The notes beneath the pieces are model-generated. The model searched no databases. It was not told where the DNA came from and saw only the letters and a list, made by a program, of their open reading frames with translations. Made by a program: the position numbers and the translations under genes. Shown one piece after another: positions 1 to 64,000 of a stretch of DNA of 64,000 bases. Position 1 is the first letter of the stretch, and the number at the start of each line of letters is the position of its first letter. This DNA is from Ginglymostoma cirratum (lineage: Eukaryota). Location of the stretch: assembly GCA_024137785.1 (NCBI GenBank), contig JAHRHZ010000139.1, positions 35,659,438 to 35,723,437 of the forward strand. The letters run 5' to 3'.

Positions 1-21
1 AAGGAGACTCAAAGACATGTT

Positions 22-1086
22 GGGTTTGTGGCAGAGTGGTTGTGTCCCTACCTCTGATCCAGGAGGCCTGAGTTTAAATCCCATCTACTCCAGTGGTGTG
101 TCATAACATCTCCGATACAGGTTGGTTAGGAAAGATAAAGCAGACCCACAGGCCTAGTGGTGCATAAATAGTGTTCCTGCCTCTGAGCCGGGAAACCCAG
201 GTTCAGGTCCCACCATCTCCAGAATGTGTAATAACTTCATAGAATTCCTACTGTGAAAACACATCGAGCCTGCACAAACCCACTGAAGAGAATCCCACCC
301 AGACTCACCACATTACCCTATCCCTGTAACCTCACATTTATCATGGCTCATCCACCTAGCCTGCACATCCCTGTACACTATGGACAACTTAGCATGATCA
401 ATCCACATAAGCTGCACATCTCTGGACTGTGGGAGGAAACTGGAGCATCTGGAAGAAATGCAGACATGAGGACAATGTACAGCCTTCACACAGACAGCCA
501 TCCAAGTGTATAATCGAGCCTGGGTCCCTGTACATCCCTTAACAGGCTGATTACGAAAATATAGTAAAGCAGCCCTAGTTTTGGTCGTGTGTGATGATAC
601 AGCTAGATATAAAATGATAAACAGACCTGGGACCTTCTGTCGTGCAGTGATAATGTCTTTATCTTTGGGCCAGGAAGGCCTGTGTTGAAGTTCCTCGTCC
701 TTCAGATGTAGTGTAATATCTCTGAACAGGTTAATTAGGAAAATGTGGATTGTGGAATTGAGAATTGAATGAGTAAAATGCAATGGTTGAAATTTTAAAT
801 TAAAAATGTATATCTGTGGGGCTGGGGGTGCTTTTACGGTGTCCCTACCTCTGAGCTAGGAGGTCTCGGTTCAAATGCCACCTACTTCAGGGTGTGTAAT
901 AACATCTCTGAACAGACTGATTTAGTTTTATAAGAAATGAAGCAGACCCAGAGGGTTCTTATGGAATAGTAGTAGCATCCCTGCCTCTGGAGCAAGAGGA
1001 CCTGGTTTAAGGCCCACCTACCCCATAAGATAATACCTCTGAACAGGTTGATTAGAAAATGTAAAAGAATTACAAAGCAGACCCAG
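22..1086 (+). repeat. Diverged tandem array of about five short tRNA-derived SINE-like units
   Basis: Recurrent unit gtggcNNagtggt..gtccctacctctgagcc..ggttca(a/g)..cccac..tgtgtaataacatctctgaacaggttgattag at ~23, ~150, ~630, ~820, ~952, separated by aagcagaccc-like linkers. A-box and B-box-like motifs present. Confidence 0.75.
238..540 (-). mobile_element. HE1/V-SINE-type tRNA-derived SINE inserted into array unit 2
   Basis: ccacctagcctgcacatccctgtacactatggacaacttagcatg..ctgcacatctctggactgtgggaggaaactggagca; same family as the copies at 42002, 48066 and 56878. Confidence 0.85.
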
Positions 1087-2003
1087 CCCTTTCCCAGTCT
1101 CCCTACTTCACCTTCACTTTTGATGGTTCACATTATCGGTAGGGCATTGCACTTAAATTTCCAATTGGCGACACGGGTGATTTACTGGTGGCAGCCAATA
1201 ATGTAAAAACAAAAGAAAAAATCATAGTGATTTGGTGGTGGGAAGGCTGTTTGGTTGTGTGTGATAATGCTTCTGAAAACTTTAAGATAAGCAGGCTCAG
1301 GGATGGATCTGCAGAAGTCTCTGTAACCTAAGCTCCCCATAAGTATTGGCTCTATTTTAGTGTTCAACTATAAACAATGTTCCTTTCCAGTCAGGCTTCC
1401 TGAGTTATAGTTTGGTAATCGATTCCAGCAAAATGTTTTGTCTTCTAGCCGAGTACCTTTTCCCTCACAACTTTCCTCTCGTACAATTTTACAAATTTCA
1501 CTCATTACCATCCTATCTCTCATGTTCCCTGGAGAAATTTTACAGTCCAATAGAATACAATACTAACATGACAGCTTTAAAGAATAAATCAAATATTTCT
1601 ACTTTATTCCAGGCATTAACATTTTTTACACGGTTACACTTTGTTTTAGAGGACGTTTTGTTTTTCCTCTAAAGTAACTCAATAAATTATGCTGCACTTT
1701 TTGTATCTCAAAATCGTCCCAAATTTTAAAAAAAAGTGTTGTTGCTGACATTGTTCCTTTAATATTTAATTTATTTCTCTTTAAAAGAAACAAATATTCC
1801 AAACTCATATGCACAGATATCATTGACACTGTGAATGAATGCATTTGTATTGTTTTCTGATTATTTAAATTTCATGTGACCATTTTCTTTAAATAATGTA
1901 AAATATGACTTCAATGAACCTTAATTTCTGGAGCCCAGGCTTTGAAATATTTGATAGTCAATATTTAATGTGTCTAAAAAATTTCTCCTCTTCTCAAACA
2001 CTT

Positions 2004-2815
2004 TGGCCCAGATTTTCCATTTGCCAGACCTTTGTTATTCCACTATAGTTAGGGTTGTTCAAGGAGACCTGGCAGAATGCCCAATGTAGCCGTTAATTCC
2101 TTTATGCCTGAAGCCCTCCAAAAGTTTCCTTAAAAATCAGAGACATCGAAAGGTTCTGATGAAATTAAGTAGAATTGTTATTTAAGGGAAGTTAAATGAT
2201 TAAATATATAATTTAAATCCTAAGCAGGTATTAATCAAAACTCATACTTCACACCCCCAAATACACTTTCCCCAGAAATCATATAGGACCCAGACGCCCC
2301 TGACCCAGGATCAACAGTCCCCATCCCCAGGACCTGATTCACCCTCTGGGGACCTGACACCCGCACCCTCATTCCCCCCATAACCTCGGTCAGATGAGAT
2401 ACCTCACCACACCCCTGCACTGCCGCCAATGCTGGACCTGACCCCACTTCTGAAAGCACCCAGCTACCCCTCCCCCCCAACCACCCCCACAAAGGGCAAC
2501 ACAGGACCTGATCCCCACCCTGCATACCATCACCCTGGTCTGCAAAACCAAAACACTCCCCAACGCCATTAGAGCTGACTCCAACAGCACTCTCCAGCCC
2601 CTTTCCAACACTGTTGTCAGACACCACTCCAATCTGACACTCCTGACAGTGGATATCCCAGCCCTACCCCCTCAGCTGGACAGGACGTGACCTGCAGCCC
2701 CTGCCCCCACCCTTAATGAATCCACCCCTCACACTGTACTGCCAGTACTGAACGCCCAAGATCAGACAACTGTCCTCCTGGCCCTACTCCCTTGAACCCT
2801 TTCCTCCAGCTCTAG
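2004..2815. mobile_element. Non-autonomous DNA transposon/MITE-like remnant
   Basis: Begins ggcccagattttccatttgcca, resembling the reverse complement of the terminus at 20632-20653. C-rich interior mirrors the G-rich interior of 19669-20653. Confidence 0.5.
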
Positions 2816-4607
2816 ACAAAGGTCATATGCTTTGCTTATTGTGAACAAGAGAAACATCCATCCCCTGTTACATTGCTGTTTGTATCAAACTCTTTGACAC
2901 TTACTTTCTCATATTATAGAACATATCTTCAGACAGTTTTCTTTCTAAATTACCCTTCCAATGTTTAAAGATGTCAAGCTGTTTTTTTTTCTAAAGTACC
3001 AATTCATGCAACTAAACATTGAACATGAACATATCCTATCATCCAGAATTAAATGTTCACCCATATGTTAAAGAATATTTGGAATTCACTCCAGCCAGAA
3101 AATGACAAGTCAATTTGAAACTCAATCTTAATAATTCCGAAATGAAACATTTATCTAAAACATTTTTTCTTAAATCAAACAAAAGTCAGAACAATTACTG
3201 CTTTTTATTAACAAGAGAGAGGAAATAAATTACATCTGTCTGACTCTTCTTTCTTCAATTGGCTTTCAAATGACGGTAATTTAAGAACTGAAGAAGAGCT
3301 GAATTTTCACAAGAAAACCTTTAACATTCTGACTCCAAACAAAAGTTACATAGTAACCTTTCACAGTCATTTGTGACTCCTAGAGAGTTGCAATGTTACA
3401 ACTGGAGAATCCTTTAATTAATGCGCATTTTACAGTCACTATCTTTTCTTCAATCTGGGACAGTTGTTACAACAGAACAAAATCCCAACACTAATTACTC
3501 CACATTGATACACAACTTAAGTTTATGTGTTATTAAATTGATGCAGGGAAACTCAATAATCACATCCGTATTTTCATATCTCCGTGGACTCCAGGAATTT
3601 GTATTCCTATAATGGGTTATAAACTCAAAGTGCAAATTGCGTCCTCAGATCACGAGCACTAAGGGGAGAAAAATGCAAAATGAAGCTTAAACCAGTTTAG
3701 AATTACTATCATTGTACCAATACATATTAAACAACATTTAACAAGTAAACTTTAAAACAGCATGCAAGACCTGGCCTTGAAGCATAAACATTGAGCTCCG
3801 TGATTTGCAGATACTCAAATAAATATTATTAAAATAGAAAAGGTTCATGTCCAAATAAAATACACCCACCAAGCTTCTCACATTCAGGCACAGGTTTCTT
3901 GTTTATGTTATTTTTAACAAAGCATCTTAAAGGTCACTGTTTGCCTTCCAATTTACTTTCTCACTTTCTATGAATCACTTTCTTTAAAACTGAAATTTTC
4001 TCTTTTGCGTCTCGACCTGAGTTATGGTTTGGTGGGAGTGAGGAGCACAGAATGTTTTGCTTCGTAGTCAGACACACAAGCAGCTGAAACAGGAACTAGC
4101 TTCCTCTAATCTCAGCAATCAGTATTACCTGTTACCTGTCTTCATAAATATCTGCTTCCCAGTGAGGTTAGTTCACTGCTTCTCTAACACAGCTTAGGTA
4201 TCACACAACTCCCGTGCAGCCTCGCATTTGTCTTTTCACTTACTGTAAACTTCTTGCCTGAACTGCTGTATCTCAATTAAAGTAGCTTCTTTATACAGAT
4301 TGGATGTACTTTGTGTTCCATTATTGGTACCGACTGACTCAACACTAAACGATGGACTTGTCTCTTTAAATCTTCCATCTCCTGATCTTCTTCCTGCAGT
4401 TTTCTATTTCCTGAGTCAGTCTGACGTCTTGAATGGCACATATTGAGGTAACACTTGACAAAATTATTCTTTTTTTTTCTCTTTCCTTTTTGCCTTTTTA
4501 TCCCACTGTTCCTTATGCTAGTCTGGAGCCCACGACAGATCCGTCTTCCTTAGTCAATTTGCTTAGGACCTTCTTATTTTTATCTGTCAAGAATTCAATG
4601 AATGACT

Positions 4608-4940
4608 GAAAAGAAAAATTGCTGGAGATCAGAGCCAGTCAGGCAACATCCATGGAGAGAGAGCAAACTAATGTTTCGAGTCTAGATAACTCTTCATCAG
4701 AGCCAAAGTGAAGTGTGAAGGGGGCAGCATTTACGCAATAGTTTTGGAGGGGGTGGGGTTGGAGTGCTGGGCGAGAAAAGATGTAGATAGTTCAGGTTAT
4801 GTCATCGGAATGTGAGAATGAAGGAACAACGGTGTGTCTAACTGCCAGGCTGGGAAGTTGGGGGGAGGAGAGAGACGGCATGGTAACAGCGAATGTAACA
4901 AGCAAAGCTAAAAGAAAGCGGGAGGGGGAATGGGTTCACA
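4608..4940 (-). mobile_element. Penelope-like element 3' end with hammerhead core
   Basis: Minus strand ctgatga-agagttatctagactc-gaaac at 4700-4673, followed by the ctctctctccatggatgttgcctgactggctctga tail, similar to the Penelope ends at ~8480 and ~55000. Confidence 0.7.
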
Positions 4941-5244
4941 ATTGTCCTCGTGTACCCATTTATCTGTCCTCGGTATGCTGCAATGCTCCAGTGAATCACA
5001 GCAAAGACAGGAAGACCAATATCCCATCTTCAAACCAGGCACTTTACAACCTTCTGGGCTCAACATCAAGTTCAACACCTTCAAATCGTGAACCCATTAA
5101 TATGTACTACTACTGTTCCAACTGTTGCCACATTTGCTCTTGACACTCTTTCATACAATTCTTAAATTTATGTTGGTGCTCATTCTGAGTTCAACACGAG
5201 TGTCAGGGATATCAGAGAAGCTCAACTGCACTGTGGATTTTGCC

Positions 5245-5450
5245 TCATGTATCAAAACTCTCCAGGGTTAGAAAGTATTGACATAACTGTACTCGCTGAG
5301 TATTTGCAGCATTTCCTTTTTGTGTGGGAAATGGACAGTCAGAGTGATGGCACAGATATGTGTTCAGAAATTTATGTTGGAGGTCAGATATCATACCAAG
5401 GTTGTGAACAATGAGCAAAGCGAGTGATGTGCCAGGTTTCCTCATGTTTT
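5245..5450 (-). mobile_element. Old L2-type LINE RT fragment
   Basis: Peptide VHNLGMISDLQHKF resembles the L2/CR1-group VRNLGVIFD..LSF motif; highly decayed. Confidence 0.35.
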
Positions 5451-7127
5451 ACTGATGAACAGATGCCTTAGGATTGGCCTTAGGATCACCAGCTGGTCAG
5501 CTATCACGATTGATGAATACTTTGCTGTGAAGTGTCGGAAATCCTCAAGTGATCTTCACTGGTACAGTTAATCATTTCTATTGTATCAATCTGTAGACAA
5601 TATCATTCTTTTAAATGTAATTCTCTACTTTATTGCAGTAGGACACTCAAAGTAATTTACATGTGCTAATTTCCAGACATTATTTTTCCTTTGCAGCTGC
5701 ACATCATCAAGCCCACTTTAGCATTTTTCTGCACGAGTACACCTCATGATCTTTGAAGTATTCTTCCCACAGGCTACGAGCTTTGTCTGGGTTTTATCCT
5801 GCACTATATTTGTTATTCCCTTCAGCAAGGAGAGAGTGTTTCAGGTCTAACCCTCATCAGTCTAATTAATGCTCTCTGGAGCATGTAATACATTTATATG
5901 ATTGGCACAAAAACGCCAGTGTTTAATATATGCAAATTGTGAGTTAGATAATGATTTGAAATCATCTAAATCCAATGTGTCACTTTATTTGTGTCAAGAT
6001 GAGAGAGGGGAAGAAATTCAAGCTTTATGTACCTCAAAGAACATGTCCTAGTGACTTCTTACAATCCTTTCAGTTAGCTTCAGCACCAGAAAATGCTAAG
6101 GGAGAATGAATAACAATGAATTTCTTATTCTGCATGTGATTTAACCCCTGCAGTGTCGATCCATTGCTTGTGAGATCAAAGTAACTAGGGTAACAAAGTA
6201 ACTAGCCTGGACCCACAGTTATCAAGATCTCTGCACTTATGTTGGAATGTCACCTTTATTCGCAGCAGTGTGCATGTTACCTGCATCACAAGTCCATCAT
6301 CAGCAAAGGACCCACGGCACCTCATAAACTGCTCAGCACTTACAGAACATTTTCTTCTGAATTAAATTAGCAATTATGATGAGCAGCCATTTAAATGTTT
6401 CAGACAGAAATTCTATTAAGATCAGTTCTTTTCAAGCAACGCATTTTAGTGATATAGAAGTAATTTCCTTTCAAATCATTGGTTGCAGGCTGATTTTAAA
6501 GCCCAGGAATAGGAGGCACAATGTTGCTAAAGTTTTAACAGTGGTACATGTGATTTTCTGGGAAAAATAATCTTTCACATTTTTTGGGCTGCAATGTTTG
6601 ATATCATAACTGTGGGAATTTAAATGATGCATATTGTGTAATAAATGAGCTAAAACATTAAAAAATATTCCAGTCATATCTGAAAACATTTTGTTCCCAC
6701 CTCATGTTACTTATTATTCCATTAGAATATGTTCTTTACAGTGAATTGAATGTAGAGATTGTCTGCAAGTAAATGCATTGGCTTTCAAATGGTTTGAATG
6801 AACATTAAACGTTTAGCTAATTATAGCATTCCTTTATGAGTCTTGGATGCTTACAAAAGGTTAGCTTTTAGAAGTTTTTAACCACTGCTCACAGTATCCA
6901 CAATATGTAAAGAAACAATTTCCATTTGGATTTACTGATAAAGAAGACATGCTGATCAAATAAATTGCTATATGCTGTGCACTCATCATTGGGAAAATAG
7001 GATATATTACCTGTCTTGAAGTTTATTCCAAGTATTATAATTGTTTAGCTCATAATCATAAAAATAAATTTAAAATGTTGGCACTCATGTAAAATAGCAA
7101 TGTTATTATGGAAACATGTCTTAAAAA

Positions 7128-7493
7128 GGGAGGTAATGGCCTAGTGGTATTATCGCTGGACTGTTAATCCAGAGACCCAGAAAATATTCTGAGGACCCGG
7201 GTTCAAATGTTGCCACAGCAGATGGAGGAATTTGAATGCAACAAAAAAAAAATCTGGAATTAAAAATCTAATGATGACCATGAATCCATTGCCAATTGTT
7301 GGGAAAAACCCATATGGTTCACTGATATACTTTAGGGAAGGAAACTGCCATCATTGCCAGGTCTGGCCTACATGTGACTCCAGACCCACAGCAATGTGGT
7401 TGACTCTTAACTGCCCTCTGGGCAATTAGGGGTGGGCAATAAATGCTGTCTAGCCAGTGATGCCCTCATCCCGTGAATGAATAAAGGAAAAAA
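7128..7493 (+). mobile_element. tRNA-derived SINE sharing both ends with the LINE at 27207-30390 (subfamily A)
   Basis: Head gggaggtaatggcctagtggtattat...ggttcaaat; body tttagggaaggaaactgcc...ccagacccacagcaatgtggttgactc; tail ggcaattaggggtgggcaataaatgctg...tgaatgaataaa. Confidence 0.85.
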
Positions 7494-7642
7494 ATCTGAC
7501 AGCTTTAGAAATGAACCAAGACACTACACAGCCTACTGGCATTTTCATGTCGTTAAGTTTGTGCTGCAATGTGTTATTTTGAATCGCTCTTTAAACAATA
7601 CATAAAAATGAAAACTGGAGGGGAGGGGAATATGCCACCAGC

Positions 7643-8570
7643 ACGCCATTTCCACCACTTCCAGCGAGATGCCACCACCAGACACGTATTCCCCAACCCT
7701 CCCTTGTCCGCCTTCCGCAGGGACCGTTCCCTCATGGACACCCTGGTCCACACTTCCTGCACCCCCAACACCACAGCCCTATAGCACCTTACCCTGTAAC
7801 CAGCGAAGGTGCAACACCTGCCCATTTACCTCCTCCCTCCCCAGTATCCAAGGACCAAAACATACCTTCCAGGTGAAGCAACACTTCACCTGCACTTCCC
7901 AGAATCTAGTCTACTGCATTCGCTGCTCACAATGTGGTCTCCTCTACATTGGGGAAGCAAAGCGTAGACTTGAAGACCGTTTCGCAGAACATCTATGTTC
8001 TGTTCGTAAAAAAGACCCTGAACTATCTGTTGCCTGCTATTTCAACACACCACCCTGCTCCTTAGCCAACATTTCTGTCTCTGGCTTGCTGCAGTGTTCC
8101 AGTGGAGCCCAATGCAAGCTGGAGGAACAACAGCTCAATTTTCCACTTGGGGACCCTACAGCCCTCCAGACTCAACATTAAGTTCAATAATTTTAGGGCC
8201 TAAACTCTCCCATGTCCCAGCCCCCTACCCCACACACCAGGCCTTGTTATCATATAGCCTGCTATTACACACCCTCTTGTTGTTAGTCACCCCCTGTTGT
8301 TAGTCACTAACAGTTCCCATTTACAACTGTTCACCCTCCCAGCCTGATCTTTAGTAACTCCTTTGTCTGTCCAACTGTCTTTCTCTCTCTTTGGGCTCCA
8401 TCCTAATGTTTACTCCCTATCCCACACACCTCCCTATTTTCTGCATATAAACTGACGTTTTCCCAGCCACCATCAGTTCTGAGGAAGGGTCACCGGACCC
8501 GAAACATTAACTCTGTTTTTTCCTTCACTGATGCCGCCAGATCTGCTGAGCTTCTCCAGCAACTTTGTGT
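7643..8570 (+). mobile_element. Penelope-like retroelement, 5'-truncated (RT C-terminus + GIY-YIG endonuclease + 3' repeat)
   Basis: PCNQRRCNTC...FTCTSQNLVYCIRCSQCGLLYIGEAKRRLEDRFAEH is the Penelope GIY-YIG domain; frameshifted. 3' end carries ctgagga-agggtcaccggaccc-gaaac. Confidence 0.9.
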
Positions 8571-8759
8571 AGAAAGTCTCTAATGTTCCCATCATGCCAG
8601 CATGAACTATTACTCAGGACTCGACATTTAACCCTCAGAGGACTCTGCTGTAGATTCGGAAGCTGAGTCTTCATTTTTCTACCAATTAGTGATTCTGATG
8701 GTGATAAATATGTGCCAGGAAGTGAATAAAGCATTTGGAAAATCCAGGCAGAGATGTGC

Positions 8760-9290
8760 TGAGTGGGTGAGTTGGCAGCACAGAGCATGCAGGGTTAATG
8801 ATGTTGGGGGTTGAGGGAGGTGATAGTGACTGAGGGAAGATGTTGCAGGCAATAGTGAGAGTGGTAGAGCATGAGGGCTGGTGGGAGGTGGGTACAGTAG
8901 AGACACAGAGATAGAGTGAGATATTGGACAGAAGGTAATGACACTTACCCTGCTGGAGCAAAGAATGTCATTGACCTTCCTTCTACACTATTGGGCATTG
9001 TTCCAGACAGGCTGACCTGGCTAGCAACCTTGGGCCAGGCTGGTAGAGTCTGGTGTTGTGGCCTCCATTGCCAGTCCCGGCGGAAGAAACCATCTGTCTC
9101 TCTATACCACATCATCCACTAGGACCTCTGCAAAGGGAAGATGGAAGTGGGGCATAATGGCACTGGTGGATACCTTCAGCTTCTGCAACTGGCAGAATCA
9201 GGATGAGGGGGCAAATAGGGACATGATTGATACCTAATGGGATGGGTTTGGAACAATGGCACAAGAAAATTCATGAGGCCTTATAAAGAG
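8760..9290 (-). mobile_element. Harbinger-type transposon remnant with a decayed Myb/SANT-like exon
   Basis: Minus strand EVLVDDVV*R..WRPQHQTLPAWPKVASQVS..*CRRKVNDILCSSR followed by a gtaagt donor (+ cttac 8944-8948); homologous to 21500-21730 and 46830-47025. Confidence 0.6.
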
Positions 9291-9799
9291 AAATCTTGCA
9301 TGAAAATAAACAAAATTACACTTTCCACAATATTGTAACCTTCAACACACAATCTGACAAGCCAGGTTTCAATGTGGGATCTGGTATGTCCAGTATTACC
9401 ATCAGATGGGATCATAGCATAGAGAAATTTCAGGTGACCCCCTTTGATGATGCAATTTTCAGACAGGGTTTCAAACGAATACCCAACATTCTCCACTTGT
9501 TTAAATAATTAAAGTTAGTCTTTTGCTTGGTGTAGAACCACAATTTCTATTTTTATCAGGAATGAGTGCATGTTTTGCATGTTTCCTGGTTGTACCAGGT
9601 GGGAATTTTGTACAAAAGTCAGAGGAGAAGGATTACTTTTTCAAGCCACAAGAAACAACAGCAACTTGCTCTAGACCCATACATAACCACTTGATAAAAG
9701 GCGTGACCTGCTAGCTGGCTCCATTGAGCAGAGGCCAATTTTGCATTCTCCGAGAATGATAGAACTGCCAGGCAAACTGGCATTCGCAACTCACTGAAT

Positions 9800-12700
9800 C
9801 TGAAAATGGTTCAGGCCTCTCAGATATTCTCAGAAATAATACCTGGACCACAAACTTCGGCATTTAGGCAAAGGCAGATTAAGAAGCTCAATGTGCAGCT
9901 TGAGGGATGGTGCAGATGGGAGGGGTTTAGATATTTTGAGACATTCGGATTACTTTGGGAAAGGGGAAGTTGTTCAGAAGAGATGGGCTTCACCTGAGCA
10001 CAAAAGGACCTAATCCTCTGGTTGAGAGAGTAAATAGTGTAGTAGGGGTGGATTTAAACTTGTAAGGCAGGGAAGTTGACTAATGGGTCTAGTTTTGGAA
10101 GTACCAGAGAGAGAAAAAGAGAGAAGATGAGGAACTGGGTAAAGGAACTGAGGGAAGGCTTGAGTGTTGATAGTGAACGACAAAATGGTCTCCTTCCAAT
10201 GGGCAGGGAAAAGATAAAGGCATGGTTAAATTGTGTGTATGTAAATACCCAGCATATAGTGAACAAAACGGGGGAACTGGAAACAGAAATTGGTCTCGGG
10301 GATATGACATAGTTTCATTGTCAGAAACATAGCTCAAGCCAGAGTAGGACTGAATACTAAATATCCCGGGTTATAAAGCTTTTCATAAAAATGGAGGCAG
10401 GTTAGCACTGTTGGTCAAACATTATATCATTGTCTTTGAATGAAATGCAATTCCAAAATTAGGATCAATATGGTTGGAAGTGAGAAACTGGAAGGGAGCA
10501 GTGACCTTGTTGAGTAGTTATTATAAACCTCCATGTAGTAGAGTGGAAGTAGAAGAGAGCATTTATACAAAGAGTATGAGAACAAGTAGGGATGTGATTG
10601 TTGGTGATTTCAATTACCCAAGTGAAGACTGGCAGAAAAATAGAATGTGGGGCATTGAAGGGGAGAAATTCTTACAATTTGTGCAGGGCAACTTTCTGGA
10701 ACAGTACATTTCCAGTCCTAACAGGGACAGAGCTGTGCTGCATTTGGCCCTAGGAAATGAGGCAGGCCAAGTGGAGAATGCCAGAGTTGGGGAGCATTTG
10801 GGAACTAGCAATCATAACATAATAGGATTCGATATTATATTTGAAAAAGCATAAAAATCAATCACTGACTAAGACTCCAGACTGGAATAGGGCAGATTTT
10901 AGAATTGGAGCAGACTGATTGGAAACATATTTTGGTGGATAAAAAAAGTGGATGAAAGAATGGGAAAATTTCAAAGCAGTACATGCTAGATACATATCCA
11001 TGGGAAATAAATGTGAAATAGTCAAAGCTAGAGTCCCTGGATGACAAAAGATATTGATGAGAAAATAAGGAAGGAAAAAGAAGCGTTTCATGCATATCGG
11101 AGTAAAATAATTGAAATCAGGAAGAGTATCTCAAATGCAGGACAGAGGCTAAGGCTGGAATGAGAAAGGCTAAAAGCAAGCATGAGGAAAGGATGGCAGG
11201 GTGTAGTAAAACAAATCATAAAGTATTTTCCAAACATTGTAATGGAAATTAAGATTAGCGAAGAATAGAGTGTGTCCAATAAAGAACCAACAGAGTAAGT
11301 TGCTCACTGAAGCAAAGGGTATGGTAGAGGTACTAAATGAGCACTTTGCTTCTGTCTTCACTTAGTTAGAAAATGATGACAATGGCCAAGTTGAAAATGT
11401 GTGTGTTGAGCAACTGATCAGGCTAATGATAGTGAAAGGAAGGGTGCTGGAAAGGCTGGCAGCACTGCAAGTAGAGAATTCAACAGGATCGATGGGATGC
11501 ATCCCAAATTGCTGAGATAGAAAAAGGAGCAAATTGCAAGTATTTGATAGAAATTTTCCAGGCCTCTCTGAACATAGGATTAGCCCGGGGTGGGGGGTGG
11601 GGGGGGGGGGGGGGGGGGAGGTCGGGGGGTGGTGGCTGGAGGATTGCAAATTTGACACCATTATTTAAGAAAGGGGCAAAGGATAGTCCAGGAAACTACA
11701 GACCTGTCAACTTGATATCAATAATGGGAAAACTGATGGAGGCCGTAATACAGAATAGTGTAAATATACACTTGCAAAAAATAAGCTGATAATTGACTGT
11801 CAACATAGCTTTCCCAAGGGCAGGCTATGTCTGACAAATTTGATTGAGTTCTTTGACGAGATGACACAAGCAGTGGATGATGCTAATGGTGTAGATGTTA
11901 TATATTTGAACTTCCAGAAAGCATTTGATATGGTGTTAAATGGCAGGTTGATTAGCAAATTCGAAATGTTTGGGATCAGCGGGTCCTTGGCAGCATGGAT
12001 TAGAAGTTAGGTAAAAGAATGGAAACAGTGGGTAGGTATAGATGGGCATTTCTCAGATTGGAGACAAGTTGAAAGTGGTGCTCCCCAGGGATTGGTGTTG
12101 GGAACCTTGCATTTTCTGATTTTTGTAAACAATTTACAGACAGATATTGAGGGCAATATCTCTAAATTTGCAGGTGATACTAAGCTAGGAGTAGTGAATT
12201 GTGAAGATGATGCTGAGCAACTTCAGAGAGACATTGACAAATTGGTCAAATGGGCAGACATCTGCATTTCAATGCAGAGAAATGAGATAATGCATTTAAG
12301 TAGAAGAAATGCTGAGAGACAATACAGGTTCAATGGTACAAATTTGATGGGAGTTCAGGAGCAGAGTTCACGTGCATAATTCTGTAAAAGTGGCCAGGCA
12401 AGTTGAAATAATTGTTAAGAAGGCTAATAGGAATCTTGGGTTTATAAAGAGAGGCATGGAGTATAAAAGCAAGGAAGTGTTGTGACACTTCTACAAATCA
12501 TTGGTCAGACCACATTTGAAGTATTGTGTTCACTTCCGGACATTTTATATAAAGAAGCATGTTAAAGCCCTAGGGAGTGTAAAAAGGAGATATAGTAGAA
12601 TAATACCAGGAATGAGGGATTTCAGATACAGAAAAAGATTAAGGAAATGGTGCTTATTCTCCCTGGAGAAGAGAAGATTAAGAAGTGACCTTATCGAGGT

Positions 12701-13065
12701 GTTGAAAATTTATGAACAAATTTGACAGGACACAAAAGGATATTCTGTTTCCACCAGTTGATATGTCAGTAAATAAGGATCACAATTTCAAGATTGTCAG
12801 TACAGACCTCAGATTGAGATGAGGAGAAACTTCTTTACTCAGAGAGTTGTTAGGATTTGGAATGCGCTGCCTGGGAGAATGGTAGCGGCAGGTTCAATAG
12901 GTAATTTTCAAAAGAGAGCTGGATTATTATTTGAAAGTGATGAATTTAGAGGGCAATGGAGATAAGGCTGGAGAATGGTAAAAGTTGGTTAGGCTCTTTT
13001 GGGAGGCGGAACAGACGTAATGGGTCGAATGGCCTCCTTCTGTACTGTAAATTCCACAATTCTAT
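9800..13065 (+). mobile_element. CR1-type LINE, decayed; ORF1 esterase C-terminus + ORF2 (APE endonuclease-RT) + 3' tail
   Basis: ORF1 remnant KLNVQLEGWCRWEGFRYF..DGLHL; ORF2 LNCVYVN, VIVGDFNYP, PGNYRPVNL, GAPQGLVLG, SKFAGDTKL, LFSLEKRRLRSDLIEV; tail tgggtcgaatggcctccttctgtactgtaa. Many stops and frameshifts. Confidence 0.92.
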
Positions 13066-13327
13066 TTGATATTACAATGATCATTCTGTCCAAGAGTTTT
13101 TTCTTTCTAATATCACAAGTCAGATTTCCAGATCAGAGACAAATTGAATCAGCTGATGCAGTGCTTACAGTAAAACCAGGCTGGGCAAATTCAGGTGCAC
13201 AAACAAGAAAGTCTGTCCAACTGTTATTATGTATGAACTATAATGTGACCAGTTCCAGTTAGTATTTTTAGACAAAGGAGATAAAGATGTATAATTAAAA
13301 AGACACAATTGTATATGTCCTAATTAA

Positions 13328-14114
13328 CATAACTGTTGATAGCTTGTACCGCGTCTGAGACACATACAGATGTATTTGACATATTTTGTAAACACTAATA
13401 GCCATCAGGCATTTTCCTCATGAGGAGAAATGCTATGATGAATTGGTTCTGGCATTCTTTTCCAGAAAGTTAGAAATCTCCAAATAGAGATATTAATGTG
13501 TGGAGCAATCTGAATATCATCATCTTCTAGGGTAGTCTTCATTTTTGTAGAGTTTTCTACATTTTGGTCAGTAACGTGAAAGGAAATGAAAGTATTAGAT
13601 TGATTGGTGTGTCAATGATATTGTAATCAAATAACTGCAATTTCAAAAGTCCCTAGGGACAGGATCTGTCAGAACACACTGCTTAAACTACTCGTGCCAT
13701 CTGCAGCATCAGCAAAAACTGGTATGATCTCCGAGATGCATCAGAAGTATGAAAGAGAACAGTACAAAAGTGATCATTTCTGATTAATTCCCTTGATATC
13801 TGGCATAAAACTACAGTTATTGAATGAGCTTAGATAATTTACCTCTCTTAAATGCTGAGTTATGTTCATCCTGACAGAATCCCAATGCCTTCAGGGACAT
13901 TAATGTAGCAATGTATTATTCTGTATCGCTTTCACAAGGTGCAGCATAAAACTTAGTCTGCATAATTGCTTGATAGCTTGTACCGCGTCTGAGACACGTA
14001 CAGATATATTTGACATATTTTGTAAACACTAATAGCCATCAGGCATTTCCTCATGAGGAGAAATGCTATGATGAATTGGTTCTGGCATTCTTTTCCAGAA
14101 AGTCAGAACTCTCC
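13328..14114 (+). repeat. ~154 bp near-identical direct repeat pair (13328-13481 and 13961-14114)
   Basis: Both copies read tgatagcttgtaccgcgtctgagacac..tttgacatattttgtaaacactaatagccatcaggcattt(t)cctcatgaggagaaatgctatgatgaattggttctggcattcttttccagaaagt with few substitutions. Confidence 0.95.
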
Positions 14115-14743
14115 TGATGAAGATATTTATCCTGGAAAGACCAGTGTTGTATGATTAAATGTTAATTTACATAAGAAAGAGTATCAGCCATAAAATAGAA
14201 AGAAAACAACCTTTTTCAAACAATGAAGGGTTTTGGCCACTTCCCAATATGGCAAAGTCTGGATTTTCATGTATCTTTGTTCGGATAATTAGCATGGCCA
14301 CATAATGGACGTGCCGGGGTTATCAGGACCAGCAGCTGGTAGGCTGGATTGATACGTAATGTTAATCATGTAGAGTACTATACTTCTCTTAAGTAATTTC
14401 TCTTTCTTCATATTTAACTAAGAGGGTACCAGTCTATGGCCTGGATCAGTTCTGCTCAGGGTGATGCCTTCTGTGGCAAAGCATTACTTAAATTGAACAG
14501 GACATAAGCCATTCTGCCCATCAAACCTGTTCTGCCATACCTTAACAATCATTTACCTACCTACAATCATAATCGATAATCCTTGATATACTTATCCATT
14601 TTAAAAATCTGTTGATAAAATTTACCAATCAATTATCATGGCTTTACTACAGAAGGTTTCCTCTATTCTTGAGGAAATGAATGTGCCTTGAATCATTTTT
14701 GACTTCAGAAGTCATATATATATGTAAATTCATTATATGTGTG

Positions 14744-15009
14744 TGTTATATATATTGTAATGTATTTTGTATGCGTGTAGTGATTGGAGGGAGGTTGTCT
14801 AGGTGGATCTCATTGAGTACGAGTTCCCTGTGATCCTGTTAACCTGGGCCAATCAGGGAGTCCTGGCTGACAGATATGAACAGGAGTGTCAGGGATTCCC
14901 CTCAATCTAGGGACTGGCTTTAAGCTGGCTGGTCAAAGTCCATGTATTGTGCATATGTAAATAAAGGGTGACTCAGTGACAGGCTACCAGCCCCTGTGGA
15001 GGTATTTCA
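14744..15009 (+). mobile_element. Probable solo LTR
   Basis: TG..CA ends (tgttatat...ggtatttca), CCAAT (ggccaatcagg), TATA-like gatatgaa and AATAAA near 14960 in LTR order; no clean TSD seen. Confidence 0.55.
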
Positions 15010-16109
15010 ATATATGAGACTTCTGGAGTCAAAACCTACTTAAAGTTAACTTATTAACGTGCAAAACCTCATTTCTTCGACAATAGAGCAAACCCTGTCT
15101 GGAAAAGCCATGAAAATAAATGAGTAAATTATAGATGTGAGATCAGTAATGATGTCAGACTACAGCCTCAATCTTTACATCCACTCTTTGGCCAAGCAGA
15201 GACTACCTGAAGGTGGTCTAATGGACATAGCATGGCTTTCTGCTCCTTGTAATTGCCTTTGCGCTTGCAAATGTTCCAAAGAAATTCTGCTCCAATGTGT
15301 TCCAAGTATAGTCCTAAATTGTTCATTCTGATGCATCATTATGCTTTCCTTTCTCTACCTACAACAGTTTTATTCATTGGAATTTGAACATGAATTCCAC
15401 GCTAGTATGCTTACATTTAAAGGAATTCTAGCAAATCAATATTTAAACCTCAGATGCGGGGAAAAAAATGGAATAAATTACTGAAAATTGGGTTAAACCA
15501 TTTAAAATTTTTCATCTATATGTAGATGAACTGAGCATATCAACTCAATCTCAAAGCAGAGGCAATTGAATCACGACTAAGTGTAGCTTGTTGGGTCAAA
15601 AACTAAGACAGACAAGCTATACTGTTTATTATTTGTAGTCTATCAGGAGACAGCAAATGATTATTAACACCTTAAGGACCAACCTCGGAAAGCTCCATTT
15701 CTTGTACTTCCAGCAGTAGAATAGAATTTACAACACAATGTTTCAAATGATTCCCATTTCGAAGCTGGAAGTAGTCAAATGATCCTGAACTGATGAAGGA
15801 ATGTTATTATTCCCTCTGTACAATTGAGGGGTGAATGCTGCATCTCAAGATGGCTAATGAGTTCAGGTCATGAGGTGGGAAAATTGCAGCTCTTTCAGTG
15901 TTTTTCTCCCATCATTCTATCAGCAAAATAGTGAATGAGCTGAGAGGGAAGTCAGAACCTTGGTGCATTGTGTTCTGGCCTTGCCTGAAAATTATGATGG
16001 GTCTCTGACTGCCAATAGCCCCACAGAATAGAGATGAGGTCTGGAGTTGAGTCTACGAGAGAAGGGTTTCCATGTGTCCCAGGCTTTGTAGAGCATTGGT
16101 GGGCCAAAA

Positions 16110-16335
16110 ACAGCCTATATTTCCATACCACCTTTATCATGATGAAGCATCCAGAAGCATTTCACAGGAGCAACATAAAATAAGATGCCATAAAACTATG
16201 TGAAGAGATATGTCAGATGACAAAAAGCTGGTCAGAGAGGTTAGTTTCAAGAAGTTTCTTGGGGGGCTAGAGAGATGAAGACACTTAGGGAGGGAATTCC
16301 ACAGCTCGAGACCTAGGCTGAAGGCATGGCCGTCA
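16110..16335 (-). mobile_element. L2-type LINE 3' end fragment
   Basis: ttagggagggaattccacagctcgagacctaggctgaaggcatggcc and aaagctggtcagagaggttagttt resemble antisense L2 3' regions. Confidence 0.55.
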
Positions 16336-17849
16336 CTGTTAGCTCAGTTGTGAAACCAGCTCACTGGATAATGAGGGACTGCCATTCTACAATTCCAAAG
16401 CTGAATCATTGCTTGGAATCTTTTCCTAAAAGTTTATGGATGTCCTTCTCCATTATAAAAAGGCAATTTGGGGACATGTTAAGTGTTTTGCTAATGGGCA
16501 TCGTGCACTTAAGTCCATTCTGCCACACTTTGGAGTCACTTAATTTATCAGAATATTTTAAAAGGACACACAGTAAAAAGACCAACTAAGTTTCAAGTCA
16601 GAAAATTAGCTTTTACAGCATCTTGTGTTTTCAGCCAACAATACAACCTTTTAACTGGTTAAAATGCAGATTTAATATTGTTTTTGCTTAGCTGAACCCT
16701 GCTCTATGTGATTGCATCCATGGAATAGCCATTTTAAAGCAGAACACCAACATGTTAAACGCTGCAAATACTGTTCAGTTTCAAGAGCCTATTATTCAAA
16801 ATGCCCCATTTCCAGCAAAACTGAAGATGGCAGGTAATCTTCGCCAGCAATTGGAAAAGCTTTAAAAGAAACTAGGAAAATGACAAGATTGCATCAGGTT
16901 TCATTAAGCAGTCAAAAGATGTCAGAACCTCCACGGTAATTACCTGTATGGGCAGAGCAACTTAGAAAATACTTAATGGATTTCAGTTTAAGGCAGCTTA
17001 AGGCGCATAAAAGAGAAGAAATTGCTGCACGTTGAGAAGGAACAATTTTGTGGTCACAAGCCTTGTGAAAGCTATAAATAAATCTGCACATAAATCAAAT
17101 AAATGCCAATGAAAATGCCATGTCAGAAAGAACAAAAAGCATGCCCGACTTGGATTCACAAGCTCAATGAGTACTGACCACTAATGATGGAGAGTTTATC
17201 AAATTCAAAAGCAAGGTGCAACATCAAAGTAGCACAATGTTTTTACAGGATATGGGAAGTTGGAAGATAATCCGCATCTTTAAATTGAACCTGACATCTC
17301 CTCAACTGACATCCAAAAAATTATCACCAGCTGTAAAAGACTTTTTTTTAATCTGCAGAAGGTTATGGGCCACAATTCCAAGTGTTATACCAGAATTTGT
17401 GTCTTAAAACGCTGTCACTACTCCTGTACTTGTCAGTGCACACCATCCATCAAGCGTGAACTCCATACAATCAAAATGCAACCTACAATAAACCTTGTAC
17501 TGTTACCATCTAGACAAACAAGGGCAATTGTACACATGCAAAACAAGTCTACCTCCCAGGTTATAATCTACACTGATTTGGAAATTAATGTTTGATATTT
17601 CATCATTGATGTATTAAAATTCTGAAGGTAGTTCTGATAAAAGGTTATTGACCTGAAACATTGTGTTGGACTTTCATCCTCAAGGTTGGTGGAAGGAACT
17701 GGGAGATTTCCTGGCTTGGTCCATCCACCTCAGGAGAATGTGCCTGCGAGAATGAGATTTCATTGGCCAGGCAGATGCCAGCTAACCCCGGCAAAAAGTA
17801 AAAAGGTAGGGACCTCTGCTGGCTGCAGACGTGGGTGGCTTTAAAGGCC

Positions 17850-18295
17850 ACAAGACCAGAGGAAATAGGTAAGGAGTAGGTTGTTTGGTCCCTCAAGCCT
17901 GCTCTGCCATTCAGTACGATCATGGCTGATTCAACATTCCTCACATCCATGTTCCTGCCCTTTCCCCATAACTCTTGATCAAGAATCTCTGTATCTCAAC
18001 CATAAAGGGATTTGCCCCACAGCTCTCTGTGGCAAGATGCTTCAAAGATTCGCACCCTTTTGAGAGAAGAAATTCCTCCTCTGATCAGTCTTAAATTGGT
18101 GACCTTTTATTCTGAGACTATGCCCTCTGATCCTAGACTTTCCCAACACAGGAAACATCCTCTCAGCATTTACCCTGTCAAGAATCCTATATGTTTCAAT
18201 AAGATCACCTCTCATTCTTCTAAACTCCAGTGGGTAGAGCTCCAACCTGTTTAGCCTTTGCTCATAAGACACTCCCTCCATACCAGAGACCACCA
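17850..18295 (-). mobile_element. CR1 LINE 3' fragment
   Basis: ORF 18042-18296: SYEQRLNRLELYPLEFRRMRGDLIETYRIL...RGHSLRI...RRNFFSQ (CR1 ORF2 C-terminus), plus CR1 3' UTR. Confidence 0.88.
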
Positions 18296-18954
18296 TGATG
18301 TCATGGGACTTTGCTATAGTAACAGCAAAAACAGAAAGGCCCTCCAGCCATTGCCCCTCACATCCATACTATCCTCATGCTTTCCCCATGCCCCAACCGT
18401 TCTGCCTCATGCTCTCTTCTCACCCCTACATTCCCTCATTCCAAGGTATGCTCCCCACGTAATCCCCCATATACCAGGCTGCGGTACTTCAATACCACTA
18501 ACCCACTATATACTGTATAGAAGTAATGAGCCCTTCAGTGATAATTTAATGTGTTAAATATCTTTAAAAACGTTGATCATTTTCCATTATGTTAAAAATA
18601 TCTATTTTTCACTCCAGGGGCAAACATCCAGGGAGCCCCATAAAAGGTATGGTCACCCATTCCTTGACGTACAAGACCTCCCTTCCCTGCTTGAGGTATG
18701 GACCGGGTCTCCAGGAATACATGATTCTCCAGCTTTGAAGGTTTATAGTATTTCCTAGTTTGTTACAACCCAATCCTAACCTAAAACTTAATAACATTGA
18801 TGATAGAAAAGTTCTACTGCATCTGAAATGTGTGTGCTTTGGTGGTGTTTTGACTATCAAATCAAACACTGTAGAATGAGTTTCCATTTTATTATCACTT
18901 ATAATATCACCTAAGAGTAACTGTTTTGTTAAAAATATTAATATTAAAATCACA

Positions 18955-19176
18955 CCAAAAGTCTAAAGACATGCAGGTTAGGTAGATTCGACATGCTAAA
19001 TTGCCCGTATTGTCCAGGGATGTGTAGGTTAGATGGATTAGTCATGGGAAATGCAGGGTTACAGGGATAGGGTAGGGGGTGGGTTTGGGTGGGATGCTGT
19101 TCAGAGGGTCAGTGTAGACTCGATAGGCCAAATGGCCTGCTTCCACAATGTAGGGAGTCTATGATTCTTCTATGAT
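18955..19176 (+). mobile_element. HE1/V-SINE-type SINE, 5'-truncated
   Basis: aaagacatgcaggttaggtagattcgacatgctaaattgccc...ggccaaatggcctgcttccacaatgtagggagtctatgatt. Confidence 0.8.
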
Positions 19177-19668
19177 TAAGAATAATGGGGAGTACACTCC
19201 TCTCTAGATGGCAATTTTCTTTGTTTAACAGGGCACTGAATTGTGTCTTGAGGGGCTAATAACATAAAGACAGGGAGGAAATTAACTTGCTAGTATCTAC
19301 ATTCTTAATAAGTCTTCCTTTCCAAATTGGCAAATGTACAAAACTATTAAACTGGTCTACATTTCATAGAAATTTCTAGCTGAACATTTTCTGATTATGC
19401 GACATGTGGTTACTGTAACTACCTTCATCCCTAATGAACCATTAACTGAATACAAAAACATTAGCTCATCATATCTCTGTGCAGTATAGGCAATACATAT
19501 TCATAAAGCCTGGCACCTGAAATAAACTCTCCTCTCCCTTACTAGATCTTGACTGCATGTATGATCCTATAATTTATGTGGTGTGTCATTTACCAGCAGT
19601 AACGGGTTTAGGCTGTTGCCTCAGATATTCTGAGGAGCCAGTCAATCCCGTAAACAAGTGCATATCTT

Positions 19669-20653
19669 GGGTCAGATTTTCTGGGTAGTGACAATCTTGA
19701 GCAGATTGCCACTCTGGCTGATTTCCTTTAGGATAGAAAGGGATAAAGGGTTTAACAGCAGTCAGCTGCTCTCAACGGGGATGTGTATAAGGTGAGTGTG
19801 ACGATCAGGTGCTGGGAGGGTAAGCTGCCTGATGGTTGAGAGGTAAGTTGCCACGTAAGTAGGGTGCCAGCTTGGGAAGGGTCGGTGCAATGAGTATGAT
19901 GCAAGATGAGTAAGGGGTATGGTGCCAGCCGGGCACAGTGGCAGGTGGGGAGGAGACAGGATATCAGGTGAATAGACTATCAGCTGTGAAAGCTGCCAGG
20001 ATGCAAAGTGGCAAGGTTAGTTAGCAGTGTTTAGGGTAGATTGGGGTGAGTGGGAGAAATCAGGTTTGTCTGGGGGAGTAGGTGGGTATTGGGTCTGGAG
20101 GGATGTGATTGGGTCATGTATGCCAGCAATGGGCAGCATTGGTATGTATGGTCTGGTGGCAATGGGGTCAGCTGAGGTCCTGTAGGGAGGTAATTTTGGG
20201 TCCAGTAGTAGGGGTGTTAGGTTGAGTTTGGCAGAGTATGTTGAATCAGCTTGAGTGGGGTGGAGGCAGGGTGCATTTGTTGGGTTGGGTCCAAGGTTGG
20301 GGGGTTACAGACATGGGGATGCTGGGTCAGGGTCTGGGAGGTAAGGGGTCTGGGAGAGTTGTAGTTTGGGGGTGTCAGTGGTAAGTATGAGTCAGTTTAA
20401 TAGTTATTCATGAGTTAGACTGTGCATTTAACAGTCTAACTTCTATTTTACTTTATCTCTTTGAAACCACTGAATTCTCTGATTTAAATGGAGGGTTTCA
20501 GAGGGCTCCAGGTGTTGAGGTGTTGTCCAATGGAATCTTCATTTGCCTAGGGAAACCCTTTGAATCTGTTAGAATGGAGATTTGCAGGATCCCCATATGC
20601 AACTCCCACCTGGCCTGGAATAACGACTGTTGGCCATTGGAAAATCCAGGCCT
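19669..20653. mobile_element. MITE-like non-autonomous DNA transposon with imperfect TIRs
   Basis: Left end gggtcagattttct, right end ggaaaatccaggcc; G-rich non-coding interior; related terminus at 2004. Confidence 0.55.
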
Positions 20654-21197
20654 TCATCATTAGAGTGTGCCCTCCTTTATCAACTCAAGAAAAGTAACAC
20701 AGAAATGCAACAATAGAATCTCCTTGCTTAAAATCATTACTTTATTTTGTGTGTCCTCACACGTGCTTCCACAATTTTACCAAAGGTAAACCGATTGAAT
20801 ATTTGATAAGGTGAGGCCTGGTGTGAATTGTTAAACTGATTCATTTTCGAACAGATGAACATTCACTCTAACAATGATATTCAAATTCACTCAATCCAAT
20901 CAGTAAAGCTTGCCTTTGAAAAATAATACAAGACAATAAAAATGCTACAAATTCCAATCTTAGAGGTTTCTCTGACTGATGTTAAACCTTCCCAATGCAC
21001 ATTTCTTCCTAAAGACTTAGCTGGATGTGAATGTTTCCATCTCTGTTTTATCCAATTTTCAGACCCTGGAACTGAGGGACATGTCTACCAACTGAGTAGG
21101 AATAGGGTGCTCGCTATGTGATGGTTGTTAATTGATGACTGAGACAAATTGAATCATTCCTTGGTAACTTCAATACCTCACACATTAGCATTGCAAC

Positions 21198-22935
21198 TAT
21201 GGGCGGAATGTTTCTTTTTTGATCTAGTCCAATTTGTGCGGAGTTTTTTGGAGAGATTTCTGCAATGAGACCTCGTGAGTTTTCTCACTGTATCTTACCA
21301 AACATGCCCCATTAATTACTTACCTATGGTGTCTGTCACATCTTGACACAAGATCCCAGAACAACTTGCCACTCAACAGATATCCTCTGCAAGACTGGCA
21401 TTCCTTGTGCCTATGCCATCTTTAAAAGGCTGTTGTGCACCCAAATAAGCAATGGAATTGTGATGCTGCCCTCCTTTATTGAGAGACAGAATCTGAACAT
21501 GTTAGAAAAGGGGAAGATGACACCACAGTCTTTGACAGGGACCTAGAGGCGTTGGTGGAGAAGGTAGTGTAGAGGACAGAAGTTCTTTTCCCAGATGACC
21601 AGCAGAGGAACCCACAGCACCAGACCCTGGCAACCTGGTCCAAGATCGCCATCTGGTTCAGTGCCATCTCCACGGTACAAAGGAACTGTCACCAATGCCA
21701 TAAGGTCAATGGCATTCTCCGCTGCCACTGGTTAAGTGAGCCACTCTTCTGTCTGCTTCCTCACACTCACTCTATCTCTGCTACTGCACCCACCTCCCAC
21801 AAAAGCCCATTCTCTGCCACTGTCATGTTGCCTGCTCCTACCCCATTCCCACAGCATCCTTCACCATTAACCATGCATGACCTCTGCAATGCATCCTCAC
21901 TCCCTCGCCACCTTTCGACCACTTCCACCAGCTGTGCCACCCATTCTCATCTCACGCATTGCCTCCCATTCTATTATTGCAGGAGAAGACGGTCTATATC
22001 AGGGGAAAGGCCAAGCCTGTTTGGATGGAGGAGTCTGAAATCTCCTGACTTCATATTAGGAGAGAACCCGTCCCTCACAAGAGAACACCAGGACCACTCC
22101 AGCAGAAATGCTGATTCATAATGCCCTGCCAACTAAGTACCATACTTCATTTCACTGTAACTCTCACATTAACCCCACTGTTAGTGTTGTCCAATACACA
22201 CCACTTCGAACCATTGGCAGCAATGTCATCTCTCTCTTGTGATTTATCACCAGCATCTTCATTACCTCCACGGTGAAACTCCTGACTCCATCAGAAACCA
22301 TCTTATGGACCTCTGAGGATGAGGCCTCAGAGCAAGCATAGGCAGGGTTGCTTTCTGTCCACCCACCCGGACCAGATACAGTCACTTCAGTGGAAATGGC
22401 AGGCCTATAAAGTGTGGATATACGATGCAGCGAGCACCTCACTGTGATAGCTCCACAACTGGCTGAGAAAGAAACGCTCTAGGTCAGAGACCAGGTACCT
22501 GCTCAGGCCCAGGCAGAAGAGGACCCTGTGGTACCGGCAATCAGGGACTTCAACGACCTGCGCAGGAAGGAACAGGGGCAGCAGACAGAAATGTGGGAGA
22601 CAATGGTACTCGTTGCCCAGATCCTGTGATTGTCTCCACAGACAGGTTGGTGGCTGTCATGGAGAGCCAGGTCCAACCTCTTCAGGGGCTACTAGAGAGA
22701 TTCACACTCTCCAGTACTCCATCACCTTAGCCATTGGACCTCAGGACCAAAGACATGGTGACAGGGCAACAGGGAAAATAGCTCATACACCAGGTTCCCA
22801 GTCTTCACAAGGAGATAGGGCATTGCCAAGAGGCAACCAGGTGGAGGGGGAGCCACACACAACCTTCTCAGAGATCTGTACTCATTACACTACATGACCA
22901 ACCTATCCACGTCCACCCAGTCTGCCCTCCCTTGT
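21198..22935 (+). mobile_element. Harbinger-type transposon remnant carrying a decayed, intron-containing Myb/SANT-like gene
   Basis: MLEKGKMTPQ/FDRDLEALVEKVV*RTEVLFPDDQQRNPQHQTLATWSKIAIWFSAISTVQRNCHQCHKVNGILR (Myb/SANT-like W..IA...R...QC.K pattern), donor near 21731, acceptor ctattattgcag|GAG AAG ACG at 21982. Confidence 0.65.
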
Positions 22936-23823
22936 AAGTGATGGAGCTCCCAATGTCAAGATCATCCCCACCAGACTTCTCATCTGATTCTGTCTCAAAT
23001 CTTGCTATAGCACACTTTGCTTGGACCTTTACAAAATTCTATTCTATGTTTCGTCTCAAAACTATGTGAGTAAAGATAGTTTTAAAAATTCAATACGACA
23101 ATATTACTAAAATATGTCGCTTTTCCAAAGGTCCACACAAAAAAATTAAAAATCCTAAATGCGGTACATATCAACACTTAACATTTTTATACGGATTTAC
23201 TTTGCTATTAATAACAGACGAAGAGAAAGGTAGTTTGATTAAATTTTATTCGTGTTCTAAATTTGATTAGCATGATTTCTGGTCTACAATGTAAATAATT
23301 TATTTACTTAATGTGGCTCAAATAATTCAAAAACAAAAGTTCATCTGTAGAACACAGAAGCTTGATTTATTTAACGACGTCTGTCATTCATATTCATTAT
23401 TGCACAGGCTCACAGTTATATGGCAAGTATCAATCTGAATATATAAAAGCAAAAGATGTTGTAAATACTCAGTAAGTCAGGCAGGATCCGTGGAGAGAGA
23501 AAAACGAAATTAAAGGAACAAGTATTACTAGCCAAAAGCAGGTCATTTTGGGTGTATAAGAGGAGTTTAATCCACTTAATACAACATTGGGCTCCTATTC
23601 AGCCTTCTTCGGGGTTTTATGAGAAGATGGACGTAAATATGGACATCGCTTGCAGCTGTCAGTTAAGGCATCTACATATTTTAGTAGGTGTTGAGCTGCT
23701 GTTTGAACCTAACTTTAGCAGCCTGGGAACCTTATTCCCAACTTGTCAGCAACTTGTCAGGATTGATGAGTGCCCAGCGCGAAGTGTTTCTTTAGTTAAA
23801 TTTACGAGCTGTGAAGGGCATGC

Positions 23824-23886
23824 AGCAAAGTAGCACAGTGGGAGCATGCTGGGCCTATAACCCAGAAGTTAATGGATCAAAGCCAT
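23824..23886 (+). pseudogene. Initiator tRNA-Met pseudogene (3'-truncated, anticodon CAT>TAT)
   Basis: agcaaagtagcacagtgggagcatgctgggcctataacccagaagttaatggatcaaagccat aligns without gaps to vertebrate tRNA-iMet AGCAGAGTGGCGCAGCGGAAGCGTGCTGGGCCCATAACCCAGAGGTCGATGGATCGAAACCAT; differences are transitions, many at CpG; 3' acceptor strand absent. Confidence 0.85.
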
Positions 23887-23890
23887 ATTA

Positions 23891-24008
23891 AGGCTCTTGT
23901 GGCATGGTGGTAGTGTTCCTAACTCTAGGCCAGACAGACCTAGGTTCAAGACCCACGTGGTCCAGAGGTTTGTCACACAACATTTGAACAGGATGATTAA
24001 AAATATCT
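23891..24008 (+). mobile_element. Short tRNA-derived SINE, same family as the 22-1086 array units
   Basis: ggctcttgtggcatggtggtagtgttcctaactctaggcc..ggttcaagacccac..tttgaacaggatgattaaaaatatct. Confidence 0.75.
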
Positions 24009-25589
24009 ACAAGCTTTATCAATTACAGTGAAGGACTCTAGCCATGAAAAGGTGTGTGGTATGCTGTTCCATGCATTTCTGGAATCAGACTTCGATCATG
24101 TTTAGGAAGGGACTTCCAGCACCATGCAATCCACTCACTAGCAGCTGCATTTTCCTACTGCTAGCCTTCACTAGAGCATTGGGTTCAGCTTCCAGTTCTG
24201 CCAAGGGGCAAGAGGCAAAGAAATACCAGGAGCAGGAAGAGCAACACCAGCAGTAGCAGCTGCCTTCTCCTTAGCCAGATGGACAGAGGGGTTGATGTAG
24301 AGCTCTAACTGAAAGGAGGTGAGATTCCCAAATAGCGTCTATAGACAGATACTCAACTCTCCCGTGCTTCGTGAGGTTCATCCTCTTACAGTGGCTAACA
24401 TCCACCATCAAGATATCTTTACAAGCAGAATAAGTTGGACATCTATTGCCAGTTGCAATTGAAGTTCTAGTCACTGGTTAGTCATCCTTGTTTGTTTGCC
24501 TCTTGTCAAGCTGCAAGAAGAGGAACCAGAGAGTTGTGCCTGTTTGGGTTGAGGAGGGAAGGATAAGTGTAATAGGGCCACAGAAAGATACTGAGTATGA
24601 GCATTGCTGTGGGGATTTCAGGTGCCTACAGACAGTCAAGTGATTGGGGCTGCAAGGTGTGTTGACCTGAGACCTTCTATGTACAAGAAAACTGAGGAAA
24701 TTAGAGTGTGTGGTTTGGTACCTCAAAGTTATTTGTCACTCACCTGTCATGCCCTTGTGAGGTGTTAAATTTGCTTGACACTATGTTTCCAGGTGGAAGG
24801 AACCACATTCAATTTTTCTGTGCGTTAGTTCATAAATTCCAAGATAAGTTCAACATTTTTTAAAGCTAGTCAACCTGAATCTAATTATTGGAACGAGAAA
24901 CAGATCAAATCAACATAACGAAAGCTGGAAATGTTCAATACATGACACAGAGTATGTTCCTGGAATTATGTGTCACACTTGAACCAGGCCATATACTGTC
25001 AGATTTGAGTCAATACAGCTACAGCTAATTTTAATACTTTTCAGAATGTATTAGCTAACACAAGTCCACATGTCAATCTGATTATGTCAAGGTAGTTGCG
25101 CAGTAGTGTGCTGATGCATTGCCCTCACGATATTGTTAAGTGTGTAATAAACTTTAATTCCATCACATTACTTTCATGCATTATTCTGAAGCCATAAAGT
25201 AGAATAGATGGAAGTGGACTACCTCAGTGGTGGAAATTATTTCGCTGCTACTTCTGACAGAAGTCAAGACACCCGCTGTCTGAACATATTCATGTTAATA
25301 GGAGTTTGAGGTTAAAAGTGCATCGTGAGCAACTAAACATTCTCGGAAATGACATTGTAGCCTAGAAGAGTGGGCATCCAATGTAATGAAGGATTCATCT
25401 TAAATGTGAACTGGAATTGATGGACTGGCAAGAATGAGAAAGAACAGTAAAGATGAGAAAACTAAAGACATGTTACTTCACCAATTAGAAAAATGAACTG
25501 CACGTATCCACCATTACCTGCACACAGGCAAAGTTTGCTGGCAAAGGACAGGAAACAATAGCACATTTTAAGCAGCAGATCAACCGTTT

Positions 25590-25962
25590 GTTTTTCATTC
25601 TTCTTTCAAGGGCTATGGGCTTCACTGACAAGGCCAGCATTAGTTCCCCTTTTCTAACTGTCCTTGAAGTGTGTGGCTTGTATTCAGGGTCAGCACATTA
25701 CTGTGGGTCTGGAGTTACAAGTAGGCAACACCAGATATGGTCAGCTGATTTCCTTCCCTGAAGGGCAACGTGAGTTAGATAAGCTTTCAAACAATGATTT
25801 GATGAAAGTTTCATGGTCACCATGACTGAGACAAGCTTTATAATTCCAGATTTATAGATTGAATTTAAGACCCACCAGCTGCCGTGAGGAAATTTGAATC
25901 CATGTCCCCAGAGCATTAAGTTGGGCTGCCAGTTTGCTGATGACATTACCAATAAGCCACCT
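25590..25962 (-). mobile_element. tRNA-derived SINE related to LINE 27207-30390 (subfamily B, more diverged)
   Basis: Minus strand ...ccagacccacagtaatgtg...caagccacacacttcaaggacagttag...aatgctggccttgtcagtgaagccc; head with ggattcaaatttcctcacggcagctggtgg. Confidence 0.7.
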
Positions 25963-26415
25963 TCTCTTCCTTTAGGCTGGTGACTACTATAGGGACTGTT
26001 TTCCCAAGTTCCAAGCAGGCAGATAACTAGAGGCAGAACAAAATAATGTACCAAAGGACCCTTAGTGCTACCATGCAGCACAAGGCTAGCCTTGAATATT
26101 CTCGACATTTGTGCTTTCAGAAATGTAATTATCCTACAATGATACTTCATTTACCTTTTCATTTCTCTGGAATTTTCTGCATCTATCATAAGTTCCTAAC
26201 ATCACCTCAAATGCATATTTGAATCTGTGAGTAACTGTACAAGTAGGCTGACATAATGGAGATCAGTTAATACACTACCTTCCCATCGTAATTAGCATCA
26301 CGTCTTAACTTTTTCAATCTGAATCACACAAGTAGATTAAAGTTAGCTCCAGTGCCTGCACAAACCATTATTAGCATACTAATGCAGTTTGATATTATCA
26401 AGGAAACACTTAGCC

Positions 26416-26875
26416 AGGAGGCAATGGCCAAGTGGTATTGTTTAATCTAAAGATCCAGATAATGTTCTGGGGACACAGGTTCAAATCCCATCACAACAGG
26501 TGGTGGAATTTAAATTTGATAAAGGAAATCTGGAATTAAGAGTCTAATAATAACCATGAATCCATAATTAGAAAATTCCCATCTGGTTCACTGCCACCCT
26601 TGAATCTAGTTTGTGTTTGCAGAAATGCAATTCTCTTATTATAATATTTCATTTACCTCTTAACTCCTCTGGTATTTTCTGCATCTATCACAAGTTCCTT
26701 ACATAACCCCCCCTTTAGGCAAAGGAACTGCCATTCTTACCTGATCTGATCTACATGTGACTCCAGATCCACAGCAATGCGGTTGACTCTTAAATGCTCT
26801 CTGGACAATTAAGGATGAGCAAATAAATTCTGTCTCAGCCAGTGACACCCGCACCCCATGAATGAATTAAAAAAA
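26416..26875 (+). mobile_element. Subfamily A SINE interrupted by a ~110 bp local duplication
   Basis: Head aggaggcaatggccaagtggtatt and tail acaattaaggatgagcaaataaa..atgaatgaattaaaa match 7128-7493; foreign insert at ~26598-26708. Confidence 0.8.
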
Positions 26876-27206
26876 CTGACATTAATTGAGTGACCAATTT
26901 TATTTTAAATAACAAAAATAAATTTCATTCTCACTGGACTAGTAAGAATTATTTTCTTTTTCCCTTGTCAAATGAATGGAACTACTGGCTCAGGCTAAAT
27001 GATATCCTGCGACAGGTTTCTGCTTATTCTGGTCTTTTACTTTATTTCAAGGTCTTTAATCTAATTCCTGAAAATATTACAGCATTGTAGAAATTTGAAA
27101 GCTTTTTTTAATGATTTAAGCATAATTTTTGGATGCAAAATTTAAAACGTGGACTGTTGATCTTAAATGGATTTCAAAGCGTCCAGTCTTTCTAGCAGTC
27201 CCAACC

Positions 27207-30200
27207 GGAGAGGCGATGTCCTAGTGATATTAACATTGACTATTAATCTAGAAACTCAGCTAATATTTGAAGGACCTGGGTTTGAGTCTTGCCGTGGCAG
27301 ATGGTGGAATGTGAATTCAATTTTTAAAAATCTGCGATTAAGAATCAACTGATGACCAAGAAACCATTATCAATTGTTGGAAAATAAAGCCCTGGTTCAC
27401 TAATACCATTTAGGGAAGGAAATCTGCTATCGTCATCTGGTTTGGCCTACATCTGACTCCAGATCCACATGCCATGTGGTTGATTCTCACTGGCCTAGCA
27501 AGCCATTCAGTTTTATCAATCACTACAAAGTCTCCATCTAGCGACCGGAAAAGACAACGGCAGAAACAGTCCTGTCGACCCTGCAGAGTCCTCCTCTCTA
27601 ACGTCTGGGACCCAGTGGTAAAATTGAGCGAGCTGTCTCACAAACTAGTCAAGCAACAGCCTGATGCGGTCATACTCATGAAATCATACCTGACAGATAA
27701 TGTCTCAGACACCACCATCACCATCCCTGGTAATGCCCTGTCCCACCGGCAGGACAGACCCAGCAGAGGTGCAGCACAATGGTATATGGTCGGGAGGGAG
27801 TTGCCTCAATATTTCCAGTCCCCTGTGAAGCCTCATTGCTTCAGGTTAAACATGGACAAGGAAACCTCTTACTGATTACCATGGACTGTCTCCTCCAGGT
27901 TGAACAACACTTGGAGGAAGCACTGAGGAAGTCAAGGGCACAAAATGTACTCTGGGTGGGGGATTTCAATGTCCACCATGAAGAGCGGCTTGGCAGCAGT
28001 ACTACTGACCGAGCTGGTCAGTGCTAAAATACATAGCCGTTAGACTGAGTCTTCAGCAGATTGTGAGGGAACCAGCAAGAGGGAAAAACTTATTTGATCT
28101 CATCCTTATCAATCTGTTAGCTGCAGATGCATTTGTCCATGACAGTACCAGTAACAGTGACCACCACACAGTCCTTGTGGGGATGAATTTCCACTTTCTA
28201 ATTGAGAATGACCTCTATCATGTTGTGTGGCACTATTAAGGTGCTGAATGGGACAGATTTTGAATAGATCTAGCAACTCAAAACTGGGTATCCATGAGGC
28301 ACTATAGGCCATCAACAGCAGCAGAATTGTACTCCAGCACAATCTGTAACCTCATGGTCTGGCATATCCTCCACTCAAGCATTACCATCAAGCCATGAAG
28401 TTCAACAGAGAGTGCATCAGCGCATGCCAGAAGCAGCACCAGGCATACCTGAAAATGAGGTGTCAACCTGGTAAAGTCACCAAACAGGGCTATTGCACGC
28501 CAAACAGCATAAACAGCAAGTGATAGACAGAGCTAAGTGATCGCACAACCAACAGATTGAATCTGAGTTCTGCAGTCCTGCCACATCCAGTCGTGAATGG
28601 TGGTAGACAAGTAAATAACTCACTGCAGGAGAAGCCTCTACAAAAATCCCCATCCTCAATGATGGAAGAGCCCAGCACATCAGTGCAAACGAAAGGGCTG
28701 AAGCATTCGCAGAAATCTTCAGCCAGATTTGCCGAGTGGATGATCCATCTCAGCCTCCTCCGGCGGTCCCCAGTATCACAGATACCAGTCTTCAGCCAAT
28801 TCCATTCATTCCATGAGATATTAAGAATCAGTTGGAGGCACAGGATACTGCAAAGGCTACAGGCCCTGACAACATTCCGGCAATAGTACTGAAGACTTGT
28901 GCTCGAGAACTTGCACCCCCCCCCCCCCACCACCGATCCAGTGCAGTTACGACACTGACATCTACCCGACCATGTGAAAAATTGCCCAAGTATGTCCCGT
29001 ACATAAAAAGTAGGACAAATCCAACCTAGCCAATTACCACCCCATCAGTCTCCTCTCGATCATCAGTAAAGTGATGGAAGGTGTCATCAATAATGCTGTC
29101 AAGCAGCACGTATTCAGCAATAACCTGCTCAGTGATGCCCATTTTGGGTTCCACCAGGGCCACTCAGCTCCTGACCTCATTACAGCCTTGGTTCAAACAT
29201 GGACAAAAGAGCTCAATTCCAGAGGTGAGGTGAGAGTGACAGCCCTTGACATCCAGGCTGCATTCGACCAAGAGTGACATCAGGTAGAGCGAGCAAAATT
29301 TGAATCAATAGGTATAAGATGGCAAATTCTGTGGTGGTTGGAATCATATTTGGCAAATAAGAAGATGTCTGTGGTTGTTGGAGGTCACTCATCTCAGCTC
29401 CAAGCCATCTCTGCAAGAGTTCTTCAGGGTAGTGACATAGCCGTAACCATCTTCAGCTGCTTCATCAATAACCTTCCCCCTGTCATAAGGTCAGAAGTGG
29501 GGATGTTCACTGACAATGTTCAGCACCATTCACAACTCCTCAGATACTGAAGCAGTCCATGTTCACATGCAACAAGATCTGGACAATATCCAGGCTTGGG
29601 CTGACAAGTGGCAAGTAACATTCCCCCTGCACAAATGCCTAGCTATGACCATCACCAATAAGAGACAATCTAACCACTGCCCCTTGACAATCAGTGGTGG
29701 TATAATCACTGAAATCCCCCCACAGTCAACATCCTGGGGGTTACCATTGACCAGAAACTCAAGTGGACTCACCACATAAAGAAGTGGCTACTAAAGCAGG
29801 TAAGAGCCTAGGAATACTGCAGCGAGTAACTCACCCCCGAACCCCCTCCCACCACCAGAGCCTATCCGCCATCCACAAGGCACAATCAGGAGTGTGATGG
29901 AATACTCCCCACTTGCTTGGATGGGTACAGCTCCAACAACACTCAAGATACTTAACACCATCCAGGACAAAGCAGCCCACTTGATTGGCACTGCATCCAT
30001 AGCATCAACTCCCTCCAGAAACGGTGCTCAGTAGCAGCAGTTTGTATTATCTGCAAGATGCACTGCAGAAATTCACCAAAGATCCTCAAACAGCACCTTC
30101 CAAACCCATGACCACTACCATCTAGAAGGACGAGGAATGCCACCAATTTCAAGTTCCCCTCCAAACCTCTCATCGTCCTGTCTTGGAAATATATCACTGT

Positions 30201-30390
30201 TCTTTCATTGTTACTGGGTCAAAATCCTTGAATTCCCTCCCTAATGCCATTGTGGGTCAACTGACAGCAGGTGTACTGCAGCAGTTTCTGAAAGCAGCTC
30301 ACCACCACCTTCTCAAAGGCAACTAGGGATGGGCAATAAATGCTGGCCCAGCCAGTGACGCCACATCCACCAAAATGATAACAAAAAATA
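27207..30390 (+). mobile_element. CR1/L2-group LINE with tRNA-derived 5' head, no ORF1, decayed APE-RT ORF
   Basis: 5' ~290 bp matches SINE 7128-7410; APE (NVWDPVVKLSELSHKLVKQQPDAVIL, WVGDFNVHH, SDHHTVLV); RT (KATGPDNIP, ALDIQAAFD, VLQGS, QQDLDNIQAWADKWQVTF); 3' tail ggcaactagggatgggcaataaatgctggcccagccagtgacgcc. Confidence 0.9.
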
Positions 30391-32574
30391 TTAGAGACCC
30401 AAGTTGTTCAAAAAATATTCTCCTGACAATCGTTACATTTGATCTCCCTGCAGCATTGGCATAGAACCTTAAGAAAACAGTGCCAGCAGACAGGAGGGGA
30501 AGGGTGTTTGATTAAATAGATGATACTGCAGAGGTTGTGTGTGACTGGGTAACCCGATTGAAAGGGAAACGCCTGGAGTTTGAGCATTCCTCTCTCAATA
30601 CGGGAAGTACACAGAATTATTAAGGAGTATACATATTATAATAAAACATAACATTAAGGATTTACTTCAACTAATGCAGAATTTGAAGTGTTAAGATTAT
30701 AACTCATTTAATGTAGAATTTGAATCTGTGCCCCAAGCAAAAATGTAAACAACTTCCTACAGGGTACAGGAATATATACAAAGCCTTGAAATTACTTGCT
30801 GTGTGCCAAGAGCTTTGAGTAAAATTACAAAGTACACAAAGACCCAGGCACTGATTTGATCCTCGTCCTCAAAGAATCTGAAGACAATGGTGAAGTGTTT
30901 ACCTAAAACAAGAGAGATTCTATAAATTTGGCCTTTACTTAAACGTTGAGACAGACCTAGCCATTGCTGTACAAGTAGAGAGTAGATAAAGATGTCTTGT
31001 AGCTGAGATAATACAAAAATTGTAATTTATAGATTGACTGTCAGAACGTTCATCCCAAGACCAGAAAGGACAAAGCTTTGAAAGTACTAAACTAAAACCA
31101 TCCTCACCAAACCAAGACATTGATCGCCTAATCTCTGATCCCAAATGGGCTAGGGAGGCAATGTCATTCACTGGTTTGATATAATCAAGGAGATCGGAAA
31201 GCCATACAGACATTAAAGTTCAGTACTTCCTATTGTTCTGCAATATCAGCTAGTCAAGGGTTGGGAAAACGATACACATTCAAACAAGGGGACCAGTCTC
31301 AATAGATGAGGTGTCAAATGGTGGAAGCAAGAAAGCAACGTGGAGGCAGACAACTACAAGATTGGCACATCAGGGCAACTCCCACTCTCTCTCTCTCTCT
31401 CTCTCCCTCCCCAACCAGGACTGAAAAAAGTTGTACATCCCAAGGAATGGGTATGGCTCCAAGGATGCTGACCAGAGGAGACATGATGGGGTGAACACTT
31501 TATTCGTAACCTGCAGAACACTCAACCAAATGTCATACCAAGAATTGACCCACGTCTCCCACGGTAATTTTTGAGAGTTTAACAACTGTTTCGTAATTAG
31601 TCATAAGTACAGTTAACATTTATTGTGCAATATTTGGATTCACTTTATGTATTAAACAATATCTTCTTATTCAAAAATCTGAAACTGGTGTAGATTGCAT
31701 TATTCACCATTCTTCAATGTTTTCTTAAAGGTAAGTTCAGACCTTTGACTGTGAGTTCGGATGTGACCAGGAAGCTGAATGATCAGAAACATCCTACAAT
31801 GCTATTTTTGTATATAATTTGTTCAGATATTCTACAGTTCTAAGTGGATTTGTCACTGGACCCATTTCTAGGTAGACTATTTTACATTTCTTCCTTGACA
31901 AATTTGTATAAGCAACATTTATTTCTGCATTTAATTCTGGATGAATTGACTATTTAAATTGCTTTACATTTTATAACATTTTTGACATTAGTCTAATATA
32001 ATCCTTTTATTCTTCTAATACTCTTAAGCAATCATTATCAAAGTTGTAGAATCACTGTATACCTCGGGATCCAAAACTTTATTCAAATTCTAAAATTATG
32101 TACTGATAGCAGTTAACTCTGAGTGGTTACTCAGCCATAATATAACTAATGGAATATTTCAATGAGATCTAATTTTGTTTATTCTAAATACCCCTGGAAG
32201 TGAGGACATTTTATTTTGGGACCAAGTGTATAGTTAATAACACAGTCTGAGCTCCTATAGTTAGTCAAAATCACTTTGAGTTCATGATTGAGACAGGCAA
32301 TAAACTGAGCTTGACAGGTAAATAAAGACGACAGAATCATTATAACTGAAGACATAACAAACTCATTCAGCTATCGATTATAGAGTAAAACATGTTCATG
32401 TTTGAGCCACCAGTAATTTTGCACTCCTGTAATTGTTGGATGTGAAGAGCAAAATTGTAAAAATTGTAATTGTAAAAATGTCATTCACTCCAATAAGGCA
32501 ACAAAGATAATGTCATAATGCAACTCAGGGTTGAGTGAGGAGTATTTGTTTAAACATCCTTATGTGATGTTAGA

Positions 32575-34030
32575 AATCCAAATCAAATTGAGATGAAGTG
32601 AGAGCCATTGCTGTTGATATCTAGGCAGCATTTAACAAAGCTTGGCACAGTGGGAATTGGGGGAAACTCTCCAAAGGTTGGAATCATACATAGATTAAAG
32701 GAAAATGGAGGTCAATCATCTCAGCCCTAGTACACAGAATTCTTACAGTGCTGAAAGAGGTCACTTGGTCCATCAAGTCCGCACAGACCTTCTGAAGAGC
32801 ATCCAACCCTGACGCAGCCTCCTACCCTATCCCTGTAACTCCACATTTACCATAGCTAGCCCTCCTAACCTGCACAACTCTGGACACTGCAGGTCAATTT
32901 AGCACGGCCAAATCATGTACCCTGCAAATCTTTGGACTGTAGGAGGAAACTGGTGCACCCGGGGAAAACCCAGACACGGAGAGAGCATGCAAATTCCACA
33001 CAGACGGTCACCCGAGGCTGGAATCGAACCCTGGGTCAGAAGCAGCAGTACTAGCCACTCAGCCACCATGTCGTCCATGACATTACCGAGGAATTCTTCA
33101 TGCTAATGAACTGAACCCTACTACCTTTCATTGCTTCTTCAATGGCCGTTCCTCCATCTTAAGGTCAGAACTGGGGATGTTTGATGATGATTACACAATC
33201 TTCAGTACCATTCATGATTCCTCAGATATTAAAGCTGCCATATGCAGAACAACATTCAGGCTCAGGCTGACAAGTAGCTAGTAATATTCATGCAACGCAA
33301 GTGCTAGTCAATGACCATCTCCACAAGAGAAAATCTAACTATCTCCCCTTGGCCAGGCACATTAGTCCCATCACTGTATCCTCCACTATCAAAATCCAGG
33401 AGAATACCTTATACCAGAAATCAAACTGGATTAGCCATACAAATACTGTGGCTACAAGAGCTGGTCGGAGGATTGGAAATCTGCAGTGTGTAACTCATCT
33501 AACTCCCCAAGGCCACTAACCATAAGGCACACTTCAGAAATGCAATACTCTCCAATTGCCTAAACTCAGAAATCTTAAACAACATTCAAATAGCTTGGAA
33601 ACATCCAGGATAAAGCAGCCCACTTGACTGGTGCTCCATCTTTCACTCCCTCCATCACTGAAGCACAGTGGAATTATTTTGTACCATCTGTAAGGTGCAT
33701 TACAGCAACTTGTCAAGTCTTGTTCGAAAGCACCTTCTAAAACCGTGACCATTAGCACCTCAGAGGACATGGGCAGAAGATACATAGGAACATCACATCA
33801 GCAAGTTCTTCTGTAAGCCACAGGTGACACTGATGCAGGACTATACCCTTGTTCCTTCAACATTGCTGGACTGAATCCTGGATCCTTTCTAACTGTACTG
33901 TGGGTCCACTTACATGACATGGGCAACAGCGGGCCAAGAAGACAACTTACCAACACTTTCCCAAAGGCCATTAGGGATGGGCATCAAATACTGATCTAGT
34001 CAGTGACACCCATATTTCTGAAAGAAATAA
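32575..34030 (+). mobile_element. Older, more decayed 3' portion of the same LINE family, interrupted by an HE1-type SINE
   Basis: aggtcagaactggggatgtttgatgatgattacacaat, catccaggataaagcagcccacttgactgg and tail ggccattagggatgggcatcaaatactg parallel 29200-30390. Confidence 0.75.
32735..33070 (-). mobile_element. HE1/V-SINE-type SINE nested in a LINE
   Basis: tttggactgtaggaggaaactggtgcacccggggaaaaccc..ggaatcgaaccctgg..agcagcagtactagccactcagccacc. Confidence 0.85.
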
Positions 34031-37000
34031 TTTTTAAAAATTTTGCATATAAATGTAGCACAGACTGATTACAAAATTTATTGAATGAAATTGGCGCTAA
34101 GAATCAAAAAACACATCTTAACAAAAATGGGAAGTCAGCAGAAGTCTCCAACAAAAAGGCACAAAATATTTTTGCCTTTTTAAAAATCACTCCTCGCCCT
34201 GACTTAAAACCTCCATAACAACCTTGGTATTATTTACAAATCTGAATATTCTGAGTTCTGTTTCCAAATCATTAACACTGGTATCATTGATGCTACTTAC
34301 ATAGAATTAGGCAGAATTTACAGCACAGCAACAAGCAATTTGGCCCACTCAGTCTGTCCTCCAGTTTATACAATTCAATATATTTCAACCTTTTCATATA
34401 ACTTTCTATTTCCTTTGCTCACGCGTTTCCTCTGGAAAGTATCTCAGCTATTTACCTCAACCCATTCCTGATGTGACAGAATCCGTGGTCAGAATTTATA
34501 CTTTCTGGGATAGATCCTTGTTGAAGAGACAAACTGATGAAGGAGCCTGATCATCCTAGGTGCTAAGGAAGTTAAGATTGGAAACTAAAACTTGTGATTG
34601 AACTTGTGTGATGAGTCCAGCAGTATATTTAGGCTGAAGAAGACACATGCTAGCTCCAGAAGCTGCGAATATTCAAAGATATGGTTATTGTCGCCAAATA
34701 CACTGCTTAAAGATAGTCTGGATGGTGTAGATCCATTATTCTTAACAATAGCAGCATTGAGGAAGTTCTGCAGGCATGTGCTATTTTTGGTGTAAAGCAT
34801 GTCCATGGAACTCATTTTGGCTATGTGATGTAGCCAGCTGAGAGATCAAGTTAAATCCTAGAAGAATTGTTAAAATTCTTTGTGAGGGAGATAATGTTTT
34901 CAAGGACTTTGTGATTAAGATTGCTGAGTGGACTGCTGGACCAATTCGAAAGATCTAATGATCGTATCTGCACGCTATTGATGTGTAATTTACATTTTAT
35001 AACTGACTGCAATTTTCCTGTTAATTCACATTTAAGTTGCATTGATTTGAGGTTTTAAATTAAAGGAAGTTGTTTCCAAATAGATTTAGTCAATGCTTCG
35101 TTTTATTTTAGGTGACGAAATCTTGTGGTTTCCTTCTTTCAGTATGTAACTGGGATTTTGGAATTCATCTCTTTCTAAAATTATGATACTGGCCTTGACC
35201 AAGACTTTTACATTCTAACCACTCTGACAAAATAAATTCCTGTTTCTTTACATTTAGAATTATTAGTAATGATTATATCATAATTTAGGATTCTCTGCCA
35301 ATTGAATCAGACGTTCTTCAAGAACATGAGCATTTGGAGTTGGGTAAATTCCATTCCCATAAAACCATTTCGGTTAGGGAGGTCAGGTAGGACTTGGACT
35401 AAGTTGAGTCCATTGCCTCCGGAGGCAAGCCTGAGGTAGCAAGGAAGGTGGGCTTAGCAAGCTAGAAGGCCAACCTCCAATTATTCAGACATTGGGTGTA
35501 ATAGCGACTATCAGTCCCTCGAACTCTCACTTCATTATGAATGCTTGTCTGGGATTCAAGGTTGACAAAGCCACTTAGTTCAGCAGAAAATGTTTACACG
35601 GCTTGAAGGGCATTGGCAGCATTGTTTAAATGTCATCTATCTATACCAAGCTAATTTATCTCCATGTTTATCAAATGTGTGGGCTTGTTTACACAAATTT
35701 AAGAGGTGTAATATGAATAAATGCTTGTTGAAATTAATACAATGAATATTATTGATTGACAGTTTATGCAAAGGTAAAAAGGGCAATGCACTTCAAGCAG
35801 AATGATTTTTCTTTTAGTTTCCAACAGGCAACCAGAGATCAACATGATCAAATACTCTATCACAAAGCAGCGAAACAAATCTACTAGTGGAATGGACCCA
35901 ACTCCATTCAAATTTTTGGGGGGTAGTGGGTGGTTCTGGGGTTGGAGTGGTTCCAATGGAACTGGCAACGGTAGGAGCACTGTGCAGCTAACTATGCCTT
36001 TCATCACACACAGAGAAAATTGCCAGAAACAGGAATTTGAGGGGCGGGAGGCGGCAAGGATCCTGGAATCCTATTTCCCATTTCTGAAGGCTTTCTGTTT
36101 CAGCAAAGTCCAGAACAATCGCCCCAACATTTACCCTGTCAATCCAATCATTAGCTTGATGTATTCTGTCAGGTTTCTTCTGAGGCTTCCTTTTTACAAA
36201 GAAAAATGCTCCAATACATTCAACTATCCTGATTGCAGTATTTTATCCATTCTGGTATGAACCTTGTAAACATTTTTGTACTTCCTCCCATGTTTCTATG
36301 TTCTTCTTATGATAAGAGACCAGGGGCAAGATTTTTGTGACTCAAATCAGACTACAACGGAGGCCAGAAAATATTGTGACAACATTGTGTGACCTTGTCT
36401 CCATTCCTGACATAGGAAACCTCCATGAAAGTGAGGATAGCATGGGCCTGTGAACTCTTCTGTGCTTCTATCAATGTTTTGTCAAAGATCATCTTCTGGA
36501 AATTTTTGGAATTTGGTGGAATATTTCTGCTAACCAGCTAAAGATAGGTATGGACCAAGTTGGAGGTGAGACATAGAGACCAGAAGCATTTCTAAAATGC
36601 TGACCATAGTTTAAAGGGAATACCACTTTTGAGAAAAAAGTTGCAGCAGCTTGTTACAGATTAAATGCAGCCTCAACATGAAATACCTTGTCAGCTCAGG
36701 GGATCATCATCCTCCCTGCAGCGCAAGGGCAATGGGCCAAGTGGAAAGGCTGCTTGGAGCACCAGAAGATTCTGGCAGGAAATAGATGTTGCGCCTTTAG
36801 AAATCGAGGCCATTGATGACAAGTAGCAGCTTCCACAGGAAGGGTTGAATGCTGGGCAACAAGAGACTGGAGAGGGACAAGGTGCACAAGAGAGAAGCAG
36901 ATGGTATTCCAAGAATAGGCAGAAGCAAAGACAAGTGGACATGAGAAAATACAGGGCTGGGGGAGAAGCACAGGGAAGTGGGACTAATAGAATGGGTCCA

Positions 37001-37385
37001 CGAAGAGCCAGCATTGACATGATAGTTTGAATCTCTACACTTCATTTTTTAGTCATGATTTTATGGATGAGTTTAAGCTGCATTGTATGGAGATTTCCCC
37101 TATGTGGGACAAAACCAACTGTTCATCTATAAAGAATGGCTATTTAAATTGTTTCACAATTAAAAGGCACAGTAAAATGTCTGACCCAATGTTGTGGTTT
37201 AATAAAAGTTATACAAAGCGACTGACCCACATAACACCACACGACTGGGTGCTTGATGTAACCAAGGAGGAAATAACTACTTCCTTATCTATTTTGGTTG
37301 TCTTTTAACCTCTTCAACCACGATGGTGTCTGTATTACATGCCTGACCCTATACGTGGCTTCTAGCTGCTAAAATAATGTAAAAT

Positions 37386-39088
37386 TATTTCTCCCCTGTG
37401 TTTACCGTGGACAAAGACATGAAAACTTGGGAACTTGGGGAAGTTAGTGGCAATATCTTGGGGACAGTCCATTTCATAGTAGATGAGGCGTTGGAAGTAT
37501 TAGAATGTATGAAGGTGGATTAATCTCCTGGTCCTGACCAGATATATCCAAGAACCCTGAAAGAGACTAGAGTAGAAACTGTGGAGCCCTGGCTGATATA
37601 TTTGCATCATCATTAGCCACGGGTGAGGTTCTGGAAGACTGGAGGGTTTCAAATGTTGCGTCCTTATTCAAGAAGGGCTGCAAAGAAAATCCTGGGAATT
37701 ATAGGCCAGTAAGTCTAACATCTGCAGTAAGTGAGTTACTTGAGACGATTCTGAGGGATAAGATGTACATGCATTTGGAAATACAGCGTTTGATTAACAG
37801 TAGTCAGCATGGCTTCGTGCATGCGAGATCATGCCTCACAAATTTGTTAGAGTTCATTAATGAAGTGACCAGGAAGGTTGATGAGGGCAGGGGTAGACGT
37901 AGCCTACATGGATTTCAATATGGCCTTTGATAAGGTTCCACATGGTAGGCTGCTCTGGAAGGTTAGATCGCATGGAATCCAGGGAAAGCTGGCAAATTAG
38001 ATACACAATTGACTTGATAGTAGGAAGCAGAGGGTAATACTCAAAAGATGCTTGTCTGACTGGAGGCCTGTGACTAGAGGTGTGCCTCAGGGGTAGGTGC
38101 TGGGCCCAGTGCTGTTTGTGATCTATGTCAATGATTTGGATGAGAATGTACAAGACATGATTAGTAAGTTTGCGGATGACACTAAAATAGGCGGTATCAT
38201 GGACAGTGAGGAAGGTTATCAGTAATTGCAGCAGGATATTGATCAGCTGGGGAAGTGGATCAAGAAATGGCAAATACAATTTAAGATAGATGAGTGTGAG
38301 GTGTTGCATTTTGGAAAGTCAGATCAAGGTAGGAGTTTCATGGTGAACGGTAGGGCCTTAAGGAGTGTAGCAGAACAAAGGGACCTTGGAGTTCAGGTAC
38401 ACAGTTCACTGAAAGTGGAGTCACAGGTTGACAGGGCAGTGAAGAAGGCTTTTGGCACACTGGCTTTCATCAGTCGGGGCTCTGAGTATAGAAGTTGGGA
38501 AGTTATGTTGCTGTTGGATAGGACTTTGGTGAGGTTGCACTTGGAGTATTACATTTAGTTTTGGTCACCTTGCTATAAGAAGGATGCTATTAAATTGGAA
38601 AGAATGCAGAGGAGATTTACAAGAATGTTGCCAGGACTCAAGGGACTGAGTTACAGGGAGAGGCTGGATAAGCTAGGACATTTTTCTTTAGAGTGTAGGA
38701 GATCGAAGGGGGATCTTACAGAAGTGTATAACATCATGAGAGGCATGGATAGGGTGAATACATCATTCTTTTTCCCAGGGTTGGGGAATTGAGGGGAATC
38801 AGTTTAAGGTACGAGGGGAAAGAATACATGGGAACCTGAGGGACAACCTTTTTACACAGAGGGTGGTACGCATATGGAATGAGCTGCCAGCGGAAGTGGT
38901 TGAGGCAGGTACATTATCAACATTTAAAAGGCATTTGGACCAATAAATGGATAGGTAATGTTTAGAAGGATATGGGCCAAGTGCAGAGAAATGTTGTTAG
39001 CGCGGATGGACATTTTGGTTGGTATGGACTAGTTTGGGCTGAATGGCCTGTCTCTGTGCTGTGTGAGTCTATGACTCCATGACTCTAT
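37386..39088 (+). mobile_element. CR1-type (HER1-like) LINE, 5'-truncated RT region with 3' tail
   Basis: PGNYRPVSLTS, GVPQG*VLGP, SKFADDTKIG, QQDIDQLGKWIKKWQIQF, FSLECRRSKGDLTEVY; ends tggcctgtctctgtgctg...ctatgactccatgactctat. Confidence 0.92.
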
Positions 39089-39994
39089 AAGAGATCTCTA
39101 TTTCTTACCACTGATCTCTCTCTATGTGATCAACACAAAATGTTACCATGGTAGCTGGCATAGAAAGTACCTACATATGATCAGATCCAAACTGTTTCCT
39201 ATGTTTACTTTTGTAAATGTTAGCTTTTTTAATTCAAAAAAATGTAAAACTGAACAACAATATTGCATTGATAGAAAAATTAAATAGTAGCCATGAACTT
39301 ATGTACATCTGCTTTATATCTTGAGCTTTTTAAAAACCTGATACTTTTAGCTGCCCGCACTTGACTTTGCTTTTAATACAAATTGTGGAGTAGTTATGTT
39401 AATGCAATGAGGACGTCCTTGCTACCTGTGCCACTCTCACATCAAATTTTGTAAAAATTAGTTTGGCATTAGTAAGGCCATGCTCACCTGCAAGGAAAAT
39501 ATTAAAATTGAGTGCAAAGGAAATGAATGAGGAAACCAAGTTCATTACTCAAGGTATTGAGCCAGATTTTGGATTCAACAGCAAATTCACCATCGATTTG
39601 GAAGATTCTTAGAGTCTCTGTTGTATAGACTTCCACCTTCCTGTGTCAGTTTAAACCTGCAGTAAAGTCCAGGGGAACTCCAGACGTCCAGCAAAACTGA
39701 TAACATAAAGTAGGCAATCATATTGAAGAATTTTCACACACCCCCAATCAGGAAATTAAAAATACTGATTATCTTTCATTTTTAATTAAAAAAATCCAAG
39801 AAAACCAAATGATGATTTGGACATTCACATGGGATTAACACAAGAAGTTGAAATTTTATTTTTAAAAAATATAAATTTCTTTTCAACAAATATGCAGCAT
39901 TTTTAACACGATGGAGAAATTTAACATTTCACAAATATAAAGTTCGTTTTCTTAGGGCCAATTAAGCTGTTCAAAGAGAAAAGAAATCCCTCAG

Positions 39995-40360
39995 CACCAT
40001 CAGGCGTCTCAAAATACTTTGCAGCCAATTAAGTACTTCAAAGTTTAGTAATTTTGTAATGTAGCAAATTTTCACGCAGCAAGCTCCCACAAACAGCAAT
40101 GTAATAATAACCAATCATTTTTGTGTCAATGATTGAAGGATAAGCAATGACCAGGGACAACTCCCCTGGCTCTTTTTCAAAATAGGGATCCCTTCCATCC
40201 ATCTGAGAGAACAGACAGGGTCAGGTTTAACATCTGACCTGAAATGCAGGGTTAGCTACAGTGGAATATATTTTCAGTACCAAATTGGACCATGTCCATG
40301 TTAAACTCCTGGAATACGTCTTGAACCAGGCACCTTATGATTCAAAGAGTAGGGTGCTGC
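39995..40360 (-). mobile_element. DeuSINE-type (SacSINE1/AmnSINE-like) ancient SINE
   Basis: Minus strand agatgttaaacctgaccctgtctgttctctcagatggatggaagggatccctattttgaaaaagagccaggggagttgtccctgg resembles the Deu domain, followed by an L2-like tail (attgctgtttgtgggagcttgctgcgtg). Confidence 0.7.
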
Positions 40361-42001
40361 TTGACATTTTAGCAGCATTTATTTATTGAACAATAAATAT
40401 AATTTTAGTTCCCTGTTAAAAAAAAACATGCTTACATTGCATTCAACAAAGTGTAGCTTTCTTCAAGGGTTTTTTCCTAACAACAAAATTAAATCAACAG
40501 CATAAATGATCAAGCTTACATTAAAATTAGTTTCATTGTACGGGATGACAATGAACAAGAGTAGGACGACCGACAGCATCTTCTGGATTTTGGTATTTAA
40601 CTCTGTTTGTACAGACACCAGCAGATGCCGTCATTTTTTGTGATAGAATGATGGTGAACCCTGACAGTTGTGCCATCATTACCACTAAAAATCCAGCTTT
40701 TAATATCCCCCTGAGGCAGTTTAAAGAAACCAGCTGATTGTATCTGAAAGTGTTAACCATGTTTTGGAGTTATACATTAAATTTCATACCTTAGCCTCCT
40801 GTTGTGAAATTATACTGGTGAGAACACCCGAGTTTCCATCTCCTAAAGTGAATAGATGAAGGTGGAGAGGATCTGAGAGAAAAAATGCATGATATATATT
40901 CTCAGGGGTCAAAAGTGAAAATCTATGCTCAATTCTTACAATTGTAAACAAAATCTCAACAGTAATTCTATTTACTTCTTATACAGATAGGTTGACCCAT
41001 TTCAGTACCAAGTTGCCTTTCTCCAGGAATTTCCATAAAGTTTGTTTTGTTGTCAACTGCTTTGTAATTTAAAAAGCACTTTGTCATCTTTGTACCTGAA
41101 AGAAAGCTGATTTGTATGTTCTCATTACAGAGCTAAATTCCCTCTAAATCTTTCAAATGATGCGTAACATCTCAACCACAGAACAGAGTATTTGTTTATC
41201 TTTATTGTGTCAGCAATTTAAAAAAGAAATCAGCAATATTGTTCAGATTATAGCATTAAAATGTTATCTCTCAGTGCAATGCAACTCGAGCCTCTCTACA
41301 AGTATTTTGCAAAAAAATAATGATCTGTTGCTCAATGAGACAGATAGCAAGATGTGAGATAGGTTCAATGAGGCTGACTCTTTCATCATTTACTTGGCTG
41401 AGCAAAGGAGAAGTTATAGAGCATTCTCTCAGGAGAGTTCAGCAATTCAGTTTTAAAATTGAAAGGAATTAAATGTGGCCTTTCTATCAAATAGTTGATA
41501 AATCCATTAACTTTCGCAGCCACCGCAAACCAAGCTAATGCTGTACCTGGGGAAAACATATGTGAACTTCCCACAAGTTCCATCAAAAGTCCCACTTCCA
41601 TCAAAAAGCAACACTAGCAGGCATCAGTGCAGTTGTTCTTTCTATCGCTTGAGTTTGGGGACAACAGAAGTACATAATTTCCAGGCACCAATTATCATCA
41701 TAGAATCATACGCCACATAATTTCAGGCTAATGTGCCATTTTCCAACTGTAAGCACCTCAGATCAGAACCAAACTTGAAGTTTTTTTTTACATTTTATTG
41801 TTTGACACAGCACCATATGGTGCAGATACTTACTGAGCTAAGCAAATGGGAAATTGATACAGGAATCAATAATTTTGAGACAGATTTGATTACCTTAATG
41901 TTTGCATTTATCTTAAAGAAGTTCACTCAACATCAAGCTTCAACTAAATTACCAAGCACAATAAGACTGGCTGCAATCATGGGATATTTGAATTTTTTTA
42001 A

Positions 42002-42305
42002 TAGAATCCCTACAGTGTAGAAAAAAGCCCTTCAGCCCAACAAGTCCACACCGACCCTCAGAGCATCCCACCCAGACCCTTCCCCTATAAGCCACTTAAT
42101 CTACACATCCCTGAACACTACGGACAATTTAGCATGGCCAATCCACCTAGACTGCACATCTTTGGACCATGGGCGGAAACCGGAGCACCCGGAGGAAACC
42201 CACGCAGACACGGGGAGAATGTGCAAACTCCACACAGACAGACGCCCGAGGGTGGAGTTGAACCCAGGTCCCTGGCGCCGTGAGGTAGCAGTGCTAACCA
42301 CTGAG
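42002..42305 (-). mobile_element. HE1/V-SINE-type SINE (well preserved)
   Basis: ggaaaccggagcacccggaggaaacccacgcagacacggggagaatgtgcaaactccacacagac...gaacccaggtccctggcgccgtgaggtagcagtgctaaccactg. Confidence 0.9.
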
Positions 42306-42329
42306 TATGGCAATAACATCAGAGTGTCA

Positions 42330-42720
42330 GAGGAATTAGCTGGGGGTGGGGGGGGTGCAGGTAGGAGGGACTGTGACAGAAATGGTGTATCTGCATTCAA
42401 AACAAGGAACAGGAATGCTCCTGGTAACTGTCAGCCTGCTAACTTAATGTTTGTTGTTGGAAAACTTCTACAGACCATAAATCACAGCAAAATTAATTGT
42501 CATCAAAGAATCAGGATCAGTGATTAATAGTTGCTAGACTTGTTTTAACAAATGTAATGTCTCGCTAACATAATTGAATTATTTTGGGAAGTAACAGTAA
42601 ATGGATGAGGGCAGCACAGTTAATGTTAAGTATATGGACTTTCAAAGAGTGTTGATTAAGTAACACATAGCAGAATGAAAATTAAAGGGGCAGTGGCAAT
42701 ATGGATAGAAAATTGGCAAA
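42330..42720 (+). mobile_element. Old CR1 RT fragment
   Basis: FKTRNRNAPGNCQPANLMFVVGKLL (decayed PGNYRPVSLTSVVGKLL) and a downstream YMDFQ motif. Confidence 0.6.
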
Positions 42721-43889
42721 GAGGCAAACATCTGAGACCGATTTTTGAAAATGTGAGTAGTTAAATCATTAATAGTCAGTTTTTGCTATAGATTAAGCTG
42801 ATAGGGTTGAAATTTCCTCATCGCTTTATTTAAGTATGCCTGAGGGGAAGAAAAACAACATGCACATGACAAGAGAAAAAGAGACAAAGACAGAGAAAGA
42901 AGAGAAGAAAAGAATATTTTATGGTTTGATCAGCCTGACCTGGGTGTGGAATCTATCCAACTGCTTCGCTCCATTTCTAACACTTGTAGGATGATGATGA
43001 GGTGCTTTGGTTACTAAGTGGAACATTCCGACTTCATTTTGTTCTAACAGCTTCTCAATAATGATAATGTACATCAATGAAGACTTAAGTTCCTTAAAGT
43101 AACAGGAATCTTTTGAAATCCAACCCATTTTTGGGTTCTATATTTACTACTGCAGAAGCAGTGTATGCCGGAAGATAAAAGTCCAGGGATCACTTATGTA
43201 CAAATTCAAGAAGAAATGTCACCACTCACCGGCCTCCACCTGAATGTCCCTGGCCTTCAGCAGCTGCCATCAAGATTGTTGTGGAATGCTGACGGAATTT
43301 TTACCCAATTGTCAGCAGCAGCACTTCGTAGCATCTATTAAGGGCTGGTAGACAGCTCAGTTTAGCACAGGACTCCTTCAACAAGTATTAGACCATGACT
43401 TAGCATATGCAAGAGGCCTAATTCCTTTGTCATATAATTTATAAATGTGTGTGGCACATTCAGTAATAAACTGAAAGCCTATGCAGATTAGATATAGGCC
43501 ATTCCACTGTAAAACTGATGGCATTACAATTGGTTTTCACCTGAGAAACAAGTGTGTTAGATACCAATTTCAGCACCTTCCATAGTGCAGAACTTCTATG
43601 AGGAAATCTGCAGATGTGTATTCAAATACAGACCCTTAATCCGAACATACATCATTCATTTTCTCTATTTGTCTGTTCCCATTTATGCCACTTCACATTG
43701 CGCATTTTCAACTAATTACAGACTGAACAAAATGATGCTATTTATTGGATAACGATTGCTGAGATGAATGTACAACCCAATTGCTGTGTTTAGTAACTGC
43801 AAATGGAACTAATTAACTTAAGGTGAATTTTAGTTTCAAGGTAAAATTTTGTATTTGGCTACATCTGAGCAGTTTACCTGCAAAGGATA

Positions 43890-46350
43890 ATACAAAGAAC
43901 AACAAATAAAGAACTAAAAATACAGAACAAAAGAACAAGGAATGCAGAACATAGGAACAGACCCTTCGGCCCACCAACTACGCCAACACATAATGACTTT
44001 CAAAACTAAAAACCGCATGCCTCTATGCAGTCCATATCCCTCTATTCCCTGCCTATTCATCTACCCATCAAAATGCCTCTTAAACATAGTTATTATATCC
44101 ATCTCCTCTGGCAGCACATTCCAAACACTTACCACTATGCATAAAAAACACTTGCCTCATACACCTCCCTTAAACTTACCTCCTTTTAATTCAAACCCTT
44201 AGCAATTGACATTTCTACACTGGGAAAAAGACTCTGACTATCCATTCTATTCATGCCTCTCCTAATTTTGAAAAATTATCAGGTTGCCCCTCATCCTCCA
44301 AGTGAAAACAAATCAAGTTCGTCCAATCCATCCTCATAGCTAACATCTTCCAAAACAGGCAACATCCAGGTGACCTGTTTCTGTACCCTTTCCAAAGTCT
44401 CCACATCTTTCTGGTAGTGTGGCAACCAGAACTGTGTATAATATTCCAAACATGGCCGAACTAAAGTTCTATACAGCTGCTACATGACTTTCCAATTTTT
44501 ATACTCTGTGCCCTGACTGATGAAGGCAAGCATGCTACATATCTTCTTGACCACCTTATCTACTTGTGGTGCTACTTTCAGGGAGCTGTGGACCTGTGCA
44601 CCTAGACCCTTCTGTATGTTGATGTTACTAAGGGTTCTGCTATTTACTGTATATTTCCAAAATGCATCACCTCACATTAGTCTGGATTAAACTCCACCTG
44701 TCGTTTATCCGCTGAAGTCTCTAGTTTATCTGCATTCCGCTGTATCCTTTGGTAATCCTCCTCACTATCAGTAGCTCTCCCAATTTTCTTATCATCTGCA
44801 ATCTCACTAAGCAGGCCAACTATATTCTTCTCCAAATCATTTACATCTATTACAAACAGCAACGGTCCCAGCACTGATCCTTGTGGAACATCACTGGTCA
44901 CAGATCTCCAGTCTGAAAAACACCTTTCAACCTCTTCACTCTGCCTTCTATGACTATGCCAGTTCTGTGACCATCTTACCAATTTACTGTGGATCCCATG
45001 ACTTTACCTTTTGTATCAATCAGTCAAAGGCCTTGCTATAGTCCATATGGACTGAAGAGGATACAGAGATTTTGTACAAGGTCCCAATAATTTCTTCACC
45101 CACCTCCCTCAGTATTCTACGATGGATCCCATCAGGACCTAGGGATTGTCTACCTTAAAGCTATTTAAAACATGCTTCCTCCCTTCTTAAATATACATGC
45201 TCAGAATATCAACATAGCCCTCCTGAGTCTCACCATCAACCATGACTTTCTCCTTTGTGAATATTGTTGCAAGGTATTCTTTAAGGGCCTCACCCACTTC
45301 CTGCAGCTCCACACATAAATTCCATCCTTTGTCCCTGAGTGGACGTACTCATTCCCTAGCCACTCTCTTACTTCTTATGTATGGTTAAAATGTCTTTGGA
45401 TTTTCCTTAATCCGGTTTGCCAAAGACATTTCACGCCCCTTTTAGCCTACCTAATTGCTTGCTTGAGTTCTTAGATGCTTCTTTGTATTCTTCAAGGGCT
45501 CTGTCTGTCTTCAGTTTCCTAAAACTTATGTATGTCTCCTTTTTCTTTATGACTAAGCTGTCAATTTCTCTTTCAGTTTCCGAATCATACCATCCTTATC
45601 TTTCATTTTCACAGGAACATGCTGGTCCTAAAGTCTAGTCAACTGGCCTTTAAAAGATTCCCACATATCAGATGTGGATTTACCCTCAAACAGCCACCTC
45701 CGATCTACATTCCCAGTTCCTGCCTAATATTGTGGTAGTTAGCCTTCCCCCAATTTAGTTCTTTCACTACTCTTACCCTTATCTATAACTAATTTAAAAT
45801 TTACAGAATCACGGTCACTGTTCCTGAAATGCTCCCTCACTGAAACTTTGACCACTTTGCCAGGCTCATTCCCCAATACCAGGTCTAGTATGGCCCCTTC
45901 CCTAGTTGGATTTTTTATTGTTTCAAAAAAAACCATCCTGGACACACTTAATAGATTCTGCCCCATCCAAGCCCCTGGCACTCAGTGAGTCCCAGTCAAT
46001 ATAGGGGAAGTTAAAAACTACCCATCTCAACAACCCTCTTGTTTTCACATTTTTTCCATAATCTGTCCACATATCTATTGTTCTATCACCTGCTACGTAC
46101 TGGGAGGCCTGTAGAACAATCTCATCAAAGTGATTGTACCCTTCCTATTCCTGAACTGCACCCATATGGCCTTGCTGGATGAGCCCTCCAAGGGGTCCTC
46201 CCTCAATACTGCTATGATATCCTCCCTAAACAATAATGCAACTCCCCCAAACTCTTTTACATCCCTCTCTATCATGCCTGAAACATCTAAATCCCAGAAC
46301 ATAAAGCTGCCAATTTTGTCCCCCTCTCAGCTGTAATATCTACAACATCA
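43890..46350 (-). mobile_element. CR1-type LINE (APE + RT, internally deleted, decayed)
   Basis: Minus ORFs GGVALLFREDI..RLFYRPPST, PTREGAILDLVLGNEPG, SDVPQGSVLGPLLFVIDVNDL..IADDKKIG; degenerate ttcttt-rich 3' tail at ~43890-43950. Confidence 0.9.
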
Positions 46351-46539
46351 TTGTTATATGACAATGCGGTGTAAAAATCCTGTTATACATTCAATCTATG
46401 AGATGAAGGATTTTTACTAAATGCAAATTAATAGATCAATGTAGAAGATCATGGAAAGTTCACGTGATAACATAAAAAGTACTGAAATGGTTTCTTTGGG
46501 CTCAATCTTACATAGATTGGCAGTGTGTTATTTTTGTTG

Positions 46540-47420
46540 GGTTTCATGGATGGTTTTACTCTGCGAGTTCTAATGAGTTTTCTCACACGATTGTCCCACA
46601 CACGCCTCATTAATGACTTTCCCCAATGCTATAGTACTCCACTTGTCCAATGCTACCTGGATTTTACCACTCATCATAGCCAGAAGAAATCATCACTGTC
46701 AAGATATCCTGGGATAGACATTATCCCTGGCATTAGTACTATAGTTGAAAGATTATTGTGCACCCAAGCGAATGCTGGCAGTCCAGAGCTGCACTCTGAC
46801 CTCAAATCTAGCAGAGAGTGGATGTTGGCACTCACTTCCCACAGCGGGAGCCTGGGCGTCTTCGTGGATGGGGCAGTGCGGAGCAAGAATGTCCTCTTCT
46901 CCCAGGACTGACAATGGACACTGGCCTATTCAAGGTAACCACCTGGATTAGTGTGGTCTCAGCTGACTGGAGCAATAAATGGCAGTGTAAAAAGAAAGGT
47001 CACTGACCTCCTCTGTCTACCAGGGGAAGTTCCACCATCTTCTCTCTGCTATCTTACATTCGCTCTATCTCTGCTACTGCACCCATTGCCCAACAAGCTT
47101 CATGCTCTGCCACTTTCCCTATTGTGTGCAACATCTTCTCTCAGTCACTATCATCCACTCAGCCACCTCCATACCATTAATTCTGCATGGGGTCTGCAAC
47201 TCCTACTCACTCACCAGGGTACCTCACTAATTTTCCCCCACCTGCACCTGAGCCACCCTCTTATATCTCATTCAATCACTTCCTTTCTCTCATTCCAGTA
47301 GAAAACAGCTTAATGGAGGGTAGAATGAGCCAAAATGGGTGGTGTGGTGCTCAACATAGCACCTCACCAACTATGTGGAGGAGATCCCGATTGTCCCAAG
47401 TGTGCCCAAGCCCCTGCCTT
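46540..47420 (+). mobile_element. Harbinger-type remnant with decayed Myb/SANT-like exon, intron and second exon
   Basis: SLGVFVDGAVRSKNVLFSQD...WQCKK..VTDLL, then a C/T-rich intron and acceptor ctctcattccag|*KTA..E.AKMGG at ~47298; same layout as 21500-22030. Confidence 0.55.
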
Positions 47421-48065
47421 TGACTTACTGCACTTGAATATTCCTGTCTGACCTAGAGACAATGCCATTTGGTAGATCCACATCCAGTGTGTCAGCTGCT
47501 AGTACATGGTGTAGCTGTGATACTGATGTAGCATGGTCATCCCTTTGACCGATAACTGCTAACGACCATGACACGCTGCCCGTCCTTGTGTCAGCACTGA
47601 AATGAAACTCATGGAGAGGTAAGGCAGAGCAGGGCAGTGCTGCTATAGGCATAAGGTGAATGACCGCTAAGAAAACCTGCAACAGGATTAGGATGAGCAA
47701 CTCTGAGCTGTAGTGTGATCCGATCCATGATCTGGCTCCCTGTCCAAGCATAGCACACTTGCAGCATTCTTCCAAGGAAAGGGGCTTGTGCGCTTCAAAG
47801 TGCAGCATTGAAGAGCAGAATAATAGTTTAAGTGGATCAGAGATGTGCCATGAGGGTGCAAACAGGCTGGTGTATATTGGATGTTAAGGTCTATGGGCAT
47901 GGTGTGTATGCAGCACAGGCAGTGGAGTGTGCCCTGAGAAAAATGGATGCTGGGTGTCCAATAAGGCAGTCCAGTGGAGCATGCAGTGTGTTGGAATCAC
48001 CAAAACATATGCTGCAACTTTCATCTCAGGAATCCTTCTTGTATAACTTCTATCTGGCAATGTGG

Positions 48066-48355
48066 TAGAATTACAGAATCACTACAGTGCAGGTAGAGGA
48101 CATTTGGCCCACTGGGTCTGCAACAGCTCTCCAAAAAGCCTTTCAACCCACTTCATCCCAGTAACCCCACATTTCCTATGGCTAACCCACCTGGCCTGTA
48201 CATCCCTGAACACTACGGGCGATTTAGTCTAGCCAATCCACGTAACCTGCACATCTTTGGACTGTGGGAGGAGCCGGAGCAACCGGCGGAAACCCACGCA
48301 GTCACAGCGAGAACATGCAAACTCGATACAGACAATCATCCAAGGTAGAATGGGA
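48066..48355 (-). mobile_element. HE1/V-SINE-type SINE
   Basis: ccaatccacgtaacctgcacatctttggactgtgggaggagccggagcaaccggcggaaacccacgca. Confidence 0.85.
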
Positions 48356-49074
48356 ACCTGCACGTTAATGGGTGAGATTTGGTATTAATGAGGGTGAGAA
48401 CAAGTGATCATCCACCTTAATAGGCACCTCTCCACTCCCTTCTGAAAATCTTACCTTGATGCTCAGAATGCTGTTAGAAAGTGAAACTTATTGATCCCAC
48501 CATTGGGAATGGCCTTGCTGTACTTCTCGTGCAATTCTTCCAAATTTCATACCATCACCAATGTCATTCAGGACCTTTTAAGGTTCCGTGCTTTGTGTCA
48601 GTCTTATAGTTTTTCCACCATAAAGTCACGCGTTTTTAACTATTTGAAAAGTTATACATGCCTGATTTATTTAGATTGTTATTTCAGTTTCCATATTTGA
48701 GCAGAAATACAATGTCTCCATCTAGAGCTGGCCAATATACAAAAGTTGTAGCCACATATTCAAAAATAGTGGTACTTTTAAAGTGTAAATTTTGGCCTAC
48801 ACCATTTCTTTCATGAAATACCATACCATAAGTCAAAGGCTTAAAAAAATTCACAACAACATGTGGAACATTCAGAATTGATCTGCAGTCACCTGTAAAA
48901 GTGCACTTTGTGTAAATTCCATCACATTTACAACATTTGGCACGTAACAATGGGGAGAAAAAAATAAACATTTTGTATTTTAGCTATCAATTTTAGAAGA
49001 ACTGGTTATAACAGGCGGCAACAATAAGTTATTATTTAATTTGCAATTTGAGGCTTTCCAAAAGGCCCACTAAA

Positions 49075-49288
49075 AAGATATGTGGAACCTGCTCCCCAAA
49101 GAACTTTGGAAATTGGGTTAACTGAAACCTTCAAGCCTGAGATCAATAGTTTATTATTAGGCAAGCACAAGATGGGAAATGAATCACAGATAGATAAATC
49201 GTGTAGAGATCAGTCATGATCCAAATGACTGATAGAATAAACTGGATGGACTAATTGATCAACGTCTGTTCAAATGTTCCTAAGTCTT
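49075..49288 (+). mobile_element. Old CR1 3' end just downstream of the DNTT poly(A) signals
   Basis: tgtggaacctgctcccc..ttcaagcctgagatcaatagttt..gatcagtcatgatc..ctgttcaaatgttcct resembles CR1 3' ends. Confidence 0.5.
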
Positions 49289-49349
49289 AATCAGCTTCAC
49301 AATACAATACTGTAGAACTAATTAAATTGAAATCCCTTTCCCAAAATAG

Positions 49350-49381
49350 TTTATTTGCCGCTTATATATTGTTATTTTATT
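49350..49381 (-). promoter_or_regulatory. Candidate DNTT polyadenylation signals (two AATAAA)
   Basis: tttatt on the + strand at 49350-49355 and 49376-49381, about 165-195 nt downstream of the DNTT stop codon. Confidence 0.5.
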
Positions 49382-49544
49382 ACTGGTGGATATCTATATT
49401 GTACTTCCCAACCTAATTGAAGAAAACTAATGTTGCATTACTACATAAGTGTGCTTTTAAACAAAAGTAAAATTTTACATGAACACTCCCTTTTCCTCTG
49501 CCAAGACACTTAGTGCATGAGGATACAATTTATACTTCTGCAGC

Positions 49545-49742
<198 letters not shown>

Positions 49743-50199
49743 CTAATATATAATTCATGATATAATGATGCTTACCTTCTGTTTAATATTGGCTTTAATA
49801 AGACAAAGGAACAATCGTGTAGTTTTGATAGAAATACCCATGTGACTGGATAGAATAGTGGCAATCTTCCAGCAGCAGGCAAACATAAATCCTGCAAAGC
49901 AGCCCAATATATACCCACTGGGCTAGGAGGATTAAAGGCTTGGCAGTTTCATGTTACAATACTGAATACATTCAATGAGGCAATCTCCATTGTTTTCTAA
50001 GGAAGAGAACTCTGGAGCAACATGCTCTCTAAGCCACATGGCAACTGCGAGAGTCCGCGGATTGTAATTGTCGTGTCAATGTCACCCCCAGGATTGAATT
50101 CCAGTTTTAGATGTCGCTGCTACACATGGTCCTCAGAGGTCTATGCAGAGAAAAGCATGGGAAGCAGAAATGCTGCTCTGGAAACTAATGATACTCATA

Positions 50200-50403
50200 G
50201 AAAAAGTCTCCTTGCATCTACATGGCCCATCCACCTAATCTGCAAAAGTTTGAACTGTGGGAGTAAACTGGAGCACCCAGAAGAAACTCACACAGATACA
50301 AGGAGAAGGTGCAAACTCCACACAGAGAGTCACCTAAGGGTGGAATTGAACTGGGTTCCTGGTGCTTTGAGGCAGCAGTGCTAACCACTCAGCCACTGTG
50401 CTG
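50200..50403 (-). mobile_element. HE1/V-SINE-type SINE (partial)
   Basis: aaactggagcacccagaagaaactcacacagatacaaggagaaggtgcaaactccacacag...gaggcagcagtgctaaccactcagccactg. Confidence 0.8.
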
Positions 50404-50407
50404 CTCT

Positions 50408-51065
50408 TAATATTTCAATAAGATCACATGTCTTTCCTTTAACCTCCAACCAGTATGACCCAAGCTGCACAACCTTTCCTTGTAAGGCAACCCCTTCATC
50501 TCACAAATCAGCCTACAGGACTTTCTTGGAACCATTTGCAATGCAAGTAAAACCTTCCTTAAGGAAGGCGACCAAAACTTTGCGCAATATTCTTAGTGTG
50601 GTCTCATAAATGCTCTAAACAGTTTCAGCAAGACTCACCTATTTCTACAATCCATTGCCCTTGCAATGACGGGCAACATTACCTAGCCTACTATTTGCTG
50701 TACTAGTTGCTTACATTTTGTGATTCATTTTCAAGGATACCAAAACCCCTCTGTTGCCCAGATTTCTACCATCTTTCCCTATTTAAATAATATCCTGCTT
50801 TTGTACTCTTCCTGCTAAAGCAGCCAACTCTCATTTTCCTACATTGCCAATTTTTTCCCCTACTCTTGACCAACTGAACTTCCAGAGTTGGGTGCAGGTA
50901 CAGTTACAATGTTTAAAAAACATTTGGATAAGTTCATGATTAAGAAATTTTTGGAGGGATATGGGCCAGGAGAAGGCAAGTGGGACTATTTTAGTTTGGA
51001 ATTATGGTTGGCACGGACTGGTTGGACTGAAGGGTCTGTTTCTGTGCTGTATGATTCTATGACAA
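50408..51065. mobile_element. Two CR1 fragments: antisense RT C-terminal piece (~50408-50860) and sense 3' end (~50885-51065)
   Basis: aaggcgaccaaaactttgcgcaatattcttagtgtggtct (antisense CR1 RPHLxYCxxFWSP-like); sense aaacatttggataagt..ggactgaagggtctgtttctgtgctgtatgattctatgac. Confidence 0.7.
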
Positions 51066-54028
51066 TGACTAGAGTCAAGGATGACACATTCTCTAAAACG
51101 GGAGATAAGTTCTTTGATGATGAATTCGCAAAACCACTACCACCAGCAGATTCTGAGGTTTTTCAATAACAGGATATACATTGTGGTCCTTAAGATTAAA
51201 TTTGATACCTTTATATTAAAATTACTCATGTAGTCTTTAGAGGTTGTTATTGGTATCCTAACAGTTATCAGGCCATTCCAGTACATTTCAGCTGACTAAA
51301 TGACAACTGACCAAAGCTGCAGGACTGGCAGCATTACACTAGAACAGTTACTGTAAAGATCACAGCAAAATCCTTTCTTGAGTCTCAGAATAGCACCTGG
51401 ACATTATATCATTATCCAGCCACATTGGAACTTCCTTGCTAAGCAGGTATTGAGCAACATGTAGAGAGATTAGGTGTCCCATTTCAGAACTACCTCTAGC
51501 CTTCTATCTGGCTTTCTACCTTCTACCCTCTCTCTGGTCACCTTCCTATCCTCCCTCCTAGCAGGAAACAGTCATATCTTCCACCGAACTCATTATTAAA
51601 GGTTAGCAATAGTATCATGATTTGTTTTTGTTTTAAATTTCTCCTTTAATGGAGCGTAAGAGGGGATATAAAACTGAAATTTGTGTAGATACATTTTAAT
51701 TCCGTTCCCAGTGCTCTGTCAGTTTTAATGCCCATCCCTGCTCTTCCAGCTATAAAATGAAGATCAACAGACATCCTTGGTTCTGAAGACAGAACCTTTT
51801 TGCTTTTCATACAGCAGACACTACTCTGTGGCCAAGGACAGATGGGCAGTTTGCCAGACCTTTACTAATTAAAGAGGTGCAAGGTGATTCACCTTCTAAT
51901 TTTTGTCTCTTCCTGGTGGAAGACTTTTGCCTTGGCTTGACATATCCCAGATGGCATAGCTAGCACTCAGAATTTACCTCCTGATGAATTGCAGAACAAA
52001 AATGCTTTTCAGAATTACGTGACACAGCACACTAATAAGCTAACGCACTTTGCTACCTCTTCCCAAAATGTTTTGCACATAAATAGAACACTACATGGTA
52101 AATGGACAATGCAGACCTCTCCCAAAAGTCAAGAGAATCTTAATGACTCATACAATTGATGAGGTCCTACTTATCATGAAATAGTCTTCCCAGCACCACC
52201 CTTTAGCCTTCAAATTTGTGAAAATGTCGAACCCCAGAATTCATTGTACTGACAGTAATATCAAAAACAACGTACTCGGTATATTATCAAGATGTAAAAT
52301 ATGCCGTGAAAGCTTGCTTGTAGCTCGGGTTCAGCTTACTGTGTTTTTTTTTTACTTCTAGACTGACGTAAATCAAAATTCATTAAGATGCCACTTTGTC
52401 AGAAAACACTAATGGGATGACACAGGTTTAATGATGGAAGTCCACAGGAAAATTTATTTCATGCTTAATGGAGGAATAGATAATGAGCAACCTGCCTCCT
52501 TTCTCACCTTGGTAGTCTATTTATTCTAGGCTGGAACAAAAAGGATGGAAACACATTATCTGCCGATCAATTTTAATAAATACAGAATGGTCTTGCTTCT
52601 TGTCATTGCAATCCTGCAGTTATGTCACACCCCTGCTCAAAATCATAATTTTTTTTTGTTTTTCAGGCCTCAAAATAATTACATTTCTGGCTTGTAACAT
52701 TATCGTTATCTTTGCTTAGCTAAAAAGCAGCTGCAAAATATGATCCATGACTTTTTGTGTGCCTCCTGTTTGTCAATTGCCATTCATCATCAATAACTAT
52801 AATAAGAGTGAAAAGTGCTAGTTGATGTTTTGCCAGTAAATGCATTAGCAATTTTTCTACCCTTTGCATTGTGGTAAATGAATCTCTTATCAATGTCACC
52901 AATCTGCTCAATTATAACCTGCTGCATTCCCTAAGAAATGGCACTTTCAGCTCACATTTTATTGTAAACTTGCTGTAATGAGTTCCATACAGTAAACTTT
53001 GTGCATAACTATTTGCACATCACTAGGTTTTTCTAAAAAGCATAATATCAATCACCTGCAATTCCTGATTCAATATAATTTCCTTCCTGAATCTAAATCC
53101 AAAAAATTGGGATAACAAGCATGGGGCTGGATGAACACAGCAGGTCAAGCAGCATCATAGGAGCAGGAAAACTTGACGTTTCGGGCCTAAACCCTTCATC
53201 AGAAATGGGGGAGGGGACGAGGGTTCTGAAATAAATAGGGAGAGAGGGGGAGGCGGATAGAGGATGGATAGAGGAGAGGATAGGTGGAGAGGAGGCAGAC
53301 AAGTCGAAGAGGCGGGGATGGAGCCAGTAAAGGTGAGTGTAGGTAGGGGGGTGGGGAGGAGATAGGTCAGTCCAGGGAGGACGGCCAGGTCAAGGGGTTT
53401 CACCAACACCTTCCACCCCAAACTGAAGTTCACCTGGACCATCTCCAATACTTCTCTCTCCTTCCTGGACCTCTCTGTCTCCATCTCGGGCAACCACCTA
53501 GAAACAGATGTCCATTTCAAGCCCACTGACTCCCACAGCTACCTGGAATACACCTCCTCCCACCCACCCTCCTGCAAAAATGCCATCCCCTATTCCCAAT
53601 TCCTTCGCCTCTGCCGCATCTGCTCCCAGGATGAGACATTCCACTCCCGTACATCTCAAATGTCCTCATTCTTCAAGGACCGCAACTTCCCCCCCACAGA
53701 GGTCGAGAACGCCCTCGACCGTGTCTCCCGCATTTCCCGGAACACATCCCTCACGCCCCGTCCCCGCAATAATAACCAAAAAAGAATCCCCCTCGTCCTC
53801 ACATACCACCCCACCAACCTTCGGATCCAACGCATCATCCTCCGACACTTCTGCCATCTGCAATCAGACCCCACCACCAAAGACAGTTTTCCCTCCCCAC
53901 CCTTATCTGCCTTCCGGAGGGACCACTCCCTCCGCGACTCCCTTGTCCGCTCCACACTCCCCTCCAGCCCCACCACACCGGCACTTTTCCTTGTAACCGC
54001 AGGAAGTGCTACACCTGCCCCCACACCA

Positions 54029-54128
54029 NNNNNNNNNNNNNNNNNNNNNNNNNNNNNNNNNNNNNNNNNNNNNNNNNNNNNNNNNNNNNNNNNNNNNNNN
54101 NNNNNNNNNNNNNNNNNNNNNNNNNNNN
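54029..54128. other. Assembly gap (100 N) with duplicated flanks
   Basis: N run; 53839-54027 is repeated at 54129-54317. Confidence 0.95.
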
Positions 54129-54991
54129 CCTCCGACACTTCTGCCATCTGCAATCAGACCCCACCACCAAAGACAGTTTTCCCTCCCCACCCTTATCTGC
54201 CTTCCGGAGGGACCACTCCCTCCGCGACTCCCTTGTCCGCTCCACACTCCCCTCCAGCCCCACCACACCGGCACTTTTCCTTGTAACCGCAGGAAGTGCT
54301 ACACCTGCCCCCACACCTCCTCCCTCACCCCAATCCCAGGCCCCAAGAAGACTTTCCACATCAGGCAGATGTTCACCTGCACATCTGCCAATGTGGTATA
54401 CTGCATCCGCTGTACCCGTTGTGGCTTCCTCTACATCGGGGAAACCAAGCGGAGGCTTGGGGACCGCTTTGCAGAACACCTGCGCTCAGTTCGCAACAAA
54501 CAACTGCACCTCCCAGTCGCGAACCATTTCAACTCCACCTCCCATTCCTCAGATGACATGTCCATCCTGGGCCTCCTACAATGCCACAGTGATGCCACCC
54601 AAAGGCTGCAGGAACAGCAAATCATATTCAGCCTGGGAACCCTGCAGCCCAATGGCATCAGTGTGGATTTCACAAGCTTCAAAATCTCCCCTCCCCCAAC
54701 CGCATCCCAAAACCAGCCCAGCTCATCTCCACCTCCCTAACCTGTTTTTCCTCTCACCTCAAGCCACACCCCCATCTCCTATCTACTAACATCATCCCAC
54801 CCCCTTGACCTGGCCGTCCTCCCTGGACTGACCTATCTCCTCCCCACCTCCCTACCTACACTCACCTTTACTGGCTCCATCCCCGCCTCTTCGACTTGTC
54901 TGCCTCCTCTCCACCTATCCGCTCCTCTATCCATCCTCTATCCACCTCCCCCTCTCTCCCTATTTATTTCAGAACCCTCTTCCCCTCCCCC

Positions 54992-55027
54992 ATTTCTGAT
55001 GAAGGGTTTAGGCCCGAAACGTCAAGT
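54992..55027 (+). ncRNA. Minimal type I hammerhead ribozyme motif in the Penelope 3' repeat
   Basis: attt CTGATGA agggtttaggccc GAAAC GTC aagt: both conserved boxes, stem II, GUC triplet and a short stem I. Antisense twin at ~53171-53206. Confidence 0.75.
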
Positions 55028-56877
55028 TTTCCTGCTCCTATGATGCTGCTTGACCTGCTGTGTTCATCCAGCCCCATGCTTGTTATCTCGGATTCTCCAG
55101 CATCTGCAGTACCTTTTATCTCCAAAAAATTGGGATTCGGTTTCAGCTGCTGCTTTAGTTCCTTAATTCTTTCACGGGAAAACATATTGAATATTTAGAC
55201 AGCAAGTTCACTTTCATTATTTGGTACAGCAAGGGAAAGCTACAGAAACTTTACGTAATCATGTGGACATAAAATGACTAGAGTTCAATGAAGACTTCAA
55301 ATAGGAGAAAAAAGCAAACTTCAAGCAGACTTTCATGACTGCTTCGACCCCAAGCCATCAGGAGACTTCTATGATTTAATAACAAAAAATGTCACAGAAT
55401 GGGTTAGTCTTATACTGCAGTCTTGTAGGCTATCCCCAAGGAGAAATTGATGTTAAAAATGAACTAATGGTTAAAAGTGTTGGTCTGAAATTCTGAGGAT
55501 GCATCTTTTAAACATTAGAACTGAAATTCAAAGTCAGGGAACTGGAGTCAAAACACAGGTAAGATGGTCTGAAGACTACTATGATTTCACATGCTCCCCC
55601 TGGACCAGCAGTGACTCAAATACATATCACAATGGCTTGCCCGAGATCAGATAGCTAACAACTGCTGGGCTGCTGAGGAAAGGAACTCATTTGACAAATA
55701 CCCAGGAAATTACCATGAAAATGAACACAAGCCAATGTACAAGTTCCATCCTTTAGTTTAGAAGATTGTTCACTGGGTACCTGTAATCTTTTGGTCTATT
55801 GACAGCCATGGCTGTTATCTCAGTGAATTATTTCTTGGATTAGCATCTCAAAAATCAGAATTAACTTACGACTTGGTTTAATTTTTCAGATTTGGTACAA
55901 CCAAATTTTGTGAATTAGTCTCTCAACCCTCTGCAGTTCTACAACACATATAACAACGGTAAGTTATTAAAGAAGTTTCTTTACATGTCAATCAAGCTTG
56001 GGGAAATCGCTAAATGTGACTTTAAGTATATTAGCAGCAATAAAACAAAAATTCAGTTGATATTTTTGACAGTTAACACCAGGGCCCAGAAAATCTATGG
56101 AAGCTGAACTAGACTCCTGCTCTTAAGGACGCACAATGCTTTAAGATAAAAGGATTCGCTCAAAAACTATGTCATTTTACTAGCTCTGTTAGATTCGAAA
56201 TGACATCCTAATAAAGAAAGAAATGTACCATTTGCACATTCCTACTTTCATATCTGAAACTTTGAAAGAAGCTTCAAATATAGTTTTGCATTTAATGAAA
56301 AACCTGCAGAGTTTGGAAATGTCAAAGGAAAAATCAGCAAGTTAGATCCCAGCAAGCAAGCTGCAGCAGTGGTGGAATAGGTTTTAGAAACTAGGGGTAG
56401 GAATAAAAGACGGGGGTGGGAAGCAGTGGGGTTCTGCTGAATGGGCACGAGGATCCCATAAATGAGGTACACATCCCCTTGGTCCAACAGCAATCTGTGC
56501 TAGGAAAGTTGCCAGGCAACTTGCCTTGCCTTCCTCTTGCCTTGCCCCTCCCCCACCCCAACTCCCTCAACCCCAATTTGTCCAGCCAGAGGTAAAATTG
56601 TGCTGGCGAGGGAATTAGGCATATAGGTGGCAGCCTAAGGGCCTCAATAGGCCTTAGGGTGGATGGGCTGCCTGGTTCCTTACCCATCCACCTTTACACG
56701 GAAGACAAGTCGAGGGGGAGTAGGGAAGTGGCAGGAACCACCCGTTTTATTTTTCATGTGCCTCTGCCTCCAAATACACTGTCAGTCAAGTGGGTGGGGT
56801 GGGGCGGCTCACATAATCCACTCTAACAACACTTACTGCGAAATCTGACAAAGTCACACTCGCAGTCCAGAACAAGC

Positions 56878-57188
56878 GAGGCAATGTGATTAGCACTGCT
56901 GCCTCACAGCACCAGGGACCCGGGTTCAATTGCACCCTCGGGCAACTGTCTGTGTGGAGTTTGCACATTCTCCACTTGTCTGCGTGGGTTTCCTCCCACA
57001 GTCCAAACATGTGCAGGTGAGGTGGATTGGTGATGCTAAATTGCCTGGTAGTGTGCAGGGATGTTTAGGTTAGGTGGGAAAATGCAGGGGTAGGGGAAAT
57101 GGGTCTGGGTGGGATGCTCTTCAGAGGGGCAGTGTGGATTTGTTGGGTTAAATGGCCTGCTTCCAAGCTGTCAGATTTTTGTGATTCT
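56878..57188 (+). mobile_element. HE1/V-SINE-type SINE
   Basis: ttagcactgctgcctcacagcaccagggacccgggttcaatt..tgtgtggagtttgcacattctcc..aaatggcctgcttcca. Confidence 0.88.
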
Positions 57189-57989
57189 GCTTTGTCTCTT
57201 TCCCAGGGCATAGAACTGAACATTCCAAGTGCTTTTGCATGATAACTATCTCCCAGGATGAAAACTTCTAAGTGTATTCAATATCTTCGATACCTTTTAC
57301 CTTTTAATATATTTTTGTTCCACCCCCTCCCACACCACAATTGATTTGGAACACAATACTAAATTTTAAAACCATGCTCACTTCTGTAACCTACTTTTAA
57401 CATGTTACTTCTCACCCGTGCACTGGATTCTATGATTTCCTGCATCCCACCCCCAACCAGACCCTTGGTTAGCAAGCAGAGGAAATCTACTTTTCTATTC
57501 GGAGAATATAACTCTTCGTCTGTTTGGCAACCCATATTTCTTTTAAATTTCTTAATATTTTAGGAGTTTTTGGGCATGTTTTCAGTTCCTAATGCTGAGG
57601 CACATTGAATTTCTGGCCTCAATTGTTTTTGACACTGAGTGTGCTCAATGAGCTGTAGACAGTTCAGTGCACCATCAACCCTTCAAGAACTACAAATTGG
57701 ATTTAAAGTGATCGAACCATTTAAAAGTGGCCACACGTGGGAGTTAAAATACATTTCCTGCATTTGTGAAAACCTCATATCAAAAGCAAATAGCTGTCCA
57801 ATCCCACTGGATGGCAAAACAGATGTAGGAATGGAGCATACAGACCACTGATTGCATTGAGGGGGGAATTGCTCCTAACTCTCCTGTTTAATTCAAGGAA
57901 AACAGAGATTCTCTATTGCACAAAGTAGAGAGGAAGATTGCTCTGTTTGACACTTCAAGGTAGCCTACCTCAACGACAGCACTGTAGCA

Positions 57990-58390
57990 TTTTTTTTCAT
58001 CATTCATGAGTGTTGCTGACTGGGCCAATATTTATGGCCTATTCCTAACTGTCCTTGAACTGAATGGCTTGCTGGTAACTTCAGAAGACAGTTAAGAGTT
58101 AACTACACACTTATGTGCATCTGAAGTTACACATAGGGTGACCAAGTAACAGGTAAAGATGGCAGATTTGCTGTCCTACTGGGCATTGGTCAACCAGATG
58201 GGTTTTTGCAGCAACAGCCAACAAAGGCTAAATGATCACAATAGACTAACATTTTCTTAAAGCATCAGTTGTTTTTTATTGAATCAAATTTCACCATCTG
58301 CCATGGTGGGAGTTGAGCTCATGTCCCACAATGTTAACCTGGCGTTCTGGATCAATAGTCCAGTGACATTGCAACTACATTCACACCTCC
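57990..58390 (-). mobile_element. Subfamily B SINE related to LINE 27207-30390
   Basis: Minus strand ...aactcttaactgtcttctgaagttaccagcaagccattcagttcaaggacagttaggaataggccataaatattggcccagtcagc; head aatgtcactggactattgatccaga..catggcagatggtgaaatttga. Confidence 0.7.
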
Positions 58391-59770
58391 CTTGCTAAGC
58401 AGGAGATGGCAGGTCGGCTCACTAGTTGTTGAAATGCTTGAAAGTCTTAGGAATAGAGGTCAGCCATAATCGTATTAAAGGGTGGAGCAGGCTTGAAGGG
58501 CTGAATTGCCTACTTCTGCTCCTAGTTATTCTTATGCTCTTATCAACTTCCTTCTTGCGTATGAATGCCTCTCCTGTTAATCTGCTGTGCTATATATACA
58601 CTCATGTAAAAGTTGAGTTTGAGAGAGCAATATTTAGCCAAAATGCTGTGGATGAACTTATATTTGTATGAAATCTACACATTCCCATCATCTCAGTAGC
58701 TGTTTATGACAGTACTGCAGCTAGTTGCAGATTTGCCAAGTTGGAGACTGTTCCTGCCAATCATGAACCCCATCAAAACAAAAATAGTAAAATGGAGCCA
58801 GAAAGCATCTTCATTATTCTCTGCAGACATGAGAAGCTGAGTACTTTGAATGAGTACTTTTGCACCAGATATGCTCTACTGCAATGGTTAGTGGGTGTTA
58901 AGTCAAAAGAGTTTGGATTTTTTGACTGTATGTTCGGGGCTGACCTCTACATGAGTTACCTGAAAATTTAAGAAACTTTTGGCAAAAAAAACTGTGTTGA
59001 ATTATCCATGGGATTGACCAACACTTGAGTACGTATGGTACATTAATGCTTCACATAGGAATTAGGAGCAAAAATACCCCATTTGGACCTGCCATTCAAT
59101 AAGATCATGCTTGATCTGTTGATGTCTTGAATTCCACATTCCCACCTATTCTCAATAACCATTGATTCCACTACCAAACAAAAACAAAAATCTATCTACG
59201 TATGCCTTAAGATATCCAATGACTTCACTTCCATTTGTGGTGTCTAATTTGTGGTAACAAATATCATCATCAGCCCACAGCCCTTACCACCAGCTATGGA
59301 TTCAGCTGCTGAGGAACAGAAGCTTGAGGAGGAGCAAAGAAGAGGCAACCACAACAGCCTCTTTCTGAATGGGCAGTCCATGAAGAACTGCTGGAATAGT
59401 TGGGGTGGAAGGATGAATGATCTCTTCTTGACAGAGGACACCAGAGGAGCCATAGTCTACTGCCACTTGCCCAGGTCACCATCTCAGTAATGCTACTAAC
59501 TTACAGGAGGGCAGATTGCTGTTATATCCTGCAGGTCTTCTGCACAACCAATCAACAGAAACACGGGTGCAGTGCAGATTTTTACAGCAACAAGTGAGCC
59601 TTGCTGACCTCAGCGTGAGCTAGCACCTGCAGGTATTATGTGGACACGACTTGCACTGCAAATGAAGCATGATTGGAGCCATGGTTAGGTCAACCAGTAT
59701 TGCTGGTGTTACGGAGGAGGAATAGTCAAACCCCTCTGATAGTTAAACCAAAACACAAGTCCCAATCTGC

Positions 59771-60905
59771 TGTGACAGGAGTAGGGATTCCCCTTTAATA
59801 ATTAATCCCGGAACACCCAGAGAAGCTCACCTTTCCCCTTGTGATCTATTAAAAGAAAGAAAAGCCCTGATCTCCACTTTACAAGTAATAAGAAACAATT
59901 TATTCATTTACAAAAACAGAAGTTGCTGGAAAAGCTGAACAGATCTGCCAGCATCTAGTAGTAGTACTTGGGGGGAATTGTCGGTTTGTTAGTAATTCTG
60001 TTAATTTGTTCATTGTTGGGTTAAATAAACAAACTAGATGCTAGATGGAAGTATTACTAACTACTTCCTAACTGGTCTGAATTCTGCTGGAATACTGTTC
60101 AAATAAACACAAGTCCCAGCTAATAAGAGAACAATGAGTTATAACTTAATCTCTCCAAGTTCGAACAGACTGTCTTCTGGAATATTCTGTCTTCTCTGCT
60201 GTCTTCACAAACGCCTTTCTTCCGTTAGTTCTGCTGTCTCTATAGTTTCTTCAATGAGGACTTTGAGCTAAAATAGCATGGTACCTTTGATTAATTAGGT
60301 GGGCTTTCTCTGAGAGCTGAATGGTGCTAACTCTGGCAGGTGGCAGATGCCTCTCTCTGATTTTCCAAATGCCCTCGTCTTACATACCCATAATAATATG
60401 ATCAATTTCTTATAATATGATTGCTTTCAGGTCGTCAACACTATCAGATTAAAATTCAGAGATAACACAGTGTGGAGTTGGAGGAACACAGCAGGCCAGG
60501 CAGCATCAGAGGAGCAGGAAAACTGACATTTCGGGTCGGGACCCTTCTTCAGAAAGATTTTTAAATTTTTGAAGAAGGGTCCCAATCCGAAACGTCAGCT
60601 TTCCTGCTCCTCTGATGCTGCCTGGCCTGCTGTGTTCATCCAGCTCCACACTTTGCTATCTCTGACTCAAGCATCTTCAGTTCTTGCTATCTCAGATTTA
60701 AACTCAATTTGCTTTTTCTATCTAGGTGCTCTGTTTAAATTATTTGGCCAAATTCAAACTTGTTGTCTGGGAAAAAGTGCTGCTTGGCTTTTCTATACAA
60801 AATGTTTCCTTTTGGGCACTCTCTTTGCACCTGCATTTATAAACTTCCAAGCACGGACAAAGCACAAGCTCTTAAAGGGACCATGGTACTCTCTTCCCTA
60901 CGATC
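59771..60905. mobile_element. Possible LTR-derived segment hosting Penelope fragments
   Basis: Starts tgtgaca, has LTR-like composition and an antisense AATAAA near 59900; boundaries uncertain. Confidence 0.3.
60459..60693 (+). mobile_element. ORF-less fold-back Penelope derivative (two inverted 3' repeats) with TSD
   Basis: 60459-60554 and 60567-60662 are ~95 bp inverted arms homologous to the Penelope 3' end; flanked by agattaaaattca (60446-60458) and agatttaaactca (60694-60706). Confidence 0.85.
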
Positions 60906-61810
60906 ATTTTGACCAACAAATTCTAACTTCCTGCCTTCCAACTCATGAATACCCTACCCAACTTTGTAACATTGGAAAGAATAGGCTCTAAGCCCTGTAC
61001 AAACCCCTTTGCACAGTTAGCACGGCAAACATCCATGCTTCTTAACACTGACCGCAGGCTTACTGACAGGTTTCTCAAGTCATCAAGATGTTAATAGCAA
61101 TCGTCAATCAACTGTAGGCTGACCCAAAGTCCTTAGCTAAGTCATTTGCAGGGTATTTATATGCATTTTACACCCTACCATAAATTGCCCCTTTTGTCAC
61201 CCATGTTCCTGCCTCAGCTCCGACCCATGACCTATTATTCACCGTTTGCTAATCACGCTTTGAGTTTATCCTCATTATCTGAATTGGTGGCTGTCATGAT
61301 GAAGAGCTGGCATTGTGTACAAACTGGTAGCAGTGGGTGCAAGTGTTAGGTGAAGCATCTGAACATTTAGTATGATTCCTGCTTGGTAGAAATTGCTGGT
61401 GGTTGATAGATAGTGGAGTGGTGTTCCGAGCAGTCTCAGAGGCAAACTGCTCCATTGTTAGCTGTTGAAGACATATGCATTGTTCACGACCTTGAGTGTG
61501 TAGTCAGTGTGTCTTACTGCACTGCAGTCAGGTCTTTGGCCCTTTTGACATTGACCTCCACTCGGCCACAGCTGCCTTCTGACGATCAATCTGTAAAGTC
61601 CCAGACCCTCTGTTTGACACAGGACTTTGCTCTACTCTGCCAAGGTCTCCAAAGCAGCTTTCAGAAATAATTTCTTCAAAATGCTCAAGAATATGACCGC
61701 TTTCTAAGACCAATATATAATCATGAGCAGACAGTAGGTACTTCCTCTTCAGCCTAAACCTTAGATTCTCGATAAACCCGCCAGTTCTCATTTTTGATCC
61801 AGCAGATAAC

Positions 61811-62058
61811 NNNNNNNNNNNNNNNNNNNNNNNNNNNNNNNNNNNNNNNNNNNNNNNNNNNNNNNNNNNNNNNNNNNNNNNNNNNNNNNNNNNNNNNNNN
61901 NNNNNNNNNNNNNNNNNNNNNNNNNNNNNNNNNNNNNNNNNNNNNNNNNNNNNNNNNNNNNNNNNNNNNNNNNNNNNNNNNNNNNNNNNNNNNNNNNNNN
62001 NNNNNNNNNNNNNNNNNNNNNNNNNNNNNNNNNNNNNNNNNNNNNNNNNNNNNNNNNN
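61811..62058. other. Assembly gap (248 N)
   Basis: N run. Confidence 0.98.
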
Positions 62059-63179
62059 CTACAGAAATTTGACATTTTCTGAGAAACAGCAAGTAACTGA
62101 CAAAGGTTTAACTGTTGCCTCATCTTGCTTTCGATTGCCCCAGTTTTATTTTCTGTTATTAGCAACGGTTCAACTTTTATCCCCTTAAAAAAAAACAATA
62201 AAACTATAAAATCCAAAAATTGGTACTTTGTAGCTAATCAATCTGAATATTACAATCATACAAACGGAGAAAACATTAAATTATGCTAGTCGACCCACAC
62301 CTGTCTCTTCTCTCTTCTGAGCCCAGCTAACACATACACAGTACTGATCCCTAAGCAGAACTTAAAACCTTCCCCTGAGGTTTGGTCGTCGGGGGAGATG
62401 GGGTGAACGGGAACCCTGTGGCCATCCTGACTCTACCCCAAGCAAATCTCGGCAAGAAGGCTCATTTAAGGTAACTAATGCTCATTTAGGGGTCACATCT
62501 GCCACCAATGGTGCACCCCCAGGAGCAATAAGAGGCTCAACATGCCAGAAGCCTGAAAAGCAAGTCCTTTCAATATTCCACATGTGCTTTTCAGGGTCTT
62601 GATCAGAGATCCCCAGGTGCCTGTTTGAGGGACTCAGCACCGGGAATGGAGTCTGCTGAAAGTTACTCCCTATTCGCTTTAGGCTACTTCCACCTCCCCC
62701 ATGTGTATGACTCCCTCCCTGCCATACCTCCTGGCCTCCATCTGTGGCCAGGGTCCCTCAAAAACCCTGGGTCTCAGGTGAGTTCATTACCAACTGCTCT
62801 CCCCGTGACACTGTCAGCCATTGCAGAGCTTCCAGCCCTAATTGGCTGGCCGCTCTTGGGAGGCAGGATTTTCTGATTGGTGGTCCTTCCCCAAATATAA
62901 GTACTGCAGTGTTCTCACAGTATCCTGTCACCACCATTAAATACTGCTCTCCATCTCTTCTTATCATAGGATGCAGATACTTTAATATTTCTTCCCAGCC
63001 AAAGGAGGCAACGATACTTCAGAGAGTGAGAATAGCAGAAAATTTTGAAAGAAGTGCGCTGAGAGTTAAATTCCTTAAAAATGTTTCTAAGTTGGAATGT
63101 GACACCATCCCACCCTCTTCTAGTTTCAGCAGGGTACATTTACAAGTGAATGGGGAATGCCATGTGTGAGCTAACCAAA

Positions 63180-63526
63180 GGGGAGGCAATGGCCCAGTGG
63201 TATCATTGCTGGACTGTTAATCCAAAGACCCAGGAAAAGTTCTGGGGATCCAGGTTTGAATCCTGCCATGGCAAATGGTTAATTAACAGTGTAATGATGA
63301 CCATGAATCTATCGCCAATTGTCAGGGAAAAAATAAACCATATGGTTCACTAATGTCATTTAGGGAAGGAAACTGCCATCATTACTTGGTCTGGCCTACA
63401 TGTGACTCCAGACCCACAGCAATGTGGTTGACTCTCAATTGCCCTCTGGGTAATTAGGGATGGGTAATAAATACTGGCCTAGCCAGTCATGCCCTCATTC
63501 CATGAATGAATAAATTTTTAAAAAAT
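63180..63526 (+). mobile_element. Subfamily A SINE (tRNA head + LINE tail)
   Basis: Closely similar to 7128-7493: gggaggcaatggcccagtggtatc...ctcaattgccctctgggtaattagggatgggtaataaatactggcc...tgaatgaataaa. Confidence 0.88.
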
Positions 63527-64000
63527 AGCAGGGCCTGTAGTGGGACCTGTTTTACTTCAATTCACCCACGATCCTGAGCAAACAGAGAGGGTGGGCAGTA
63601 CCACATGAAGGATTTCAAATTAAAGGGACCACTGATTCAGTGACAAAAAACTCAGAATGCACAGGAAAGGACGTGAGACTTGGAAAGGTTGTTTACTAGG
63701 CCTTTGACTTGAATGTCATGCTGCGATCTGAGGGACTGTGACTGAGTCGATTTTCCTTCAGGTCAGGAAAATATGGACAATATCAGGCATGAGCAGGTGG
63801 ATGAGGCTGAGGAGATCTGCAGCAGGGCTTGCTTCCCTCATCATGGGATCAGTGCACCTAGACGGTCAGGGATTTCAGGAGGGCAGGGAAGGTGAGTGAC
63901 ACATCATGCTTAGGTGCCAATCCCACATTCTTCATTGTGGCATTCCTCAGAGCAACATGGGTTCCAACAGCACATGTTCTCTTCTCTCTAGGCACATCCT

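Follow-up and report, generated by a model that had tools for sequence, protein, structure and literature searches.

A tRNA-Ser-like head on an elasmobranch Zenon LINE, a possible Pol III unit, and SINEs that are likely its internal deletions

In the textbook division, LINEs are coding elements transcribed by Pol II and SINEs are non-coding elements transcribed by Pol III. The closest described LINE with a tRNA-like sequence is RTE-1_DAn (Kojima, 2018; PMC5786205); together with its relatives it holds a sequence matching SINE2 heads, as does the family described here, but these elements belong to the RTE clade and, in the part of that paper covered here, are mentioned only as a source of matches to be removed, with no details of position, promoter use, or T-runs. 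No second paper naming RTE-1_DAn was found in the literature searched. The covered part of the same paper also describes short elements that consist of the 5′ end of a LINE plus its 3′ end (RIME, NARTc, Bov-A, Bov-tA, and CoeSINE4), reported there from no LINE groups other than RTE, Ingi, Vingi, and R2; in these the tRNA head is added second. The SINEs of this study share that bipartite structure, but their parent is in the CR1 group and is already tRNA-headed. A small-RNA-derived Pol III promoter in a retrotransposon other than a SINE has been described for the TRIMp3 elements Cassandra, Helenus, and Ajax (PMC10886601), which resemble Zenon in this respect but, as characterized in the sections covered, are of LTR type, short, and non-coding.

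Among chondrichthyan SINEs, HE1 (V-SINE), SacSINE1 (Deu), and the CmiSINEs (CORE) carry a tRNA head like the SINEs reported below (PMC5499810; PMC4824008); going by the available descriptions, the CmiSINEs are set apart by Ala heads and L2 tails, and SacSINE1 by an L2 tail. Bivalve SINEs combine a tRNA head with a CR1-Zenon tail (PMC11481361). As far as these descriptions extend, the chondrichthyan and bivalve SINEs share only the tail with their partner LINE, whereas the Zenon SINEs share both ends. Zenon elements themselves were described from five elasmobranchs by Stuart et al. (2026; PMC13343379) as RhiTyp_Zenon-1 (3293 nt), CarCar_Zenon-1, ScyCan_Zenon-1, SquAca_Zenon-1/2/3, and HypSab_Zenon-1, each of which lacks ORF1, ends in a poly-A tail, and, according to that paper, is absent from repeat databases; “CR1-Zenon like” elements have also been described in the whale shark (10.1101/443036). 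Neither the family nor the absence of ORF1 from it is therefore new. The tRNA head is printed in the published consensuses but, as far as seen, apparently was not recognized: the word “tRNA” has no match in the main text and supplement of Stuart et al. (2026), and the portions covered here do not remark on the head, the depletion of T-runs, or SINE derivatives. The literature searched, which is incomplete in coverage, held no account of a tRNA-headed Zenon or of an autonomous LINE made by Pol III. What is new here, as far as seen, is the tRNA promoter head and the SINE derivatives of this published family.

The window analyzed is a 64-kb stretch (64,000 nucleotides) of the Ginglymostoma cirratum genome. 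Its plus strand holds a decayed full-length Zenon LINE copy at 27207..30390, 84% identical to nt 5–3290 of the family majority sequence (87% over aligned columns); the majority, ~3.29 kb long, was derived from 21 sequences (20 fetched copies and the window copy). The copy begins with a tRNA-Ser-like head (27207..27300, with box A at 27217–27227 and box B at 27279–27289), followed by a body common to both SINE types described below (27301..27489, family nt ~95–293) and a leader preceding the endonuclease (27490..27590, family nt 294–429), of which the older SINE type retains nt 294–318. A broken single APE-RT frame occupies 27591..30326, with the endonuclease from 27591, the RT at ~29014–29780, and a stop at ~30324; the 3′ tail in common with the SINEs (30313..30390) has an AATAAA-like word and an A-rich run at its end. 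All of these parts are on the plus strand.

Endonuclease motif I, at 27591, lies ~100 bp past the end of the body at 27489, which bears out an earlier model-made reading of the bare sequence (the sequence-only reading hereafter) in that no space is left for ORF1. The corresponding gap is ~137 nt in the family and is shorter in the window copy because 13 nt and 29 nt were lost there; the 29-nt leader deletion (~27534) takes out the family’s conserved out-of-frame ATG. Pfam recognized RVT_1 in the window copy (E 5e-9), with the endonuclease below cut-off. The window copy is a dead element, with many frameshifts and stops, decay in both boxes A and B, and four acquired TTTT runs; the 21 full-length copies are 80–94% identical to their own majority, and it is among the more decayed of them. 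ARAGORN predicted no tRNAs across the 64-kb window, and Rfam gave chance matches only (E 1.8 and 7.5) for 26300–27700. The body at 27301..27489 had no match in 80 metagenome LINE loci. A search for target-site duplications gave only three short, chance-level matches in 21 LINE and 31 SINE copies.

The window contains further LINE sequence. An old, 5′-truncated fragment of the same lineage lies at 33132..34020 (+), 66% identical to the main copy, and its matches in the genome give a majority 97% like the Zenon family. A different short repeat, which we take to resemble the reverse strand of an HE1-type V-SINE, is inserted into this old fragment at 32757–33075. Other LINE fragments are found at 37580–38735 (+), 11544–12346 (+), and 44653–45003 (−); the segment 37600–38300 is part of an abundant CR1-type family that was used as a control for T-runs.

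The window element is a member of elasmobranch Zenon, a family of the CR1 group that is already catalogued. The sequence-only reading could not tell whether the family was catalogued; it has been published as elasmobranch Zenon (Stuart et al., 2026; PMC13343379), and a missing ORF1 is the normal state of all Zenon elements. The likeness extends to length (~3.29 kb against 3293 nt), the single APE-RT frame, the missing ORF1, the A-tail, and near-identity over the first 400 nt, the only interval compared, where the majority of 21 copies differs from the published RhiTyp_Zenon-1 at ~8 positions as read by eye (~98% identity). LINE copies with an intact 3′ end have short A-rich tails, and two CR1 families from the same genome end otherwise. 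With those two CR1 families the Zenon family shares 26–28% protein identity and no nucleotide match. Canonical CR1, with its esterase ORF1 and microsatellite tail, was ruled out on the absence of ORF1 and this low protein identity. The nearest proteins were unnamed single-ORF proteins of ~940 aa (30–43% identity), placed in an unrooted tree without named Zenon references. Since Zenon lacks ORF1 in all phyla, loss of ORF1 predates the head.

The genome searched comprises 4.36 Gb. Zenon and its SINEs make up 6.5% of 373,608 unmasked bases in 60 arbitrary 10-kb stretches, a figure that masking may bias; the same sample held 4 clear SINEs and 2 head-bearing LINEs. Four random-sample loci (L174, L180, L198, and L216) contain long open frames that presumably resemble Penelope-type elements.

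Copies of the LINE were selected by an endonuclease-only query (27600–28000), since a junction-directed search favors the junction. From the 4314 candidates returned, 40 were scored and 30 loci retained, or 29 without the window’s own copy. In 19 of these 29 copies the sequence reaches nt 1–11 of the head, where 5′ ends pile up; four break inside the head or body, and six stop after nt 293 (one of them with N upstream). No alternative 5′ end was found in the 29 copies, and the upstream kilobase of the eight that stop after nt 100 held no common sequence, except for one weak opposite-strand pair. The head-LINE junction is therefore not a chance adjacency. Neither a junction confined to this locus nor copies with a conventional ORF1 and another 5′ UTR, the two outcomes that the sequence-only reading had set against its own proposal, appeared in this sample. 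All seven published elasmobranch Zenon consensuses (five species) start with the head, whereas two hagfish consensuses and one from a coelacanth are without it and have TTTT runs, in each case as read by eye over the first 400 nt. Immediately upstream of two head-bearing copies (L052 and L079) lies the 3′ portion of a further family member.

Because full-length copies are cDNA of an RNA, the position at which their 5′ ends pile up, 10 nt before box A, is probably where the RNA starts, and we infer that transcription of the LINE would begin at the same place as that of the SINEs. As to how the head arose, the sequence-only reading had offered, as its second option, that a 5′-truncated LINE captured a SINE head. 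This does not hold at this locus; the LINE could nonetheless have first gained its head in that way, from an ancient SINE, before sharks and rays diverged.

In the family majority, consensus box A (nt 11–21) and box B (nt 74–84) are both perfect and lie 52 nt apart. The best tRNA match of the head is Ser(GCT), with z ~6.5–7 among 27 distinct tRNA sequences from the same genome (a sample without tRNA-Leu), and the head’s variable arm is 10 nt longer than that of tRNA-Ser(GCT). The young SINE majority folds anticodon-like, variable-arm-like, and T-arm-like hairpins, and the LINE folds the latter two; no acceptor stem forms in the head as read from the sequence. In the published spiny dogfish consensus, the variable-arm-like stem has changed on both sides (by eye). 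No box A/B pattern was found in metagenome LINE loci with upstream flank, where relaxed ARAGORN searches returned noise.

The SINEs in the window fall into two types that differ in the junction between the two LINE ends. The younger type, on the plus strand at 7128..7494, 26416..26875 (interrupted by an insert at ~26593–26711), and 63180..63514, joins LINE nt 1–293 to nt 3220–end. The older type, on the minus strand at 57988..58391 and, more decayed, at 25590..25960 (both with approximate ends), joins nt 1–318 to nt 3215–end. Within the window, LINE positions 27210–27496 match the SINE sequence at 7130–7417 (76%, E 3e-49) and at 63282–63443 (77%), and the LINE tail at 30318–30362 matches the SINE tails at 7421–7464 and 63449–63493. 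The young SINE majority (354 nt, 31 copies with a mean non-CpG identity of 94%, from 9304 candidates) has LINE nt 1–293 directly joined to nt 3220–3291, and at both junctions (293/3220 and 318/3215) the two parts abut with 0–1 nt between them. These elements fit SINE2 in having a tRNA head, a body, a LINE-derived tail, no coding frame, no TTTT, and many copies. Of 30 loci read by eye, 13 were of the older type, 11 of the young type, 2 were LINEs, and 4 were unclear. A third junction, from ~nt 324 to 3187, occurs in a single copy (L215:9841-9936), and the young SINE junction appears as loose ends or joints in three of four contig-level runs examined (organisms A, D, and E).

Much of this anatomy had been anticipated: the sequence-only reading had equated the first ~290 bp of the LINE with the head and body of the SINEs at 7128, 26416, and 63180 and its last ~70 bp with their tail, so that a SINE would equal the two LINE ends, and the alignments confirm it, the copy at 26416 being of the same type but split. 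Since the parent LINE already bears a tRNA head, one deletion gives a complete SINE, and since the two junctions differ, the deletion likely happened twice. The SINEs are likely internal-deletion products of the LINE, the direction from LINE to SINE being suggested by the sequence comparisons, and two separate deletions from an evolving LINE are the simplest reading. This agrees with the first option of the sequence-only reading, an autonomous tRNA-headed LINE yielding bipartite SINEs. Taken jointly, the family identity, the head, and the SINE anatomy can be held with high confidence.

Four T are the minimal Pol III terminator in vertebrates, and TTT alone is no known terminator. More generally, Pol III stops at oligo(T), and five T are required in S. 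pombe, according to the part of the source covered (PMC4982682). The sense strand of the family majority (3280 nt) contains three runs of at least three T against 21.9 expected from base composition (ratio 0.14; Poisson P 6e-7); a Markov-1 model gives a mean of 12.3, and 0 of 400 simulations were as low. Runs of A, C, and G are normal, and TTT is the most depleted of the 64 trinucleotides. The depletion extends to Phe codons, where TTT:TTC is 1:16 against 61:105 in other NNY codons (Fisher P 0.013). TTTT, for which the sequence-only reading had proposed a check, is absent (0 seen against 4.4 expected), but this absence alone is not significant (P 0.17 and 0.07 under codon-aware nulls, 0.16 under Markov-1), so the depletion signal rests on TTT.

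Two CR1 majorities from the same genome, treated in the same way, have 48 TTT runs against 33.0 expected and 45 against 30.5, and Phe TTT:TTC counts of 30:10 and 28:9. For single copies, the median T-run ratio is 0.45 in Zenon (0.17–0.72, n = 21) and 1.32 and 1.43 in the two CR1 families (n = 25 each). A further control used 80 metagenome LINE loci, of which the 45 with a match of at least 1.5 kb were kept and 35 dropped as shorter; the ratios of the 45 loci, which are 24–39% identical and of unproven clade membership, center on a median of 1.12 and go no lower than 0.62. In one metagenome LINE (L336), which lacks its 5′ end, TTTT is absent from 2.3 kb where 5.6 runs would be expected, with TTT at a normal level. 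Among the LINEs tested, T-run depletion is specific to the Zenon family. It comes from one lineage; two intended extra samples (window positions 33120–33780 and L175) proved to be the same family and do not serve as independent controls. Its presence in this family and absence from CR1 and the 45 distant LINEs favor Pol III transcription.

A single frame stays open for 977 codons from nt 295 of the family majority, which answers the question of an intact APE-RT ORF and leaves no room for ORF1. The first in-frame Met of this long frame is codon 171; its lead-in is Arg-rich, whereas in most distant relatives a Met directly precedes the endonuclease. Near nt 347, a conserved ATG lies outside the long frame in most copies (19 of 27 at the majority spacing, against 1 in frame); it opens a 35-codon frame (family nt 347–452) that runs across the endonuclease start in a different register. 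No conserved slippery site for a −1 frameshift was found by eye in the five species. The Phe content of the protein, 1.7% against 2.1–4.4% in 18 full-length relatives, is at the low end and not decisive. Non-standard initiation seems to be needed under any model.

The best explanation, and one we consider on balance probable from these sequence patterns, is that a Zenon LINE with a tRNA-Ser-like head would be transcribed at full length by Pol III, with the SINEs as its internal deletions. Pol III would start ~10 nt upstream of box A and read through 3.3 kb from which oligo(T) terminators may have been selected out, even at Phe codons, to terminate at the first T-run in the flank, as for SINEs. 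Translation of the uncapped RNA would have to do without a start AUG in frame, the RT would recognize the 3′ tail, and any deletion keeping both LINE ends would give a complete SINE in one step, likely at least twice. Whether Pol III is the main polymerase of the LINE appears to us evenly balanced. The fullest form of the proposal, in which shark and ray Zenon would be an autonomous coding LINE with a 3.3-kb Pol III RNA translated without cap or in-frame AUG, a design kept since before the shark-ray split and yielding SINEs by single deletions, is put forward more tentatively still. Available sections of one study report that in human cells ORF1p is dispensable for the retrotransposition of RNAs made by Pol III but required by Alu made by Pol II (PMC2666806); this would fit an ORF1-less parent LINE without proving Pol III use. 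Translation is the weak point of the Pol III model, since an RNA without a cap would have to yield the protein. Kojima (2024; PMC10886601), in the part covered, holds that autonomous elements are driven to use Pol II because Pol III is poorly processive.

It is conceivable, though we think it unlikely, that Zenon is a Pol II LINE with a relic head, in which the head and body of a SINE were captured as a 5′ UTR and an internal Pol II promoter drives transcription; the boxes would then serve only the SINE derivatives or factor binding, and T-runs would have been lost because U-rich signals for processing or splicing are avoided. According to the sections covered of two sources, Pol II transcribes LINEs in general (PMC10886601; PMC5786205), a protein has to be made, and the AATAAA ahead of the A-tail is also compatible with Pol II; the missing TTTT, not significant by itself, adds to this side. 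Against such a relic stand the boxes and hairpins preserved in the published LINE lineages of five species and the lack of T-run depletion in CR1 from the same genome and in the 45 distant LINEs. The first 350 nt also hold ten ATGs, none of which can start the APE-RT frame, which speaks against ordinary cap scanning.

A division of labor would meet both the avoidance of T-runs and the translation problem: Pol III would make the RNA that is copied, and the APE-RT would come from Pol II read-through of host genes, making the element a giant SINE with its own helper frame. The 39% of whale-shark Zenon that lies in introns, a figure from the part of that work covered here (10.1101/443036), is in keeping with this. 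Without cis preference, however, the frame should decay, yet 977 codons are open in the majority, and we regard this arrangement as improbable.

The order of events could also be reversed, with the SINEs as independent families from which the 5′ end of the LINE was acquired, or by which it was converted, again and again. Exchange of modules among SINEs is well known (PMC5499810, in the part covered), and a three-way comparison of head and body, from which locus L237, wrongly taken for the older type, had been removed, has 9 columns in which the two SINE types agree and the LINE differs. In 33 columns the young SINE agrees with the LINE and not with the old SINE, a count to which an 8-nt gap contributes and which carries noise because the old SINE was represented by just 10 copies. 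The old SINE carries a longer form also found in the published dogfish LINE (by eye). A SINE-first origin would require the capture point to hit the border of body and tail exactly, twice; the LINE retains nt 294–345, missing from the young SINE, in all five species with published consensuses; and the third, single junction shows that deletions do occur. We judge it quite improbable. Least likely of all, and with very little probability in our view, is that the tRNA-like fold is a processing signal at which RNase P frees the 5′ end from a host co-transcript, like the HDV-like ribozymes of R2, RTE, and Ingi: 5′ self-cleavage is used by ORF1-less LINE clades (PMC5786205, in the part covered), the copies have sharp 5′ ends, and the three hairpins fold, but the acceptor stem does not form, the loss of T-runs is left unexplained, and the 5′ end sits where SINE transcription starts.

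If Pol III does transcribe the Zenon LINE at full length, an abundant vertebrate LINE running on a tRNA promoter would break the division between Pol II LINEs and Pol III SINEs. It would provide a natural multi-kilobase Pol III mRNA in which to study how translation proceeds without a cap and how processive Pol III is, and it would directly test the idea that the need for ORF1p depends on the polymerase. Internal deletion of an already tRNA-headed LINE would let a SINE arise in a single step, a route for which the literature searched holds no earlier case in the CR1 group, and shark repeat annotation must treat Zenon SINEs and LINE 5′ ends as one family.
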